A program made the position numbers and the translations under genes. A stretch of 64,000 nt of DNA, taken from positions 128,001 through 192,000 of the forward strand of contig JAVYWL010000003.1 of NCBI GenBank assembly GCA_038727135.1. The letters are read 5' to 3'. Source of the DNA: Candidatus Bathyarchaeia archaeon (GTDB lineage: Archaea; Thermoproteota; Bathyarchaeia; Bathyarchaeales; Bathycorpusculaceae). Below the pieces are notes generated by a model, which saw nothing but the letters and a program-made list of their open reading frames with translations, did no database searches and had not been told where the DNA came from. Shown here in pieces: positions 1-64,000 of this stretch. The first letter of the stretch is position 1. Each line of letters starts with the position of its first letter.

Positions 1-413
1 TCTCCTATAACGTCGTTGATTTCGCTAAGCTCTGAGGAAACCTCTGGTAAAACATCAAAGAGCTGTTTTGAGACGCTTTGGAGAGTTCTCAAGGCGGGTT
101 TTAGGTCTATGACTATGTCGCTTAGCTCTTTCACCGTTTCGAGGCGGAGGATAACCCTTTCAATGGCAAGCTCCACCTGCTGGAGAAAATTAATTAGCTT
201 TCGAACTTCGGCTAGCTCGTTTGCACATATTGCGGCCCTTTCCTTGTTGTTGGCTCTTAGTGCTGTTACGCATGTCTGGAATAGGTTTTTGTCTCTTTCC
301 TTCAGCCTCAGTGATGCTTGAACCACTTTATGTTGTTGGATTCGCAGTTTATGCACAGACTTGATTATAACTTCTCGTAGTGGTGGAGGGGTTTGGGTGA
401 AAGGGTTTTTTAT
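1..413 (-). CDS. ESCRT-III/Snf7 (CdvB-family) protein, partial (3' end outside window)
   Basis: Not in the ORF track. The minus frame reads ...NPFTQTPPPLREVIIKSVHKLRIQQ...AAICANELAEVRKL...LAIERVILRLETVKELSD, paralogous to ANELAEIRK...LEQIVLRLRTVSELGD at 1185-1847. An in-frame TAG lies just upstream, so the start is probably ATA at 413 behind GGAGGG. Confidence 0.85.
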   Translation of the reverse strand, partial: MKNPFTQTPPPLREVIIKSVHKLRIQQHKVVQASLRLKERDKNLFQTCVTALRANNKERAAICANELAEVRKLINFLQQVELAIERVILRLETVKELSDIVIDLKPALRTLQSVSKQLFDVLPEVSSELSEINDVIG

Positions 414-443
414 TTTTGCTCCCTCCGCCCGCTACGCAGAAGC

Positions 444-1169
444 CTATATCCCGGACTCGCCTGCTTCTTTCACGTAAACTATGACTGGGGGTTCTGGGAG
501 ACTTGGAGACGGGGGAGTTGGGGCTTCAACATGCTCTTCTTCGGTAACAGTTTTCGATGGCGCCTCTCCCAATAGAATGTTTGAAAGCTTGTTTTTCATG
601 CTTTCAAGGTCTGCCTTTTCTAAGTTTGCCCGTTTTAGGCATTCCTGAATTGTTGCAAACGCCGCTTGATAAGATTGGTCGTCAACCTCGCCTATCTCGT
701 GCTCCACTTCTAAGTGAACAAGCGCATAATTTAGCTCCCTAATCTCCTGGTTGCATCTTTCAATTTCTTTATCAATCCTTTCAAGCAAGGCTTGAGCTTC
801 GCTTTTAAGCTGGTTTAGGGCGCCTTCAAAACTCTTATGTAGGTCTTCATAAACTTCTTGGGAAATCTTCTTTTTCTCAAGAAGCTCTTTTAGAGCTTGG
901 TCTTTGCGCCATATAAGCGGAATCTGGTCGCAGAAAACCGCAGTATCATATTTAACTTTTGAAAGGAAAATTACTTCTGAACCTTCAACCTTTATTGTCC
1001 CAGCGGGATACTTAACGAAGCGCCCATCACTGTGCCTTATATAAACGGCGTCCACTCCACCGTGAGGCTTTACAGCTAGGGATGCCACCTCGCCTATTGG
1101 GCGTCCATACTCGTCTTTAATGACTTTGCCGAGGGACAAAAAAAGATTGGGATCTTGTGGCATGTACAC
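444..1169 (-). CDS. cdvA: CdvA-like cell division protein
   Basis: N-terminal PRC-barrel-like segment (LGKVIKDEYGRPIGEV), long coiled coil, Pro-rich linker and C-terminal beta-strand motif VIVYV; flanked by two Snf7 genes. Confidence 0.85.
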   Translation of the reverse strand: MYMPQDPNLFLSLGKVIKDEYGRPIGEVASLAVKPHGGVDAVYIRHSDGRFVKYPAGTIKVEGSEVIFLSKVKYDTAVFCDQIPLIWRKDQALKELLEKKKISQEVYEDLHKSFEGALNQLKSEAQALLERIDKEIERCNQEIRELNYALVHLEVEHEIGEVDDQSYQAAFATIQECLKRANLEKADLESMKNKLSNILLGEAPSKTVTEEEHVEAPTPPSPSLPEPPVIVYVKEAGESGI

Positions 1170-1184
1170 TCCTCCATTATGTTA

Positions 1185-1847
1185 TTAAGATGTTTCTGTT
1201 GTGGATTTTTCTGGAAGCGGCACTTGCGGGATCCCTGCCGGAAGCTCTGGGAACTTCTCCTTAATTTTCTGTTCAGCCACAGCTGCAGCCTCAGTAAGTA
1301 TTTTTTGGGCGTCTTCGTTAGCTGTTTCAAAGTTTATGGATAATCCTGTGCTTTGTCCAGCCTCAACTATTATTCCACTTAAAAGGTTGCCTATCTGCCC
1401 CAACTCCCTCTCCGCTTCTGGGAAGATGTTAGCCATTCCAGTTTTTACAGCTCTTAGCACGCTTACTGCAGGTCCAAGAGTTGAAACAACGTCTCCAAGC
1501 TCTGATACTGTGCGTAATCTTAAGACTATTTGTTCAAGGGCAAGCCTAGCCTGCATAATCATCTTTTCCATCTTTCTTATCTCAGCCAACTCGTTGGCAA
1601 AGACATTTGCCCGTGCCATGTCATGCTTTGTGTAAGCATCGACAATTCTTGCAAATATTGACTTGTCTCTCTGGCTGAACCTCTCACTTGCTTGGTCTAA
1701 CTTCTGTATTTGGAGTTCTATGCGGCGGACAGCCATGTCAAGCCTCGGCTTCAACGGACCCGGCGGCCTGACAGCTTCTTTGATGCGCTCTGTTAGTGGT
1801 TGCTCGTCGCGCCTCTCATCCCATCTTCTACTAAACTTTTCGGACAA
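1185..1847 (-). CDS. cdvB: ESCRT-III/Snf7 (CdvB-family) protein
   Basis: Snf7 core (ARANVFANELAEIRK, LEQIVLRLRTV) and a MIM2-like C-terminal FPELP motif. Start refined to TTG 1847 behind GGAGGA; the ORF track extends to 1922. Confidence 0.9.
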   Translation of the reverse strand: MSEKFSRRWDERRDEQPLTERIKEAVRPPGPLKPRLDMAVRRIELQIQKLDQASERFSQRDKSIFARIVDAYTKHDMARANVFANELAEIRKMEKMIMQARLALEQIVLRLRTVSELGDVVSTLGPAVSVLRAVKTGMANIFPEAERELGQIGNLLSGIIVEAGQSTGLSINFETANEDAQKILTEAAAVAEQKIKEKFPELPAGIPQVPLPEKSTTETS

Positions 1848-2067
1848 GCTTGATTCCTCCAAGAAGAGGCTTAAGGGGCTTGGCAAATCTTTATACATTC
1901 TTAATATGCCCGCATTATCCATGTATATATGTAGAGCTATATGTGCCAGCTGAAACCTTTTTGAGCTTTAATTTTCCAGTGAAAAGAACTCCTTGCCGCT
2001 TTCTCTGAAATAGACAAAAAAGTGTAAGTTAGACTAAAAAGAGGCTTATAATTCAATTCTAGGCTAG

Positions 2068-2295
2068 GTGGAAAAGATGGGCGAAAGATTAAAGGTATTC
2101 CTGTTTGTCGCCATACTGGGATTCATCGCCGGAGTCATAGCTGAACTAACAATTGAATACGTAGTCCCAGCGCTTGCAGCTATACTGCCAGCCATCTTCA
2201 GCGCAAAATACATACTATCGGGACTCGCAGGCGCCTTTCTAACACTCATAATCGTTAGCATATGGGCATACATCACAGGACCAAAAGAACCATAA
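2068..2295 (+). CDS. small two-TM membrane protein, unknown function
   Basis: 75-aa ORF with two hydrophobic segments, divergent from cdvB. Confidence 0.7.
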   Translation: MEKMGERLKVFLFVAILGFIAGVIAELTIEYVVPALAAILPAIFSAKYILSGLAGAFLTLIIVSIWAYITGPKEP

Positions 2296-2366
2296 CTTTC
2301 GAGCTTCCGTTCACCTTTTTACCCTTCCTTCAACGAATTGTTAGTTGATTGTATGGCTTTCATTTT

Positions 2367-2426
2367 GGACTCAGGAGCGGAAAAAACAATCATCAGTTCA
2401 GCGTACCTCGATGTCATCATCGTACC
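2367..2426 (-). ncRNA. C/D-box 2'-O-methylation guide sRNA
   Basis: Minus strand reads AUGAUGA (box C, 2420-2414), 12-nt guide CAUCGAGGUACG, CUGA (D'), UGAUGA (C'), 15-nt guide UUGUUUUUUCCGCUC, CUGA (D), with a short imperfect terminal stem. The D' guide is complementary to the conserved 23S sequence UACCUCGAUG. Confidence 0.9.
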
Positions 2427-2535
2427 GTGAAGATATTTCCCACCAAAACCTAAAAACCTATCGCAAACCCAAACAAAACATAACCACAACATCAAAAACA
2501 ACACCAACCTTCACCAAACCAGAAAAATGGGGGTT

Positions 2536-2853
2536 TTAAGCTGTGGGATATGCTGGAGCATAGAGGCTCCTATTGCTGTTTACGCATTTAACCCTCTGGT
2601 CTGCTGGCAAAACGCAACCCTCAAGCCTAACACCGTCAAAGTTTACACATGTAACACAAGCCTTCTCCCTGACAAGCCTAGAAACATGCCTCTTTAAGGC
2701 TTCCAAAAGCTCAAACACCTGCTGAGGCTTCAAAGATACATCAACGCCATGCCAAACATTCTCCTTATCGCTGTACTCAACGGCTAAAAGCTGAAGGTCT
2801 AAGCCGACGCTCTCAATGTAAAGCCTTCCAATACGAACAACCTCTTTAACCAT
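2536..2853 (-). CDS. hypothetical protein with C-terminal Cys cluster
   Basis: 105 aa, CxxC-x10-C-x9-C; GGTGG-like RBS and TATA box upstream. Confidence 0.65.
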   Translation of the reverse strand: MVKEVVRIGRLYIESVGLDLQLLAVEYSDKENVWHGVDVSLKPQQVFELLEALKRHVSRLVREKACVTCVNFDGVRLEGCVLPADQRVKCVNSNRSLYAPAYPTA

Positions 2854-2887
2854 CTTTTTCCACCAAGTAGAATATTCTCCACAGTAG

Positions 2888-2924
2888 TATATAAACTTTT
2901 CTACCTAGTAGAAAAATATAAATA
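2888..2924. promoter_or_regulatory. divergent promoters with central operator-like inverted repeat
   Basis: TTTTCTAC-cta-GTAGAAAA (2897-2915) lies between back-to-back TATA-like boxes serving the genes at 2853(-) and 2959(+). Confidence 0.6.
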
Positions 2925-2958
2925 TTCCAATCCATCTACTTCAAAATAGGAGAAAACC

Positions 2959-3111
2959 ATGAAAAGCATAAAAGTTGAAGATGATATTTACGTAGAACTT
3001 CTAAAACTAAAAGCATCCCTAACAGCCAAAGACGGCAAAACAAGAACCTTCACACAAGCCATAAAAGAACTTATCGAACACTACAAAAAACACCAAAAAG
3101 AGGAAAAATGA
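2959..3111 (+). CDS. ribbon-helix-helix DNA-binding protein (50 aa)
   Basis: Below the ORF-track cutoff: MKSIKVEDDIYVELLKLKASLTAKDGKTRTFTQAIKELIEHYKK, a beta-alpha-alpha RHH pattern; AGGAG RBS. Confidence 0.75.
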   Translation: MKSIKVEDDIYVELLKLKASLTAKDGKTRTFTQAIKELIEHYKKHQKEEK

Positions 3112-3115
3112 AACC

Positions 3116-3298
3116 ATGAGCTTCCCTGAAGGCATACTATGGGGAATAGGCTACAAGGAAGCAACCCAACACCTAAAACGTAAACCCAAAGTCATCTGCC
3201 ACAACTGCGGACACATCTACTATGCAAAGCTTGACAAATGTCCAAAATGCCACCATCCAAATGAAGACAAAAACCAACCCGCCTATTGGATAACCTAA
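3116..3298 (+). CDS. small zinc-ribbon protein
   Basis: CHNCGH-x8-CPKCHH; starts 4 bp after the RHH gene. Confidence 0.7.
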   Translation: MSFPEGILWGIGYKEATQHLKRKPKVICHNCGHIYYAKLDKCPKCHHPNEDKNQPAYWIT

Positions 3299-3299
3299 C

Positions 3300-3705
3300 A
3301 AACCCAACCTAGACCAAACCACAACAAAAACCCACAACCTTTTCCCACATTAAACAAGGAAACAAAAACACCACCAAACCACACACCCAAAAACCAAAAA
3401 CAACCACAAACCAAACAAAAAGAAACCACACCACAACCCAGTGTACTATCTCTACACATATATACTTAAATTTAAGTATATATGTGTAGAGATACTCTAT
3501 TTCGATGTAGTTTTGGTTCATGTTGTTGTGGTTTGGGTTTTGGTTGTGGTTTTGTGGTTTTTTGTTGGTTTGGTGGGGGGTTATGTAGGCTGATTGTTTC
3601 TGTATTGGATATTACGCTTTCATTAACTTTGGTGAAGGTTGGTTGGGTGGGGCTGTTTTGTGTGGGTTGGGTTGCTTGATTTGTTCAAGTAGCTGGAGCT
3701 TGAAA
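3300..3705. repeat. perfect 48-bp palindrome (3447-3494) flanked by an A/C-rich arm (left) and a G/T-rich arm (right)
   Basis: TATCTCTACACATATATACTTAAA|TTTAAGTATATATGTGTAGAGATA. The arms mirror each other in composition but are not exact reverse complements. Confidence 0.95.
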
Positions 3706-3708
3706 TGT

Positions 3709-4179
3709 TCAAGTTGGGGGTTTGGGTTGTTTTAGGGTTTGGTATTCGCTTCTTAGTGTGTCTAGGTTTTGGAAGGTGTTGAGGATGAGTAGTTCGAGTT
3801 TGCTTATGATGTTTGGGTCTAGTTTGCGGGGTTCTGCGTAAACCTTTTCGTAGTAGTCGAGGATGAGGTCTATGCGTTGTTGGATTTGTTCTGGTTTGTC
3901 CCATTTTAGGCGGTTGACACAGTATTCGAATATGTCATGCATGGTTTTGAAGACGAAGCCTACGTATGTGGTTATTAGGTAGCTTCTGCCTTCGAGGCTT
4001 CCTAAGAGGTCTAAAGTGGAATAATGTAGGTAATGTTTAACATATTCTCGAAAACTTCTTGCTTTTTGGATGGCTTCTTGTCTTCTTAGAAGGCTGTATT
4101 GAACATAGTATTCTTTCAGTTTTTGGGCTGTGAGCTCGTTTAGCCTATGCAGGTCTTCAGGTTTAATCTCTCTATACAT
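3709..4179 (-). CDS. hypothetical helical protein
   Basis: 156-aa ORF with protein-like composition; AT-rich promoter-like region at 4180-4260. Confidence 0.65.
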   Translation of the reverse strand: MYREIKPEDLHRLNELTAQKLKEYYVQYSLLRRQEAIQKARSFREYVKHYLHYSTLDLLGSLEGRSYLITTYVGFVFKTMHDIFEYCVNRLKWDKPEQIQQRIDLILDYYEKVYAEPRKLDPNIISKLELLILNTFQNLDTLRSEYQTLKQPKPPT

Positions 4180-4285
4180 ATGCGAAAAAGTTTAAACTCT
4201 GATATTTAAAGTTTATATTTGCCTATATATCTTTAAACATTACTAAAGAGAATATAGGTTTAAGCATGGGGGAACGTCTCAGGGG

Positions 4286-4510
4286 ATGGCTGTAAGCTCG
4301 ACAATTCCAAAACATATGTTGAAAAGGTTGCTCCTCGACAAGCTTAAAAGCCTAGAAAAGAGGGTTTGCTTCATGTGTAGTTTTCAAAACGCCAGAAGCC
4401 CAATAACCAGAAGGCTTGCATGTAGAAAATGCGAGGTTAAAAAGGGCTTCAGAGAAGTTAGAAAACTGATTTACCAAACTTACCATTTAAGGTCTAAACA
4501 AAAACGGTGA
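4286..4510 (+). CDS. small basic CxxC...CxxC protein
   Basis: CFMC-x14-CRKC. Confidence 0.55.
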   Translation: MAVSSTIPKHMLKRLLLDKLKSLEKRVCFMCSFQNARSPITRRLACRKCEVKKGFREVRKLIYQTYHLRSKQKR

Positions 4511-4775
4511 GCCTCTTCTCCCAAATAAAATTTGGACAGTTAATGCATTTAACCTTAAACATGCATGAAGGATTAACCTCACGAACCATTGGAAGATTGA
4601 TATAGCGTCTTTTCAAAGTGCAATATGGCATCGACCTACCCCTCTCAACCATAACAACTAAAGTGTAGCCTCGACGTCTTCCACCACCACCCCTAAACAC
4701 CCTCCTAGAAGCTCGATAAACATCACCCACAAGCTCCTCCAAAACCCTAACCTCAGGCAAACCAACAACCCCCAA
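4494..4775 (-). CDS. small basic Cys-rich protein
   Basis: C-terminal C...C...CINC; follows 4786-5388 on the same strand. Confidence 0.55.
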   Translation of the reverse strand: MGVVGLPEVRVLEELVGDVYRASRRVFRGGGGRRRGYTLVVMVERGRSMPYCTLKRRYINLPMVREVNPSCMFKVKCINCPNFIWEKRLTVFV

Positions 4776-4785
4776 AAGTTATTTT

Positions 4786-5388
4786 TTAACGGTCACCCTC
4801 CTCAGACAACTTCAAAGTAAACTCACGGCATTTCAAATTCGGGCACCCAAAACAATCGTTCAGGGGTAACCTCTCCAAAGCGACATGCTCATTTCTCAGA
4901 CCACAATACCAGCTCCCCCCACCCAATACAACAACATTCTTACTATAACGCCTAGGCCGACTCTGAACGTATTGCTCAAATCTCACTTCATCAACCTTAA
5001 TAGGCGACTCAATTAACCGCCTCAAAGTATTGCCGTAAGCATGCTTTTCTAATGTTGTTTTTAGCACGTGTAATGCCATGTATTTTTGGAGGATTTTGCA
5101 AGCAGACTCTTTTTTTTCCTTAACAACCAAATTGAAGGCTTTTCTAAGGTTTTCTGGACAATCAAAGCTTACATGAACGATTTTTCCGCCAAACAAGTCT
5201 TTAAAATGCTCCTCGAAAAGTCCATCAAAAAGCATGCTAAAAGCACTACTTTGATCCGTTTGTTTGTTACGTTTTCTGGTTTTGGCTTTGGCGTGATTGA
5301 TTACTCTTATCGTCTCATGTATTGCGATAATGTATTTAGCTCGATTGTTACAAAAAGATTTATAAGGGTTTAATAGGTTCTTGTACAT
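4786..5388 (-). CDS. hypothetical protein with RHH-like segment and C-terminal Zn-binding motif
   Basis: VHVSFDCPENLRKAFNLVVK...ACKILQKYM (RHH-like) and C-terminal C...CFGC...C; start uncertain. Confidence 0.55.
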   Translation of the reverse strand: MYKNLLNPYKSFCNNRAKYIIAIHETIRVINHAKAKTRKRNKQTDQSSAFSMLFDGLFEEHFKDLFGGKIVHVSFDCPENLRKAFNLVVKEKKESACKILQKYMALHVLKTTLEKHAYGNTLRRLIESPIKVDEVRFEQYVQSRPRRYSKNVVVLGGGSWYCGLRNEHVALERLPLNDCFGCPNLKCREFTLKLSEEGDR

Positions 5389-5569
5389 GTGGGGACGCCA
5401 CCCCTTTTTTCAGAGTTTTTATTATGTATTTGAATTTTTAAAGTTTTTGGGTTTTTTGGGTTTCTTTTGTGGTTTTGGGTTTTTAATGGGTTTATAGTTG
5501 CATAATAGGATAGTAATATGGTAGTTTTTTGAAAATAACCGCTTTTCTGGCTTATTACATGTGTAAGTT

Positions 5570-6793
5570 TTAGGCTGTGCCTTTCAGTAGTTCTGGATGC
5601 TTCTTATAGAACTCTATTAGGAATTGCATCATGTCTGTTTTCTTTAAGGTCTCGATTATTGTTAGGGCTTCTTCATATCTTTTCTGCATTTGGTTGAGTT
5701 GGTTTCTTAGTTTCTCGATTTCGGCTCTCTGTTCTTCTATTAGCCTTTCAACGTGTGTGGGTTGGTATAGCCTTAGGCTTTCATATCCTTTCTTGTATAG
5801 TTGCCTATGATATTCTGGGTCTGTGCTTAGGTAGTGGGTTGCTGTGCTTGTGTGTCCCATCCAAAACTCAACGTAGGCTGAGTCTATTGCTGAAGCCATA
5901 AACTTGCGGAAAGCCTTTCTTAGGCAGTAGAGCCTTAAAGGTTTAGGCTTTTTGCCTTGAGCCTCGACAAGCTTGAGCTTCTTGACGTAAACGTTGAACC
6001 TTTGGCTCATGGCTTGAGCCGTGAGCTTCTGGTTTGCAGGCTTCTCAGTTACAAAAACATAATCATCATCCTTTAAAGGCAACCTATGAGCCAGATAGGT
6101 CTTTAAAGCCTTAACTCCATCCTCGCCTATAAAAGTCCACCTTTGGCTAACCCTACACTTCAAAATGTCTGGAGTCAAGTCTATACGCATGGGAACGTTG
6201 CCAAAATCGTTTTTGATATGCTTCCACTTCAAATTAGCCAAGGTTTCAGGTCTCATTCCACTTTCATAAAGGATAAGCCAAATCGCCCTATCCCTAACAT
6301 CTGAGTTATCCAGAATAAGCCTAAGCTCATCCTTAGTTATGTCCCTGTTATGATAAACAATATACGGATACCTAATCCTTAAAGGCTTAGCTGGAATGTC
6401 AAAGGCATGGAGAAAACTCATTATGGTGCTCATTCTCCGCTTAACACTTAAAGGTGTAAGCCTACCCTTCAACAAGGCAAAATAATCCCTAAGAACATCG
6501 TTAAGCTCATCCAAAAACCTCTCCCTAGAGGCTTCACCATTATATTTGGCTTCCCTCCATTTCTGAGGCAAAACCTTAACATCTAAACCATAATTCTCAA
6601 AAACCCACCTCTCAAACTCCAAAATGTCTTGACGATAACGCCTCTTAGTGTTCTCGCTCTCCGTAACTTGGCTAAGCCAAACCTCATAAACGTCCCGCAT
6701 AAGGCTTAACCCCTCCGAAAATAGCTTAAGAAGGCTCCCCCTATATAAATCTTCACTATATTGTGAAAATTCCTCGATCTCTTCATCGTCCAA
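5570..6793 (-). CDS. tyrosine recombinase/integrase
   Basis: ESGMRPE (catalytic R), YCLRK in the HxxR position, FWMGH and catalytic Y in ATHYL; N-terminal SAM-like domain and C-terminal coiled coil. Confidence 0.93.
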   Translation of the reverse strand: MDDEEIEEFSQYSEDLYRGSLLKLFSEGLSLMRDVYEVWLSQVTESENTKRRYRQDILEFERWVFENYGLDVKVLPQKWREAKYNGEASRERFLDELNDVLRDYFALLKGRLTPLSVKRRMSTIMSFLHAFDIPAKPLRIRYPYIVYHNRDITKDELRLILDNSDVRDRAIWLILYESGMRPETLANLKWKHIKNDFGNVPMRIDLTPDILKCRVSQRWTFIGEDGVKALKTYLAHRLPLKDDDYVFVTEKPANQKLTAQAMSQRFNVYVKKLKLVEAQGKKPKPLRLYCLRKAFRKFMASAIDSAYVEFWMGHTSTATHYLSTDPEYHRQLYKKGYESLRLYQPTHVERLIEEQRAEIEKLRNQLNQMQKRYEEALTIIETLKKTDMMQFLIEFYKKHPELLKGTA

Positions 6794-6839
6794 AATAACA
6801 AAGTGTTAACGAAATTATTTATGTTTTTCAAAACGTTTT

Positions 6840-7367
6840 ATGTGTGGAAGGTGCGGAAAATCTTTGGAAGGAAGCCATATTAAAAATTATCGTTTAAGGC
6901 TTGAGAACGCCTCGAGTTATAGTGACATATGGGAGGTTGTTAAGGACACTGTTGCCTTTTCCTTAAACCAGCGGAGGGCTGGAATAATGCTTTTCCTTGA
7001 CGACTTGCCCATACAGTTGGGAGCTTACCACCCCATTGGAACAAACAACATTGTTTTGAACAGCATCCTTGTTAGGGCTGTTGAAGCCTCTACAAATTCG
7101 AAGCGTGTTGTAAACGCCTTAATCTATAATCTGCTTCTCCACGAATATCTCCATGCCTTAGGGCATGTCTCGGAATTGAAGGTTAGGCAGCTGGTATATT
7201 ATATTGCAAGAGAGTGCTTTGGCGAGGAACACATAGCCACAGCCATAGCCAAAAGCAGCCCGTGGGCTTTGCTGAAGAGCATACCCCTGGACAAGGCATT
7301 TCACGCCAGACGAGTCATGGAAATTGTTAAGGACTTTGAGAAGACGGACCAAAAATACATAGTTTAG
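6840..7367 (+). CDS. HEXXH zincin-like metalloprotein
   Basis: LLHEYLHALGH motif; N-terminal CxxC. Confidence 0.75.
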   Translation: MCGRCGKSLEGSHIKNYRLRLENASSYSDIWEVVKDTVAFSLNQRRAGIMLFLDDLPIQLGAYHPIGTNNIVLNSILVRAVEASTNSKRVVNALIYNLLLHEYLHALGHVSELKVRQLVYYIARECFGEEHIATAIAKSSPWALLKSIPLDKAFHARRVMEIVKDFEKTDQKYIV

Positions 7368-7385
7368 GAAGGGCGAATGCAAATT

Positions 7386-8219
7386 ATGTGCGGCATATTT
7401 GGCTACATACTGAAAAAGCCGATAGAAGTCGCATACGCCTTAAAAGTTCTTCAGAAACTTGAGAGGCATCAATACCCAAACGAGCCAAAACCCGTTGGGG
7501 GCTACGGTGCCGGAATAGCCATCTTCACAAGCTCTGGAATGGTGTTGCTTGAAAAAGTTGGAAAGGTTGATGGTCCACCAGCGGAACACTTGGCTAAAAC
7601 ATGCAAGTTTGACACAGCATCGGTTTTGATTGGACATGTGCGGTTGCCAAGCCCATGGTTTATGGAAACAGCCCATTTTAGGGAGACAGCCCAACCATAT
7701 GTTGTGCAGTGTTTTTCTGGCTTAACGGTGATTTCAGCCCACAACGGAAACGTGACAAACTATAAGGCTATTCGAGAAAGGCTTAGCGGAAAACACCTTT
7801 TCGAGTCCGAGAGAGCTGAGCTTATAGACTCCGAAGTTATACCACACTTGTTTGAAGAGCTTCTACTCGAGAAAGGCTGCCCAGAAGAAGCCCTAAACAC
7901 GCTTTACTTAGCCGTAGATGGACCAAACACCATAAGCCTCCTTCAAATCGAGAAAGGGCGAACGCTTCTACATTTCCTTCATAAGGGGAAGACGAGAGGC
8001 TTAACTATATGGAAAAATAGGAGAGGCGAAGTTATTTTCTGTTCGAGAAAAGAACCGTTGATGGAAACGCTGGGCTTTTTCCTTGATAAAGGCAATTTTG
8101 TGGAGCATTTGTCCATCCCGCATGACAAAGAGGGAAACTTTAAAGTAACCTTCACTTTTAGTCTAAGGGAAAAGCTATTAGGACGGAGCCAAAAATGTTC
8201 AGAGAAATGTCACAGTTGA
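7386..8219 (+). CDS. class II (Ntn) glutamine amidotransferase domain protein
   Basis: MCGIFG N-terminus, IGHVR, AQPY, AHNG, DSEV motifs; stand-alone domain. Confidence 0.85.
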   Translation: MCGIFGYILKKPIEVAYALKVLQKLERHQYPNEPKPVGGYGAGIAIFTSSGMVLLEKVGKVDGPPAEHLAKTCKFDTASVLIGHVRLPSPWFMETAHFRETAQPYVVQCFSGLTVISAHNGNVTNYKAIRERLSGKHLFESERAELIDSEVIPHLFEELLLEKGCPEEALNTLYLAVDGPNTISLLQIEKGRTLLHFLHKGKTRGLTIWKNRRGEVIFCSRKEPLMETLGFFLDKGNFVEHLSIPHDKEGNFKVTFTFSLREKLLGRSQKCSEKCHS

Positions 8220-8758
8220 ACAAATATTTACGTCAAGACGAGAAGATTTTATGGAGCGGCAAGCCAGAAATCGTACCCTTCATATTTTCGGGGTATGCGG
8301 GTTTTTCCCTCTTCGGGTTTGTCTGGCTTATTTTTGTACTCATCATGATTATGTCGGTGCCCGTAACTGGCGCGCCATCTCCATTCATGTTTTTTGCAGC
8401 GTTCTTTATCCTATCCGGATTATGCATAATTATAGGTCCACTAACAGCTGAGCTTTTGAGGTACAGAAACACTGAATACGCGATCACAAATCAACGGCTC
8501 ATAGCACAAACAGGGGTCATAGGACTAGACACAAGATTCGTTGAACTAGACAAAATCCAAGAAGTTTACGTGACTGTCGGTTTGCTGGATAAAATTTATG
8601 GAACTGGGTCAATCATTGCAGTTACTGCTGGCTATGTTCCAGTTGGAACCCCAAGCCCTCATGGAGTATTAGTGCGTCCAGCGTTTAGGGCTATAAAAAA
8701 CCCATACGAGGTTCAGAGGCTTCTCCAAGAAGCCATAAGGGGAAGGAGCAGCCCCTAA
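8195..8758 (+). CDS. membrane protein with bacterial PH (bPH_2) domain
   Basis: Two TM helices followed by YAITNQRL...G...LDKIQEV...LLDKIYGTGSI. Confidence 0.8.
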   Translation: MFREMSQLNKYLRQDEKILWSGKPEIVPFIFSGYAGFSLFGFVWLIFVLIMIMSVPVTGAPSPFMFFAAFFILSGLCIIIGPLTAELLRYRNTEYAITNQRLIAQTGVIGLDTRFVELDKIQEVYVTVGLLDKIYGTGSIIAVTAGYVPVGTPSPHGVLVRPAFRAIKNPYEVQRLLQEAIRGRSSP

Positions 8759-8776
8759 AAGCCCAGCAAAGGATAA

Positions 8777-11722
8777 GTGAATGAGACGGTCAAAAAGTAT
8801 TGGCGAAACAAGATAATGAAGGAAACCGTCGACCAAGATGTTTTCAAACTTCTCGCCAAGCCAATTCAAGAGGGGCTGGCTGAGCTTGGTTTTTCAAAGC
8901 CTACTTTACCACAAGTTTTGGCTGTCCCCCATATTCTAGCCGGAGAAAATGTTCTTTTGATTGCGCCAACTGGAAGCGGCAAAACAGAAGCTGTCCTTCT
9001 GCCAGTTTTCTCAAACTTTATTCAGCATAAGGAAAAGAAGGGCATAGGGATTGTTTATGTCACGCCTTTAAGGGCTTTAAACCGTGACCTTTTAAAGCGC
9101 CTATCTTTTTGGGCTTCAAGACTCGACATAACCGTCGAGGTTAGGCATGGCGACACGGAGCTGAGGCTACGGAGAAAGCAAGCCATTTCGCCGCCCAACA
9201 TGCTTGTAACAACGCCGGAAACTCTTCAGGCGGTTCTTTCAGGCGCCCGCATGAAGGAACACTTGAGACATGTTAGGTGGGTGGTTATAGACGAGGTGCA
9301 TGAACTTGCCTCCAGCAAGCGTGGAACCCAATTGACGGTGGCTCTTGAACGCCTATGCGATATTGCTGGTAAAGAGTTTCAGAGGATAGGCTTATCAGCC
9401 ACTGTTGGAAATCCGGGGAGGGTTGCCCAATTCATAGCTGGAACAAACAGAAACATAAGAGTTGTTCAAGCTTCACTTTCTAAAGGCTATAGGTACACTG
9501 TTGAGTATCCAGCGCCAACAGAAGCCGATTACGAGTTAGCTGGGAAGATTGGCATTTCGCCAGAAGGCGCCGCCAGAATAAGGCGCATAGCCGAGCTTAT
9601 TGACAGCCACAAGTCCACGCTCATATTTGTGAACAGCAGAACAGTGGCAGAAATGCTTGGGCATCGCTTCACCCAGCTTGGAAGAGGCGACATAGCCGTT
9701 CATCATGGCTCCTTGTCGAAGGAGGAACGCATCCAAATTGAGGACGACTTTAAGGCTGGAGTTTTGAAGGCTATAATTTGCACGAGCACATTGGAGCTTG
9801 GCATAGACATAGGAAGCGTAGACCTAGTCATCCAATACCTTTCGCCGAGGCAAGTTTCCAGCCTAATCCAAAGGGTTGGAAGAAGCGGACACCGCTTGGA
9901 TATGCTCTCCGAAGGCGTGATAGTTACAGCTTTTCCAGACGACTTGCTGGAGTCTTTGGCTGCTGTTAAAAGCGCCTGCCATGGCAGAATTGAGCCGGTT
10001 TTAATTCATGAAAATGCCTTGGACGTTTTAGCTCATCAAGTTGCTGGCATACTTATGGACAAGGAGAGCATAACCATAGACGAACTTTTGGCTTTGCTCC
10101 GAAGGGCCTACCCATATAGGCGTCTTACTAAACAAAAACTTTTGAGGGTAGTACACTTTTTAGCCAGCCTCAACCAATTAAAATTTGACGAGGAAAAGGT
10201 TTTGAGGAAAACGCGGAAGATAAGGGACTACTACTACGAGAACCTCTCAATGATTCCGGATGAGAGACGCTACCCAATAATAAACATTCTAACAGATAGA
10301 CGAATCGGCACACTTGGCGACGAATTTATGGCTTTAAAAGCCCGAGTAGGCTTAAATATCATCGTCCGCGGAAAAGTTTGGCGCATAGTTCAGATTGAGG
10401 ATGAAACTGGCACAGTTTATGTAGTTCCATCTGAAGAGCCGTTTGCCGCCATCCCAGGATGGGATGGTGAAATGCTGCCGGTTCCCTTCGATCTAGCCCA
10501 AGAAACTGGAAGACTACGCCAAGAAATTGGCGAACTGCTGAAAACTTTTGAAAACGCCGACGTAGTGGCGGAAAAGGTTGCTGAGAAGTTCAACATAAAC
10601 AGGGAGATGCTAAACGAGGTTGTTAGGGAGATCGAGGAGCATATAAGGCAAGGAGCACCCTTGCCAACACATAACCACATTCTCATCGAGGCGTTTGACA
10701 AGTATTTGGTGGTGCACGCTTGTTTCGGCGAGATTGTAAACAGCACCCTTGGAGGCATTTTCGACGCGATACTTTCAGACAAAGAGCTTATTGTTGGCTG
10801 GTGGAACGACGGCTACCGCATACTAATTGAGGCCCCGCGAAAAATCTCGCCAATAGAAGTTGAGAAGATGCCAGAAACGCTTTTCAGCTTAAATGATGAG
10901 CAAGTTGAAGAAGCCTTCAAGGATTATTTGGAGGCAAAGTTCCCATACGCTTACAAAATGAAGTTCGTGGCTGAAAGGTTCGGCGCCCTCCCAAGGGGAA
11001 AAACTATGGGTCCAAAGAGGCAGAACCAACTGCCAGCCATTTTCAAGGGAACACCAATTTATGATGAGACTTTAAGGGAAGCTATGCTCGAGAAAGCCGA
11101 CCTAGAAAAAGTTAAGGAAATTATGCGAAATATTAAACGTGGAAAAATTAAGGTTAGTACACTGTATAGGGCGGAAAATCCAACACCACTAGCCTACCAT
11201 ATTTTGGCTAAGTATGGCGACGTTTCAGAGCTTATGGCTCCGGAGCGCATCCTACTAAGCAACATCGAAAAGATGAAAAGGGCAATAGATGCGAAGATGG
11301 CGGCGCTAATGTGTATCGAATGCGGAGAATTATCTGAAAAGAAGGTTAAAGAATGGCCAGACCACCCCACATGTGGAAAATGCGGTTCAAGGCTTTTGGC
11401 ATTGCTGCATCCAGGTCAAGAGGCGAAACGTCTCCAAGAGATACTAGGTAAAAGGCGCATGGGCAAAAGCCTAACAGAGGAAGAGCTTAAGAAGATAGCC
11501 CATGCAAGGCGCACAGCCGACCTGATTCTAAGCTATGGAAAGAAGGCGATAATAGCCCTAAAAGTTAAAGGTGTAGGGCCAGAAACAGCCTTCAGAATTC
11601 TCTGTAAAATGCACCCCAGCGAAGGGGAGTTCTACATGGACCTTTTAAAGGCGAAAATCCAATACTTGAAGACAAGGGAGTTCTGGGAAGACAAAGAAAA
11701 CCGTTTAAAAACCTTCACCTAG
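8777..11722 (+). CDS. lhr: Lhr-family SF2 helicase
   Basis: APTGSGKT, DEVH, SAT, HHGSLS, QRVGRSGH; C-terminal Zn finger and GVGP HhH-like motif. Confidence 0.92.
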   Translation: MNETVKKYWRNKIMKETVDQDVFKLLAKPIQEGLAELGFSKPTLPQVLAVPHILAGENVLLIAPTGSGKTEAVLLPVFSNFIQHKEKKGIGIVYVTPLRALNRDLLKRLSFWASRLDITVEVRHGDTELRLRRKQAISPPNMLVTTPETLQAVLSGARMKEHLRHVRWVVIDEVHELASSKRGTQLTVALERLCDIAGKEFQRIGLSATVGNPGRVAQFIAGTNRNIRVVQASLSKGYRYTVEYPAPTEADYELAGKIGISPEGAARIRRIAELIDSHKSTLIFVNSRTVAEMLGHRFTQLGRGDIAVHHGSLSKEERIQIEDDFKAGVLKAIICTSTLELGIDIGSVDLVIQYLSPRQVSSLIQRVGRSGHRLDMLSEGVIVTAFPDDLLESLAAVKSACHGRIEPVLIHENALDVLAHQVAGILMDKESITIDELLALLRRAYPYRRLTKQKLLRVVHFLASLNQLKFDEEKVLRKTRKIRDYYYENLSMIPDERRYPIINILTDRRIGTLGDEFMALKARVGLNIIVRGKVWRIVQIEDETGTVYVVPSEEPFAAIPGWDGEMLPVPFDLAQETGRLRQEIGELLKTFENADVVAEKVAEKFNINREMLNEVVREIEEHIRQGAPLPTHNHILIEAFDKYLVVHACFGEIVNSTLGGIFDAILSDKELIVGWWNDGYRILIEAPRKISPIEVEKMPETLFSLNDEQVEEAFKDYLEAKFPYAYKMKFVAERFGALPRGKTMGPKRQNQLPAIFKGTPIYDETLREAMLEKADLEKVKEIMRNIKRGKIKVSTLYRAENPTPLAYHILAKYGDVSELMAPERILLSNIEKMKRAIDAKMAALMCIECGELSEKKVKEWPDHPTCGKCGSRLLALLHPGQEAKRLQEILGKRRMGKSLTEEELKKIAHARRTADLILSYGKKAIIALKVKGVGPETAFRILCKMHPSEGEFYMDLLKAKIQYLKTREFWEDKENRLKTFT

Positions 11723-11743
11723 AAGCTTGGCAGGTGAAAAATC

Positions 11744-13045
11744 TTGACTGGAAACAGCTCTCAACGTGGAGAACTTAAGCCAACCCTAGGATTGTTTGAT
11801 GCTACAGCCATAAGCATAGGCGCCATAGTGGGAGCCGGCATATATGTTGTTACTGGTATAGCGGCTGCCCTTGCAGGTCCAGCCTTAATTGTTTCCATGC
11901 TTTTGGCTGCAGCCATATCTATGCTTACAGCTATGAGTTTTGCTGAGTTGACAGCTTGGAAGCCTATAGAGGGAAGCATTTACGAGTATTCTTACCAACT
12001 AATTTCGCCTCTTGCAGGATTCCTAACTGGTTGGATGTGGGTTATATCTAACACTTTTGCCGGCGCAGCCGTCTCCTTAGGCTTTGCAAGCTATTTATGC
12101 ACTCTTTTCCCGACATTACCGCCAAACGTTGTGGCGGCTGTTTTCTGCTTCCTTTTCACGGTGCTCAACTTTTTGGGGATGCGCCAATCAGCCCTCCTAA
12201 ACAATGTGCTTGTGGCGGCTAAACTCTCCATTTTAGGATTCTTCGTGGTTTATGGATTCCTTTACATGAATCCTTCGAACCTTGCACCTTTTAACCCCTT
12301 TCAAATGGGAGTTTTGTCCGGCGCATTTTACATTTTCTTTGCTTATGGCGGATTTGCAAGAGTCGCCGTAGTGGCAGAGGAGGTTAAAGATGCTAGAAGA
12401 AACGTGCCTAGAGCTATCATGCTTTCCTTGGCTATATCAACAGTGATTTACATCCTAGTTGGTTTTGTGGCTGTTGGACTTGTAGGTGCTTCAAAGCTTG
12501 CTGGCTCAAACTCGCCGCTTGCAGAGGCTATAGGCGTTACTGGAAACGCTGTTGCAGTCTACATGGTTTCAGCTGGCGGCTTAATTGCAACAGCAAGTGT
12601 TTTGCTAACAGCCATTTTGGGGGTTTCCCGCATGGCATTCGCCATGGCAAGGAGAAAAGATTTACCCAAAACCCTAAGTAGTCTCCATCCAAAATATAAC
12701 ACGCCATATCTCTCCATATGGATTGCGGGCGCCGCCATGACACTGCTTGTTCTCTTCGTGGACATAGCGCGAGTTGTAGCTATAAGCAATTTCGCACTGC
12801 TCTTCTATTATACGTTGGCTAACGTTTCAGCATTAAGGCTAAAGGCGCACAATAGAATGTACCCAAAAACAGCGCCATTTCTAGGGGCAATCTCGTGCAT
12901 AACCCTTTTAATCTTCACGCTTTTTACTTTGCCCCAAGCATGGATTTTGGGCGTTGCAACTCTGGCCGTCGGCGTCGTCTACTTCTGGCTTAAAAATCTT
13001 AAAGCGCGGCTACTTATGAGAGCCATGGATTCTGAAAAACTCTAA
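11744..13045 (+). CDS. APC-family amino acid permease
   Basis: IGAIVGAGI, FAYGGF, EEVKDA motifs; about 12 TM helices. Confidence 0.92.
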   Translation: MTGNSSQRGELKPTLGLFDATAISIGAIVGAGIYVVTGIAAALAGPALIVSMLLAAAISMLTAMSFAELTAWKPIEGSIYEYSYQLISPLAGFLTGWMWVISNTFAGAAVSLGFASYLCTLFPTLPPNVVAAVFCFLFTVLNFLGMRQSALLNNVLVAAKLSILGFFVVYGFLYMNPSNLAPFNPFQMGVLSGAFYIFFAYGGFARVAVVAEEVKDARRNVPRAIMLSLAISTVIYILVGFVAVGLVGASKLAGSNSPLAEAIGVTGNAVAVYMVSAGGLIATASVLLTAILGVSRMAFAMARRKDLPKTLSSLHPKYNTPYLSIWIAGAAMTLLVLFVDIARVVAISNFALLFYYTLANVSALRLKAHNRMYPKTAPFLGAISCITLLIFTLFTLPQAWILGVATLAVGVVYFWLKNLKARLLMRAMDSEKL

Positions 13046-13604
13046 CGGGTTTTCCCGTTTCCCGCTCATAGTCGCCAACATAGTACCCTTTCACAATTTC
13101 TTTAAGGGCGTTCGGCTTCAACAAAACTTCTCCGTTAATCGCGATTATTAGTTCTCCAAAAGCCCTATCAACCCCCATTCTAAAAACTTCACCCTTTCCT
13201 ACGGAAGCACTGTTTTTGATGACTCTGCCTTTAATGTTAGGCCATTTTCTCCGACATTTTTGGATTGTTGCCCATGCAATTTCGTATGTGTAGTCGCTGC
13301 TTCCATCATCAACAACCAAGATTTCACAAAAGTTCGGGTACTGCGCCGCACTTTTTAAAAGGCTCTCTATAAGTTCTGAGACTTTTCTCTCTTTGTTGTA
13401 GACTGGAACAATTATGGAGACAGATGGGTAACGTACCCTTTTACACAGCACATTGTTTCCGCATAGTTTTCCTTGCATTAGAATCGCCGGCCCTCTCCTT
13501 TCCCGTACACTTCTTAGCCCCTTTTCAAAATAAAGCATGTATTCCCGATCGAAAATATATCGGAGAAAACTATAGCTTAAACGCTGACGGCGGAGACATA
13601 TCAA
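13014..13604 (-). pseudogene. truncated/degenerate GT2 glycosyltransferase
   Basis: VSIIVPVYN and VVDDGSSD are present, but the DxD position reads ING and the ORF ends soon after. Confidence 0.55.
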
Positions 13605-13660
13605 AAGTTAAGAAGACATAAATACCGCTCGTACAACGTTTCTGATTCCGAGGATAAATC

Positions 13661-14491
13661 ATGGAAGACCTATCGCGTTACTACGCGCTCTTAAAAGACC
13701 CAGCGAGGCGAAAAATAATTGAGATTTTGGGCACTCAAGAGAAAGTGGGGTTTAAGGAACTACGCGAAGCCTTAGGCTTAGGCGTCGGCACCGTCTATTA
13801 CCATCTTGACATGCTTTCAGACTTTCTCGAACAAGACAAGCAACGCAAGTATAGGTTGAACTCGAAGGGACAAATGCTCTACAAAGTCCTAAAGGAGGGA
13901 AGCATACCGGCAAACCTCGGAATAAGCGAAACCCTAAGCAGCCGTGCAGCCAAATGGCTTTTTCTTTCGCCTCTCTTCGCCCAAACAATAAAGCCTTTAA
14001 GGCTTATGCCCTTATCTTTAGCAATCCTCTTTTTAGGAGCTTATGGAGCAGCCGCCGCAAGACTTGAACCAGCCCTATTCTTCTATTTTGAATACTCCAC
14101 CCGCAGTTCAACAAGCACCACTGCGCTATTCATATTCAACTGGATAGGGCTATTCCTATTCACAGAAGCTTTAGCCCTCTCACTTTTCAAACGCGCGGGA
14201 AACGAATTACAACTCTTCACATGTATTGGGCTGGCAGCTCTCCCCCTGGCAGTTTTCCCATACATATACATGGCTGTTCCAGAAATCCTAAGCGGATTCA
14301 ACCTATACTATACGGAAATTGAAATGATAAGGCAAGCTATATTGATAATTCTGCAGATTTGGAGTCTATTACTTGTTTCTGCGGCGGTCTGCCATGGAAA
14401 GGGCTTAAGGCTTGACAAAGGCATTATCATAAGCCTAACAGCCATATACCTAAACATAGCCGCCCTCTTCATACTCGGACGCTTCACGTAA
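13661..14491 (+). CDS. ArsR-like winged-helix regulator fused to multi-TM domain
   Basis: LKDPARRKII...GVGTVYYHL wHTH followed by several hydrophobic helices. Confidence 0.85.
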   Translation: MEDLSRYYALLKDPARRKIIEILGTQEKVGFKELREALGLGVGTVYYHLDMLSDFLEQDKQRKYRLNSKGQMLYKVLKEGSIPANLGISETLSSRAAKWLFLSPLFAQTIKPLRLMPLSLAILFLGAYGAAAARLEPALFFYFEYSTRSSTSTTALFIFNWIGLFLFTEALALSLFKRAGNELQLFTCIGLAALPLAVFPYIYMAVPEILSGFNLYYTEIEMIRQAILIILQIWSLLLVSAAVCHGKGLRLDKGIIISLTAIYLNIAALFILGRFT

Positions 14492-14492
14492 A

Positions 14493-14512
14493 AGTTCTAT
14501 AATTCTAGAACT
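14493..14512. promoter_or_regulatory. operator-like inverted repeat
   Basis: AGTTCTA-taattc-TAGAACT upstream of 14592. Confidence 0.45.
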
Positions 14513-14591
14513 CTTGATAGGCGGAGTTCGGGTTTTTTGGAAGCGGTTTTCTTAATAAGCCGTTTTGCATAGTCTTTTTCGGTGAAAAGGC

Positions 14592-15995
14592 ATGAAAAAC
14601 GTGAAAAAAACGATATTAGCTTTGGGTTTGGCTTTCCTACTGGCTGTACCAGCGTTTGCTGTTTTAAGCCCAAGGGTAAGCGCGGACGACTCTGTGGAGA
14701 ATATTCAAAGCTTGCGTTTGGAGCCGCCGTACAACTGGAATAATACGTGGTATAGGTTCAACAGTTCTCTAGTAACGCTGATCTTTCCAGCTAAGGGCAC
14801 GAAGCCCATGTTCTTGTGGTGGTATACCAATGATAGCAGCAATATATATGTGGTGAAGTTTCAAGGCGTCATCGAGTATCTAATGCTTGACAAGCCTTAT
14901 TATAGGCACAGGTTCCACGCAGATAACACCACTATAAATGAGATATTATGGAACAACTACATCGAGCCGAGATTACGTCAGAGATACTATTACGGATACC
15001 GTTGGAGGTATGATATGGCAGTGTCAAGATTTCTTGGGCTTTTAATGGGCTTGCATAGGGCTTATTTGCCTTTCAGTGCTTGCAACTGGACGTTGAGCGG
15101 ACCGGTGTTTGTTGAGGGCAAAGACTATTGGTCCTTCAACTTCACGCTAACCAAAGTTTATGGTCATCGAGGATTGGAGTTTGCAGAGAACAACATTGAG
15201 ATAAGATGCAGATTTTACAACAAGACTGTTACGGAAACCCCAGACCCTGACCCAAAATATTCAAACTATAGCTATACTGTTGCTGCTGGGCAGTTGAAAT
15301 TCGACTTTGTTGTGAAACATTGGGAGTGGAACATAGACAAAATCAACAAGTTCCTGAAAGAATACGGTATTGACAAAGAAATTCCAGAAAGCCAAACAGG
15401 ATTGGCTCTATGGATTAACATGGCTTCTATAACGCTAAGCGATTTGCCATGTGCGGAGGAGGAGGTTCAATACGAGGCACAGAACCGCGTTGAGGCTGAG
15501 GCACGTCTCAGAGTTGAAAGCAAGTCTCGAATGCGAGAGGCAACAATAAACGGGGAATACTACACGGTGGATAAAAATGAGACGAGCCAGGATGAAAAGC
15601 CTGTACAGGCTACTCTGCAACTTAGGGAGAGGTTTAGGGAACGCATTAGGCTTCACTTTGCAGTTGGAAGGACTGATGTGCCTGTGGGCTTCTTGGAGTT
15701 TGTTCCATGGGCCAGGCTTCTATATCCAAACGGCACAACCTATGACTACGTGAATGTTACCGCTTCCTACATTGCTGCTGGCGGTCACCTAAGGCTTTTC
15801 ATTTGCTACCCATACTTTGGCAACTACACACTGGAGCATGACCCAACAATCGGCTTGACATCAGCTCCACTAATTCCTGAGCTCATAAACCAGAAACTTC
15901 TACTGGTTTTGATAGGCGCCACCGCAGTCATAGTCCTTGTTGTTGCTGCTGTAAAGGTTCAGAAGAGGCCCATCAACATCTTAGCTGTTAAATGA
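14592..15995 (+). CDS. secreted, C-terminally anchored surface protein
   Basis: Signal peptide, many N-x-S/T sequons, C-terminal HDPTIG...IPEL followed by a TM helix and basic tail. Confidence 0.8.
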   Translation: MKNVKKTILALGLAFLLAVPAFAVLSPRVSADDSVENIQSLRLEPPYNWNNTWYRFNSSLVTLIFPAKGTKPMFLWWYTNDSSNIYVVKFQGVIEYLMLDKPYYRHRFHADNTTINEILWNNYIEPRLRQRYYYGYRWRYDMAVSRFLGLLMGLHRAYLPFSACNWTLSGPVFVEGKDYWSFNFTLTKVYGHRGLEFAENNIEIRCRFYNKTVTETPDPDPKYSNYSYTVAAGQLKFDFVVKHWEWNIDKINKFLKEYGIDKEIPESQTGLALWINMASITLSDLPCAEEEVQYEAQNRVEAEARLRVESKSRMREATINGEYYTVDKNETSQDEKPVQATLQLRERFRERIRLHFAVGRTDVPVGFLEFVPWARLLYPNGTTYDYVNVTASYIAAGGHLRLFICYPYFGNYTLEHDPTIGLTSAPLIPELINQKLLLVLIGATAVIVLVVAAVKVQKRPINILAVK

Positions 15996-16082
15996 GCACC
16001 CCCTCTTTTCTTTCTTTTGCTGATATGTTGGTTTTGGGAGTAAAAGTTTATATTGCGTATTGTTACTTAATATTTGATTCAC

Positions 16083-16220
16083 ATGAGCTGCAAACGAGAA
16101 AACGACGAAATCCGCTGGCAAGTCATAAAGGCAATGCTGGACGAGTTTCCAACATTAAGAGAAAAAGTTAAAGCCTACATTGAAAAGCAGAAACAGAAAG
16201 AAAAGCCTCAGAACTTTTAG
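16083..16220 (+). CDS. small hypothetical protein (45 aa)
   Basis: MSCKRENDEIRWQVIKAMLDEFPTLREKVKAYIEK...; TTTATA box at about -35. Confidence 0.5.
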   Translation: MSCKRENDEIRWQVIKAMLDEFPTLREKVKAYIEKQKQKEKPQNF

Positions 16221-16567
16221 ATGTGGTTTCTTTTTAATAGATGAGGCGGCGGAACCTTAACATTGTTTTTGCCATTCTCGTTCTCTGACTTGAGAAGCCC
16301 TGTCAACTCGCGGTAGCGCTGAAGAAAATCTAAGCCTTTAGACGTCGCCTTATAAATCTCCTTATCCTTCTCGACGATCCTGTCAATAAGGTTAACTTTT
16401 AACATAAATTCTAAATAGTCGTTAAGCTGTGTGAAGCTCAGGTTAGCCCTATACATAATCTGAGTTTTTAAAACACCATCCTTAGCTATGTCCAGAATTT
16501 CAGCAATTATGTATAGCTTATCTCTTCTCTTCTGGGATGGGTTGGCTCCCCAAACATTCATTTCCAC
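16217..16567 (-). CDS. archaeal winged-helix regulator (HTH_45-like)
   Basis: RRDKLYIIAEIL...KTQIMYRANLS...YL...TSKG. Confidence 0.85.
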   Translation of the reverse strand: MEMNVWGANPSQKRRDKLYIIAEILDIAKDGVLKTQIMYRANLSFTQLNDYLEFMLKVNLIDRIVEKDKEIYKATSKGLDFLQRYRELTGLLKSENENGKNNVKVPPPHLLKRNHI

Positions 16568-16733
16568 AATATTCCTCTTTCACAAGCCTTCTGCATGAAA
16601 AAGGGCTAATGCATTTTTTAAGCGGTGTTTCCCAAAAGCCACTATTACAATTATCGAAATATTCTCTAGAACAAACTTCTATAAGAAAAAACTTTAATCT
16701 TAAACTGGAAAACATTGCCTTCTAAGGAGGTAG

Positions 16734-17240
16734 ATGAAAATGTTGATCGGGTTAATGGCTGACACGCATGATAACTTGCCCATGGTGGAAAAAGCCGTAA
16801 AAAGGCTCAATAAAGAAAAAGTTGAAGTTGCGCTTCATGCTGGAGATTATGTTGCGCCATTCGTTATACCAAAGTTTAGGGATTTAAAGGCTAAGCTGAT
16901 AGGGGTTTTTGGCAACAATGACGGAGACCGAGAACTATTGAAGAAGAGGTTTAGCGAAAATGAGAAGCTGGAAATTAGGGGGAACTTCGCGGAAATAACC
17001 ATCGGAAAGGCAAAAATCGCGCTACTGCACGGAAGTGAAGAGGAACTTTTAAGGGCTATAATTAACAGCGGAAACTTTGACGTGGTTGTCCACGGACACA
17101 CTCATAAGGCTGAAACCTACAAGAAAGGCAAAACATTGGTGGTGAATCCGGGCGAGGTTTGCGGTTATCTAACGGGAAAGTCGACTATTGCGCTGCTTAA
17201 TGCAGAAAAACTTGAGGCAAAAATAATAGACTTAGTGTAA
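16734..17240 (+). CDS. YfcE/MJ0936-family metallophosphoesterase
   Basis: DTH, HAGD, GNND, HGHTH, NPG motifs. Confidence 0.92.
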   Translation: MKMLIGLMADTHDNLPMVEKAVKRLNKEKVEVALHAGDYVAPFVIPKFRDLKAKLIGVFGNNDGDRELLKKRFSENEKLEIRGNFAEITIGKAKIALLHGSEEELLRAIINSGNFDVVVHGHTHKAETYKKGKTLVVNPGEVCGYLTGKSTIALLNAEKLEAKIIDLV

Positions 17241-17258
17241 ACAGGCTAGCGGACTGTT

Positions 17259-18191
17259 TCAGTTTTGGTTGGAATTGTATGGCTGCCTTCTCTGATTGGC
17301 TATTTTAAAAAATTCAACGAGTTCTTCGTCTGTTGCTCCGTTTCGCATGGGCGTTAAGATGTCCACCGTGTTGTCGTCTCTCATTAGACACGGCTTGAGT
17401 TTCCCGTCGCTTGTTACGCGTAAGCGTGTGCAATGCCAACAAAAATCGGTATTTTCTATTGGATGGACAACCTCAACTTTTACGTCTGGCAAATGGTATA
17501 TGCGGCGGTTTTGCATGTATTTTCTGGCTTCGATTTTTATGGCTTTCTGCCTTAGCATTTCTTCATACTCGTCCAGAGGTTTGTGATAGGCAGCATAGTA
17601 TTCGTTACTTATGTTTATTGGCTCAAGCTCAATGAGTTGTAGAACTGCACCTACTTCTCTCGCAAAATTAATCATTTCCGGCACTTGAGAATCATTAACT
17701 CCCCTTAAAACGAGCATGTTTAGCTTTACCGGGTTAAGTCCAGCCTCAACGGCCGCCTTAACACCATTTAAGACGTCTTCCAACTCGCCGCCGGTGAGTT
17801 TGCAGTATGTTTCGCTGTCTATTGTTGGCAAGTTTATGTTTACACGTCTTAAACCATTCGCCTTAAGCTCTTTTGCTAATGGCTCAAGCAGTGTCCCATT
17901 AGTTGTCATTGAAAGCTCCTCCAAGCCATGTACGGAAGCTAAGCCCCTAACTATTTGCAGTATATCCTTGCGAAGCAACGGTTCTCCACCAGTGAGCTTG
18001 ATTTTTGATACGCCTAGGCTGACGGCTGTTTTTGAGATGCGCACAATTTCTTCAGCCGTCATCTCTGTTGTGTTTTCGGCTGTTTTGTCTTCACCTTCAG
18101 CGTGACAGAAACTGCAGTGTAAATTACATGGTTTTGTGAGGGCTATTCTTAGGTTCAAGAGCGGACGTCCGTAGTTGTCGACCAGCACCAT
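17259..18191 (-). CDS. moaA: GTP 3',8-cyclase (radical SAM)
   Basis: CNLHCSFC, LTGGEP, C-terminal CWHC...C cluster. Confidence 0.95.
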   Translation of the reverse strand: MVLVDNYGRPLLNLRIALTKPCNLHCSFCHAEGEDKTAENTTEMTAEEIVRISKTAVSLGVSKIKLTGGEPLLRKDILQIVRGLASVHGLEELSMTTNGTLLEPLAKELKANGLRRVNINLPTIDSETYCKLTGGELEDVLNGVKAAVEAGLNPVKLNMLVLRGVNDSQVPEMINFAREVGAVLQLIELEPINISNEYYAAYHKPLDEYEEMLRQKAIKIEARKYMQNRRIYHLPDVKVEVVHPIENTDFCWHCTRLRVTSDGKLKPCLMRDDNTVDILTPMRNGATDEELVEFFKIANQRRQPYNSNQN

Positions 18192-18193
18192 CG

Positions 18194-18727
18194 TTATTCC
18201 CGCGCATGCTTAACGATGTGTGCAGCTTCCGGCAATATAAGCTTTTCAAGACAAAGCCTAACAGCGTCCGTAGATCCTGGAATGCAAAAGAAAACCTTGC
18301 CTTTCGCAACGCCGGCGGCAGCCCTTGACAAGATTGCAGCTGAGCCAATTTCATTATAGCTTAAAAATCTGAAGATTTCGCCGAATCCGGGCAAGGTTTT
18401 CTCGAAGAATGGTGAAACTGTTTCGATGGTTACATCGGAGGGCGCTATACCAGTTCCGCCACAAAAAATAACGGCGTCCACATCCGAGTTTAGGGTGTGC
18501 TCCACGCCATCTTCAATGAACACCTTATCGTCGGGTATAAGCCTTCGAAACGAAACTGTGTGTCCAGCACGCTTAACCAGCCTTTCAATCAGGTCGCCAG
18601 ATTCATCGCTAACTTTCTCGCCTTTCTTTAGCTGGTTGTAGCGGGATGTGCTGACAACAAAAATTCCAAAACTAAGCTTTTTCGGAGCTTCAGCCCTATG
18701 CCTACGTGTGCTTTCACTCATGTTCAA
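18194..18727 (-). CDS. moaB: molybdopterin adenylyltransferase MoaB/Mog
   Basis: DESG, GGTG..PSDVT, LPGFGE, IPGS motifs. Confidence 0.93.
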   Translation of the reverse strand: MNMSESTRRHRAEAPKKLSFGIFVVSTSRYNQLKKGEKVSDESGDLIERLVKRAGHTVSFRRLIPDDKVFIEDGVEHTLNSDVDAVIFCGGTGIAPSDVTIETVSPFFEKTLPGFGEIFRFLSYNEIGSAAILSRAAAGVAKGKVFFCIPGSTDAVRLCLEKLILPEAAHIVKHARE

Positions 18728-18730
18728 ATC

Positions 18731-20422
18731 TTACCCTTCCAAAGCCCTTAAGCGTTGGATTCTTTTTCGAATCGCCTTTATAGTTTTCTTCCGGGTTAGG
18801 CAAACGCTAATGGTGCCAACTATTAAAACACTTATTATCATGGAAGGTTGGAGTTCTGGAATTAGGTTTGGTGAAACCCGAATCAAAGCAAGAAGAGCCA
18901 CTTTTATGTGGTTTTCAAGGTCGTCTGGCTCCACCCAGTTTAGGGTTTCCGTTGAAGTTGAATTGTCATAGGATGTGTGAATCCACCCAGCAACGTCTCT
19001 GTTCCATAAATCACTGTACAAAAGCGGATAAGAACAAAGCATAGCGCTTGACATCACCGGTACAGCATCTGAAATACCTAAGTCAATACTCCAAGAGCGT
19101 TGAATTTCGTTGTTGACACTTGATGGGATGCGAAATGATTCTTGGTCTGAACCGCCAACACTTTCAAGCTCAATGCTTACGCTTAAGTCTTGAGCTGCTT
19201 CAATTATTTTCTGTGCGAGTTGACTGCTAGGAGTTTCCGTGACATGTAAATCGTCGCTTCCAATACAATCAAGGTTTATTACAGCCTTGATGCTAGCCAT
19301 TTCACTTTTATGTTCCTTAATAAAATGCGCTGAACCAACAAGATCAAGCTCCTCACCGGCAAAAGCCACAAACAGAATCGTGTAGGCTGGCTGATAATAT
19401 CCTTCTTGTATTGCTTGACTAATAACTTTGACAAGCTCTATTACACCAGCCACACCCGCGCCATTATCACAGAAGCCACAGCACATAACAGTGTCGTAAT
19501 GAGCCGAAACTATGACGATTTTTTGAGGGTCACTCATGCCTTCAATTTTTCCAACAACATTGTAGTGGATGCCGTTTTGGCTTATGCGCGCCTTAATCTT
19601 CACGAAGGCGGATAAGCATGAGTCAGCCTCTTCTTTCTGCCTAATCATCGTGCCATCAGCATAATTTACAAAGCCAACTGGGATTTGGAGATTCCAGAAG
19701 TATGTGCCACGTCCGCTTAATGGTAGGCCTCCAGCCGAGGAATGCATAGGTGGAGTGAAGTTCATCCAATCATACCACCATGTAAAAATAACCGCTGCCG
19801 GACGCTGTTCCGTCAATTTTTCTTTGAACTTCTGTTCCCACAAGGAGTTCCAACGAATCTCTCTGCCAGTCAAAACGATTTTATCAGTCGTGTTTATAGT
19901 ATTCCATAATGTTGTTGGATCTATACTGCTCGAGTGCGCTTCATTGTAGTTTGCTGCTGGTGGCAGGGGAAGAACTACAAGGTCTTCGAAGGAGCCCAGC
20001 CACAATGGTTGACTGTAATGTTCACATTGAAAAGAGTTAATAATAATGCTGTCATTCACGGTCCCAGGATCCCCGTCTTCGTCTATAACCAACAATGGTT
20101 TAGCCTCTAAAGTCCAATTTACAAAGGTGAATGGTTCAAGCCAAGCGTTTAAACCAAAACTTTCAAACTGTTCTTTAATCCAAATGGCCGCCTCGTAAGC
20201 GCCGCTGGAACCAGACGAGCGGAAATCCGGATAAGCCAAGGAAATCTCTTCTAACGCCAAGTCATAACCATAAGCGCGTGTGCCATTCACAAGTTCGATG
20301 ATTTGAGTTTCTACGGGGCTTAAAGAGTTTTGAAAGCAAAAGGCATGTTTGCCATCGTATCGTGGAGCAAGCAAAGCTATAATTAAAAACAGCGAAGGGA
20401 AAATGAGAATTCGTTTAGCCAT
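18731..20422 (-). CDS. secreted M28-family metallopeptidase
   Basis: Signal peptide, SAHYD, DNGAG, GEE, INLD, GSD and H..YD; C-terminal IPEL-TM-basic tail. Confidence 0.85.
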   Translation of the reverse strand: MAKRILIFPSLFLIIALLAPRYDGKHAFCFQNSLSPVETQIIELVNGTRAYGYDLALEEISLAYPDFRSSGSSGAYEAAIWIKEQFESFGLNAWLEPFTFVNWTLEAKPLLVIDEDGDPGTVNDSIIINSFQCEHYSQPLWLGSFEDLVVLPLPPAANYNEAHSSSIDPTTLWNTINTTDKIVLTGREIRWNSLWEQKFKEKLTEQRPAAVIFTWWYDWMNFTPPMHSSAGGLPLSGRGTYFWNLQIPVGFVNYADGTMIRQKEEADSCLSAFVKIKARISQNGIHYNVVGKIEGMSDPQKIVIVSAHYDTVMCCGFCDNGAGVAGVIELVKVISQAIQEGYYQPAYTILFVAFAGEELDLVGSAHFIKEHKSEMASIKAVINLDCIGSDDLHVTETPSSQLAQKIIEAAQDLSVSIELESVGGSDQESFRIPSSVNNEIQRSWSIDLGISDAVPVMSSAMLCSYPLLYSDLWNRDVAGWIHTSYDNSTSTETLNWVEPDDLENHIKVALLALIRVSPNLIPELQPSMIISVLIVGTISVCLTRKKTIKAIRKRIQRLRALEG

Positions 20423-20489
20423 TAATGCATTCCACAGTTATTTTGGATATGCTAAGTCAAAATAAGGTTTGTTGAAAAGCGCATGATTT

Positions 20490-20933
20490 TCACTTCTTAA
20501 TTTTCTCAACAACGCGGATTTCTTCAATAACTGTTGATGGATACTGACCCCTTTCGTCCTTTTCATACTGTTTTACCATATCCCAAATTGTTAGGAGACT
20601 TATGGCCGTCGCCACCAGAGCTTCCATTTCAACGCCTGTTTGGGCTTCGGTTTTCACGGTAGAAGAAACCTCAACTACTGATTCGTCTAGGATTTTTATG
20701 TCCACTTTTACGTTTGTTAGGGGTAGCGGGTGGCAGAAGGGTATTAGGATGCTCGTCTCCTTTGCCGCTAGTGTTCCGGCAATTTTAGCCGTGTAAATTG
20801 GGTCGCCTTTTTCGACTTTTCCATTTTTTATCAATTTTATGGTTTCTGGTTTTAGCCTAATTCTTCCGGTAGCTGTTGCTTCACGGTAAACTTTCGGCTT
20901 TCCGGTTATGTCAACCATCGCCACACAAATCAC
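20490..20933 (-). CDS. moaC: cyclic pyranopterin monophosphate synthase
   Basis: MVDITGK, IPFCHP, TGVEMEAL, WDMVK. Confidence 0.95.
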   Translation of the reverse strand: MICVAMVDITGKPKVYREATATGRIRLKPETIKLIKNGKVEKGDPIYTAKIAGTLAAKETSILIPFCHPLPLTNVKVDIKILDESVVEVSSTVKTEAQTGVEMEALVATAISLLTIWDMVKQYEKDERGQYPSTVIEEIRVVEKIKK

Positions 20934-20968
20934 AGCTCCATTCAGAGTTTAGAAAGCCAGCTCATTAT

Positions 20969-21262
20969 TTAATGGTTCTGAAAAGCCTTGTCGATCTTTT
21001 CGGTTTTCTCCCAACTTTCGATTAGGTCTTGTATAGCCCTAGCCTTTGCAGAGTTTATGTCAAAGCGGTATAAGCGAATTCTTCCAAACCTTTTATGTTG
21101 GAGAATACCCTCTTCTTCAAGGATTTTCAAGTGTTCCATTGTTGTCTTGTGATTTGCGCCTATTCTTCTGGCAATTTCCGAAACATTCAGCTCTCCCATC
21201 TGGTTTAAGGTTTTTAGAATTTTTAAGCGGAGCCTGTTTCCAAGAACTTCTTCTATTTGCAT
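20969..21262 (-). CDS. ArsR-family wHTH regulator
   Basis: RLKILK...LNVSEIARR...HLKILEEEGI. Confidence 0.85.
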   Translation of the reverse strand: MQIEEVLGNRLRLKILKTLNQMGELNVSEIARRIGANHKTTMEHLKILEEEGILQHKRFGRIRLYRFDINSAKARAIQDLIESWEKTEKIDKAFQNH

Positions 21263-21291
21263 GTCGCGTGAAAGTTTGGCGACATCCCTAT

Positions 21292-21666
21292 TTAAGTTTG
21301 GTCTTGATACATGTTGTCCACGACTTTAATCCATCTTGTTGCCAGTATTTGGTCGAAGTCTTCGCTTTTCGGGTCTAGGTCTGAAGCCACTAGATGCCAG
21401 TGGTCGTTTATTGTGGCGAAGGTGCTATCCAAAATCACGAATTTTGGCGTGTACTTGAAAACTTCCCGCCCTATCTGAGATATTATGTTTAGGGCTCGTT
21501 CATAAGCCTTGTACGGTATGGTGTGCTGGTGCCGCTTATAAATTATCATAATTCTCTCCCTGTGCCCCTTAAGATTCTTGGTTCGCAGAACAATGAAGGA
21601 GTCATCCTCGTAGAAGACTTTCTCTTTTTTGAGGTCTAGCTCGCATAGGGGGCAATTTGCCGGCAT
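21292..21666 (-). CDS. HIT-like protein
   Basis: N-terminal CPLC, VFYEDD and DHWHLV (degenerate histidine triad). Confidence 0.6.
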   Translation of the reverse strand: MPANCPLCELDLKKEKVFYEDDSFIVLRTKNLKGHRERIMIIYKRHQHTIPYKAYERALNIISQIGREVFKYTPKFVILDSTFATINDHWHLVASDLDPKSEDFDQILATRWIKVVDNMYQDQT

Positions 21667-21726
21667 CGCACATACCGCCTAGCATCAAGTAATAAGATGC
21701 GTGAAGAGGCATATGTATTTATTGCA

Positions 21727-22920
21727 TCACTTGCCCTCAATTTCCCTTCCCAAAAGAGTGGTTAGCTCCCTCTCCAGTTCTTGCGCTGGAATCCCCGGTA
21801 GACATATAAATGTGGTTCTACCTCGCTGACCAGCGGATGAGACGCTTTTCCTAATTATGCCTATGGCTGAAAGCATTTGCAAGTACTTCCACAATTGCGT
21901 GTGGGTATGGGGTTGCACATCAAATTCTTCGCATACAACGGCGTATGCCCGCTCCACTTCTGTTAGGGAGGCATAAGCCCTATCACAGTTTTCTTTAAAG
22001 AAACGCGCTACGCCCAGCAGAAAGAGCTTCTCGTGTAGGCTTAATGCGGCAAGGTCGCTTTTCTTCGCAACCGCGTATATGCTTGAAACAGCCTTTCTGA
22101 CACATTCTGGCGTCACTGTGCCTAAATCTTCAGCGTCAGCATATTTCCCAGCCCTCCATAAGAGCTCTATGGCGAAGCGGGCGTTTCCACCTTCCGAGTA
22201 GGCAAGTTCAGCGATGAGATTTACCGTTTCTTCTTGAACAGTTAGGGGTTTGAAGGCAATTTGAACTCTGTCGTTTATAATGTCTATAAGTTGTTCTCGG
22301 CTGTAGGGTTCAAGGTGTATTATGTTGGACTGCAACGTGCTTCTGGTGCTGGGGTCAAGCTCCTCAATAGCTCTTAGGCTTTTCAATATGCATATGAGGG
22401 AAACTCTCTGTGGCTTGTCAATTCTTGCCTCTTGCAGCCGCGTGAGCTTGTAAACTGGTTCGGCTCCTTCCCTCTCAATTAGGCTCTCAAACTCATCTAG
22501 CGTTAGGATAGCATAGGCGTTCTGTTCATCCAAGACTTGTAAGAAAATATTGAGGAGCTCCTCTGCTGAAAAACCGCGTTTTGGGAATGTTGGGTGGAAA
22601 AATGAAACTGCATGGTGAAGTATGAGGAATAGGCTTCCGCGGTACTGGCGGCAGTTCACATGAATATAATTGAGGTTTATTCCCTTCTGCTTGGCTTGCT
22701 GGGTTAAGTCTGCCCCAAATCTTTGGGAAAGGGCTGTTTTTCCTGTTCCAACATCCCCCACTATTAGGACTCTTTGAGCCATTTTCCCAGGAGCAGACAG
22801 CGCAAAGCTGAAAAATTCCGCGAGGAGTCGCATTTCTGCCTCCCTGTGGGGGAGTCTGCTTGGAACATAGTTTATGTCAAGCTTCGCCTCGTCCTTGAAT
22901 ACACTTCTGTAGGTTGGCAA
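21727..22920 (-). CDS. cdc6: Orc1/Cdc6 replication initiator
   Basis: YVPSRLPHRE, Walker A GDVGTGKT, YIHVNC, Walker B LTLDE, GNARFAI, C-terminal wH domain. Confidence 0.93.
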   Translation of the reverse strand: MPTYRSVFKDEAKLDINYVPSRLPHREAEMRLLAEFFSFALSAPGKMAQRVLIVGDVGTGKTALSQRFGADLTQQAKQKGINLNYIHVNCRQYRGSLFLILHHAVSFFHPTFPKRGFSAEELLNIFLQVLDEQNAYAILTLDEFESLIEREGAEPVYKLTRLQEARIDKPQRVSLICILKSLRAIEELDPSTRSTLQSNIIHLEPYSREQLIDIINDRVQIAFKPLTVQEETVNLIAELAYSEGGNARFAIELLWRAGKYADAEDLGTVTPECVRKAVSSIYAVAKKSDLAALSLHEKLFLLGVARFFKENCDRAYASLTEVERAYAVVCEEFDVQPHTHTQLWKYLQMLSAIGIIRKSVSSAGQRGRTTFICLPGIPAQELERELTTLLGREIEGK

Positions 22921-23043
22921 CCCTCAAAACCTAGTAAGAGATACGCTTAAACCTCTGTTATGTTTTTCTCTTCAAATTTGCGTTCGGCTTTTTGAAACAC
23001 AAAACTTTTAAGCTGATTCTCGTATTTTACAGCGAAAAGCAAG

Positions 23044-23604
23044 ATGATTCCAAAATACTTCTTTCTAACAAAGGGTGTCGGAAAACACAAAGAGCAACTT
23101 CAATCCTTCGAGTTGGCACTGCGGAACGCGGGCATTCAGCACTGCAACATAGTTAACGTTTCAAGCATAATACCACCCGGCTGCAAGCTCATCCCAAAAG
23201 AGAAAGGACTGAAAATGCTTAGACCAGGCGAAATAACCTTCGTCGTTTTAGCTAGAAACCAGACAAACGAGCCACATAGGCTTATCGCCGCTTCAATAGG
23301 TGTGGCAATTCCATCCGGCAAGAATAATTATGGCTATCTGTCGGAGCACCACTCCTTTGGGCAGACAGACGAAGTGGCAGGGGACTATGCTGAGGATTTG
23401 GCTGCGACGATGTTGGCAACAACTATGGGAATTCCCTTCGACCCTCAGACGGCTTGGGATGAGCGGAAACAACAGTTCAGGGCAAGCGGACTCATCATCA
23501 AAACCACCAATATAACGCAGTCGGCTACAGGCGACAAGAACGGCTTATGGACAACGGTTATCGCTGCGGCTGTCTTCGTTCCTGGAAAAAGAACTAGCGT
23601 CTAA
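23044..23604 (+). CDS. pdaD: pyruvoyl-dependent arginine decarboxylase
   Basis: [11 protein letters not shown], self-cleavage site VSSI, YGYLSEH. Confidence 0.93.
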
Positions 23605-23682
23605 ACCTCGCCCTTTTTCTATGCCTTTCATCTAAAAGGATATTAGGCTATTGTATCTAAAACCAGCATTGTTGGTGAATAG

Positions 23683-24372
<690 letters not shown>

Positions 24373-24384
24373 GAGACCAGCCCC

Positions 24385-25266
24385 TTGAAGGTTGAAGCCG
24401 AATGCGCAGCGTGCATAATCAGCAGAGGGGCAGCTGAAATCAAGGAGGCGACGACTAATCCAGCCCTGCGGTTTAGAGCCATGATGGAGCTTCTCCATAT
24501 GCTAAGCAAGGAGTTTAAGCCCTCTGCTGTCCCAGCCGACTTGGGAACGAAAAGAGATCGCCTAATAAAAAGGGTTACCGGAAACAACGACCCATATAAA
24601 AGGAGTAAGCGGCTATGCAACGAAAGTGCCTTGAAGCTTTTGCCATACGCCAGGAAGCTTGTGGAGGAGGGTTACACGCTGCAGGATAGGTTTAAGAGGG
24701 CTTGCCTCTGCGCCATGGTTGGCAACACCATGGAGTTTGACATTCCTGGGCACAAGTTCACATTTAGGGGTTTACGGAAAAGCCTAAGAGATGCTGGAAA
24801 AGACTTGGTTATCGACGATATTGGCAAAATCTACGAAGCAGCAAAAAATTCCGGTACTGTTCTTTATTTGACGGATAATGCCGGAGAAATAGTTTTCGAC
24901 ACGCTGGTTGTTGAACAGCTTAAAAACATGGGATTAACGGTCATTGTAGCTGTTAAGGGCGGACCAGTCATAAACGATGCAACCATTGAGGATGCCGAAA
25001 TCTCTGGCATGACTAAAATTGCGGATAAGGTTATAACAACCGGGACGGATGCTGTTGGCTTAGCTCCAAAAGAAGTTTCAGCTGAATTCCTAAAAGTTTA
25101 CGAATCGGTGGACATGGTTTTCGCTAAGGGCATGGGTTATGCCGAAACCTTGACGGAGTACGAGCTGAAAAAGCCGCATGCTTTACTTTTTAGGGCTAAG
25201 TGTGAACCTGTAGCAAACTTTTTTGCCGTGCCAAGAGAGAAGAATGTTGCGAAGTTGATGCCGTAA
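24385..25266 (+). CDS. ARMT1/DUF89 damage-control phosphatase
   Basis: ECAAC, DPY, DNAGEIVFD, INDAT, KGMG. Confidence 0.9.
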   Translation: MKVEAECAACIISRGAAEIKEATTNPALRFRAMMELLHMLSKEFKPSAVPADLGTKRDRLIKRVTGNNDPYKRSKRLCNESALKLLPYARKLVEEGYTLQDRFKRACLCAMVGNTMEFDIPGHKFTFRGLRKSLRDAGKDLVIDDIGKIYEAAKNSGTVLYLTDNAGEIVFDTLVVEQLKNMGLTVIVAVKGGPVINDATIEDAEISGMTKIADKVITTGTDAVGLAPKEVSAEFLKVYESVDMVFAKGMGYAETLTEYELKKPHALLFRAKCEPVANFFAVPREKNVAKLMP

Positions 25267-25267
25267 A

Positions 25268-27361
25268 ATGAAGAAGTTTACGCCATCAATAAGTCTAAAT
25301 GGGAAAATTCTCTCCGATGTTGACGAATCGCTACAAAAGGAGTGGATTATAACAAACGGCTTAGGGGGATATGCTTCCTCAACAGTTTTGGGAATAAACA
25401 CTAGGAAATATCATGGGGTTCTTGTGGCGGCTTTTCATCCGCCGAGAAACCGAAGGGTTTGTGTGGCTAAACTGGACGAGGAGCTAAAGATTGGAAACGC
25501 CTTCTATCCAGCCTTTGCCAACGAGTTTCAAAGTGGCGTATATCCGAAAGGACATGAGTTTCTCCGAGAGTTTCATTTGTCGCCATTTCCAAAGTACGTT
25601 TACAACGTTCAAAATGTTAGGTTTTCAAGAACCCTTTTCATGCCATGCAAAAGGAACGCCACCCTAACCATATACGAGTTCTTTAACACCGGCATAGTGG
25701 ACGTTGAAGTTCGAATTTTCCCGCTAATAACGTGTAGGCATTTCCACTCGGTTGTGGATAGGTGGCGTAATCCGCCAAAATTCTCTCAGAAGACATATGG
25801 TAGGAGAGTCAAAATAAACGTTGAAAAGCCGCAAGCCACAATCATTCTTGAAGCAACTCATGGGGCTTATGCTCGGGCTGAAAAGTGGATTGAAAGGGTT
25901 TATTTCCGCGAAGAGCACAATCGTGGAGAAAGCCACCTAGACAGCTGGTTCCAGCCGGGATTTTTCGAAATAAAGGTTGAAAGAGGCGCCACCGAAAAGT
26001 TTGTGTTGACCGCTGTGGCTGGCGAAGACGAGTCAAGAGTCGAGGAAATGGCGGATGAAATGCCAGCCACAACATATGACGTGGAAAATTTGTATAACAA
26101 CGAATGCGAACGTCGCGAACAGCTGCTTGAAAGATTTTACGCGGAACACAAAGGCGTGGAAGAGAAAGACTGGCTTAGCTGGCTTGTTTATGCAACAGAC
26201 ATGTTTATTGTTGGAGGCTTTGGAAAGGCTTGGAAGTCTGTTATCGCTGGCTACCACTGGTTTGAGGATTGGGGAAGAGACACCTTCATAGCTTTGCCAG
26301 GGCTTATGCTTGTCACTGGAAGATTTGAGGATGCTAGACAAACTCTTCTGGCATTCAACCAACATTTTATGAACGGCTTAATCCCAAACTTTATTTCAGA
26401 TGCTGATGCCAAACCGGTTTACAATGCTGTTGACGCCACATTGTGGTTTGTGAACGCTGTTCTCCAGTATTTGAAGTACACTGGCGACTTTGAATTTGTT
26501 GAGAAAAACTTGTGGGAAAACATGAGGGCGATTGTCGAAAACTTTGAAAAGGGAAAGAGCCCAAAAATCCGCATAGACAATGATGGGCTTATTTTTCACG
26601 GACCACAATTAACATGGATGGACACAGCCATAGACGGGCAGCCAGTAACGCCGAGGACTGGAAAGGCTGTTGAAGTTCAAGCATTATGGTATAACGCCCT
26701 CAAGACGTTAGAGATTTTGGCTAGAAAATTCAAGGAGACGGGCATGGCTGAAAAATTTGCATGTCTAGCCGAAAAAGCAAAGGGAAGCTTTAACGCAAAG
26801 TTTTGGAATTCTGAGAAGGGTTGCTTGTTTGACGTTGTCGATGAGGGCGGCTCTGGCGACCTGTCCATTAGGCCTAACCAAATCATTGCAGTTGCATTAG
26901 ATTTCACAATGCTTGATAAAACGAAAAGCAGCAAGGTGGTGGATGTTGTACGTCGAGAGCTTCTAACGCCGTTTGGCTTAAGAACTCTTGCAAAAAGTGA
27001 CCCGAGATATATAGGCGTTTATCGTGGAGATAGACGAAGCAGAGACCTAGCCTACCACAACGGCACTGTTTGGCCTTGGCTTTTAGGTCCTTTCGTGAAG
27101 GCTTATTTGAAAACTGAGGGTTATGGCGAGTACATGCGGGAATACGCCTTTAGAAGTTTCCTCGCGCCGCTCCTCACAACACAGGTTTTTGTGGCCGGAC
27201 TTGGAGCCATAAGCGAAGTTTATGATGGCGACCCGCCTCACAGGGCTGGTGGTTGCATAGCCCAAGCATGGAGTGTAGCCGAGCCGTTAAGGGCTTATGT
27301 TGAAGACATTCTCTATTTTAGACCGCCATTTGAGGGGGAAGTTTTCAAAATTTTAGGGTGA
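25268..27361 (+). CDS. glycogen debranching enzyme (amylo-alpha-1,6-glucosidase family)
   Basis: EWIITNGLGGYAS, AGYHWFEDWGRD, LTWMD, YHNGTVWPW, QAWS. Confidence 0.93.
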   Translation: MKKFTPSISLNGKILSDVDESLQKEWIITNGLGGYASSTVLGINTRKYHGVLVAAFHPPRNRRVCVAKLDEELKIGNAFYPAFANEFQSGVYPKGHEFLREFHLSPFPKYVYNVQNVRFSRTLFMPCKRNATLTIYEFFNTGIVDVEVRIFPLITCRHFHSVVDRWRNPPKFSQKTYGRRVKINVEKPQATIILEATHGAYARAEKWIERVYFREEHNRGESHLDSWFQPGFFEIKVERGATEKFVLTAVAGEDESRVEEMADEMPATTYDVENLYNNECERREQLLERFYAEHKGVEEKDWLSWLVYATDMFIVGGFGKAWKSVIAGYHWFEDWGRDTFIALPGLMLVTGRFEDARQTLLAFNQHFMNGLIPNFISDADAKPVYNAVDATLWFVNAVLQYLKYTGDFEFVEKNLWENMRAIVENFEKGKSPKIRIDNDGLIFHGPQLTWMDTAIDGQPVTPRTGKAVEVQALWYNALKTLEILARKFKETGMAEKFACLAEKAKGSFNAKFWNSEKGCLFDVVDEGGSGDLSIRPNQIIAVALDFTMLDKTKSSKVVDVVRRELLTPFGLRTLAKSDPRYIGVYRGDRRSRDLAYHNGTVWPWLLGPFVKAYLKTEGYGEYMREYAFRSFLAPLLTTQVFVAGLGAISEVYDGDPPHRAGGCIAQAWSVAEPLRAYVEDILYFRPPFEGEVFKILG

Positions 27362-28396
27362 AATGGCTTTTCTTAGGCTTTCTGCGGCTGTTTCTGGGGA
27401 AACCGTGTTGATGTACATGCCTGTACTTTTTTCGAATCCAGCCCATATGGCGAGTTTTGGGTAAACCTCCACATGCCAATGATAATAGTGGTTTGCAGCT
27501 TTGTCTAGGGCTATGTGGAAGCCGAAGTTGTAGGGCGGATCGTTCAAGAGGTTTTTTAGCGCGCCTAGGCATGCCTTCAAGGTTCTTGCGAAGTTTTCCC
27601 TTTCCCTCTCGGATAGCTTGAGGGGTGAAGTCCCATGCTTTTTGGGGAATATCCAAAACTCAAGCGGGTTGACACTTGCATATGGCGCGAATGCTAGGAA
27701 GTCTTGGTTTTCCATTATGAAGCGGGGACTGTTCCGCTCTTTTTCCATGATTTCGCAGAAGATGCAACTGTTGTTTCTACGCCAGTGACGGCGGCTGGCA
27801 GCCAATTCCTCTCTGACAATTTTTGGTGTGAAGGGTGTTGCTATTATTTGGCTGTGGGCGTGAGAAAGCGAAGCCCCAGCCTCTAAGCCATGGTTTCGAA
27901 ATATGGAGACATAACGCACATACGGTTTTGTGGAAAGCTCACTGAGCCTATCCAGGTAAGCGTTTATCACGTGGACTAGTTGGGGTAGCCGTGCGTCCGA
28001 TGGGTGCTCATCATGGTTTGGCGATTCCACCAAAACCTCGTGATGCCCAACAGCATCAACCAAAGCCGAATCGTGACCTTTCATAATTTTCCTCTTACTT
28101 GTTGCTTCTTGTGGTGGGCTGAAGGCCGGGAAAAGGTTTGGGAAACACCGGATAATCCAGTTTTTATGTCTAAATCCGTCTTCATCCTTCGCCTTCCTAA
28201 TTTTTCCACATGATTCCAGATAGACAAGCAGTGCTGGCGGCGTCATGTGCTCGTTTCCCGGACAGAAGGGGCAAACACCTACTTTTGCTGGTGTTCTTTC
28301 CTTTTTTGCGAAGTCTGTTGGTCTGCGTCCCCGTTCTGTAGCAATTACAACCCACCTGTCTAGAAGGTAGTCTTTGCGTAGCTCACTGTGGGGCAA
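27353..28396 (-). CDS. galT: galactose-1-phosphate uridylyltransferase
   Basis: ELRKD, CPFCPGNE, GASLSHAHSQ; start refined to TTG 28396. Confidence 0.93.
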   Translation of the reverse strand: MPHSELRKDYLLDRWVVIATERGRRPTDFAKKERTPAKVGVCPFCPGNEHMTPPALLVYLESCGKIRKAKDEDGFRHKNWIIRCFPNLFPAFSPPQEATSKRKIMKGHDSALVDAVGHHEVLVESPNHDEHPSDARLPQLVHVINAYLDRLSELSTKPYVRYVSIFRNHGLEAGASLSHAHSQIIATPFTPKIVREELAASRRHWRRNNSCIFCEIMEKERNSPRFIMENQDFLAFAPYASVNPLEFWIFPKKHGTSPLKLSERERENFARTLKACLGALKNLLNDPPYNFGFHIALDKAANHYYHWHVEVYPKLAIWAGFEKSTGMYINTVSPETAAESLRKAISP

Positions 28397-28560
28397 TTTT
28401 AAACCCAATAGCCTATCACCAGTCCAAAATTTAGCATTTTCCATGATGCTAATAGCACATTAGAGTGACAATTTTGCTTAGACTTTCGAACTGCAAAATT
28501 GATAGCCCTCCTCTATTTTTCACAAGTGGGTGGCGTTTTTGCTCTCCTTTCTTGGCTTGT

Positions 28561-30099
28561 TTAGGCTTTTGCCCCGATTAATTGCTTGTAGATTTTTGCA
28601 CTTTTTCGCATAATTCGCTTTTTTGTTTGGAGGTCTACGGCGTATAAGCCGAACTTCATTTTGAAGCCTTTAGCCCACTCATAATTGTCCGTCAAAGCCC
28701 AGTGGAAATAGCCCCTAACGTCCAATTTCTCCTCTTTTATTGCTTTCTCCAAAATCGCGATGTGGTCTTCCAGAAATTTTGGTCTGAGCTTATCCTCCGA
28801 GTCGGCTATCCCATTCTCCGTTACATAAATTGGTTTGGCAAACTTTGCCATAGCCTTTAAGGCTTCAAGAAGGCCTTCTGGATAGATTTCCCATCCCATG
28901 TCGGATGCTGGCTTGCCATCGGCAGATTGGCTTTTTGGTTGACACCCAAAACCATAGTTTGGCACGATTTCTGGCACTGCTGGAATCCCCGCGAACAACT
29001 TAGCCAGCAAGTTTCGCTTACCTTTAATCATAAAACGCGTGTAATAGTTTACGCCGAGCCAGTCCACACGGTTAGCCAAATAGCCTTTCACTTCATTCTT
29101 CTCTTTAACGCCGTTCAAGTTCTCGTCAAGCCAGCCTTCTGCAATAGCCCTTGGGAAAAACTGGTTATGCAAATTATCCATAAACTGTGCCGCATCAACA
29201 TCAAGCCTTTCACTAGCTTGAAGCGGATAGGCTGGAATAACGTTGTGGATAAGCCCCACAAAAGCTGGGCTTGGGCTATCGCTGTCAGCCTTAACATTGT
29301 CAAACTTTTTTATCGTTTCGTAGGCTCTGGCGTGAGCCAAAACCATGTTTTTGGCAGCCCTCTTAGCGACTCTAAAATTGTTTACACCAGGCGGGAAGCC
29401 AGACTCCGCTATCATGTAGCCGGCCTCGCAAACAGCCATCGGCTCGTTTAGGGTTGCCCAGTTGTCAACAATGTCGCCTAAACTCCAAGCCATGAAAGCC
29501 GCATACTTCGTAAACTCGATTATGGTGGATTCTTCAAGCCAGCCTTTCGGTCCCCGCCTTAGCCTTGTTGCCCACACAGTCAGCGGGTCGTGAATCCATA
29601 AGGGAAGCGTAAAATGGTTTAGGCAGACGAAAACCTTGAAGCCCCTCGCCCTCAAATCTTCTATGATGAGCCTATAATGGTTTAAAGCCTCCTTATCCGC
29701 CAGTTTTTCGAGCTCTTCGATGGCTTTGTCGTCCACTTCTATTTTTGATATGTTGCCATCAGAAGCTCTATCAACTCTAACGTGGACTGTTGCCGTTGTT
29801 TTCGGGAAGATTCTGCTCCATTCTGTGCCAATGCGGTAAGCGTTTAACCCAAGCTTTTCCGCAAGTTCATGGTCCCTTTCATACAAGTGCCAATAATCTA
29901 TGCCATTTTCTGGCAGGTCGCCACTCACCATGCCTCGCCTAATGTTTTCAGCGTCATGCGCCCAAACAAACCAGTCAGTGTTGGCGTCCACACTATTGCC
30001 AGACGAGTCGCCCATTTCAAACTGAAAGCCGCTTTCCGAAACACCCCACAAAAATTTTTCCGTTACCCCCAAAGGCATCATACACCACCAAACTTGCAC
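28561..30099 (-). CDS. GH1 beta-glycosidase (archaeal beta-galactosidase type)
   Basis: GFQFEMG, EWSRIFP, acid/base NEP, nucleophile TENG, DNYEWA. Confidence 0.93.
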   Translation of the reverse strand: MQVWWCMMPLGVTEKFLWGVSESGFQFEMGDSSGNSVDANTDWFVWAHDAENIRRGMVSGDLPENGIDYWHLYERDHELAEKLGLNAYRIGTEWSRIFPKTTATVHVRVDRASDGNISKIEVDDKAIEELEKLADKEALNHYRLIIEDLRARGFKVFVCLNHFTLPLWIHDPLTVWATRLRRGPKGWLEESTIIEFTKYAAFMAWSLGDIVDNWATLNEPMAVCEAGYMIAESGFPPGVNNFRVAKRAAKNMVLAHARAYETIKKFDNVKADSDSPSPAFVGLIHNVIPAYPLQASERLDVDAAQFMDNLHNQFFPRAIAEGWLDENLNGVKEKNEVKGYLANRVDWLGVNYYTRFMIKGKRNLLAKLFAGIPAVPEIVPNYGFGCQPKSQSADGKPASDMGWEIYPEGLLEALKAMAKFAKPIYVTENGIADSEDKLRPKFLEDHIAILEKAIKEEKLDVRGYFHWALTDNYEWAKGFKMKFGLYAVDLQTKKRIMRKSAKIYKQLIGAKA

Positions 30100-30102
30100 G
30101 TA

Positions 30103-30468
30103 TTAAAGTCCTTTTTCATAGACCCCTTCAACACCGAGTGTTAATTCCTTAAAAACGCAAATATGCTTCACATTCTTAGGCAAAACAAAGCACTGATCTG
30201 CTATCACAGTTTCTCTTTGACCATTTTCAAATATTAATTCCATTTTCCCACGAAGAATTAACATAAAAACATCTCGAGGGTTCTCATGAAATTCGCAATG
30301 GACTTTACTTTCTAAAGTTTTTCCAGCAAAAACATAAAGTTTGAAACCATCTGCCTCACCAATTTCAACAAACTCATCTGCACTTTCGCCCTTCACAATT
30401 TTTGCTTCAGCCAACCTCTTTGCTTGTTGTAAAGCTTCACTTAAATTGACGATCCTTAACAACAACAA
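30103..30468 (-). CDS. cupin-domain protein
   Basis: EFHE...FMLILRGKM...PKNVKH. Confidence 0.75.
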   Translation of the reverse strand: MLLLRIVNLSEALQQAKRLAEAKIVKGESADEFVEIGEADGFKLYVFAGKTLESKVHCEFHENPRDVFMLILRGKMELIFENGQRETVIADQCFVLPKNVKHICVFKELTLGVEGVYEKGL

Positions 30469-30516
30469 TCACGCTCATCGTAATTTCCGCGAATTAGTTT
30501 AAAAAAGAATCGGAGC

Positions 30517-30835
30517 GGCGGTGGGTCACTGAGGTTCGACGCCCAGAATCCAACCACTCCCCCAAACCCTACACTCGTACCCGCACCCCCTTGAGCGCCG
30601 AACGTCCAGGCTTAGGTTGCTCCCTCCCGGGCCTAGCCCGGTTCACCTGGCAAACACCGGAACAGGCTTCCCTACGGAAGCCGCCCAGCGACCGCCAGCC
30701 CCAAGGGACGGGTAGTCACGGCTTCGGAAGTGGGGTTGCGGATGGCCACGGGCGCCTCAGCCTCAGCTTTCGGCCCGTCATATAGAGGGTTTACGGTACA
30801 GGGGACCCCTAGCCCCCCGCCTAAGACCCACCGCC
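30517..30835 (-). ncRNA. ffs: archaeal signal recognition particle (7S) RNA
   Basis: GC-rich 319 nt closed by an 11-bp helix 1 (GGCGGUGGGUC/GACCCACCGCC), Alu-like 5' domain and helix 8 motif AGGCCC-GGGA-GGGAGCA; TTTTATA box upstream. Confidence 0.95.
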
Positions 30836-30859
30836 AAACATTCATGAGCAAAACAAAAC

Positions 30860-31195
30860 CTATAAAACTTTACCTTTCACTCGTACACCGTTTTTTAAAA
30901 TGTTTGTCTGCATGTTTTTGGGCAGACTTTCAAGTTCAACCATGTCTACTGGCACACCAAGTTCAAGTTCCAATTTTGCATTTAAATCCAGGAGTTCTTC
31001 AAAACTTAGTTTTGGGTTTGAGCTTATGCAAAGGTCTATGTCCCTCACATAATCCCTAGTGGTTAGGCTTCCGAAAATTATTGCAAGCTTTATCCGTTTA
31101 TTTCGTGCCACAAACCCTTTGATTTTTCTGATGATTTCTTCCTTTTCTTTTTGGCTAAACTTGTAAAGTCTTATCTGGTCATAGTTTGATTGCAT
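30860..31195 (-). CDS. minimal nucleotidyltransferase (MNT) antitoxin
   Basis: IFGS...DIDL; overlaps the HEPN gene. Confidence 0.88.
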   Translation of the reverse strand: MQSNYDQIRLYKFSQKEKEEIIRKIKGFVARNKRIKLAIIFGSLTTRDYVRDIDLCISSNPKLSFEELLDLNAKLELELGVPVDMVELESLPKNMQTNILKNGVRVKGKVL

Positions 31196-31604
31196 ACCTA
31201 TCCCTCACGCTTTTTAAAAAATTGTCAACAGCCTTGAAATCGCCCTTAACAGCGTTGTATACTTGATTGTCGTCTATTATCCAATAACGATGAACCAGCA
31301 GGTTTCTTAAACGCACTATAGCCGTTAAATCTTTAGCGCAATCGCAGATGCCCTCCTCCTCTAATATTTTGAAGCACTGCGAGTAAGAGCTGGGGGTGCG
31401 GTTAAGGTCTTCCGTCGCTATTTGAAAGCATAAACCTCCTAAAGCTTCAGCAAGAACTATAATATGGTAGCGGATGGCATATTTTTCATTAAGGCTTAAC
31501 TCGGCATATGGCTTTGAGGTTAAACGTTTCAATTCATTTATTGTTTCAAGAATTTCGACGATTCTCTGCTTTATATGCTCAATGTTTACAGGCATCTCGA
31601 TCAA
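31179..31604 (-). CDS. HEPN (DUF86/HepT-like) RNase toxin
   Basis: RNLLVHRY matches Rx4HxY. Confidence 0.88.
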   Translation of the reverse strand: MIEMPVNIEHIKQRIVEILETINELKRLTSKPYAELSLNEKYAIRYHIIVLAEALGGLCFQIATEDLNRTPSSYSQCFKILEEEGICDCAKDLTAIVRLRNLLVHRYWIIDDNQVYNAVKGDFKAVDNFLKSVRDRYAIKL

Positions 31605-31662
31605 CAGAAAATAAACTTAAAAGATGGTAATAACGTTATTTGCTGTAAGCCTTTTAATAACA

Positions 31663-31983
31663 CTATTGAAGGCTGCTGTTCAGCCATTCCATGTATGGTT
31701 TGAAGCCTTCCACTATTGGCAGTGCTATTATTTCTGGCACTTGGTAGCTGTGGAGGGCTTTCACTTTCTCAGCGAGCTTGTTGAATAGGTCTTTTCTTGT
31801 TTTCATGAGGATCAGGTATTCTTGGGCCGTGTCGATTTTGTCTTGCCACCAGAAGAGCGAGTGGATTGGTCCTATTATGTTGGCGCATGCAATTAGCCTT
31901 TCAGCCAATAGTGCGTGTGCAATTTTTTCTGCTTCTTCTCTGCTTGATGTTGTGGTTAAGACGATTATGTGGTTGTTATCCAA
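31663..31983 (-). CDS. cutA: divalent-cation tolerance protein CutA
   Basis: LIACAN, SLFWW, MKT, HSYQVPEI; start refined to TTG 31983. Confidence 0.93.
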   Translation of the reverse strand: MDNNHIIVLTTTSSREEAEKIAHALLAERLIACANIIGPIHSLFWWQDKIDTAQEYLILMKTRKDLFNKLAEKVKALHSYQVPEIIALPIVEGFKPYMEWLNSSLQ

Positions 31984-32079
31984 TTTTGGTTCTCCATTTC
32001 TTGTTGTGCGAAGGGAAGTCATTTATTTTGATTAGGAGAACTTGTTTTAAGGCTTTAGAGGTTGTTGGCGGTGGGTTGA

Positions 32080-33045
32080 ATGGCGAAAACAATAGGCGTA
32101 GTTACAAGCGGCGGTGATGCTCCGGGGATGAATGCAGCTATTAGGGCGGTCACACGTTTGGCTAGTGCCTTGGGTTTTAGGGTATTGGGTTTTGAAAGAG
32201 GCTGGGAAGGCTTAATCAACAATCGTTTTAGGCTTTTGACGCCGCGTTCTGTTGGTGGAATAATACAGTTGGGCGGAACTATTCTTTTGACTTCGCGTTG
32301 TCCAGAGTTTAAAACGCGGGAAGGTATTAGAAAGGCTGCCGAAAACCTTGCCGCCGACAATGTGGATGGGCTTGTTGTTATTGGTGGGGATGGCTCTTTC
32401 AGGGGCGCCTTAGAACTTAGCCGTGAAACAGACGTCTTAATTGTCGGGGTTCCAGCCACCATAGATAATGATGTTTATGGTTCGGATGAGACGATTGGTT
32501 TTGACACGGCTGTTAATACGGCAGTAGCTGAAATTGACAAGATTAGGGACACAGCCATATCCCATGAAAGAGTCTTCGTTGTAGAAGTTATGGGCCGCCG
32601 AAGAGGATTTTTGGCTTTGACTGTAGGCTTAACTGTTGGCGCCGAAGTCATTTTGGTCCCAGAAGTCCCAATAAACATGGATGAAATTTTTAGAACTGTG
32701 AAGGAGAACGCAGCCAAGGGTAAACGGTCTGGCATAATTGTGGCAGCTGAAGGCGTCGGCGACACCCGCAAAATCGCCGAAGAAATTGAGGCCAACACAG
32801 GAGCAGAAGTGCGGTTAAGCATTGTTGGTTATGCACAGCGGGGCGGAAGCCCAACCGCCAGAAGCCGCCTACTGGCAAGCCTATTCGCAGAAGAAGCAGT
32901 CCAACTAATCATGCAAGGTGTTGGAAAACGTGTGGTCGGATTACAGAAAGGCCTAATTACAAACATAAGCCTAGAAGAAACATGCAAAAACCAAAAAACC
33001 CTAGACACGAGACTCTTGAAACTGGCGAAAACACTAGCAACATAA
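32080..33045 (+). CDS. pfkA: ATP-dependent 6-phosphofructokinase
   Basis: TSGGDAPGMN, GGDGS, PATIDND, EVMGR, QRGG. Confidence 0.93.
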   Translation: MAKTIGVVTSGGDAPGMNAAIRAVTRLASALGFRVLGFERGWEGLINNRFRLLTPRSVGGIIQLGGTILLTSRCPEFKTREGIRKAAENLAADNVDGLVVIGGDGSFRGALELSRETDVLIVGVPATIDNDVYGSDETIGFDTAVNTAVAEIDKIRDTAISHERVFVVEVMGRRRGFLALTVGLTVGAEVILVPEVPINMDEIFRTVKENAAKGKRSGIIVAAEGVGDTRKIAEEIEANTGAEVRLSIVGYAQRGGSPTARSRLLASLFAEEAVQLIMQGVGKRVVGLQKGLITNISLEETCKNQKTLDTRLLKLAKTLAT

Positions 33046-33149
33046 CACTTAAAACTCAACATTTAAGAAATTGATGTCCTTTTTTAGCTTTATGAAAATC
33101 GTAGAAAGATAGAAGAGCCAGCTTTCGGAGGTTCTTCGGCGAGAAATGG

Positions 33150-36143
33150 ATGGCGGAGATGATGACGATTCAAGATTTGGAGAAGTCGAGTGTTGACGAA
33201 AGTTTAGGCTGGGCTCTGCCGAGCACTGAAGAATTTTTAACTTTGCCGGTCAAGGATCTTCTTTCACGCTTAAAGACTTCGTTGAATGGACTTTCCTCAG
33301 AAGAGGTGGAAAGGCGTCTTGAAGTTTTTGGCTATAATGAGCTTGTTAGGAGAAAGAGGAGAACAATTGTCATTGATTTTCTTTCCCATTTCAAAAGTCC
33401 GTTGATAATAATTCTTCTTATCGCTGGGCTGGTTTCCGGCTTTTTTGGAGAGGTTATAAATGCAACTATTATATTTGTTATTGTTACGTTCAGCGTAGTC
33501 TTAGACTTTTATCAAGAATCTAAGGCTGAAAGAGCCGCTGAAATGCTGAAGCAGAGGGTGGCGACAACAGCCACGGTTTTGAGAGACGGAGTTAAAAAAG
33601 AGGTTAGGCTTGCGGAGATAGTTCCTGGAGACATCATATTTCTTTCAGCAGGAGACATTGTGCCTGCAGACGCCCGAGTTATAAATGCAAAAGACTTGTT
33701 CGTGAACCAGTCTGCATTGACTGGTGAATCTTTCCCCGTTGAGAAAACAGGCTTACCGCTGAAAACTTTCGACCCTTCGATAACGGAGTGGAGCAACTAT
33801 CTTTTTATGGGCACTTCTGTTGTAAGCGGGACGGTAACCGCCGTTGTCGTTAAAACCGGCAGCCATACAGAGTATGGAAAAATCGCCAAGAGACTTGTGG
33901 AAAAGGAGCCTGAAACAGAATTTCAGAGGGGTATCCGAAGTTTTGGTTACATGATAATGCAAGTGACTTTTCTACTGGTCCTTTTTGTGTTTTTCATTAA
34001 CGCACTTTACATGCGGAGCGTGCTTGATTCGCTTCTTTTTGCTGTGGCTTTGGCTGTGGGCTTGACGCCGGAGCTTCTGCCAATGATCATCTCGGTGAAC
34101 CTCTCTAAAGGGGCGGTGTTGATGGCTAAGAAGGGGGTCATCGTGAAACGCCTGGCAGCCATACAAAATTTTGGAAGCATGGACGTTCTATGCACGGACA
34201 AAACTGGGACTTTGACGGAAAACCTGATAAAGCTTGTTCTGCACGTGGACCTTTACGGCAACGAAAGCGATAAGGTTCTGCTTTACTCCTACCTAAACAG
34301 CTATTACCAGACTGGAATTAAAAGCCCCTTAGATGAGGCCATACTAAGATTTAGGGACGTGGATGTTAAGGGTTATAGGAAAGTTGATGAGGTCCCTTTT
34401 GATTTTGTCCGTAAACGTCTCTCCGTTGTTGTCGAGTATCAAAATCAACGGTTTATGATCACTAAGGGTGCTCCTGAGGAGGTTGCTAAGGTCTGCTCTT
34501 ATTACGAGGTTGGGGAGGTTATAGCTGACATAACTGATGAAGTGCGCAGAAATATCGAGCAAAAATATGTTGAGCTTAGCTCTGAGGGCTACAGGGTTTT
34601 AGCCGTATCCTACAAGCGTTTAAGGGAGGACAAACCCGTCTACACGGCAGGCGACGAAACGGAAATGGTGTTTTTAGGCTTCATAGCTTTCCTCGACCCG
34701 CCAAAAGAAACAGCGAAAGAAGCCCTACAGCTTCTTAAAAACGCCAGCATAGAGCTGAAAATTCTCACAGGCGACAATGAACTGGTAACAAGAAAAGTTT
34801 GTGAACACTTAGGCTTCGACATAAAAGGAGTTGTCGCAGGAAGCGAAATTGCCCAAATGCACGACGACGCCCTCGCAAGAGTCGTCGAGGAGGCCAACGT
34901 TTTCTGTAGGGTTACACCAGCCCAGAAAGACAGAATAATAAACGCTTTAAAAAACAATGGGCACGTCGTTGGATTCTTAGGTGATGGAATAAACGATGCA
35001 CCTTCGCTGAAAACGGCAGACGTTGGCATATCCGTCGAAAACGCCGTTGACGTTGCAAAAGAGTCTGCCGACATAATTCTTTTGCAGAACGATTTACGGG
35101 TGCTCCATGACGGGGTTTTGGAGGGTAGGAAAACTTTCGGCAACACCATGAAATATGTTATGATGGGTGTGAGCTCAAACTTTGGAAACATGTTCAGCGT
35201 AGCTGGAGCATCATTGTTTCTGCCATTTCTGCCCATGCTTCCCATACAAATACTACTTAACAATCTTCTTTACGACTTTTCCCAATCAACAATACCTACA
35301 GACGAGGTTGATCAAGAATACATTGAGAAGCCTAAAAGGTGGGACATTCACTTCATTAGACGGTTTATGGTGTGCCTTGGGCCTGTCAGCTCCATATTTG
35401 ACTTCCTAACATTCTTTATAATGCTTTTCATCTTTAACGCTTCTGAGCCGCTGTTTCAAACCGCCTGGTTCATCGAATCCCTAACCTCACAGACCCTTGT
35501 AATTTTTGCCATTAGAACAAAGAAGTCGCCCTTCTGGAAAAGTAAGCCGAGTCGACTTTTGCTTCTCAGCAGCATATCAATAATAACATTTGCGCTGATA
35601 ATTCCTTACACTCCATTAGGAGAAATTTTCAGATTCGTAAAGCCTCCAGCAACCTTTTATATAGCATTAGCCGCAATTCTCGGCGCCTATATAGCCCTAG
35701 TCGAGGTCGTCAAAAGCTGGTTTTACAAGAGGTATGGCTACCGCCTAGAACAAATCTTAATTCCGCCCAAGAAGATGGGGATATACCTCACCAAAACTGC
35801 AAAGCTCATTCAAAATGTTATAGCCGTCATCTGTCTACGTTCAGAGGACGAAATAACAGTTGACTCCCTCCTAGAAGACTTAGAAAGAAGCATGGAATAC
35901 CCACTCGACTATCACCAAGTAGGCCACACAATTCAACATTTGAAACGCGCAAGCCTCATAAACTTTGAGTGGCGCCAAAAGACAATCAAACGGGAAAAAC
36001 CACTAAAAGAATACGTTACAAAACAGTTGATAACCAGCGAACTATGGCCAAAAATAGCACAAGAATGGCATAAAATCAGCAAAATTATCAAAGAAAAACA
36101 TGGAAAAGTGAACCCGGAATACCAAGAACTCCTACATTTGTAA
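33150..36143 (+). CDS. mgtA: Mg2+-transporting P-type ATPase with C-terminal extension
   Basis: TGES, LTPELLP, DKTGT, GDGINDAP, SSNFGNMFS, NLLYD. Confidence 0.92.
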   Translation: MAEMMTIQDLEKSSVDESLGWALPSTEEFLTLPVKDLLSRLKTSLNGLSSEEVERRLEVFGYNELVRRKRRTIVIDFLSHFKSPLIIILLIAGLVSGFFGEVINATIIFVIVTFSVVLDFYQESKAERAAEMLKQRVATTATVLRDGVKKEVRLAEIVPGDIIFLSAGDIVPADARVINAKDLFVNQSALTGESFPVEKTGLPLKTFDPSITEWSNYLFMGTSVVSGTVTAVVVKTGSHTEYGKIAKRLVEKEPETEFQRGIRSFGYMIMQVTFLLVLFVFFINALYMRSVLDSLLFAVALAVGLTPELLPMIISVNLSKGAVLMAKKGVIVKRLAAIQNFGSMDVLCTDKTGTLTENLIKLVLHVDLYGNESDKVLLYSYLNSYYQTGIKSPLDEAILRFRDVDVKGYRKVDEVPFDFVRKRLSVVVEYQNQRFMITKGAPEEVAKVCSYYEVGEVIADITDEVRRNIEQKYVELSSEGYRVLAVSYKRLREDKPVYTAGDETEMVFLGFIAFLDPPKETAKEALQLLKNASIELKILTGDNELVTRKVCEHLGFDIKGVVAGSEIAQMHDDALARVVEEANVFCRVTPAQKDRIINALKNNGHVVGFLGDGINDAPSLKTADVGISVENAVDVAKESADIILLQNDLRVLHDGVLEGRKTFGNTMKYVMMGVSSNFGNMFSVAGASLFLPFLPMLPIQILLNNLLYDFSQSTIPTDEVDQEYIEKPKRWDIHFIRRFMVCLGPVSSIFDFLTFFIMLFIFNASEPLFQTAWFIESLTSQTLVIFAIRTKKSPFWKSKPSRLLLLSSISIITFALIIPYTPLGEIFRFVKPPATFYIALAAILGAYIALVEVVKSWFYKRYGYRLEQILIPPKKMGIYLTKTAKLIQNVIAVICLRSEDEITVDSLLEDLERSMEYPLDYHQVGHTIQHLKRASLINFEWRQKTIKREKPLKEYVTKQLITSELWPKIAQEWHKISKIIKEKHGKVNPEYQELLHL

Positions 36144-36209
36144 GAACTTCAGGACAGCCCATAACTGCAATTATTTTTCGTGTTGTTTGTCATTGGCGAT
36201 GGAAAATGT

Positions 36210-37238
36210 TCAACCGAAGAAGACGCTGGCAAGTTCATAAAGTTCAATGTCAACTGTTTTCCTTTTGCCAACAACGTCTTTAAGCGGCACCGGCACTATT
36301 TGGTTTCCTTTAAGCGCCACCATGTAGTCAAACTTTCCTTCGTGGGCTAGGTCTACTGCTGCTACGCCGAATCTTGTGGCTAGTATGCGGTCAAAGGCTA
36401 TTGGTGAGCCGCCACGCTGCAAGTGTCCCAAAACGACTACTCGGGTTTCTATTCCGGTTCGCTGTTCAATCTCCTTAGCCAAATAGTAGCCTATTCCGCC
36501 TAGGCTTATGTGGCCAAACTCGTCTATGCGTTCGCTGTAGACTATTTCTTTTCCGCCCTTTGGTTTGGCCCCTTCAGCCACCACTATTAGGCTGAAGTTT
36601 CTTCCCCGCTTTTGCCTCCGCCTAATGTATTCGCAGACCTCGTCTATGTCGAAGGGCTTTTCCGGTATTAGAATGGCGTCTGCCCCGCCAGCTAGTCCGG
36701 CTGCTAGGGCTATGTGTCCCGTGTAGCGTCCCATAACTTCTAGAATTATGACTCGGTTGTGGGCTTCTGCTGTGCTATGGAGCTTGTCTAGGGCCTCTGT
36801 TGCTATGGCTACAGCCGTGTGAAAACCAAAAGTGTAGTCTGTTTCCACCAAGTCATTATCTATCGTTTTTGGAACGCCGACGCATTTAAGCCCATAATCA
36901 GCCATCTTGTGGGCAACACTTAAGGTGTCGTCTCCACCGATGGCTATAACCGCGTCTAAACCGGCTTTTCTAGCGTTTTCCATTATTTGTTCCGGTCCAC
37001 CCTCACGCTTGAAGGGGTTAGTCCTAGAAGTGCCGAGGATTGAGCCGCCTCTTGGAAGTATGCCCGCAACAGCCTCAAAGTCCAATGGAACCAATTTGGC
37101 TTCCAGTAGCCCACGCCAGCCTTCCTTTATGCCTATTATCTCGTCTCCGTATGTCTGTATTCCCCGCCTAACAACAGCCCTTATAACGGCGTTTATTCCC
37201 GGAGCGTCTCCCCCACCACTTAATACGCCTATTCGCAT
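36210..37238 (-). CDS. PfkA-family phosphofructokinase, probable PPi-dependent type
   Basis: GGGDAPGIN, GGDD, PKTIDND; start refined to ATG 37238 behind AGGAGG. Confidence 0.88.
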   Translation of the reverse strand: MRIGVLSGGGDAPGINAVIRAVVRRGIQTYGDEIIGIKEGWRGLLEAKLVPLDFEAVAGILPRGGSILGTSRTNPFKREGGPEQIMENARKAGLDAVIAIGGDDTLSVAHKMADYGLKCVGVPKTIDNDLVETDYTFGFHTAVAIATEALDKLHSTAEAHNRVIILEVMGRYTGHIALAAGLAGGADAILIPEKPFDIDEVCEYIRRRQKRGRNFSLIVVAEGAKPKGGKEIVYSERIDEFGHISLGGIGYYLAKEIEQRTGIETRVVVLGHLQRGGSPIAFDRILATRFGVAAVDLAHEGKFDYMVALKGNQIVPVPLKDVVGKRKTVDIELYELASVFFG

Positions 37239-37260
37239 CTTGCTCCTCCTCCAAATCATT

Positions 37261-38178
37261 TTATGCTTTTCCGGAACTTCCAAAAAGGCGCATCTTCGCC
37301 TTAACAACCTCTTTCATGACTTCCTTCGCTGGTCCCAAGATTTTTCTGGGGTCAAACTCTTTCGGCGAGTTTGCCAAGACCTCACGGACCGTTGCTGTAA
37401 AAGCCAGTCTCAAGTCTGTGTCTATGTTTATCTTTGTTATTCCAAGCGAAATCGCCTTTCTGATATGCTCTTCTGGTATGCCCTTTGCCCCGGACAGTTC
37501 TGCGCCGTATTTCGTTGCTTTTTCAATTATCCATTGGGGTACGCTGGATGCGCCGTGCAGCACTAGCGGCACTTTAACCCTTTCACGTATCTGCTTTAAT
37601 CTTTCAAAGTCCAATTGGGGTTCGCCCTTAAACTTGTAGGCGCCATGAGAAGTGCCAATGGAAACAGCCAAAGCATCCACGCCTGTCCTTTTCACAAACT
37701 CTTCGGCTTCCTTCGGATCTGTTAGGACGGCTTCCCTTTCCTCAACCGTTTTTTCTTCGACACCTGCAAGTCTTCCAAGTTCGCCTTCAACTGAAACGCC
37801 CTTTTGATGGGCTACGTCTACGACACGCTTTGTTAGGGCAACGTTCTCCTCAAAGGGCAAGTGGGAGCCGTCAATCATAACAGACGTAAAGCCTGCCTCC
37901 AAACATTTTTTGACTGTTTCCAAGTCCTCTCCATGGTCAAGGTGCAAAGACATAGGCACAGGCGTGGTTTCAGCTGCCGTTTTTACAAGCCTTGCCAAAT
38001 AGTTTAATCCACCATATTTTATGGCGCTTGGAGTTACAGCCACGATTACTGGCGATTTTTCTTCGGCTGCGGCTTCCACAACTGCCAGTAGACTTTCAAG
38101 GTTTTGGATGTTAAAGGCTCCAATTGCGTAAGCCTCTTTTTGGGCTTTTAGAAGCAGCTCTTTGTTAGTGACGAGCAT
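37261..38178 (-). CDS. fba: class II fructose-bisphosphate aldolase
   Basis: HLDH, SVMIDGS, GTSHGAYK, LVLHGAS, KINIDTD; start refined to ATG 38178. Confidence 0.95.
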   Translation of the reverse strand: MLVTNKELLLKAQKEAYAIGAFNIQNLESLLAVVEAAAEEKSPVIVAVTPSAIKYGGLNYLARLVKTAAETTPVPMSLHLDHGEDLETVKKCLEAGFTSVMIDGSHLPFEENVALTKRVVDVAHQKGVSVEGELGRLAGVEEKTVEEREAVLTDPKEAEEFVKRTGVDALAVSIGTSHGAYKFKGEPQLDFERLKQIRERVKVPLVLHGASSVPQWIIEKATKYGAELSGAKGIPEEHIRKAISLGITKINIDTDLRLAFTATVREVLANSPKEFDPRKILGPAKEVMKEVVKAKMRLFGSSGKA

Positions 38179-38368
38179 AGATTTCACTGCCAGTGATATT
38201 TTACAGCCAAAGATATAAAGCATTTACAGATTGCTGAGCTGGATTTGGCGTATTTAGCCGAAATTAAGATTCAAAACATTGTTCCATCTTCGAAGCCGAT
38301 TGTAGGAAAAGTTTATTCTACCACAAATGCATCTTAAGGCTTGAAACCCATCAAAGCCTGGTGGTAAG

Positions 38369-39271
38369 TTGGGTGAAGGCGGCTTCAAGGCTGGATTAAT
38401 TCATCTTGCTCCCGTGTTGGCAAGCTTGCTCGTTGGGGTTTTATGCGCTTATCTCTTGTTTGCTTCTCCAATTGAGCTTTACAGTGTTACTCCGTTCTCG
38501 GAAGATCCGGCTGGCTCTGTTGGAAACGCCTTATACTTTGTTGTACTGGTTGGGGTTGGCGCCACAATTTTGTTTTTCCTATTGAAAAGGAAAAGGGATA
38601 GGCTTATCGCCATTGTTGTTGGTTTCTCTTTAGCCACAGCCGCCTTTCTCCTATCATTTGTTTACTTTTCAGCAGCTCTTGGACTCCTCGGTTTTTCGTT
38701 TATAGAGATTCTGGTTCCCATATCAGCCCTCTTAACGGTGCTTGTTTGTTACACAATTTTTAAGACTCGCAGCAAGGTTGGCGATTTTATCGTGCTTTTG
38801 TTAGGCGGTGCCCTTGGAGCTTTTCTGGGGGCTTGTGTTCCAACTTTAAGCACCGTTCTCATTTTGTGTTTTTTGGCTGTTTATGACGCCTTCGCCGTTT
38901 ATCGCGGACCAGTAGGCAAGATTGCCCGTGAAGGGCTAGAAAAGTTTAGGGGTTTAAGCTTCTCTTTTAGGGACATCCACATGGGGCTTGGCGACTTAAC
39001 CTTTTACTCCATGCTGGCTGGGCACATGCTCATCTATTTTGGTTTACTGCCTTGTCTAGCATCTGCGGTTGGCATTTTGTTAGGCTGCTTTTTGGCTTTC
39101 AAAATGCTTGAGAAGGGCGGAGTTTTTCCAGGATTGCCTTTCCCAATAGCCTTTGGTCTGGTTTTAGGCTTTCTCGCTGTTCTATTTTCTCAGTGGATGG
39201 GGCTCGAGCTTATTGGGCTAGCACTAGGCGCGTGTTGTTTACGTCCACTTCAACTATTTTGCAGTTTTTAA
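38369..39271 (+). CDS. presenilin-family GxGD intramembrane aspartyl protease
   Basis: YD (LAVYDAFAV), GLGD and PAL-like PGLP motifs; about 9 TM helices. Confidence 0.9.
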   Translation: MGEGGFKAGLIHLAPVLASLLVGVLCAYLLFASPIELYSVTPFSEDPAGSVGNALYFVVLVGVGATILFFLLKRKRDRLIAIVVGFSLATAAFLLSFVYFSAALGLLGFSFIEILVPISALLTVLVCYTIFKTRSKVGDFIVLLLGGALGAFLGACVPTLSTVLILCFLAVYDAFAVYRGPVGKIAREGLEKFRGLSFSFRDIHMGLGDLTFYSMLAGHMLIYFGLLPCLASAVGILLGCFLAFKMLEKGGVFPGLPFPIAFGLVLGFLAVLFSQWMGLELIGLALGACCLRPLQLFCSF

Positions 39272-39386
39272 ACTCCATTGTTTGTCCAGAAACATCCTTC
39301 AGTATTACTTTTCCGCCTTCAGCTTTTGCGTAGACAACGTCGTTCCAAACTTCCTCTCCGTTTAGGATTACTTTAAATTCGCACAT
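39210..39386 (-). CDS. cooT: CooT-family nickel-binding protein (58 aa)
   Basis: Below the ORF cutoff: MCEFKVILNGEEVWNDVVYAKAEGGKVILKDVSG...IVEVDV, with Cys2; near the CODH operon. Confidence 0.8.
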   Translation of the reverse strand: MCEFKVILNGEEVWNDVVYAKAEGGKVILKDVSGQTMEFKNCKIVEVDVNNTRLVLAQ

Positions 39387-39573
39387 TATTTTCGCCTTTA
39401 CTGCATTGAGAGAGGAGTGTTTTGCTATATTTTTTGTGGTGGGACTTGGTGATTTTTGATATAGATTTTGGGTTCATAACCCTAATTATGGCTGCCATGT
39501 ATAAGCTAAAGGGTGGTGCGTGAAATTTGACCTTATGGCATGAAATCGAAGACCTTCAAAGAAGAAGGCTGAA

Positions 39574-39840
39574 TTGGAGTTTCAGTTGCATTCGCTGGAA
39601 GAGAAGGAGAAAACCCTCGAGGAAAGGGCTAGGCTGCTGGAGGAAAAGTTAGCCATAAAAGAGCTGGAGCAGAAGGTTAGGATTAAAACCGAAAGCATTG
39701 AAAAGCTCGAGTCCCGCATAGGTGAGCTTGAGCATAGGCTTGGCATTTCCACAAACATTATGGCTGCTCCAGAGCCAGAACCAGCAAAAGTTCAGCAGGG
39801 CGAAAACAGCTTTAATCTCAGGAAGCTCTTCGGCGAATAA
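39574..39840 (+). CDS. coiled-coil protein (5' end possibly frameshifted)
   Basis: E/K/L heptad pattern. Confidence 0.6.
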   Translation: MEFQLHSLEEKEKTLEERARLLEEKLAIKELEQKVRIKTESIEKLESRIGELEHRLGISTNIMAAPEPEPAKVQQGENSFNLRKLFGE

Positions 39841-40019
39841 TCTGGCGCTTTAAGTCTTATCTGTTCGGCGACGAACAATACCGATGGTTAGATAGCTGAT
39901 TTTCTAAATTTTAGTTCCAAACCATGTTAGTTGATGTGTGTTTTGGATGGTTATTGAATAAAATAGTTATAATGTTGGATGCTAATACCGTCTATAGAGA
40001 ATTGGCAAGATGAATTTGG

Positions 40020-40499
40020 ATGGAGAAGAAAGGCAAGTCCAGTGAGTCCGCGTTCTCCGACATATTTAGTCTGCTCGTTGAAACTAGCGAGAAGGAAAAA
40101 CGAAAACGCAGAGAAGAGCTTCTCGCACCTTTGGGCGTTAAAGAATTCTTTGTTGGTGGAAGCATATCAATAGACAAGCGCACATGCAAAGGCGTGGAAT
40201 GCAAACTGTGCATTAAGGCTTGCCCCACCAACGCTTTGTTCTGGAAGAGCAGCGGAGAAGTCGGAATAACAGAAGAACTGTGCATATATTGTGGCGCATG
40301 TGTGCTAAACTGCATAGTGGACGACTGCATAAAAATAACACGGAAAAGAGAGAACGGCGAAACAGAAAGGTTCAGCACACCAAGAGCCTTCACTATGCTG
40401 GAAAACAGCATAAACGCCAAAAAACGCCACGAAAGAGTTAGGACAATATTCCCAACAATCACAGAATACTTGAGGCTGTATAAGCCGCAAATGACGTAA
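40020..40499 (+). CDS. 2x[4Fe-4S] ferredoxin-domain protein
   Basis: CKGVECKLCIKACP and CIYCGACVLNC. Confidence 0.88.
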   Translation: MEKKGKSSESAFSDIFSLLVETSEKEKRKRREELLAPLGVKEFFVGGSISIDKRTCKGVECKLCIKACPTNALFWKSSGEVGITEELCIYCGACVLNCIVDDCIKITRKRENGETERFSTPRAFTMLENSINAKKRHERVRTIFPTITEYLRLYKPQMT

Positions 40500-40796
40500 G
40501 TAAGCAAAAACCATGTCAATTTTGTTAGGCTTTCAAACTGCAAAATTTATAGGCTCTTTAGAATTTTGGGCGGGCGGGTCATGTTTTTGGTCGTTTCTGT
40601 CAAGCCACCATTTATAACTACTTTTTCACGAACTTCTCGATCTCCTCTCCACGATGCAATCACTTTCTCATCTTTTTCAAAAATGATTGATGATCCCCAG
40701 TGGTTTGCCAATAAACCACCATAATGTTTTATTTGAATAGCTTTGAATAGCATCAAATAAAAATTTTCAATTAATGATGATATAAGAGAAGAAATA

Positions 40797-42233
40797 TTAT
40801 GGGTTTTGCCATTTTTCTTGTAGGAACTTAGGGATTTCTGATGAGTCTCTGGGTCCTACTAGGACTTGCCATCCGCTTAGTTCTTCTATTTCTCCGCTTA
40901 GGCGTGCCGCCTTGCCGGGTATAATTAGTTTTCTGTGTTTCACTTTGTTTTCTATTCCTGAAGCCTTTATTGCTTCGGCTACTTTTTCTGCTGTTAGTTT
41001 GCGTCCGGCTACTGCGCTGTCTACGGCTATGCCTTCCGTGTCCACCACCAGCAAATAGGCGTTTATTTTTGCTGATTCTATGTCTGAAGCCACCGTGTAG
41101 TAGGTTAGGGCGAAGTTGGTTGTGAACATGACTGGCGAGTTCTCGTCTGGAGTGCCAAACACTTTCAAGCCTGGCTCTACGGCTACTGGTTTGCGGGGAT
41201 CCGTGTAAATGTTGGCTCTTAAAACAACGTTTGGCAGTAAAGCCCATCCGTCTAGGCTGTGCATTACGAGAATGTCGGCGAAACGCACAATAAGCATAGC
41301 CGCCAGGTAGGCTTCTCGCCATTTGACGATTTCTGGGGCTATTCCGCTGCTTTCAAGCCAAACGGTCATGGGCACACCCATTAATGGAAAGCCTAGAAGC
41401 TCGTCGCCTTTCTTGCAAGCCAAGCGCCTAATCATGGTGAAATTGTTAAGCGTGTCAGCCAAGCCGTCGCCCGCGAAGGTGCCAGGGTCCAGAACAAGGT
41501 CTTCCACGCCATATTCGAGAAGAGTCTTCGCCAAAGACTTCAAAAGTTTAAGGTTGTTTGGTGCAAAAACGGTCAGCGGGCAGCCGTACATTAGGGCTAG
41601 TTCAGCCATCTCCCTCCAATTATCCTTGGTAGCCGCATACAAGAGCGGTCGGGCTTTCGGTGCAGCCATCAAGCCAGCTTCCAGAACTGTTGGGTTCAGG
41701 GAGCATAAAATCATTGGTAGTTTTGTGTTTTCTGCCACCTTGCGCACTGCTGCCTTAAACTTGTCCGGGTCGTTGGACGTTGAGCGAACAGCAACCATGT
41801 CCAACTTTAAAATTTGCCCGATATACTCGTAGCGGAATTCTTCAACCCGTTTGATGCGGCTTAGGATTTCTTCTTCTGGCATCTCATCTGTTACATCTAT
41901 GGCTATGGCTGTTGGGTTAAAGTATGTAAGCTCGTGGCGGTACATGACAAGTTTTCCGCCGATTTTAACAGCCCTTTCACCAGTGCCGATGACAACTTCT
42001 TTTATGGCTGGTTTCAGCATTTCCTTAAGCTGTTTGTAGGCTTTCTCAAACTCCTTCTTCAATATGGGCGGACACTTTTCAATCGGGACTTCGCGGTTTA
42101 CAACTTTTGTGGCGAAAGCCATGCAGTTTTCTTCGCCGCACTCCTTGCAGTTTGTACGCGGAAGAAGCTTGTAAACGTCTATGGGGCTTAGTTCCTTAAC
42201 GCCAACCTTGCCTTTGGCTTCCCTTTCACTCAT
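40797..42233 (-). CDS. cdhE: ACDS gamma subunit (corrinoid Fe-S protein large)
   Basis: LPRTNCKECGEENCMAFA, CPP, NIYTDP, TTNFALTY, VGPRDSS. Confidence 0.96.
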   Translation of the reverse strand: MSEREAKGKVGVKELSPIDVYKLLPRTNCKECGEENCMAFATKVVNREVPIEKCPPILKKEFEKAYKQLKEMLKPAIKEVVIGTGERAVKIGGKLVMYRHELTYFNPTAIAIDVTDEMPEEEILSRIKRVEEFRYEYIGQILKLDMVAVRSTSNDPDKFKAAVRKVAENTKLPMILCSLNPTVLEAGLMAAPKARPLLYAATKDNWREMAELALMYGCPLTVFAPNNLKLLKSLAKTLLEYGVEDLVLDPGTFAGDGLADTLNNFTMIRRLACKKGDELLGFPLMGVPMTVWLESSGIAPEIVKWREAYLAAMLIVRFADILVMHSLDGWALLPNVVLRANIYTDPRKPVAVEPGLKVFGTPDENSPVMFTTNFALTYYTVASDIESAKINAYLLVVDTEGIAVDSAVAGRKLTAEKVAEAIKASGIENKVKHRKLIIPGKAARLSGEIEELSGWQVLVGPRDSSEIPKFLQEKWQNP

Positions 42234-42260
42234 AACGCCTCAAACCTCCATTAAACCCTT

Positions 42261-43484
42261 TTAAACTTTGGCGGTAACCCATTCCACAAGCCTATCAGCC
42301 TTGCCGGACTTGCCGCCCATAAGCTGGGCTATAATGTCTTTCACTGTTTTGACGGCTGCTGGGTGCATCATCATGAAAAGGTCTACGCCAGCCAATAGAA
42401 GCGTTAAAGCTGTAACAACCTCCCATAAGGGTCCTCGAAGCTCGCGGGGCTCCCACTCAGGAGCCATTTTAAGCCAAGCCTCTCGGGCTGCCCAAGCGTT
42501 GGTTGTTCCAGAAGACATGGGATGCGCCAGCTCAGGGTCACCCATCAAAGCCGCTAGACGAGCCCTCTCCATGTTTGTGAAGGCATAGTCCAAACCGTAA
42601 CCTAAAGCCGCCGTTGTTAAGTCCATGACGATGTCCTCTTTAGCCAAGAAATCGTACAGCCGACGGTTCAGCTCCCTAGCCAAGTTCAAGTCCATAGGCG
42701 TAAACGAAAGTGCCACATGCCCATTCCTTTTAATGAATTTGGCGCAGCGTTCAACGTCCATATCCCTTGTAACAGAGCTTATCAAGAAACGTTCGCCGGC
42801 AAAGGTTTCGCAAACTTCTTGGAAGACATTCGCATCTTTCACTGGGTCGCCGCAGCCGCCGATGATTAGTGGCACGTCCACTGCTTGTGCAACAGCCTCA
42901 ACGGTTTTAACAGCCTCCTTGGGTGAAGCATCCTTGACAAGCGGGTCAATGCTGATTAGGTGGATGGTTATCAAGTCTGCGCCGAACTTTTCAACAGCCA
43001 GTTTAGCCCAAGCCGCCGGGTCGCCTAAAACATCCTTAACATGCATCTTAACAGCCTTGGCAAGCGGGACCTCCATGTCAAAAACGTCCAAGGATATGAC
43101 TGGCGGATGGGGCGTAGGTCTCTCAAAAGTGTAGAAGGCTGGAGTGGTTTCGCCGCCGATAACAACCGTTTTGCCCCTTGTCCCACCCTCACTTTTTGTG
43201 GCTCCAAGTTTAACCTCAACAACTTTTCCCGGATAAGTTTCAACCGGTGGGACGAATTCGGCTTCAATTATTTGGGTGGGTTTAGCCTTAACTGGTGGGG
43301 CGACTTTTGGCGGGGCAATTACTGGAGCTGCCACTGCGCCGGGTTGAAGCCAAATTTCTAGGTCGCCAACTTCCATCTCAAAGTCTTCAAGCTCAATTTC
43401 TTGAAGCTTCGCCAGAAGCTCCAGCAGCCGAGAGTTCAGCTTTAACCCTAAAACCGTCTCGTCCTTTTCCTTCTTTTCAGCCAA
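42261..43484 (-). CDS. cdhD: ACDS delta subunit (corrinoid Fe-S protein small)
   Basis: LGATKSEGGTR, ALGYGLDY, AREAW, MMHP. Confidence 0.95.
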   Translation of the reverse strand: MAEKKEKDETVLGLKLNSRLLELLAKLQEIELEDFEMEVGDLEIWLQPGAVAAPVIAPPKVAPPVKAKPTQIIEAEFVPPVETYPGKVVEVKLGATKSEGGTRGKTVVIGGETTPAFYTFERPTPHPPVISLDVFDMEVPLAKAVKMHVKDVLGDPAAWAKLAVEKFGADLITIHLISIDPLVKDASPKEAVKTVEAVAQAVDVPLIIGGCGDPVKDANVFQEVCETFAGERFLISSVTRDMDVERCAKFIKRNGHVALSFTPMDLNLARELNRRLYDFLAKEDIVMDLTTAALGYGLDYAFTNMERARLAALMGDPELAHPMSSGTTNAWAAREAWLKMAPEWEPRELRGPLWEVVTALTLLLAGVDLFMMMHPAAVKTVKDIIAQLMGGKSGKADRLVEWVTAKV

Positions 43485-43491
43485 GTTTCTT

Positions 43492-44913
43492 TCACCTTTT
43501 CTCTGTTTTCTCGCTTTTAACAGAGCGAATTATGACGCGTTTGGCGTAGATTTTGGCGTCCTTCAGTATGATTTTGTATCCGCCAGCAGTTATGGGAAGA
43601 GTAGCCGCAGTGATTGTTGGAACCATGGCTGGTGCAGCTTCTTCTCGTGCTTCAGCTTCTGCAGGAATAGCCTCTGGAACGGCTACAACTTCCTCTTTCC
43701 AGCGGTCAACAACCGGGTGGCCGCGGGCTTTCAGGAAAGCCTTTAGCTCATCAATGGTTTTGGCATCTTCTTCTGTGGCGATTTTGTCCACAAGCTCTGG
43801 TGGAATAAAGTTCTTAACACGTTCCTTCACTTCCTTTGGCATCCAGACAACGCGTTTGTAGCCGCCGTCGGCCTGCAAGAACTTTGTAGAGCGCATGTAC
43901 TCGATGGATATGCCGTGGAAACCGTCCACTTGACGCCCACCGGCAGTTGAGTCCGCCAACGTGGAGAAGGCTAAACCGTTCACGGTTACTTCCTTATAGC
44001 CTCTGTGGACTATGCCGAAGCCGTCCACTTCTGGGATGTAGAAGGCAACGCCCTCAAAACAGCCACATGAGGTGTGGGGATAGCCAAAAGCTGTGTAAAG
44101 CCAAACGCGGTTTATCTCGCCCAAGGTGCGCTTCTTAACAGCCTCATTCACACCGGAATACTCGCCTTTTTCAGGGTCTAAAAGCTCGCCTCTGTCAATT
44201 TCGAATATGGGACCTTTTGGGTCTATGTTGGCTGAAGCCCTAGCATCAAACCAGCTTATGGCACCACAATTAGAGTAGCGCTGTGGCGTTATCACACAGC
44301 AGTGGGTTGGCGCAAAAGACTGACATAAGATGCAGCCATAAAACTTGTCCACTTCTTCGTCCTTAAGACCCCTAGCCCTCGCATCTCTTGCCTCATAAAT
44401 CTGTAAGGCTTGAGGGTAAAGCTCTTTTACCTTTTCGGCGTCGGTTATGAAGGTTACTTGCATTTTCTCGATTATTGGAAGTTCGCTCTTAAACAGCCTA
44501 TGCAAGACCTTGCCGATAAATTGGAAGGAGTTTAAGCCCTTTTGGTAGGACTTCTTGCTAAGCCTTAACCAGATGTCGTATCGCTGGTTTAGGTGCATGA
44601 AACCCTCAATATAGTTGCAGTAGGCGTGGATACGCCTCTCAATGACACCCTCCAGTTCTGGCTCCAGTTTGGCGCCAGCCACCTCGATGATAATTCCGAA
44701 CGGGTAGGTTTTGCCCTCCTCCATGTCCTTAATGTCTGGACCAATGATGATTATTTTTCCGTCTTCGACTTCCTCTGGCTTTTTGACCCTTGCAAGTTCA
44801 AATTTTTCTTTGACGTCTGGTCCGCCGAGCTCCACAAACATGTCCTTTCTTCGGATTCTTTCGCCCTCGTAGATTACGCCCACGTCGACGGGTATGTCTT
44901 GAAACATGCTCAT
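43492..44913 (-). CDS. cdhC: ACDS beta subunit (acetyl-CoA synthase)
   Basis: YEGERIR, FYGCILCQSFAP, PHTSCGCFE. Confidence 0.96.
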   Translation of the reverse strand: MSMFQDIPVDVGVIYEGERIRRKDMFVELGGPDVKEKFELARVKKPEEVEDGKIIIIGPDIKDMEEGKTYPFGIIIEVAGAKLEPELEGVIERRIHAYCNYIEGFMHLNQRYDIWLRLSKKSYQKGLNSFQFIGKVLHRLFKSELPIIEKMQVTFITDAEKVKELYPQALQIYEARDARARGLKDEEVDKFYGCILCQSFAPTHCCVITPQRYSNCGAISWFDARASANIDPKGPIFEIDRGELLDPEKGEYSGVNEAVKKRTLGEINRVWLYTAFGYPHTSCGCFEGVAFYIPEVDGFGIVHRGYKEVTVNGLAFSTLADSTAGGRQVDGFHGISIEYMRSTKFLQADGGYKRVVWMPKEVKERVKNFIPPELVDKIATEEDAKTIDELKAFLKARGHPVVDRWKEEVVAVPEAIPAEAEAREEAAPAMVPTITAATLPITAGGYKIILKDAKIYAKRVIIRSVKSEKTEKR

Positions 44914-44931
44914 TTCCTATTTTCGCCTCCT

Positions 44932-45462
44932 TCAAACCTTCTCCATTATGACTTTAAGGTTTTTCACCCACTCCTCGTGGGAAAGATTTGGGAAAGACCA
45001 ACTTGCATGAGGATGATAAACATTATCTAAAGATATCGTCTTCAAGTGTTGGGCGAAATGCTTCAGCCCCGACAAGATTGTCCACTCCATGTAATAGTAG
45101 AGTCCCACAAACAAGGCTAGGTCATGCTGTCCCTTACCGTCAACACCCGCCCAATCCGGGTCGACGAGGCGGTTTCCAATATCAACAGCCGGCATGAAAG
45201 CCGCTGGCTTAAAACCCCGCTTTGTGAACTCGCCTATCATGTGGGCTGTAGCCACAACTGGGATGCCGCTCTTCTTTGAAAACTCAATTATGAAGTCTAT
45301 GAGTTTCCCACCGTCAAAGTCTATTTCAGCCGCCTTATGCCCAACAACAAGCACCGGATGCTTAGCCCGTTTTATCATGGCCGCAACAACTTCAGGCTTA
45401 GTAATAACTAAAGCCTTTTTTGGTCCAGGAATTTCAGCCGTTTGCCAAGGTTCAGCCGCCAT
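44932..45462 (-). CDS. cdhB: ACDS epsilon subunit
   Basis: PWQTAE, DPDWAGVDGKGQHDL, ILSGLKHF, SFPN. Confidence 0.94.
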   Translation of the reverse strand: MAAEPWQTAEIPGPKKALVITKPEVVAAMIKRAKHPVLVVGHKAAEIDFDGGKLIDFIIEFSKKSGIPVVATAHMIGEFTKRGFKPAAFMPAVDIGNRLVDPDWAGVDGKGQHDLALFVGLYYYMEWTILSGLKHFAQHLKTISLDNVYHPHASWSFPNLSHEEWVKNLKVIMEKV

Positions 45463-45477
45463 AACGCTATCCCTCCA

Positions 45478-47835
45478 TCACTCCTTCCTCTTCCTTATAA
45501 GTCTAGGCAACAGCGTCGGGTCTGGAATGATTGTTTCCTTCCAGCCCTTCTCCTCTAGAATCTTTATGATTTCATCCTTCATTGTTACTGGTATGTCGGC
45601 GACTGTCCGCACGAAGCGGTGGATGTCTTCTGGCATGGTTCCATAAAGGCGTTTATGCAAATCAACATAATGTGTCAACTTTATGGCTCTTCCCTTCGTG
45701 GTATCGTTGGGGCGCATACAAAGCTTAGCGATCATAACCATGGCTTCCTCCTTAGTTTCAGCCGCATAGAACAAGTGCTCCGGTGCAGGTCCCACATAGA
45801 CCTTTTCGCCGGTCCTAGCATCATAAACGTACCAGTCTTCCTCACGGTCAGCCCTTCCCAAAAGCATGCGCCTATACTTGATGCCATGAGGACCAACAAT
45901 AACTGGAACGCCTAAACGCCAGAAGCCAGCGGCTATTGAAGCAGCTTTTTGGGAGTATGCTCCCCATGCAACGCCAACGGCGCCCACACGGTTTAGGATG
46001 TAGTCGGCAATCTCCTCGTAATTGGCGCGCAGATTTCTCTTAGCAAAGATGTTGGCAATTTTTATTGCTGCGCCGGCGATATGCGCGTTAGCAACGCATG
46101 AACCAACGTTCACCATGCATCCAGCCGTGAACTCTCCTGTAAACTCTTCATACGGAGTTTTGCCCTCTTCGTTCTTGTACATGCCAGCCGTCATGGCGGC
46201 GCATCCAGAAGTGACGACTATGTAGCGTCTGCTGGCGAATTCGCGGCACATTTCCGCAACTTCTATCCCGCCTTTCGGGTAGTTGGCGCATCCAACGAAG
46301 GCAATTACGCCCGGAATCTCGCCGAGAACTATTGGGCTTCCCACGTTTCGGATTTCCACGTCTTGTATGGGGCCTCTTCCAGCCCGCACCTTGTAGGTTT
46401 CCTCTTTAAGCTTCTTCTCCCCAGCCTTAACAATGAAGCTGTGAATTTGCAAGCTTACCGGGCATGCTTCCTCGCATCGTCCGCATCCAACGCACAAGTC
46501 GTATAGTTCTGCAAGCTTAGCTAAAGAGCCTTCCATGGCGGCTTTCATGGCTTCTGGAATGTGCAGGTCTTGTGGGCAAGCTCTTCGGCAGTCGCCGCAC
46601 TGGCGGCACTCCTTCGCCTTTTGCAGAACTTCATCCACCTCTGGAATTGCCTTAAACTTCTTCCTTAAAGGTGCCACTTTCAAGGCTACTTTAACAGCGA
46701 CTTCGCCTACTTTTTCTGGGTCCAAGATTAATGCGCCTGGGATTTTGCCGCTTACAAGGTCTTCAACTATGGCGTCTGCCGGGTCGTTTGTGCGGTTTGG
46801 CAAGCCCATGCAGTTCTTTTCAGAAGCCACAATAACAGGAGCCTTAATCCGCTGAGCCTCATAAAAGGAGTCCGTCCGGATGCACTGCTCATCTAAAACA
46901 ACAACGTCTGGAACTCCGCTTCTTATGAAGCGTAATTGCCAAGAAATTGGTCCAATAATCTTTCCCCTTTTATAATAGCGTGTTATGTCATGGGCTGTGC
47001 AGCATAAGCCGCAAACTTCTATTTCTCCGTCCAGCCCGTTCTCCTTCATATAGTCAATTATGCCCACGGATGGAACAACATTATGCCCTATGCAGAGGAT
47101 TACTGGCTTTTCAATGTTTACTGTTCCATAGCCTAAATCCACAAGCGGCGCGTCAGGGTCAGCCTTTGGAAAGCCGTAGGCGGCTATTTGGGCTATGTCA
47201 GCCACTTCCATGCCAACATGGTCCAACATGCCTACGTGGAAAACCTTCGACTCGAAGTCGAGGTTGCTTCCCTCCTGCCCAGTGTGGCAAACAGACAAGC
47301 AGTGGGTAACCTGTGTCTCCACGTAATCCAATATTTCTTCAAGGTCGCCGAGGGTTTCAGGCTTAACTCCGCAGACAAGCCTTGTAATTGGCGCTTCCAC
47401 TTGAACGTTCAATCCGCCAACGTCTAGGGGCATTCTTCTACCATATTTCTCGATTAAGTGCTCCACCATGTGGCGGGCATGCCCAGTATGGGTTGCAGCA
47501 CCAATACAGCATGCCAAAAGCACTATGCGGGACTGTTGGGCAGACATGTTTATGCCACATGCACCGCGCTTGTTTCCAGTTAGGTCGCATTTGCCAAAAG
47601 TGCAGAGGCAGCAGACATCACAGAAAGGCAGATAAAAGGGCTTGTAGCGCTGCAGAAGCTTCATGTCCCATTCGCGTAGGGCTGTCAATGATGGGAAAGG
47701 CGTTGGGCCCATCGGTTCAGCCCATGCTTCCTCAACTATCTTGCCAATGGACAATTCAAGGTTTTTGATAAGCCCCAAGTCTGTCTTCATTTCTCCAATT
47801 TTCACATGTAATCCTTTCTTGCTCAAGGTAAACAC
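45478..47835 (-). CDS. cdhA: ACDS alpha subunit (CO dehydrogenase)
   Basis: [25 protein letters not shown], two extra 4Fe-4S motifs, GSCV, SQKA, PDPT. Confidence 0.97.
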
Positions 47836-47918
47836 AACCCAGAGTAGAAGGTTCTAATGTCAGCATCTAACATTTTAAGCTTTTCCAGAAACTTACACCA
47901 AACGTTATGTGAATTAGG

Positions 47919-48689
47919 CTACGCTCTGCCATAACCAGCATTTTCCATTATCTTTTTAACAGAAATGTAAGCCGGAGTTTCCGGTGATATCCCCAGCAAA
48001 GATTTTCCAGCAAGAACATATTCCTCAACGTTCTCGTCGTAGGCTATGCTGCCCAAAAACTTGAAGGGCAAAACCTTTCTGGCTTGGTTTTCTAGGTTTT
48101 CTGGGAAGCGAAAACCGCCAACTACGTAGAAGTTCTGAAAGGCTATTTTAACCTCCTTAGCCACGCGGTAGGCACGCTCCACATGGTCAAAAGACTTCTT
48201 CGAAGGGTCAATGACGTCGAAGATGTCGTCCACTTTGGATGTTATACGCCTATTCAAGTGTTCTAAGCCAGCTGGGGAATCAATTAGAACATACTTGTAG
48301 TTTTTTGTTAGTGATTCTAATGCGCCTTTTAGGGCTGCGTTTGGTAGGCAGTAGCATCCTTCAACCCACTTTGTTCCAAGCGCAATAAAATCAAAGTGTT
48401 CACCTTCATACATTCCATGAGCCCAAATTCGGCTTTCAATGCGCTCTGTTGGTGGTACTCCAACGGTTGTTCCACCCTCTTCTAGGAAGGTTTCCACGAG
48501 AAGTTCTGAAATGGATTTTTTGCCTGCTGCGTGGAGGTCTACGCCAACCATCTCGCCCAAATTCTGGTCCGGGTCGGCATCCACAAGAAGGAGTGGAGCC
48601 TCACCCAATTCTATGAAGTATTTTGTCATTAGGGCTACGAAGCTTGTTTTTCCGGTGCCTCCCCGCCCCATGGTGACAAGAATTTTCAT
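47919..48689 (-). CDS. cooC: CooC/AcsF-family Ni-insertion ATPase
   Basis: GRGGTGKT, DADP, GCYC, AGLEH. Confidence 0.88.
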   Translation of the reverse strand: MKILVTMGRGGTGKTSFVALMTKYFIELGEAPLLLVDADPDQNLGEMVGVDLHAAGKKSISELLVETFLEEGGTTVGVPPTERIESRIWAHGMYEGEHFDFIALGTKWVEGCYCLPNAALKGALESLTKNYKYVLIDSPAGLEHLNRRITSKVDDIFDVIDPSKKSFDHVERAYRVAKEVKIAFQNFYVVGGFRFPENLENQARKVLPFKFLGSIAYDENVEEYVLAGKSLLGISPETPAYISVKKIMENAGYGRA

Positions 48690-48737
48690 GCTTTAAGTTC
48701 CCTTCTTGGCTGGTTCATCCTATTGCTTTAGACATTA

Positions 48738-49526
48738 TTAGGTGTTGCCTTGCAAAAGTTTGTCGCATAATCTTTCTATGGCTTTAATGGCTAGGATATC
48801 CCCATATTTTAGGGGTGTTTCTCCCCTCATTTCAGCCTCCACAACTTTTGGGTCGAAGGGCAAATAATCCAGAACCGTCAAGCTGTTTTCTTTGGCATAC
48901 TTTTCAATAGCCTCTTTTTGAGCTTCGTTTTCAATCTTGTTTCCAATCAGAAGGATGCGGTTCATTCCGGCTTTTATGCCTAACTCGTGGATGCGTTTGG
49001 CTGTTTCAAGAGCCTTCACATTAGCATTAACAACAACAAGCATGGTATCCACGTGTCGCGCTGTGCCCCGCCCCATGTGCTCAACACCGGCTTCCATGTC
49101 CAAGACAACAGCCTCGCCTCGTTCAACAACCAAGTGCCTCAAAAGCGAACGGATAACAGCATTAGCCGGACAAGTGCACCCAGCCCCAGCAGAACGAACA
49201 GTCCCCATGACGATTAAGTTCACGCCAAAAGGCGTTTTAACGGCGTAGTCTCGCACAATATCATCAACAGTGAATGTTAAGCGGAAAACACCAGCATAAC
49301 CAGTACTCGTCTTCGCTTCGATAAGCTGCTTATTCTCGGATATAGGCACTATACGGCTGGCTTCCTCAGAGGACAAGCCTAAAGTCAAGGCGAGATTGGG
49401 CGAAGGATCAGCATCAATAGCAATGGTCCTAAACCCTCTTTTGGTTAAGGCGTACGCCAAACCGCCAGCAACAAGAGTTTTGCCGACGCCGCCCTTACCA
49501 GAAACAGCCACCTTCATAAAATTCAC
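48738..49526 (-). CDS. cooC: CooC-family Ni-insertion ATPase
   Basis: GKGGVGKT, DADP, GCTCP, DMEAGVEH. Confidence 0.9.
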   Translation of the reverse strand: MNFMKVAVSGKGGVGKTLVAGGLAYALTKRGFRTIAIDADPSPNLALTLGLSSEEASRIVPISENKQLIEAKTSTGYAGVFRLTFTVDDIVRDYAVKTPFGVNLIVMGTVRSAGAGCTCPANAVIRSLLRHLVVERGEAVVLDMEAGVEHMGRGTARHVDTMLVVVNANVKALETAKRIHELGIKAGMNRILLIGNKIENEAQKEAIEKYAKENSLTVLDYLPFDPKVVEAEMRGETPLKYGDILAIKAIERLCDKLLQGNT

Positions 49527-49536
49527 CGAAACACGA

Positions 49537-49959
49537 TTAGACCTTCACTTCAGCAAGCGTCCGCGCCTCCACTTCCTTGAGCTGTCTAAAATGGGGGTCC
49601 TCTGTTAATATGATGTCAGCTCTTTCAAGAAAAGCAGTAGCGGCTATTATGCAGTCTCCCCATGGAATCTTCTCTTGATATTTGTGCCTGAAAATCCCGG
49701 CTTGTTTAGCCACATCTGCTGTTAAATTTATGATTTCCAACCCTGAGTTAACAAGTTCTCTAAAAAATTTTTCTGCAACATCCCTGCCCGCCCTTTTACG
49801 CGTTAACAAGTAAAATTCTCCAAGAACAATTGTTGGCAGGATTCCCTTATTCCCAAGTTTCCTACATTGGGTGAGGATTTTCTGAGTTTTGCCTAGAACA
49901 TCTTCTTCGTCAGAAAAATAATGGAGCACAAGAAAAGTTGTGTCAAGCACAATAATCAT
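49537..49959 (-). CDS. vapC: PIN-domain (VapC) toxin
   Basis: VLDT, E, GDCIIAATA, TEDPHF. Confidence 0.9.
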   Translation of the reverse strand: MIIVLDTTFLVLHYFSDEEDVLGKTQKILTQCRKLGNKGILPTIVLGEFYLLTRKRAGRDVAEKFFRELVNSGLEIINLTADVAKQAGIFRHKYQEKIPWGDCIIAATAFLERADIILTEDPHFRQLKEVEARTLAEVKV

Positions 49960-49968
49960 AGGATTCCT

Positions 49969-50199
49969 TCAGCGGAAGTTTTCTTCTCTTGCTTTTATAA
50001 GCTCGGCAATTAACTCTTTCGGATTCCCGTATTTTGCTAACTTACCAGCCGAGTCAACAATATCTGGCACTGGTTTTATAACTAACCCGTTCTCTGTCTC
50101 CTCAAAAATCACAAGGCTTCCTTCCCGAAGGTTATATTTCCTTCTAAATTGAACAGGAATTGTTGTCTGCCCCTTCTTGGTTATTTTTGAGTAAGACAT
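49969..50199 (-). CDS. AbrB/MazE-type antitoxin
   Basis: SKITKKGQTTIPVQFRRKYNLREG. Confidence 0.9.
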   Translation of the reverse strand: MSYSKITKKGQTTIPVQFRRKYNLREGSLVIFEETENGLVIKPVPDIVDSAGKLAKYGNPKELIAELIKAREENFR

Positions 50200-50255
50200 T
50201 TTAATTCTCTTACAATATGAAGGTCTTACTTTTTAATAAGCATTACTGAAATGCT

Positions 50256-51179
50256 TCAAAATCTTTCAAGCAGAGCCGCGTACATTATTGGTAGGGCTAT
50301 TGTGGCGTCTGCCTCTATGGTTACTGTTTTTGCCTTTTCTCGGATTTTCCCCCATGATACGGCTTCTCTTGGGCGGGCTCCTGATAGGCTTCCATCATAT
50401 TCTACGGCTGTTGTTATGTAAACCGCATAGTCTAATCCTTTCTTGAATAGGTTCCACCATAGGACGTGGTGTTTTGATATGCCTCCGCCTATTATTAGGG
50501 CTCCAGATTTTTTTGCTTCCCATACCATATCGTTTAGGAGTTGCTCGTCCTTAAGCACGTTTATTTTTAGGTCTTTGTGGTCCTGGCTGAACTGCCAAAT
50601 CTGGTAGCCAACTGCACCGTCTGTTATGCCAGGCACTATTACTGGTATGCCATTCCTCCAGCACCAATATAATATCGAGTTTTCGTGGAGGCGTTTGCCA
50701 ATCTCCCAACACAACTCGTAGGTGGCAAGTTCCCTTTTGCCTTCCGCATAAACGCTACTCAAGAACTCCGCCATTTTCTCTTCGATAATTTCGCCATATG
50801 AGGCGTTAGGCACCAGCACGTTGCCTATCCGGCTCACGCCCTTCCTATGCAGTTCCCTATCGTCCATGTAGAAGTCGCCTTGAAAATAGTCTCGGTAGCA
50901 ACGTGCCAAATCATGGTCCAAGGTGCCACAAGTCGTAACCAGTACATGGAACCATTTACGCTTAACCATGTCACGAATAATGCCCCTAGTGCCAGTGGCA
51001 ATGATGCATGCAGGAAAAGAGAGAAAGTTGAGGATTTTCCGCTCTTTTAGCATCGCCTCGAGAATATCGACGGCGACGGCGAGGTTTTTGGCTGTGAAGC
51101 CTCCGCTTTCAAGCATCTGCCGGACAATAGTGTCTGCGGAAACACCCTTCGAAATTTCGAAGTCCTTCACTTTCTCCAT
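50256..51179 (-). CDS. dys: deoxyhypusine synthase
   Basis: GGFTA, RIGN, GGGISKHH, DGSLSGARPREAVSWGK. Confidence 0.92.
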   Translation of the reverse strand: MEKVKDFEISKGVSADTIVRQMLESGGFTAKNLAVAVDILEAMLKERKILNFLSFPACIIATGTRGIIRDMVKRKWFHVLVTTCGTLDHDLARCYRDYFQGDFYMDDRELHRKGVSRIGNVLVPNASYGEIIEEKMAEFLSSVYAEGKRELATYELCWEIGKRLHENSILYWCWRNGIPVIVPGITDGAVGYQIWQFSQDHKDLKINVLKDEQLLNDMVWEAKKSGALIIGGGISKHHVLWWNLFKKGLDYAVYITTAVEYDGSLSGARPREAVSWGKIREKAKTVTIEADATIALPIMYAALLERF

Positions 51180-51194
51180 GGAAAACGCCAGAGG

Positions 51195-52241
51195 CTATTC
51201 TAAACCCTTAAACAGCCAAGACAAGTCTGGCATCTTCGCCCTTTTATCGATTTTCTCAGCCAAGGCGTGAACCACTATTGGTAAGGCTATTGTTGCATCA
51301 CAGTAGCACTGCACATTCCGCCCTTCCTTGGCTTCCTTACCCCAGCTTATGGCTTCTTCAAAAGTGCAGCCCGACAAGCCGCCCCAATGAGGCGCGTCAG
51401 TTGTAATCTGTATGGCGTACTTGTGAGGATAGGTCCTCTCGTATTTTCTGGATTCTGTTAGACTTCTCCCAACAGTGGTTAGTTGGATGAAGTCTTTTGG
51501 CACACCGCCACCGATGTAGATTACGGCGCTTTCTGGAGCTGCCCTAGCCTTAATATCAACAAGCTGTTCAAAGTCCCGCATTTGGTCTATTGTTATGTCG
51601 AAGTTGCTTTCAAGTTTCCTGTTTAGGAGGTATGCGATTCCATAGCCACTGTCAACTATGGCTGGGCAGAAGACTGGCACTTTGTTCTCATAGGCTGTTG
51701 CAATTATGCTTTTAATCCCCATTTGTGAAAGCTCTTTCCCGAATAAGTGGAGAAACTCAGCTGAGGAATATTTGCGGTTTGGACTTAACTTCTTCATGAA
51801 GTTGGCGATTAGGCTTTCCATTTGGCGGTATTCAAGCTCGTCTGCAAAAACGTCGTAAAAGCGGTCAATTTTATATTGCAAAAGTTGGTGGTCATCCACC
51901 ATATGGTGCCCCTGCCAGTAAGTGCCACCCATGGCTTCCAAAATGTCCTCGGATATGTTTGCGCCCGTAGAAACTATAACGTCAATGAAGCGATGTTCAA
52001 TAAGCCAGTTAACAATTTTCCACTGTCCAGTGGTGCTCATGGAACCGGCATAGCCAAAAAATATTACAACGTCGTCTTTGAGCATTTCCTCCCATACTTC
52101 AACCACTTCGCCAAGTTTTCTGCCTTGAAAACCAGTTTTAGCCATTTCTGCAAGCAGTTCTGAAATTTTCTTCGGAGTTTTAACTTCTATTGGCTCAAGC
52201 TTCCTTTTAAAGAATGGAGTTTGTCTTTTCTCCCTTATCAC
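51195..52241 (-). CDS. deoxyhypusine synthase-like paralog
   Basis: GFQGR, STGAN, GGGVPKDF, WGGLSGCTFEEAISWGK. Confidence 0.88.
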   Translation of the reverse strand: MIREKRQTPFFKRKLEPIEVKTPKKISELLAEMAKTGFQGRKLGEVVEVWEEMLKDDVVIFFGYAGSMSTTGQWKIVNWLIEHRFIDVIVSTGANISEDILEAMGGTYWQGHHMVDDHQLLQYKIDRFYDVFADELEYRQMESLIANFMKKLSPNRKYSSAEFLHLFGKELSQMGIKSIIATAYENKVPVFCPAIVDSGYGIAYLLNRKLESNFDITIDQMRDFEQLVDIKARAAPESAVIYIGGGVPKDFIQLTTVGRSLTESRKYERTYPHKYAIQITTDAPHWGGLSGCTFEEAISWGKEAKEGRNVQCYCDATIALPIVVHALAEKIDKRAKMPDLSWLFKGLE

Positions 52242-52338
52242 CGAATTTCAACTCCACAATTTTGGAATGCTTTATTTTCAAAACCTCACTTTTAAATTTT
52301 TAGTTTCCGGAAAACTCGCCATCAGCCTGTGCCCAAAA

Positions 52339-53316
52339 TTAAAAGGTGTAGAGGTTTCCAACACTGTTCCAAACGAAGGCTTCAGGCATGGCTTCTGCCA
52401 TTGCAAAGGCACCCCTCCAACCAGTGCAGTGCATAGGTGCAACCAATTCTGGCTTTAAGCGTTTAAGTGCTTCCACAGTCTTATCTATGCGCTCTTCGCA
52501 ATTTTTGCCGGACAAGTGGAAACCGCCAATTATGGCGTGGATCTTTTCGATCCCGGTTATTTCCCGAACATAAAGCACCGTGTTAACTATTCCAGCGTGG
52601 GCACAACCGGACAATATGATAAGCCCCTTATTTTTGACATGGACAGCTAATGCTCGGTCGTCCCAAATCCAAGGGTCCGGCTGCCATTCACCGTCAACAA
52701 GGGCGCGCTGCCGTGCATAGCCCTTCTCAAAATCAGTTATTCTTGGTATTTCGCCAGTCACAAGCACCGTGCCATCAGCCAGCAAATATGGCTCCTTTGT
52801 TTTAACGAATTTGGCTGGACGAATTTGAGCCTCCCTTGGGAATTCTGGATATCGCCTAACAGAACCGTCTGGTTCGGCTGCTCCTCTCGTTTTAAACATG
52901 TCCTCATGCACTATTATTGGTAAGTCGACTTTACTGATGGCTTTGATAAAGCTTAGCAGTCCGCCGAAATGGTCATAATGCCCATGAGACAAGACAACAG
53001 CCTCAATCTGCCCAAGGTTTATGCCCATACCATATGCGTTTGAAATCGCTCCCATAGGGCTTACACCAGTGTCAAAGAGCAAACTGTGCGGCTTTCCATT
53101 GTAGTACACCGTAACAAGCATTGACAAACCATGCTCAGCTATTGGTAGACGAAAATTCTCCTCAACCCACCCCTTGCCCATGCGCCTCGCAACCCAACTT
53201 CTAACGCCTTGGACTTCCCGCCGGTTAATGGATGATGTGAAGTCTATACAGTTGTCCATTAAACATATTACTTCTAGGCTTTCAGCCTCCCTGAGTGATA
53301 CTCCTTTACAAGACAA
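52339..53316 (-). CDS. MBL-fold metallohydrolase (dihydromethanopterin-precursor synthase-like family)
   Basis: AEHGLS, LFDTG, SHGHYDH, SGCAH, GGFH, PMHCTG; start refined to TTG 53316. Confidence 0.85.
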   Translation of the reverse strand: MSCKGVSLREAESLEVICLMDNCIDFTSSINRREVQGVRSWVARRMGKGWVEENFRLPIAEHGLSMLVTVYYNGKPHSLLFDTGVSPMGAISNAYGMGINLGQIEAVVLSHGHYDHFGGLLSFIKAISKVDLPIIVHEDMFKTRGAAEPDGSVRRYPEFPREAQIRPAKFVKTKEPYLLADGTVLVTGEIPRITDFEKGYARQRALVDGEWQPDPWIWDDRALAVHVKNKGLIILSGCAHAGIVNTVLYVREITGIEKIHAIIGGFHLSGKNCEERIDKTVEALKRLKPELVAPMHCTGWRGAFAMAEAMPEAFVWNSVGNLYTF

Positions 53317-53338
53317 CCGGCACCACCATCCGCGCCTG

Positions 53339-54097
53339 TTAGAGGAACAGGTCCTTCTCCCTTGGTCTAATAAGCTCCGTAGCCCTTGCATCCTCGGACT
53401 TTATGTACTTGTAGCCGCGGATAATAGCCACCGGAATGCCTTCATCCGCCTGCCCAATAACAAGCTCAGCCGCCGAGCAGAGCTCATCGGCAACAGCTGT
53501 CTGCTTAACCCGCAAAACATAGCCGAATAAGTCCTTTTCGCCTCTGCGGTCTCTTATGGGCTTCAAGCCTGAAACGCCAACAGCAACATTAATTTCGCCC
53601 TCCCGCAGGGGTCTGCCATGCGTGTCGGAAATTATGACAGCCACATCACAGCCAGTTAAACGCTTAATCTCATGCCTAATCTTGGCGGCGGAAGCGTCGG
53701 GGTCTTCTGGGAGCAAAGCCACAAAGCGTTCTCCGGGCACGTTAGACTTGTCAACCCCAGAATTGGCGCAGACAAACCCATGCCTTGTCTCGGTGATTAT
53801 TTTTCCATCAGCCATACGCCTAATGCCCTTTGCCTCCCTAAGGACAACCTCAACCATGGCGGGGTCCTTGTCGTAAAGCTCTGCAATGGTCTTCGCAAAA
53901 AGCGAAGGCGTCACCTCATCCAAGTTTACAACCCGCCCCTCAGCCCTCGAAACAACAACATGTGTAACAACTATTATGTCGCCATCCTGTATTGGCGTCC
54001 CTTGACGCTCAGCAGCCTTACAAATAAGCTCTGCAAGGTTGTCTCCAGCCTTTATAATTGGTAAGCCTTCAACACCAATTATCTGAATTACGTTCAT
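53339..54097 (-). CDS. cofE: coenzyme F420:L-glutamate ligase
   Basis: VSRAEG, CANSGVDKSN, LLPEDPD, SDTHGRP.R.G, DLFG. Confidence 0.92.
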   Translation of the reverse strand: MNVIQIIGVEGLPIIKAGDNLAELICKAAERQGTPIQDGDIIVVTHVVVSRAEGRVVNLDEVTPSLFAKTIAELYDKDPAMVEVVLREAKGIRRMADGKIITETRHGFVCANSGVDKSNVPGERFVALLPEDPDASAAKIRHEIKRLTGCDVAVIISDTHGRPLREGEINVAVGVSGLKPIRDRRGEKDLFGYVLRVKQTAVADELCSAAELVIGQADEGIPVAIIRGYKYIKSEDARATELIRPREKDLFL

Positions 54098-54245
54098 GAA
54101 ACATCCACAACATGTTACTATGCTGGCGTTCTTTATAATTTCCGCTTTCTAAAGCAAAAGCATGTTTTACATCATGTTTTCATTGGTTGTATGCAAAAAT
54201 TTTTAATGTTGAAGTCGCCTCTCTCTAAAGGCGAGATGAGTTTCA

Positions 54246-54971
54246 ATGAAAATACTGCATGAGTTTGTCCCTACACGTAAATTTTTGAAACTTGCCGAGG
54301 AAGTTAAAGACCTTGTGGATGGATGGAACATAACCGACAGCGCCGCCGGAATGCCGGCGCCCAGCGGCACAGCCGTGGGCTGCGTCCTAAAAACCAAATA
54401 CCCAGACAAAATCGTCATACCAATATTCATACTCCACTACAAGGGACCAGTCGAGGTTGGAGGCTTGGCTTTAGCCGCAGACGCCGTAGGCTTGGATGGG
54501 CTAGTGCTAACAATGGGAGACATACCAAAATATGGAGAGCCAATAAAAATGTTTAAGTCTTCAGAGGAAGCCAGAGACTTTCTACGCACAACAATACGCC
54601 TAAAAAATGTCAAACTGGGATGCTTACTTACAGCACGCCGAACCATCGAGGAGACAATAGCAAGAGCCAAAGAACCATGGGACTTCGTCTTCTTCATGAG
54701 ACTTGAAGACAAAACCTTCCCAGCACTGGAGCAAGTGGCAAAGGAATGCAAACGCCTAAACAAGCCCATATACACATACTTCCTTGTCGGAACACCCAAA
54801 AACGCAGAAATGGTCAAACTAATCGGGTGGCCTGTGACAACAACCATGGAAAGGGTTGAGGAAACAGCATCAAAACTTGAGGGTTTAGTGGACGGCGTAA
54901 TAGCAACATGCGCCGGAGACTACGACGGCGACAAAGAACTTCTAACAAGGCTTCAAAAGTTTAGAAAATGA
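54246..54971 (+). CDS. MetF/MTHFR-like TIM-barrel oxidoreductase (divergent)
   Basis: E..P near the N-terminus, NITD and LVLTMGD.P motifs resembling FAD-linked methylene-THF reductases. Confidence 0.6.
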   Translation: MKILHEFVPTRKFLKLAEEVKDLVDGWNITDSAAGMPAPSGTAVGCVLKTKYPDKIVIPIFILHYKGPVEVGGLALAADAVGLDGLVLTMGDIPKYGEPIKMFKSSEEARDFLRTTIRLKNVKLGCLLTARRTIEETIARAKEPWDFVFFMRLEDKTFPALEQVAKECKRLNKPIYTYFLVGTPKNAEMVKLIGWPVTTTMERVEETASKLEGLVDGVIATCAGDYDGDKELLTRLQKFRK

Positions 54972-55080
54972 GTCCGTTAAAACCGCCAAACACCCTTCCA
55001 CTCTTTTACTTTACATTTTTCTAAAACTAAATCCAAGAATTAAACGCGGAAAAATTTCTAGAGGCTTCCTCGGCGGAGAC

Positions 55081-55231
55081 CTCCTAAAACACTTCATAAT
55101 CGATGAGGCCGACAGGGAACAGAAAAGCGGCATAAAAAGGTTTGGGATAAACTATTACAGTGGCAAGCAGGGTGATGAAAAGTCTTGAAGATTCAATTCG
55201 TCTCGCTAAAGTTGTTATGGAGGTAGGATGA
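55081..55231 (+). pseudogene. frameshifted 3' remnant resembling CofD C-terminus
   Basis: LKHFIIDEADREQKSGIKRFGI then a +1 shift to TITVASRVMKSLEDSIRLAKVVMEVG*; no start or N-terminal part. Confidence 0.5.
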
Positions 55232-55236
55232 TTGGG

Positions 55237-55431
55237 CTATATTTCGCGGATATCGCATTTCAGCTTCTTTATAACTTCTTCAGCCTTTGAAGGCTCAACT
55301 TTGAGGGTGTAGAGCATTTTTGGTGTGCGAAGCTTCAGTTTTACAACGTCTTTTAGGCGCTTGACTGCGCAGTACTCTGCTCTCTCACTTATTTCAACGA
55401 ATTTGTCTACGTCGAAGATTTCCGTCGGCAT
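55237..55431 (-). CDS. rpl38e: 50S ribosomal protein L38e
   Basis: MPTEIFDVDKF...VKLKLRTPKMLYTL, matching the eL38 pattern; start refined to ATG 55431. Confidence 0.85.
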   Translation of the reverse strand: MPTEIFDVDKFVEISERAEYCAVKRLKDVVKLKLRTPKMLYTLKVEPSKAEEVIKKLKCDIREI

Positions 55432-55466
55432 GCTAAAGTCTCCAAGCTGATGCTCTTTGGCCAAAT

Positions 55467-56576
55467 CTAATTTTTATCTGTTTTGGTCTTCCACCTGCCC
55501 TTAAGCCTATCACAGAACTTGAAAAGCTCTTTTCGTGTTGGGTGTTTGCCTTCCGGGTTTGATATGTAGTAGGCTGCAACAGCATTAGCCAACGTAAGCC
55601 TAACAGCGTCGCTTAACTCATAAACAGTTCCGAGTATGTTACCAGCATTCCAAGTGTCTCCAGCGCCGGTCGCCCTCAAAACAGGGACATGGAAGGCTGG
55701 AACAAGTGTTTCTTTATTCCTTGTGAAGGTTGCAGAATATTCTGTTGTGTGGAGGTCTATCCTCGCCCTTAAATGGGAAGCTAAAAACTTTGCGGACTCT
55801 CTTGCCAACTCTTCAAAATTCAAGCCTTTCCCGGGTTTTTCAGCTTTCCCCTTCAGAAGCGAGGCAAAAAAGACTGCCTCATTCTCGTTTAGGCTTAAAA
55901 CGTCCACCAAATCGCTTTGCAGAACCCTATCAAGCAGTTTTTTGGCTTTTCCCATGTTTGGGGTTGGGTCAGCGGGGTCAAAATAGGTTTTGCCATGTCC
56001 CCTTGATTTGGCGTGACGGAAAACAGTTTCAGCTAGTTCAGTGCCATATTTTCTTGTTCCAGCCCAGTTGAAAACGCAAATGCAATCAGCCCCTTCTATG
56101 GCTTCAAAGTCTTCAGCGTCTAGGTTTTGTGACCCAAAATCTGCCAATGAACCAACATCCCTAAGCATGACGTTTGCTTTTCCATTATCGGTTTTGAATT
56201 CTAATGCTGTTGTTATTGAGGGCTTTTCCACAATTTTTATATGGTTTAAGTTGATTCTCGGCGATTTTGCATAGAATTTGATTAGATGAAGCCCGAGCTT
56301 GTCGGTGCAAACTATTGGCGTGACATTTACGCCTAAGCTTGCCAAAGCGGCGGCGGTGTTTATGGCGTTTCCACCCCTAAACTCTTTCTGGCTTATTTCA
56401 TCTATGCTTCCGCCCTTCCTTTCCACAACATCCACAACTATCCTGAAAAAGTTGCCTGGACTTGTGTTCACGTTTACGAACCTGTCAAGAAAGAAGTCTG
56501 GCATTACAACGACTTCAGCTTCTCTTTGCCGAGTTTTTAGAAAATTCTTAACTTCGTCCAAATATTTGTCCAGCAA
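55467..56576 (-). CDS. PfkB-family carbohydrate kinase
   Basis: GGNAINTA, FDP, LNENEA, TGAGD. Confidence 0.88.
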   Translation of the reverse strand: MLDKYLDEVKNFLKTRQREAEVVVMPDFFLDRFVNVNTSPGNFFRIVVDVVERKGGSIDEISQKEFRGGNAINTAAALASLGVNVTPIVCTDKLGLHLIKFYAKSPRINLNHIKIVEKPSITTALEFKTDNGKANVMLRDVGSLADFGSQNLDAEDFEAIEGADCICVFNWAGTRKYGTELAETVFRHAKSRGHGKTYFDPADPTPNMGKAKKLLDRVLQSDLVDVLSLNENEAVFFASLLKGKAEKPGKGLNFEELARESAKFLASHLRARIDLHTTEYSATFTRNKETLVPAFHVPVLRATGAGDTWNAGNILGTVYELSDAVRLTLANAVAAYYISNPEGKHPTRKELFKFCDRLKGRWKTKTDKN

Positions 56577-56632
56577 GTTTTACCCTTCCAAACAACGTAT
56601 TGCCAACAGAACAGAATTAACTCTTTTGAGCG

Positions 56633-57454
56633 CTATCCGCCCATAAAAAGGCGAACTAAAGCCCATACAACGTCTCCGTAAACCAATGCCAAAACTAAGC
56701 CGGCAGTCATGAAAATTAGCATTGGCAGTCCCGGTGTCGCCCAAACTTTTTCGGAGATTTTTCCCGCCTCAATGGCGTTCTCCAGCCTTTTCACTATGGC
56801 TTCTCTCTCCTCATCTTTTGGCAGAACTAGGAGTTTCCTTTTTACTTCGCCTTCCTCTGTGTTTTCCACGTCTTCTAAGGGGTATATATGCCATTTTTCC
56901 TTCAACTTTTTAATGGGAACCTTATAGCCAGTTGCAAGAATCAAAAGCCTTTTACCTATTGACGCTTCTCGTTGTTCCCCCTCAAAGAGTGGGTTGCCAG
57001 TCCTTATACGCCATAGAAGATTATGGAATAGTAGGTATACGGCTGTTAGAGCTGCCAAAATAACAGAATTGCTGAAAACCGTTACTGGAAAAAACATTTT
57101 CATTATTGGTGAGGCTTCGCCCATTAAGGGTTTTAGAAGCTCTAATGGATAGAAGGGAAAAGCCAAAGCTAAACACATCAAAGCTTTGGCGTCCGCCCCA
57201 CCGAAGCCCCCGGCGTAGAAGAGGATTATGGCGAAGGCTGATGTTAAGCCGAAGCATAAGCCATAGAAGATTAGGGCATCAAGGTCGAAAAGGAAAAGTT
57301 CAGCAAAAGTTAGTGCGAAAGCTGGTGGAGCAAAAAGAACCCAGACGTTATTGCTTACCTCACGCGTTTTGTAGTCGCTCCAAGAAGCATAAAATAGGAA
57401 AAATGTTGTTAAACCTATTTTGGTGGCTTCGATGAGGGCTTGCATTTTAGTCAC
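56633..57454 (-). CDS. A24 prepilin/prearchaellin peptidase
   Basis: ASWSD..TREVSN, GGADAK, C-terminal VWATPGLP. Confidence 0.92.
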   Translation of the reverse strand: MTKMQALIEATKIGLTTFFLFYASWSDYKTREVSNNVWVLFAPPAFALTFAELFLFDLDALIFYGLCFGLTSAFAIILFYAGGFGGADAKALMCLALAFPFYPLELLKPLMGEASPIMKMFFPVTVFSNSVILAALTAVYLLFHNLLWRIRTGNPLFEGEQREASIGKRLLILATGYKVPIKKLKEKWHIYPLEDVENTEEGEVKRKLLVLPKDEEREAIVKRLENAIEAGKISEKVWATPGLPMLIFMTAGLVLALVYGDVVWALVRLFMGG

Positions 57455-57532
57455 TGCTTATTTTGGGTTTAGAAAAGTACTTTATAACACTTAACGAAAG
57501 CTGAATTTAAAAACTTAAAATTTTGAGGGGAT

Positions 57533-57982
57533 TTATGGTGATGCTGGTGATTTGGCGCTGCCTTCCGCTGCCGGTCCGGTTGATGGAGCAACCTTGAAAT
57601 AGTATGTTGTTTGAGGCTCCCACTGATAAGTGATCGTTATTTCTATAGTTCCTCCATTAGCTGCAACAACCTTACTATTTGGGTTGAAAGTTACATTACT
57701 TTGCGGCACAAGATTTTCTGAAGATTTACCCACATAGACTGTACCTATTGTTGCGTCTGATGTTCCCGTGTTTCTAACATATAACTTGATGGTGTTGCTG
57801 TCCGGCCAGTTCACAGCCTCTATGTTGAGTTGTATGCCAGCCTGGTGTCCTGCGCTGCGCATGTATATCATTATCCATGCATATGTGACGACTATGGCGG
57901 CTACGGCTATTACTATTAGTAGGAGGGTTGCGAGGATCGGGGATATACCCCTTCTAGATTTTAGGAGAGTTTTGGTTTTCAT
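57533..57982 (-). CDS. archaeal type IV pilin
   Basis: Class III signal KSRRG|ISPILATLLLIVIAVAA; YVRNTG Ig-like domain. Confidence 0.92.
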   Translation of the reverse strand: MKTKTLLKSRRGISPILATLLLIVIAVAAIVVTYAWIMIYMRSAGHQAGIQLNIEAVNWPDSNTIKLYVRNTGTSDATIGTVYVGKSSENLVPQSNVTFNPNSKVVAANGGTIEITITYQWEPQTTYYFKVAPSTGPAAEGSAKSPASP

Positions 57983-58073
57983 GATGTTTGCACCTTCTGC
58001 TGGTTTATGAAATCTGAAGAATACTTATTTAACTTGTATGAACCCTCAATGTGGATTTCAAGTAAGTTTCGCA

Positions 58074-60455
58074 CTAAGCGATTACCTCCACCTTTGGAGG
58101 ATGCTCAACAATAACCCACAAACCAACACCATTCCTATAAATGAAGTCGGTGCCAGACTGAATTGTAACAACAGCACCAAACCATGTGATATCGAGCGAA
58201 AAATTAAAGGAGGCTGACTGAAGTTTAATAGGCGAAACCTCAATGACATTCTGAAATGGCTGTACTTCCACTTGCAATTCATACAACCGCTGGTCAGCAG
58301 AATTGCTCTTGCTCACCAGCTTCACGTATCTGCCTTGAGCTTGAAAAGCTCCACTATGAACCCAGCTATCGCCGGCAACGGCCCCACTCCATACGGCAGA
58401 GCCCCAGCTTGAAGGGTTGTTGCTAACGTAAACTTCTATGCCAGCTGTGCCGCCCCAATCATAAGTGCTGCCGCTCGGCTGGTAAATCCTTATCCTTGAA
58501 ACAGTCGTCGACGAGCCCAGATCATAGATTATCCAGTGATAGCATTGAGCGTTATGTTGCCAATAAGTCGAGGTACGCCCATCTATTGAGCGATCGGCAG
58601 TATTGCTACCTGAGTAACCGCAGCTGCTGTGCACCGAACTTGGCGTCAACCATCGTCCTGTGGTGGTTACGTTTAAGATTCCTGTGTTTGGTTTAGCAAT
58701 CTTATCAAAGAAGTAAAGTTTAATATTGCCTAAAGTGGTGAACATTACTCCCGCGCCAGCACTACTCGTATAGTTATATTGGGTCCAATGGTGTTGCCAC
58801 AGTCCATCAGAGAAATTGTAGAAGGCATAGCTACCTACATACGTCTCAACTGCTAAGGGGATTCCATTGCTTGTGCCGTTTTCAGTTAAAACCTTAAGTT
58901 TAGTTTTCCAATCGCTTGAAATTGTTATTGGGGTGAGGTTAGTTATTACCCTATCTTCCGGACATGTTGAAGCGTTTACAAAAATCAGTCTTAAGGCGTA
59001 TGTGTAATAGGTTGCGTTTGCCGGAAATGTCAGAACTATTTGGGCGTATGTGTTAGGAAAGCCCCAATTGGTGTAGCCTGACCATTCAGCTTCTTGCTGT
59101 ATAATGTCCCTCACAGTACCGTTTATTATTGGGAAGGATGGTGAAGCATAGAATTTTGCCGAATGCCCGTTTATCTGCATGAAGTCAGCTCTGCTTGTAG
59201 CGGTTTGAACGTAGAAAGTTCCACTACCGCTGTTGTAGGTTATGTTCACTTGAGTTAAACCGTTATTTAAGATGGCGACCGCTCCACCACCACTAGCACT
59301 TACTATTCTGTCATTAAAACTTCTCATGGTTGCGTATGGTGTTTGTTGGGCGTTGTCTCTTCCATCCCACCATATTGTCACATTTTTTATGTTGTGGTCT
59401 ACTAGGAAGACTATCATGTTTCTGCTCGAAAACAGTGTTTCACTGCTGCTCCTGCCAAGGGGAACTTTGTAGTTGGATGCCCAGTCCTCAACTTGGAAGG
59501 GTATCTGTTTGGCTTCCAGGTGGTTGGGGTCTGCGTTTGCGCTTACTCTTAGGCACTTAATTGGCAGTTGTGGGATTGGATATCCGTCTAGAAGTTTTTG
59601 TCCAAGCCATAGCAGTGTCCCATTTTGGAGAACTTCAACAACGATTTTATCGTTTTTTAGTTGGGTGTAGATGCCTTGCATTCCAGTGGCGTTCCAGTCG
59701 AAAACATAAGTTATCTGGGGCTTCTTGCGTGTCGAATAAAAGCTGATAGTAGTTATTCCTCTAGGATCTGAAACTTCCAGTAAGAAACATTTCTTGTCTA
59801 CTTTTTGTGTTGGAATCCCTAAAAGGTATAGGCTGTTTTCGTTTGAAAAACTTGAGGCTTGCTGCTTCATCCAGTTTGAAGTTGCATTATCATAATAGTA
59901 GAATAGGAAGTTTTCATTGGTTAGCCCAAGATATGGGCGGCTCTCGTCGAGTGTGACATTAACCTTAACTGTGTTGTCTGCCACCTCGATTATCTCGACT
60001 CTTAGGGCGCAGAAAGTCTCATAGTTTATGTTGTTTAGGCGTAGACTTAAAAGGTCGTAGGATGCTTTAAGATAGCCCATGCTATAGCTGGAGGTTTCAT
60101 ACCAGCGAACTGAAAAGTTCATGTCAGAAATTCCAATGGAAGGGTTAAGCTCCGGATGGGAGTTTGCGATAAATTCGAAGCCACTGCTTAAGTAGTTGCG
60201 TGCTAGGTTTCGGGCAAAGGACGCGTTGCCAGTCACCTGTAGTACAGAGCAGTAATAGCCAACAGCGAACTCTAGCATCTGCTTCAAAGAATTGTTAATC
60301 TCGTAAATCGACGATGAAACGTTGGTTTGCTCTTTAGGAAGTGAAAAGTTAATTATGGAGTATGTGACGGCAACAGCAGATATGAGGATTATAGCCAACA
60401 GGGCGGCGGCAATTATTGAAAACTGCCCTTTAACAGCACCACGCATTTTAAACAC
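58074..60455 (-). CDS. large pilin-like protein with C-terminal F5/8 type C (discoidin/CBM32-like) domain
   Basis: VKG|QFSIIAAALL class III signal; SIDG..STYW...WIIYDLG...GRYVKL...YELQV. Confidence 0.8.
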   Translation of the reverse strand: MFKMRGAVKGQFSIIAAALLAIILISAVAVTYSIINFSLPKEQTNVSSSIYEINNSLKQMLEFAVGYYCSVLQVTGNASFARNLARNYLSSGFEFIANSHPELNPSIGISDMNFSVRWYETSSYSMGYLKASYDLLSLRLNNINYETFCALRVEIIEVADNTVKVNVTLDESRPYLGLTNENFLFYYYDNATSNWMKQQASSFSNENSLYLLGIPTQKVDKKCFLLEVSDPRGITTISFYSTRKKPQITYVFDWNATGMQGIYTQLKNDKIVVEVLQNGTLLWLGQKLLDGYPIPQLPIKCLRVSANADPNHLEAKQIPFQVEDWASNYKVPLGRSSSETLFSSRNMIVFLVDHNIKNVTIWWDGRDNAQQTPYATMRSFNDRIVSASGGGAVAILNNGLTQVNITYNSGSGTFYVQTATSRADFMQINGHSAKFYASPSFPIINGTVRDIIQQEAEWSGYTNWGFPNTYAQIVLTFPANATYYTYALRLIFVNASTCPEDRVITNLTPITISSDWKTKLKVLTENGTSNGIPLAVETYVGSYAFYNFSDGLWQHHWTQYNYTSSAGAGVMFTTLGNIKLYFFDKIAKPNTGILNVTTTGRWLTPSSVHSSCGYSGSNTADRSIDGRTSTYWQHNAQCYHWIIYDLGSSTTVSRIRIYQPSGSTYDWGGTAGIEVYVSNNPSSWGSAVWSGAVAGDSWVHSGAFQAQGRYVKLVSKSNSADQRLYELQVEVQPFQNVIEVSPIKLQSASFNFSLDITWFGAVVTIQSGTDFIYRNGVGLWVIVEHPPKVEVIA

Positions 60456-61824
60456 CTCCTAAAGCCGCCAGCTGCAAGATTATTAGTCTGGATTTTCCTG
60501 GAGCCGTGAAGGTCTCTTTGAAAATGTTAGGCTTGTAATAGGTTAGGAGGGCTAGGGCGGTTATTCTAATGTCTGGTGTTCGTGTCAAGCCGATGGCTAT
60601 TAGGGCGCCTTTTCCGCTGTTATGCCTAAAAGTTGCAGCAGCATAATACCCGTACTCCGGGTGTGATGGATTAGGCGGAATTAAAACTGGATTAAAAACA
60701 GGAGCGTACACTCCAAGGTTATATCGGCTAGTGATACTGTTTTGTACTCCTGGACCTGGAAGCGCTCTGCTTGCGCTTTGTTTTGACGTTGGGTAAATCC
60801 CATAATAGTTAGCGCGATAATAAGCTTCTGATGTGAATTGGACCTGTATGCCATAATCTGCGGTTATATCCTTTGTTATCCATGTTGAATTATAAGCATA
60901 GCTCTCATTGTTTAACCCGCGCAGAAAGGCGTTTAGACCGGCAGCACCAACGCTGACTATTCCGTATATTCCGTAGCCGTTTTGTATATTGTTAAATCTA
61001 TCAGTGTTTGTCACGTAAAAGAATGGGTAGCCAACAATGCTAATCCATTTCCAATTGTACTGCCTAACCTTTTTGCCTAGCGTATGACAGTAAAGAGCAT
61101 AAGAGCGTTGAGAAGAATCATAACTTTGGTTTGCACGGGAGCGTCCTTCTGTATACTCTATTGGGATTGGTACAACTTCGCCGAAGGTGTTTATTATTAT
61201 GGCGTCCGTGACACTTTCTGCTGGTTTTATTGTTAGTTTTATTCCATCCAGTAGGCTGAGCAGCTGGGCTGTGCTGTTCACTAAAACTATCGTTTCGAAA
61301 TATGGTTTAAGAAGGTTGTAGACGTCTTGGGCTAGCATTTGCGCCGTATAGCCAGTAATCCACCATCCGTTGGCATCCGCACAATTCAATATGTATAATG
61401 TTAGGTTTTTGCCACCTTCTGAAATTTTCTGGGCAACAGTTTTGTAGGTGACGTCTGGAGAACTCACCATGTAGGATATGGATTCGGTGAAGGAGACACG
61501 CCCAACAGCGTTGGAAATCGTCCTATTAGGGCGATAAACTCCATTCTCAGTAATTTCATAAACCGTTAGGTTGTAGGCTATGTGGGGCGGGAGGCTTGCT
61601 GAAAGAACCGTTTGGAGCTCATTCCACTTGCTGTCGTCGTTGGAGAAGGCAACCTCGCTTAAATATCCACCAGTGTCGAGGTTTTTAAGAATCGTGAGGG
61701 CTAAAGCCCTTAGATTAAGCGGTGACACAGCCCTAGGTGACGGGAGAACTATAAGATAGGAGGCTATGAAGAAGGCTGAAAGCATTATAATAATGACGAT
61801 TATTGATTCGATAGTCCTCATCAT
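60448..61824 (-). CDS. pilin-like membrane-anchored protein
   Basis: MMRTIE followed by a hydrophobic helix; overlaps the next gene in the operon. Confidence 0.7.
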   Translation of the reverse strand: MMRTIESIIVIIIMLSAFFIASYLIVLPSPRAVSPLNLRALALTILKNLDTGGYLSEVAFSNDDSKWNELQTVLSASLPPHIAYNLTVYEITENGVYRPNRTISNAVGRVSFTESISYMVSSPDVTYKTVAQKISEGGKNLTLYILNCADANGWWITGYTAQMLAQDVYNLLKPYFETIVLVNSTAQLLSLLDGIKLTIKPAESVTDAIIINTFGEVVPIPIEYTEGRSRANQSYDSSQRSYALYCHTLGKKVRQYNWKWISIVGYPFFYVTNTDRFNNIQNGYGIYGIVSVGAAGLNAFLRGLNNESYAYNSTWITKDITADYGIQVQFTSEAYYRANYYGIYPTSKQSASRALPGPGVQNSITSRYNLGVYAPVFNPVLIPPNPSHPEYGYYAAATFRHNSGKGALIAIGLTRTPDIRITALALLTYYKPNIFKETFTAPGKSRLIILQLAALGGV

Positions 61825-61831
61825 GGCTTAT

Positions 61832-63061
61832 TCACCACCTATATCTGACCACTTGATAGCCCATCAAACTCCAGAGGGCAAGCTTCGCCGTGTATGGAAC
61901 ACCGCCAATCAAAACATGCCTAACATCAGTGGCAACCCACTCCCAACCGTACGGGTTACCGCCAAACTCCACACTAAAACTTAAGGATTGAACTTGCCAT
62001 GGCATGACTGTAACGCCATACTCGTTGCCCTTACGGCAAAACACGACAAGAATTCCGGGCATACCAAGGTATTCCGATGGAATTTGGGTTCGGTTGAAGG
62101 TTTTTCCATGAGTGCCTGCGCCATAATTCAATAAGCCGCTATAGTTTCCAAGCAATTGAACATTTGCCAAGTTCCAGTCATTGTCTATGGTGAAGTAGGT
62201 TGCGTTATAAAATATGGCGCCAGAATTGGGCCATTGTTTAACGTCAAAGGAGTGGGCAAGTATTATCATGCCAGTTTCCATGTTCTCAATGAAGGGGATG
62301 ACATTTCCAGCTGTTGTTGAAGCTTGCTTGTATATGTAGCCAACACCATGGAAGTTTCCAACTCTGGTGCTTGCAATAATTACATAGTTTTTGGAGACGT
62401 CAACATTGCTGAAAGTGAATTGCGCTTTGCCGCTCAAGTCTGTAGTTCTTGATGTGCTCCTTAAGTCAATTATTGGATGGCCGTCCGCGTCAACTCCGCT
62501 TACGTAGAGAAGCCTACATGTTACGTTCGCGTTTCCAACGGGTGAGCCAGACCCCTCAATGAAAACCGTGAGACTTATTGATTTTCCGCCACTACCCGTT
62601 TGGATGTTAGTAAAACTTACGCGAATTATCGGAGACAACAATAATCTAAAACCATACATCTCCTTTAAACCCAGCAATTCTTGGGCAGTCTCATAATCAA
62701 TACACTCACGCACAGGAACCAGCAAGTAGTCTCCAGCGCCAAAAGATATGTTGCTATATTTTATTCCCGAACCAAGTGGGTACTCCACAATGGGGCCAGA
62801 GGCGGACAATAACCTCATCACTAGATATGGGTTTAGGGTGTAGGGTTCAAGGTTATAATCGCCCAGTCCGAATACGCCGGGCATGTCCCCGAAGCTAAGC
62901 AGTATGTTGTCAAGGGTGTCGCTGCACTTGGTTGCAAGGTGCACGTGAAATTGGTAGAGGAGAGCGTCGTGCATCACTTGCCCAAATAAGCCCATGAAAA
63001 GGGTGAAAGCCACTATGAGAACAGTTGTTGCGACCAGATGATCAATGGTTGCACTTACCAT
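61832..63061 (-). CDS. pilin-like membrane-anchored protein
   Basis: MVSATID followed by a hydrophobic helix; Ig-like segment (TTDLSGKAQFTF). Confidence 0.7.
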   Translation of the reverse strand: MVSATIDHLVATTVLIVAFTLFMGLFGQVMHDALLYQFHVHLATKCSDTLDNILLSFGDMPGVFGLGDYNLEPYTLNPYLVMRLLSASGPIVEYPLGSGIKYSNISFGAGDYLLVPVRECIDYETAQELLGLKEMYGFRLLLSPIIRVSFTNIQTGSGGKSISLTVFIEGSGSPVGNANVTCRLLYVSGVDADGHPIIDLRSTSRTTDLSGKAQFTFSNVDVSKNYVIIASTRVGNFHGVGYIYKQASTTAGNVIPFIENMETGMIILAHSFDVKQWPNSGAIFYNATYFTIDNDWNLANVQLLGNYSGLLNYGAGTHGKTFNRTQIPSEYLGMPGILVVFCRKGNEYGVTVMPWQVQSLSFSVEFGGNPYGWEWVATDVRHVLIGGVPYTAKLALWSLMGYQVVRYRW

Positions 63062-63547
63062 TTAGCCACCCCCAAAACGGAAATGAAAGGCGCCGTTTGA
63101 ATCCTTTGTCACTTCAACGAAAGCGCTTGTAGAGTTGCTGATAAAAACAGAATTTGAGTCCCAGCTCACGTTAGGTCCGAGAGTAGCATAGGCTGACACC
63201 CTAATGTTTAACCCAACAACAGCCAAGCTAATGTTCAGCCTAGTCGCCCCACCCTCCTTTATGGGCGTTAACTCACCCCTCGCAACATAATGATAGCTAT
63301 CAATGTATTTGGGCAAACCAGGATCAAAAGTTACTGTGCCCGGCGGAATTGACTCATGGTTTAGAGAGAAGTATAACTGTTGAATAGAGTTTGCCAAGCG
63401 ACTGGCAGCCGTCTCCGCCGTAAGCCTCCTTCTGGACTCAACATAGATGTTTGTAAGGGAGATTGCCATCAAAGGGAAGAGGAATATCTGCGCTATCAAA
63501 ATTGGGACCATGATTACATATTCAATTGCCACATGCGGCATGTTCAA
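63062..63547 (-). CDS. minor pilin-like protein
   Basis: MPHVAIEY followed by a hydrophobic helix; probable ATG at 63541 behind GGTGGTGG. Confidence 0.7.
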   Translation of the reverse strand: MNMPHVAIEYVIMVPILIAQIFLFPLMAISLTNIYVESRRRLTAETAASRLANSIQQLYFSLNHESIPPGTVTFDPGLPKYIDSYHYVARGELTPIKEGGATRLNISLAVVGLNIRVSAYATLGPNVSWDSNSVFISNSTSAFVEVTKDSNGAFHFRFGGG

Positions 63548-63555
63548 CCACCACC

Positions 63556-64000
63556 CTATGGATTGACACCAATGGCGACCTCCACCCTACTCAAGTAAAG
63601 AATTACCGTTGAAGAACCGCCCAGATCAATTTCCTTATCAATAATAGTTGTTGGACCTTGAGGCGATTTTGCAAAGAAGCCAGCACCATAAACTGGGGTG
63701 GTTGTTACAACAACCCTAATTTTTGTCGCATTCTTTACGTTGGAAGAGATTTGCCTAGAAGTGAATGTTACTGTGGGGTTGTTTCCCCTAGAACTGGATT
63801 CATACAATATTGGAAGGTAGAGCCTAAACTGCTTCTTTCCTGAAACATTCGCTTCCGCAATCCTTATGCAGGGATTCAAAATTAGCCTCACAAATGAACC
63901 TGTTGACAGCTTTTCGATGGCATAAACCCTTGCAACGGGTGCTGTGGCTCCGTTAAATATGAAACAATCAGCCAGAGAACTATCGGTCGGATATATTGGC
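63556..64000 (-). CDS. hypothetical beta-rich protein of the pilus locus, partial (5' end outside window)
   Basis: The frame of ORF 63556-63891 stays open to the window edge. Confidence 0.7.
   Translation of the reverse strand, partial: PIYPTDSSLADCFIFNGATAPVARVYAIEKLSTGSFVRLILNPCIRIAEANVSGKKQFRLYLPILYESSSRGNNPTVTFTSRQISSNVKNATKIRVVVTTTPVYGAGFFAKSPQGPTTIIDKEIDLGGSSTVILYLSRVEVAIGVNP

Follow-up and report, generated by a model that had tools for sequence, protein, structure and literature searches.

An integrative element in a C/D-box-like small RNA gene

The window, i.e., the whole stretch of 64,000 nucleotides analyzed here, belongs to a Candidatus Bathyarchaeia archaeon and carries a 4.4-kb element in the archaeal chromosome. 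An 18-mer occurs at both ends of the element (16 of 18 positions identical), and a comparison of positions 2000 to 6900 with 151 genomes of the same family revealed four same-genus genomes, all of which join 2423 straight to 6772 with an 18-bp overlap. As the 18-mer is found at both ends and relatives have an empty site, 2406-6789 represents an insertion. With its tyrosine integrase, direct att repeat and a site that is empty in relatives, it is a site-specific integrative element, whose excised circle would measure 4,366 bp. Its features are given below, together with their counterparts in three related elements (L063, G437 and G152).

2369-2424, minus strand: host target, a conserved C/D-box-like small RNA gene; attL restores its 5′ end
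2406-2423: attL, 18 bp
2536-2853, minus strand: 105-aa protein, found in L063 (93%) and G437 (51%) but not in the G152 element
2959-3111, plus strand: 50-aa small DNA-binding (antitoxin/RHH-like) protein, with a homologue in all four elements
3116-3298, plus strand: 60-aa zinc-ribbon protein, with a homologue in G437 (40%)
3299-3446: left non-coding arm, A/C-rich on the plus strand; G/T fraction 0.88-0.92 on the strand leaving the axis
3447-3494: palindrome with 24-bp arms; its central 20 bp are identical in G437 and G152
3495-3708: right non-coding arm; G/T fraction 0.72-0.92 on the plus strand
3675-3689 and 3699-3713: 15-bp inverted repeat CTTGAA-N3-TTCAAG, two copies (a single mismatch in one of them), at the 3′ end of the capsid-like gene
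3709-4179, minus strand: 156-aa protein with a predicted Adnaviria (SIRV2/AFV1-type) major capsid fold, predicted homodimer
4286-4510, plus strand: 74-aa four-cysteine protein, also in L063 (84%)
4494-4775, minus strand: 93-aa ORF, also in L063 (66%), no family
4786-5388, minus strand: 200-aa protein, no family, RHH-like by eye, with distant homologues in L063, L065 and L062
5570-6793, minus strand: tyrosine integrase, 407 aa (PF00589, E 3e-15)
6772-6789: attR, 18 bp, 16/18 as attL, overlapping the first codons of the integrase ORF

The interior of the element was absent from the 13 other genomes of the genus (0/13), and its own genome contained no spacer-like match to it. The host neighborhood at 1-1922 comprises two Snf7/ESCRT-III-like genes and cdvA, followed at 2068-2295 by the gene of a conserved 75-aa membrane protein that has a paralogue on contig C6.

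The target RNA gene is a conserved 56-nt stretch in which C, D′, C′ and D boxes are visible and conserved across 11 loci. Its match to Rfam sR20 (18.7 bits, E 2) lies far below the gathering score of 44. One of its guides can pair over 13 nt with an rRNA-like stretch located at the end of contig C3; no other match in the genome is as long. We take this stretch to be the peptidyl-transferase loop of 23S rRNA, in which the guide would be directed to the equivalent of Escherichia coli C2498; judging from this complementarity, the RNA apparently guides methylation in that loop. Such a conserved C/D-box-like RNA gene, rather than a tRNA gene, is the attachment site of the integrase family, and the elements at these sites vary widely in cargo (loci: window 2369-2424 on the minus strand, L043-L049, L061, L063, L069, L071-L073 and L079). 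In L048, L063, L069, L072 and L073, integrase relatives lie next to the att core found in the window element, and our literature search found no paper on integrases that target box sRNA genes. Four of the loci (L043, 3000-3914; L044, 2305; L045, 11779; L046, 3358) show an attL-type junction at the same site followed by few or no genes, which suggests that they are remnants of related elements and that insertion and decay have been repeated. L073 contains a complete 5.5-kb element (96-5576) with an att core of this RNA gene on either side; it has a rolling-circle Rep-like gene (phrog_3419, E 1e-8), no capsid gene and no long palindrome.

The att core lies within the first codons of the integrase gene (6772-6793; 2406-2470), and reading can continue through the excision junction for about 20 codons without a stop. 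With this arrangement, excision would change the start and the promoter of the integrase. In SSV-type integrases, the att site lies within the integrase gene. The overlap of att with the 5′ end of the gene and the open frame across the junction resemble that type, but the target is a C/D-box-like RNA gene instead of a tRNA gene and only a few N-terminal codons change.

The model of the 105-aa protein is of low confidence (pLDDT 55), and matches to COMMD, Pur-alpha and PC4 reach Z scores of 5 or less, so that a possible PC4/PUR-like single-strand-binding fold is a lead only. Inside the 200-aa ORF, a 39-nt inverted repeat (5010-5048 and 5228-5266) is 77% complementary, and a second local A/C-to-G/T switch lies nearby; the homologous gene is inverted in L065. 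The ESM Atlas gave no usable match for the two proteins queried. The window element has no recognizable replication-type gene, and no gene for a Rep, a terminal protein, a resolvase or a fiber was recognized in any of the four elements. G152 carries a 524-aa gene without a Pfam family. The only structural family that emerged from Pfam and PHROGs scans is that of the capsid-like gene, which makes this a small element with an incomplete virion module.

A palindrome shared by elements with a capsid-like gene

Both the palindrome and the mirror arms beside it are genuine and exceed chance expectation by far. As the initial annotation had described, positions 3447-3494 form a perfect, loopless palindrome of 48 bp (24-bp arms, 79% A+T) with its axis at 3470/3471. 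The runner-up among perfect loopless palindromes in the genome (1.55 Mb, all seven contigs scanned) has 11-bp arms, and imperfect hairpins elsewhere in the genome score at most 15, against 24 for this palindrome. Arms of 24 bp are expected by chance about 7e-9 times per genome, or 9e-6 times at 80% A+T throughout. The fraction of G+T is 0.10 in the 150 nt to the left and 0.83 in the 150 nt to the right, the strongest A/C-to-G/T switch genome-wide (difference 0.73; second 0.39; genome standard deviation 0.07). The arms, put at about 145 and 200 bp in the initial annotation, do exist, but the skew extends further, to about 1 kb on the left and 0.7 kb on the right of the axis, coding genes included. 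They are indeed not exact reverse complements: outside the 24 bp they are about 72% complementary over 76 nt and alike in composition only. ORFs of 54 to 70 aa across the palindrome were judged spurious, and Rfam miRNA matches on it were generic hairpin matches far under the gathering score.

Related structures were reached by three routes. L063 was found through its integrase in a metagenome scan (38 loci); its integrase is 98% and its 156-aa protein 75% identical to those of the window. G437 was retrieved with a degenerate DNA pattern derived from the window and L063, which hit two of 401 genomes of the class (the window's own and G437), compared with none for the reversed control. G152 came from a protein profile, without any DNA reference; its palindrome lies about 750 bp before the capsid-like gene. 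The palindrome is perfect and loopless in all four capsid-gene loci, the full sample, with arms of 24 bp (window), 24 bp (L063), 22 bp (G152) and 21 bp (G437) and with the same G/T arms. A comparable structure, which the initial annotation had set beforehand as something to be seen in homologous elements, is thus present in three out of three. Arm contrasts are 0.73, 0.62, 0.53 and 0.33 (0.73 in the window; 0.33 in G152, where the arms are weaker), the 99.9th percentile of the genome being 0.27. The left arm of the window is 82% identical to that of L063 over 136 nt, despite a different upstream gene. In L063, a 211-aa ORF crosses the palindrome, apparently incidentally.

The ten bases on each side of the axis (TATACTTAAA on the left and TTTAAGTATA on the right) are exactly the same in the window, G437 and G152, and L063 shares seven of them. 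Half-sites are identical at 10 to 15 of 21 to 24 positions between elements, and each palindrome is still perfect; in L063 the half-site agrees with that of the window at 12 of 24 positions, and every difference is mirrored. By contrast, none of 39 integrase loci without a capsid-like gene exceeds 12-bp perfect arms (437 kb; three duplicates left out, many of the contigs short). With up to two mismatches, the 20-bp core occurred in nine of 301 genomes, compared with 10 for the reversed control; exact copies were confined to the window's own genome (G000) and G152, and the other seven lack arms and a capsid gene.

In four genomes, a near-palindromic core-like 20-mer (L127, L128, L129 and L132) lies between genes in apparently mobile regions with neither arms nor a capsid gene and may be a separate operator. 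Two IMG/VR pattern matches (L117 and L136) proved to be A+T-rich chance matches in unrelated contigs. An element of the same genus (L050, 14007-14056) has a 50-bp palindrome that is imperfect outside an 11-bp core. It lies next to a primase-helicase gene, with divergent genes on its two sides, no skew and no capsid gene, and may be a two-way promoter or an origin.

We also considered an assembly or amplification artifact, i.e., a fold-back chimera. Support for the junction comes from independently assembled relatives of the element, rather than from spanning reads: four separate assemblies hold different perfect palindromes at an equivalent place, mid-contig and with non-complementary flanks. 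An artifact is thus extremely improbable, in keeping with the initial annotation, which had already argued against one.

We then considered whether the integrase resolves the palindrome. Protelomerase and telomere-resolvase systems include telRL-TelN of N15, ResT of Borrelia and TelA of Agrobacterium. Here too a tyrosine recombinase is encoded nearby, with invariant catalytic residues R181, K212, Y289-x-x-R292, H314 and Y321, the Tyr of that motif presumably resembling ResT/TelA, and the initial annotation had suggested that this enzyme might turn the palindrome into hairpins. Its best solved-structure matches are XerA/XerC-like, however, with no telomere resolvase among the matches in PDB (E≤1) or Pfam (E≤0.1), and it has a normal att repeat of its own. 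Members that are 50 to 57% identical serve complete elements devoid of a palindrome (L048 and L073). Enzyme and palindrome do not covary either: integrases that are 98% identical go with half-sites that agree at 12 of 24 positions, and unrelated integrases go with an identical 20-bp core. G152 and G437 encode an integrase of another type, marked by a zinc ribbon at the N terminus (for G152, identity is 24% over 177 aa; the G437 copy is cut by the contig end). A genome-wide integrase scan yielded 13 loci, all at 50% identity or less. Since the integrase differs between elements that share the core, it is, on these comparisons, likely not the resolvase, and a protelomerase role is most improbable. 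The order of genes differs as well; with both integrase type and gene order differing, the palindrome travels with the genes for the 156-aa and small DNA-binding proteins and not with the integrase. The G437 contig and L063 are truncated, so that both att sites are shown in the window element only.

The skew follows direction from the axis. Third-codon G+T on the sense strand is 0.15 to 0.37 in nine nearby genes that face the axis and 0.50 to 0.71 in seven of eight that point away from it (0.43 in the eighth); host genes have 0.46 to 0.49. The capsid gene itself has 0.18 and 0.34 where it runs toward the palindrome and 0.71 and 0.60 where it runs away. As the skew follows direction from the axis and flips with the orientation of the capsid gene, it depends on the palindrome rather than on transcription. 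The effect is local, since three window genes that face the axis from more than 1 kb away do not follow it (93-aa ORF, 0.77; 200-aa ORF, 0.58; integrase, 0.57).

These data bear on a bidirectional terminator, or a promoter/operator between gene units, with the arms as a by-product of transcription. In its favor, the flanking genes of the window and L063 elements converge, both strands have T-runs past the axis, and the core is TATA-like. In two elements, however, flanking genes point away from the palindrome (the capsid gene in G437, both flanking genes in G152), and palindrome and arms are kept; moreover, the skew flips with orientation, and neither function requires perfect symmetry of the variable outer 11 to 14 bp. 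We therefore regard this explanation as very improbable. The initial annotation had proposed a cis-acting site of the element, either an origin, a telomere-resolution site or a terminator; the cis-acting site within an integrated element is supported, and of the three functions the telomere-type site and the bidirectional origin still lead, while the terminator is unsupported.

A bidirectional origin fits the skew equally well; in this view, the element is always circular, the palindrome acts as a cruciform or as an initiator site, and the capsid-like gene belongs to one module with it, serving, e.g., packaging or helper interference. As the initial annotation had seen, the G/T-rich strand leaves the axis on both sides, whatever the direction of the genes, and such polarity is the usual leading-strand signature. 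The 20-bp core conserved in three elements suggests a bound protein, and the palindromes have hairpin energies of -16 to -20 kcal/mol with 68 to 79% A+T. An origin would leave unexplained, however, why the palindrome is confined to capsid-gene elements (4/4 versus 0/39); the replication-type genes differ among the four elements, and Adnaviria package linear DNA (PMC12282232), so that packaging of a circle by such a coat would also lack an explanation. On balance, an unopened origin appears rather unlikely.

The 156-aa protein and its relationship to Adnaviria coat proteins

The initial annotation had named the 156-aa protein only as a candidate for binding tests and had missed its capsid homology, which is key to the site. 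The five best matches of its predicted structure (pLDDT 90) among 48,161 PDB chains were coat proteins of AFV1, SSRV1 and SIRV, with Z scores of 9.2 to 11.3, below the value of about 13 under which the tool advises caution with helical proteins, and root mean square deviations (rmsd) of 2.0 to 2.2 Å over 77 to 93 residues. AFV1 ORF140 came first (Z 11.3, rmsd 2.2 Å, 93 residues), followed by SSRV1 (Z 10.4), AFV1 ORF132 (10.3 and 10.0) and SIRV (9.2); SFV1 and SIFV scored lower (7.9 and 7.0), and the best unrelated chain had a Z score of 8.2 (rmsd 3.8). Foldseek returned no match at E≤0.001 for this model; its top probabilities in PDB were AFV1 chains, and its first viral model was a protein of the rudivirus ARV1. 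Searching PDB with a sequence profile (A3, E≤10) gave five matches, all AFV1 or rudivirus coat proteins and individually weak (E 0.06-0.9), and the same five were among the seven matches of a wider profile (A4). The sole Pfam match of the G152 homologue is Sulf_coat_C (E 1.3e-4), under the curated cutoff. These lines of evidence, each moderate, lead us to predict that the 156-aa protein is homologous to the alpha-helical major capsid protein of Adnaviria.

A homodimer was modeled with a score of 0.46, compared with 0.01 for the best control, a mark that 20 of 30 solved homodimers and one of 23 monomers also reached; the protein may pass by likeness. The homodimer runs share 100% of contacts (pLDDT≥81). 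The structural match spans residues 40-138, leaving unmatched a long N-terminal helix with 11 basic residues in 50. D and E add up to 21 in the protein, versus 2 in the SIRV2 coat protein and 20 in AFV1 ORF140.

A search of 1.84 billion representatives gave eleven relatives, with six more around the G437 copy, and homologues P0001, P0003 and P0014-P0051 form a wider family. The capsid profile detected three of 401 genomes of the class (the window's own, G437 and G152) and two of 161 genomes of the phylum, both already known; two further sets of 80 genomes gave none, in runs without a positive control. A weak second match to the profile (E 0.008) lies in the window's own genome on contig C1 (six-frame position 698982, minus strand). 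Two capsid proteins compared with annotated phages by tblastn gave nothing meaningful, and IMG/VR scans with the capsid protein, two other capsid relatives, the integrase profile and the left-arm motif yielded no relative and identified no helper.

Each of the four elements has two copies of the 15-bp inverted repeat after the stop codon of the capsid-like gene (in the relatives, L063 3086-3124, L120 1850-1924, and L124 5279-5293 and 5567-5581), at spacings of 24, 24, 60 and 288 bp; in G152 they flank an 84-aa gene. The whole genome contains 22 looser copies. An assembly signal, an operator and an RNA hairpin are candidate functions.

The element could also be a defense or interference island that is not packaged, in which the coat homologue poisons helper assembly, the palindrome serving as a decoy or being a captured terminal junction of the helper. 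The presence of one capsid gene with no fiber or replication genes is in line with this idea, as is the swap of core sequence between elements with 98% identical integrases (half-sites 12/24), expected if the elements track different helpers. A decoy need not, however, leave a symmetrical third-codon skew in flanking genes, and the IMG/VR pattern scans brought up no helper end that matches the half-sites, only two A+T-rich chance matches. An island of this type is improbable.

Joined ends of a linear genome as an explanation

We favor the view, to which we assign a probability of roughly 0.55, that the palindrome represents the terminal repeats, joined together, of a small linear genome, that of a virus or a satellite; this genome would be opened after excision and start its replication there. 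The two halves of 3447-3494 are likely terminal inverted repeats that meet head to head. This reading is preferred to an unopened origin because the latter leaves the exclusive link with the capsid gene unexplained. Adnaviria have linear genomes with terminal inverted repeats that are hairpin-closed or protein-capped (PMC12282232), and passages of PMC5062984 describe strand displacement from both termini of SIRV2 by way of palindromic junctions that are thought to be resolved by a Holliday-junction resolvase.

The element itself was observed in its integrated form only, and the course of events might be as follows. The integrase would excise the 4,366-bp circle, and cleavage of the palindrome at the axis would follow. 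The simplest route would be extrusion of a cruciform and the action of a Holliday-junction resolvase of the host or of a helper virus, yielding hairpin ends; a nicking or terminal-protein route would be an alternative. No opening enzyme was identified among the genes of the element, the integrase matching XerA-type structures only. Opening at 3470/3471 would create a linear molecule with terminal inverted repeats of 21 to 24 bp (24 bp here) and AFV1-like subterminal tracts. Strand-displacement synthesis from each end would expose the strand with its 5′ end at the terminus, deamination of which over time could have generated the G/T arms, and the need for the two repeats to pair could maintain their perfect symmetry. 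Dimers of the capsid protein would coat the linear DNA, with a helper adnavirus supplying the terminal fibers, the replication initiator and the exit route; in a new cell, the ends would be rejoined and the circle integrated.

As in strand-displacement replicons, deamination of the exposed strand would leave such a skew if synthesis started at the axis in both directions. In the genome record of AFV1, both ends bear G/T tracts that differ from each other (0.80-0.87 over 200 nt) and run inward from the two 5′ ends with the same polarity. Such G/T-rich ends are found in one of four reference genomes (AFV1) and are absent from SIRV2, SFV1 and AFV3. The exact terminal repeat of AFV1 is 9 bp and unlike the half-sites described here. 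Shared 6-mers with the AFV1 ends are slightly more frequent than composition predicts (184 versus 161 ± 11; 6 of 500 shuffles).

Compared with Adnaviria (AFV1 of the Ungulaviridae, the rudiviruses SIRV2 and SSRV1, and the Chiyouviridae), the element shares the predicted coat fold, and its capsid-like protein may form a homodimer, as in rudivirids; if opened at the axis, it would also share linear DNA with terminal inverted repeats and G/T-rich ends of AFV1 polarity. Bathyarchaeia are also the host of the known adnavirus Chiyouvirus, for which the available text mentions no integrase, referring to such enzymes for other families only (PMC10541130). The element differs by its size, 4.4 kb versus 17.6 to 41.5 kb, and by its integration through a tyrosine integrase, the ICTV profile describing characterized adnavirians as all lytic with genomes of at least 17.6 kb (PMC12282232). 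It has one capsid gene, no recognizable fiber, glycosyltransferase, Rep or resolvase gene, and a terminal repeat of 21 to 24 bp. It would act as an integrated adnavirus genome with joined ends and as a capsid-encoding satellite, but because of its size and its integrated, att-bounded state we filed it in no recognized Adnaviria family.

The element resembles pSSVx, pSSVi and the haloarchaeal SRCEs (2.7-9 kb), as presented in the accessible sections of bioRxiv 10.1101/2025.02.15.638363, which are small, have a partial virion module, in some cases a capsid gene only, and presumably depend on a helper. Those, however, are partners of spindle-shaped viruses and circular rolling-circle replicons, unlike the filamentous-type capsid and palindromic end-junction found here. 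The same sections name pSSVi and pSSVx as the only earlier archaeal satellites and do not mention Adnaviria.

The systems of N15, Borrelia and Agrobacterium, which are listed in passages of PMC5062984, have a palindrome of similar size with a conserved center that could yield hairpin ends. The present site differs in that no protelomerase was found, the element is bounded by att sites in the chromosome, and the palindrome is perfect to its outer edge. Concatemer junctions of poxviruses and rudiviruses are, like this site, perfect A+T-rich palindromes centered on the future hairpin end, but they measure kilobases and are transient, as opposed to 42 to 48 bp in a stably integrated element with no resolvase gene (PMC5062984, same passages).

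No description of such elements was found in the literature covered, i.e., outside subscription papers and bioRxiv supplements; the supplements of PMC10541130 (56 viral contigs) may list some. A 2026 survey of archaeal proviruses itself notes that Adnaviria may have been overlooked (PMC13573593). There is a fair chance that the element represents a new class. Whether Bathyarchaeia harbor a family of temperate filamentous mini-viruses of 4 to 6 kb, or of capsid-forming satellites, that belongs to Adnaviria, whose linear genomes sit in the chromosome with their telomeres fused as a perfect palindrome and whose ends are regenerated after excision with no protelomerase, seems to us evenly balanced. 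The capsid profile and the palindrome together provide a search handle for elements that virus finders overlook. How the ends of lipothrixvirus- and rudivirus-type genomes are formed and copied is only partly known, and the 48-bp site with its 20-bp core offers a direct biochemical substrate; if our reading is true, it would be a minimal defined substrate for the making of adnaviral ends. The element would then be the first of the adnavirus type to integrate, and filamentous archaeal viruses would have their first satellite; an integrated element of 4.4 kb with a hallmark capsid gene and fused ends would add a temperate or satellite lifestyle to Adnaviria.
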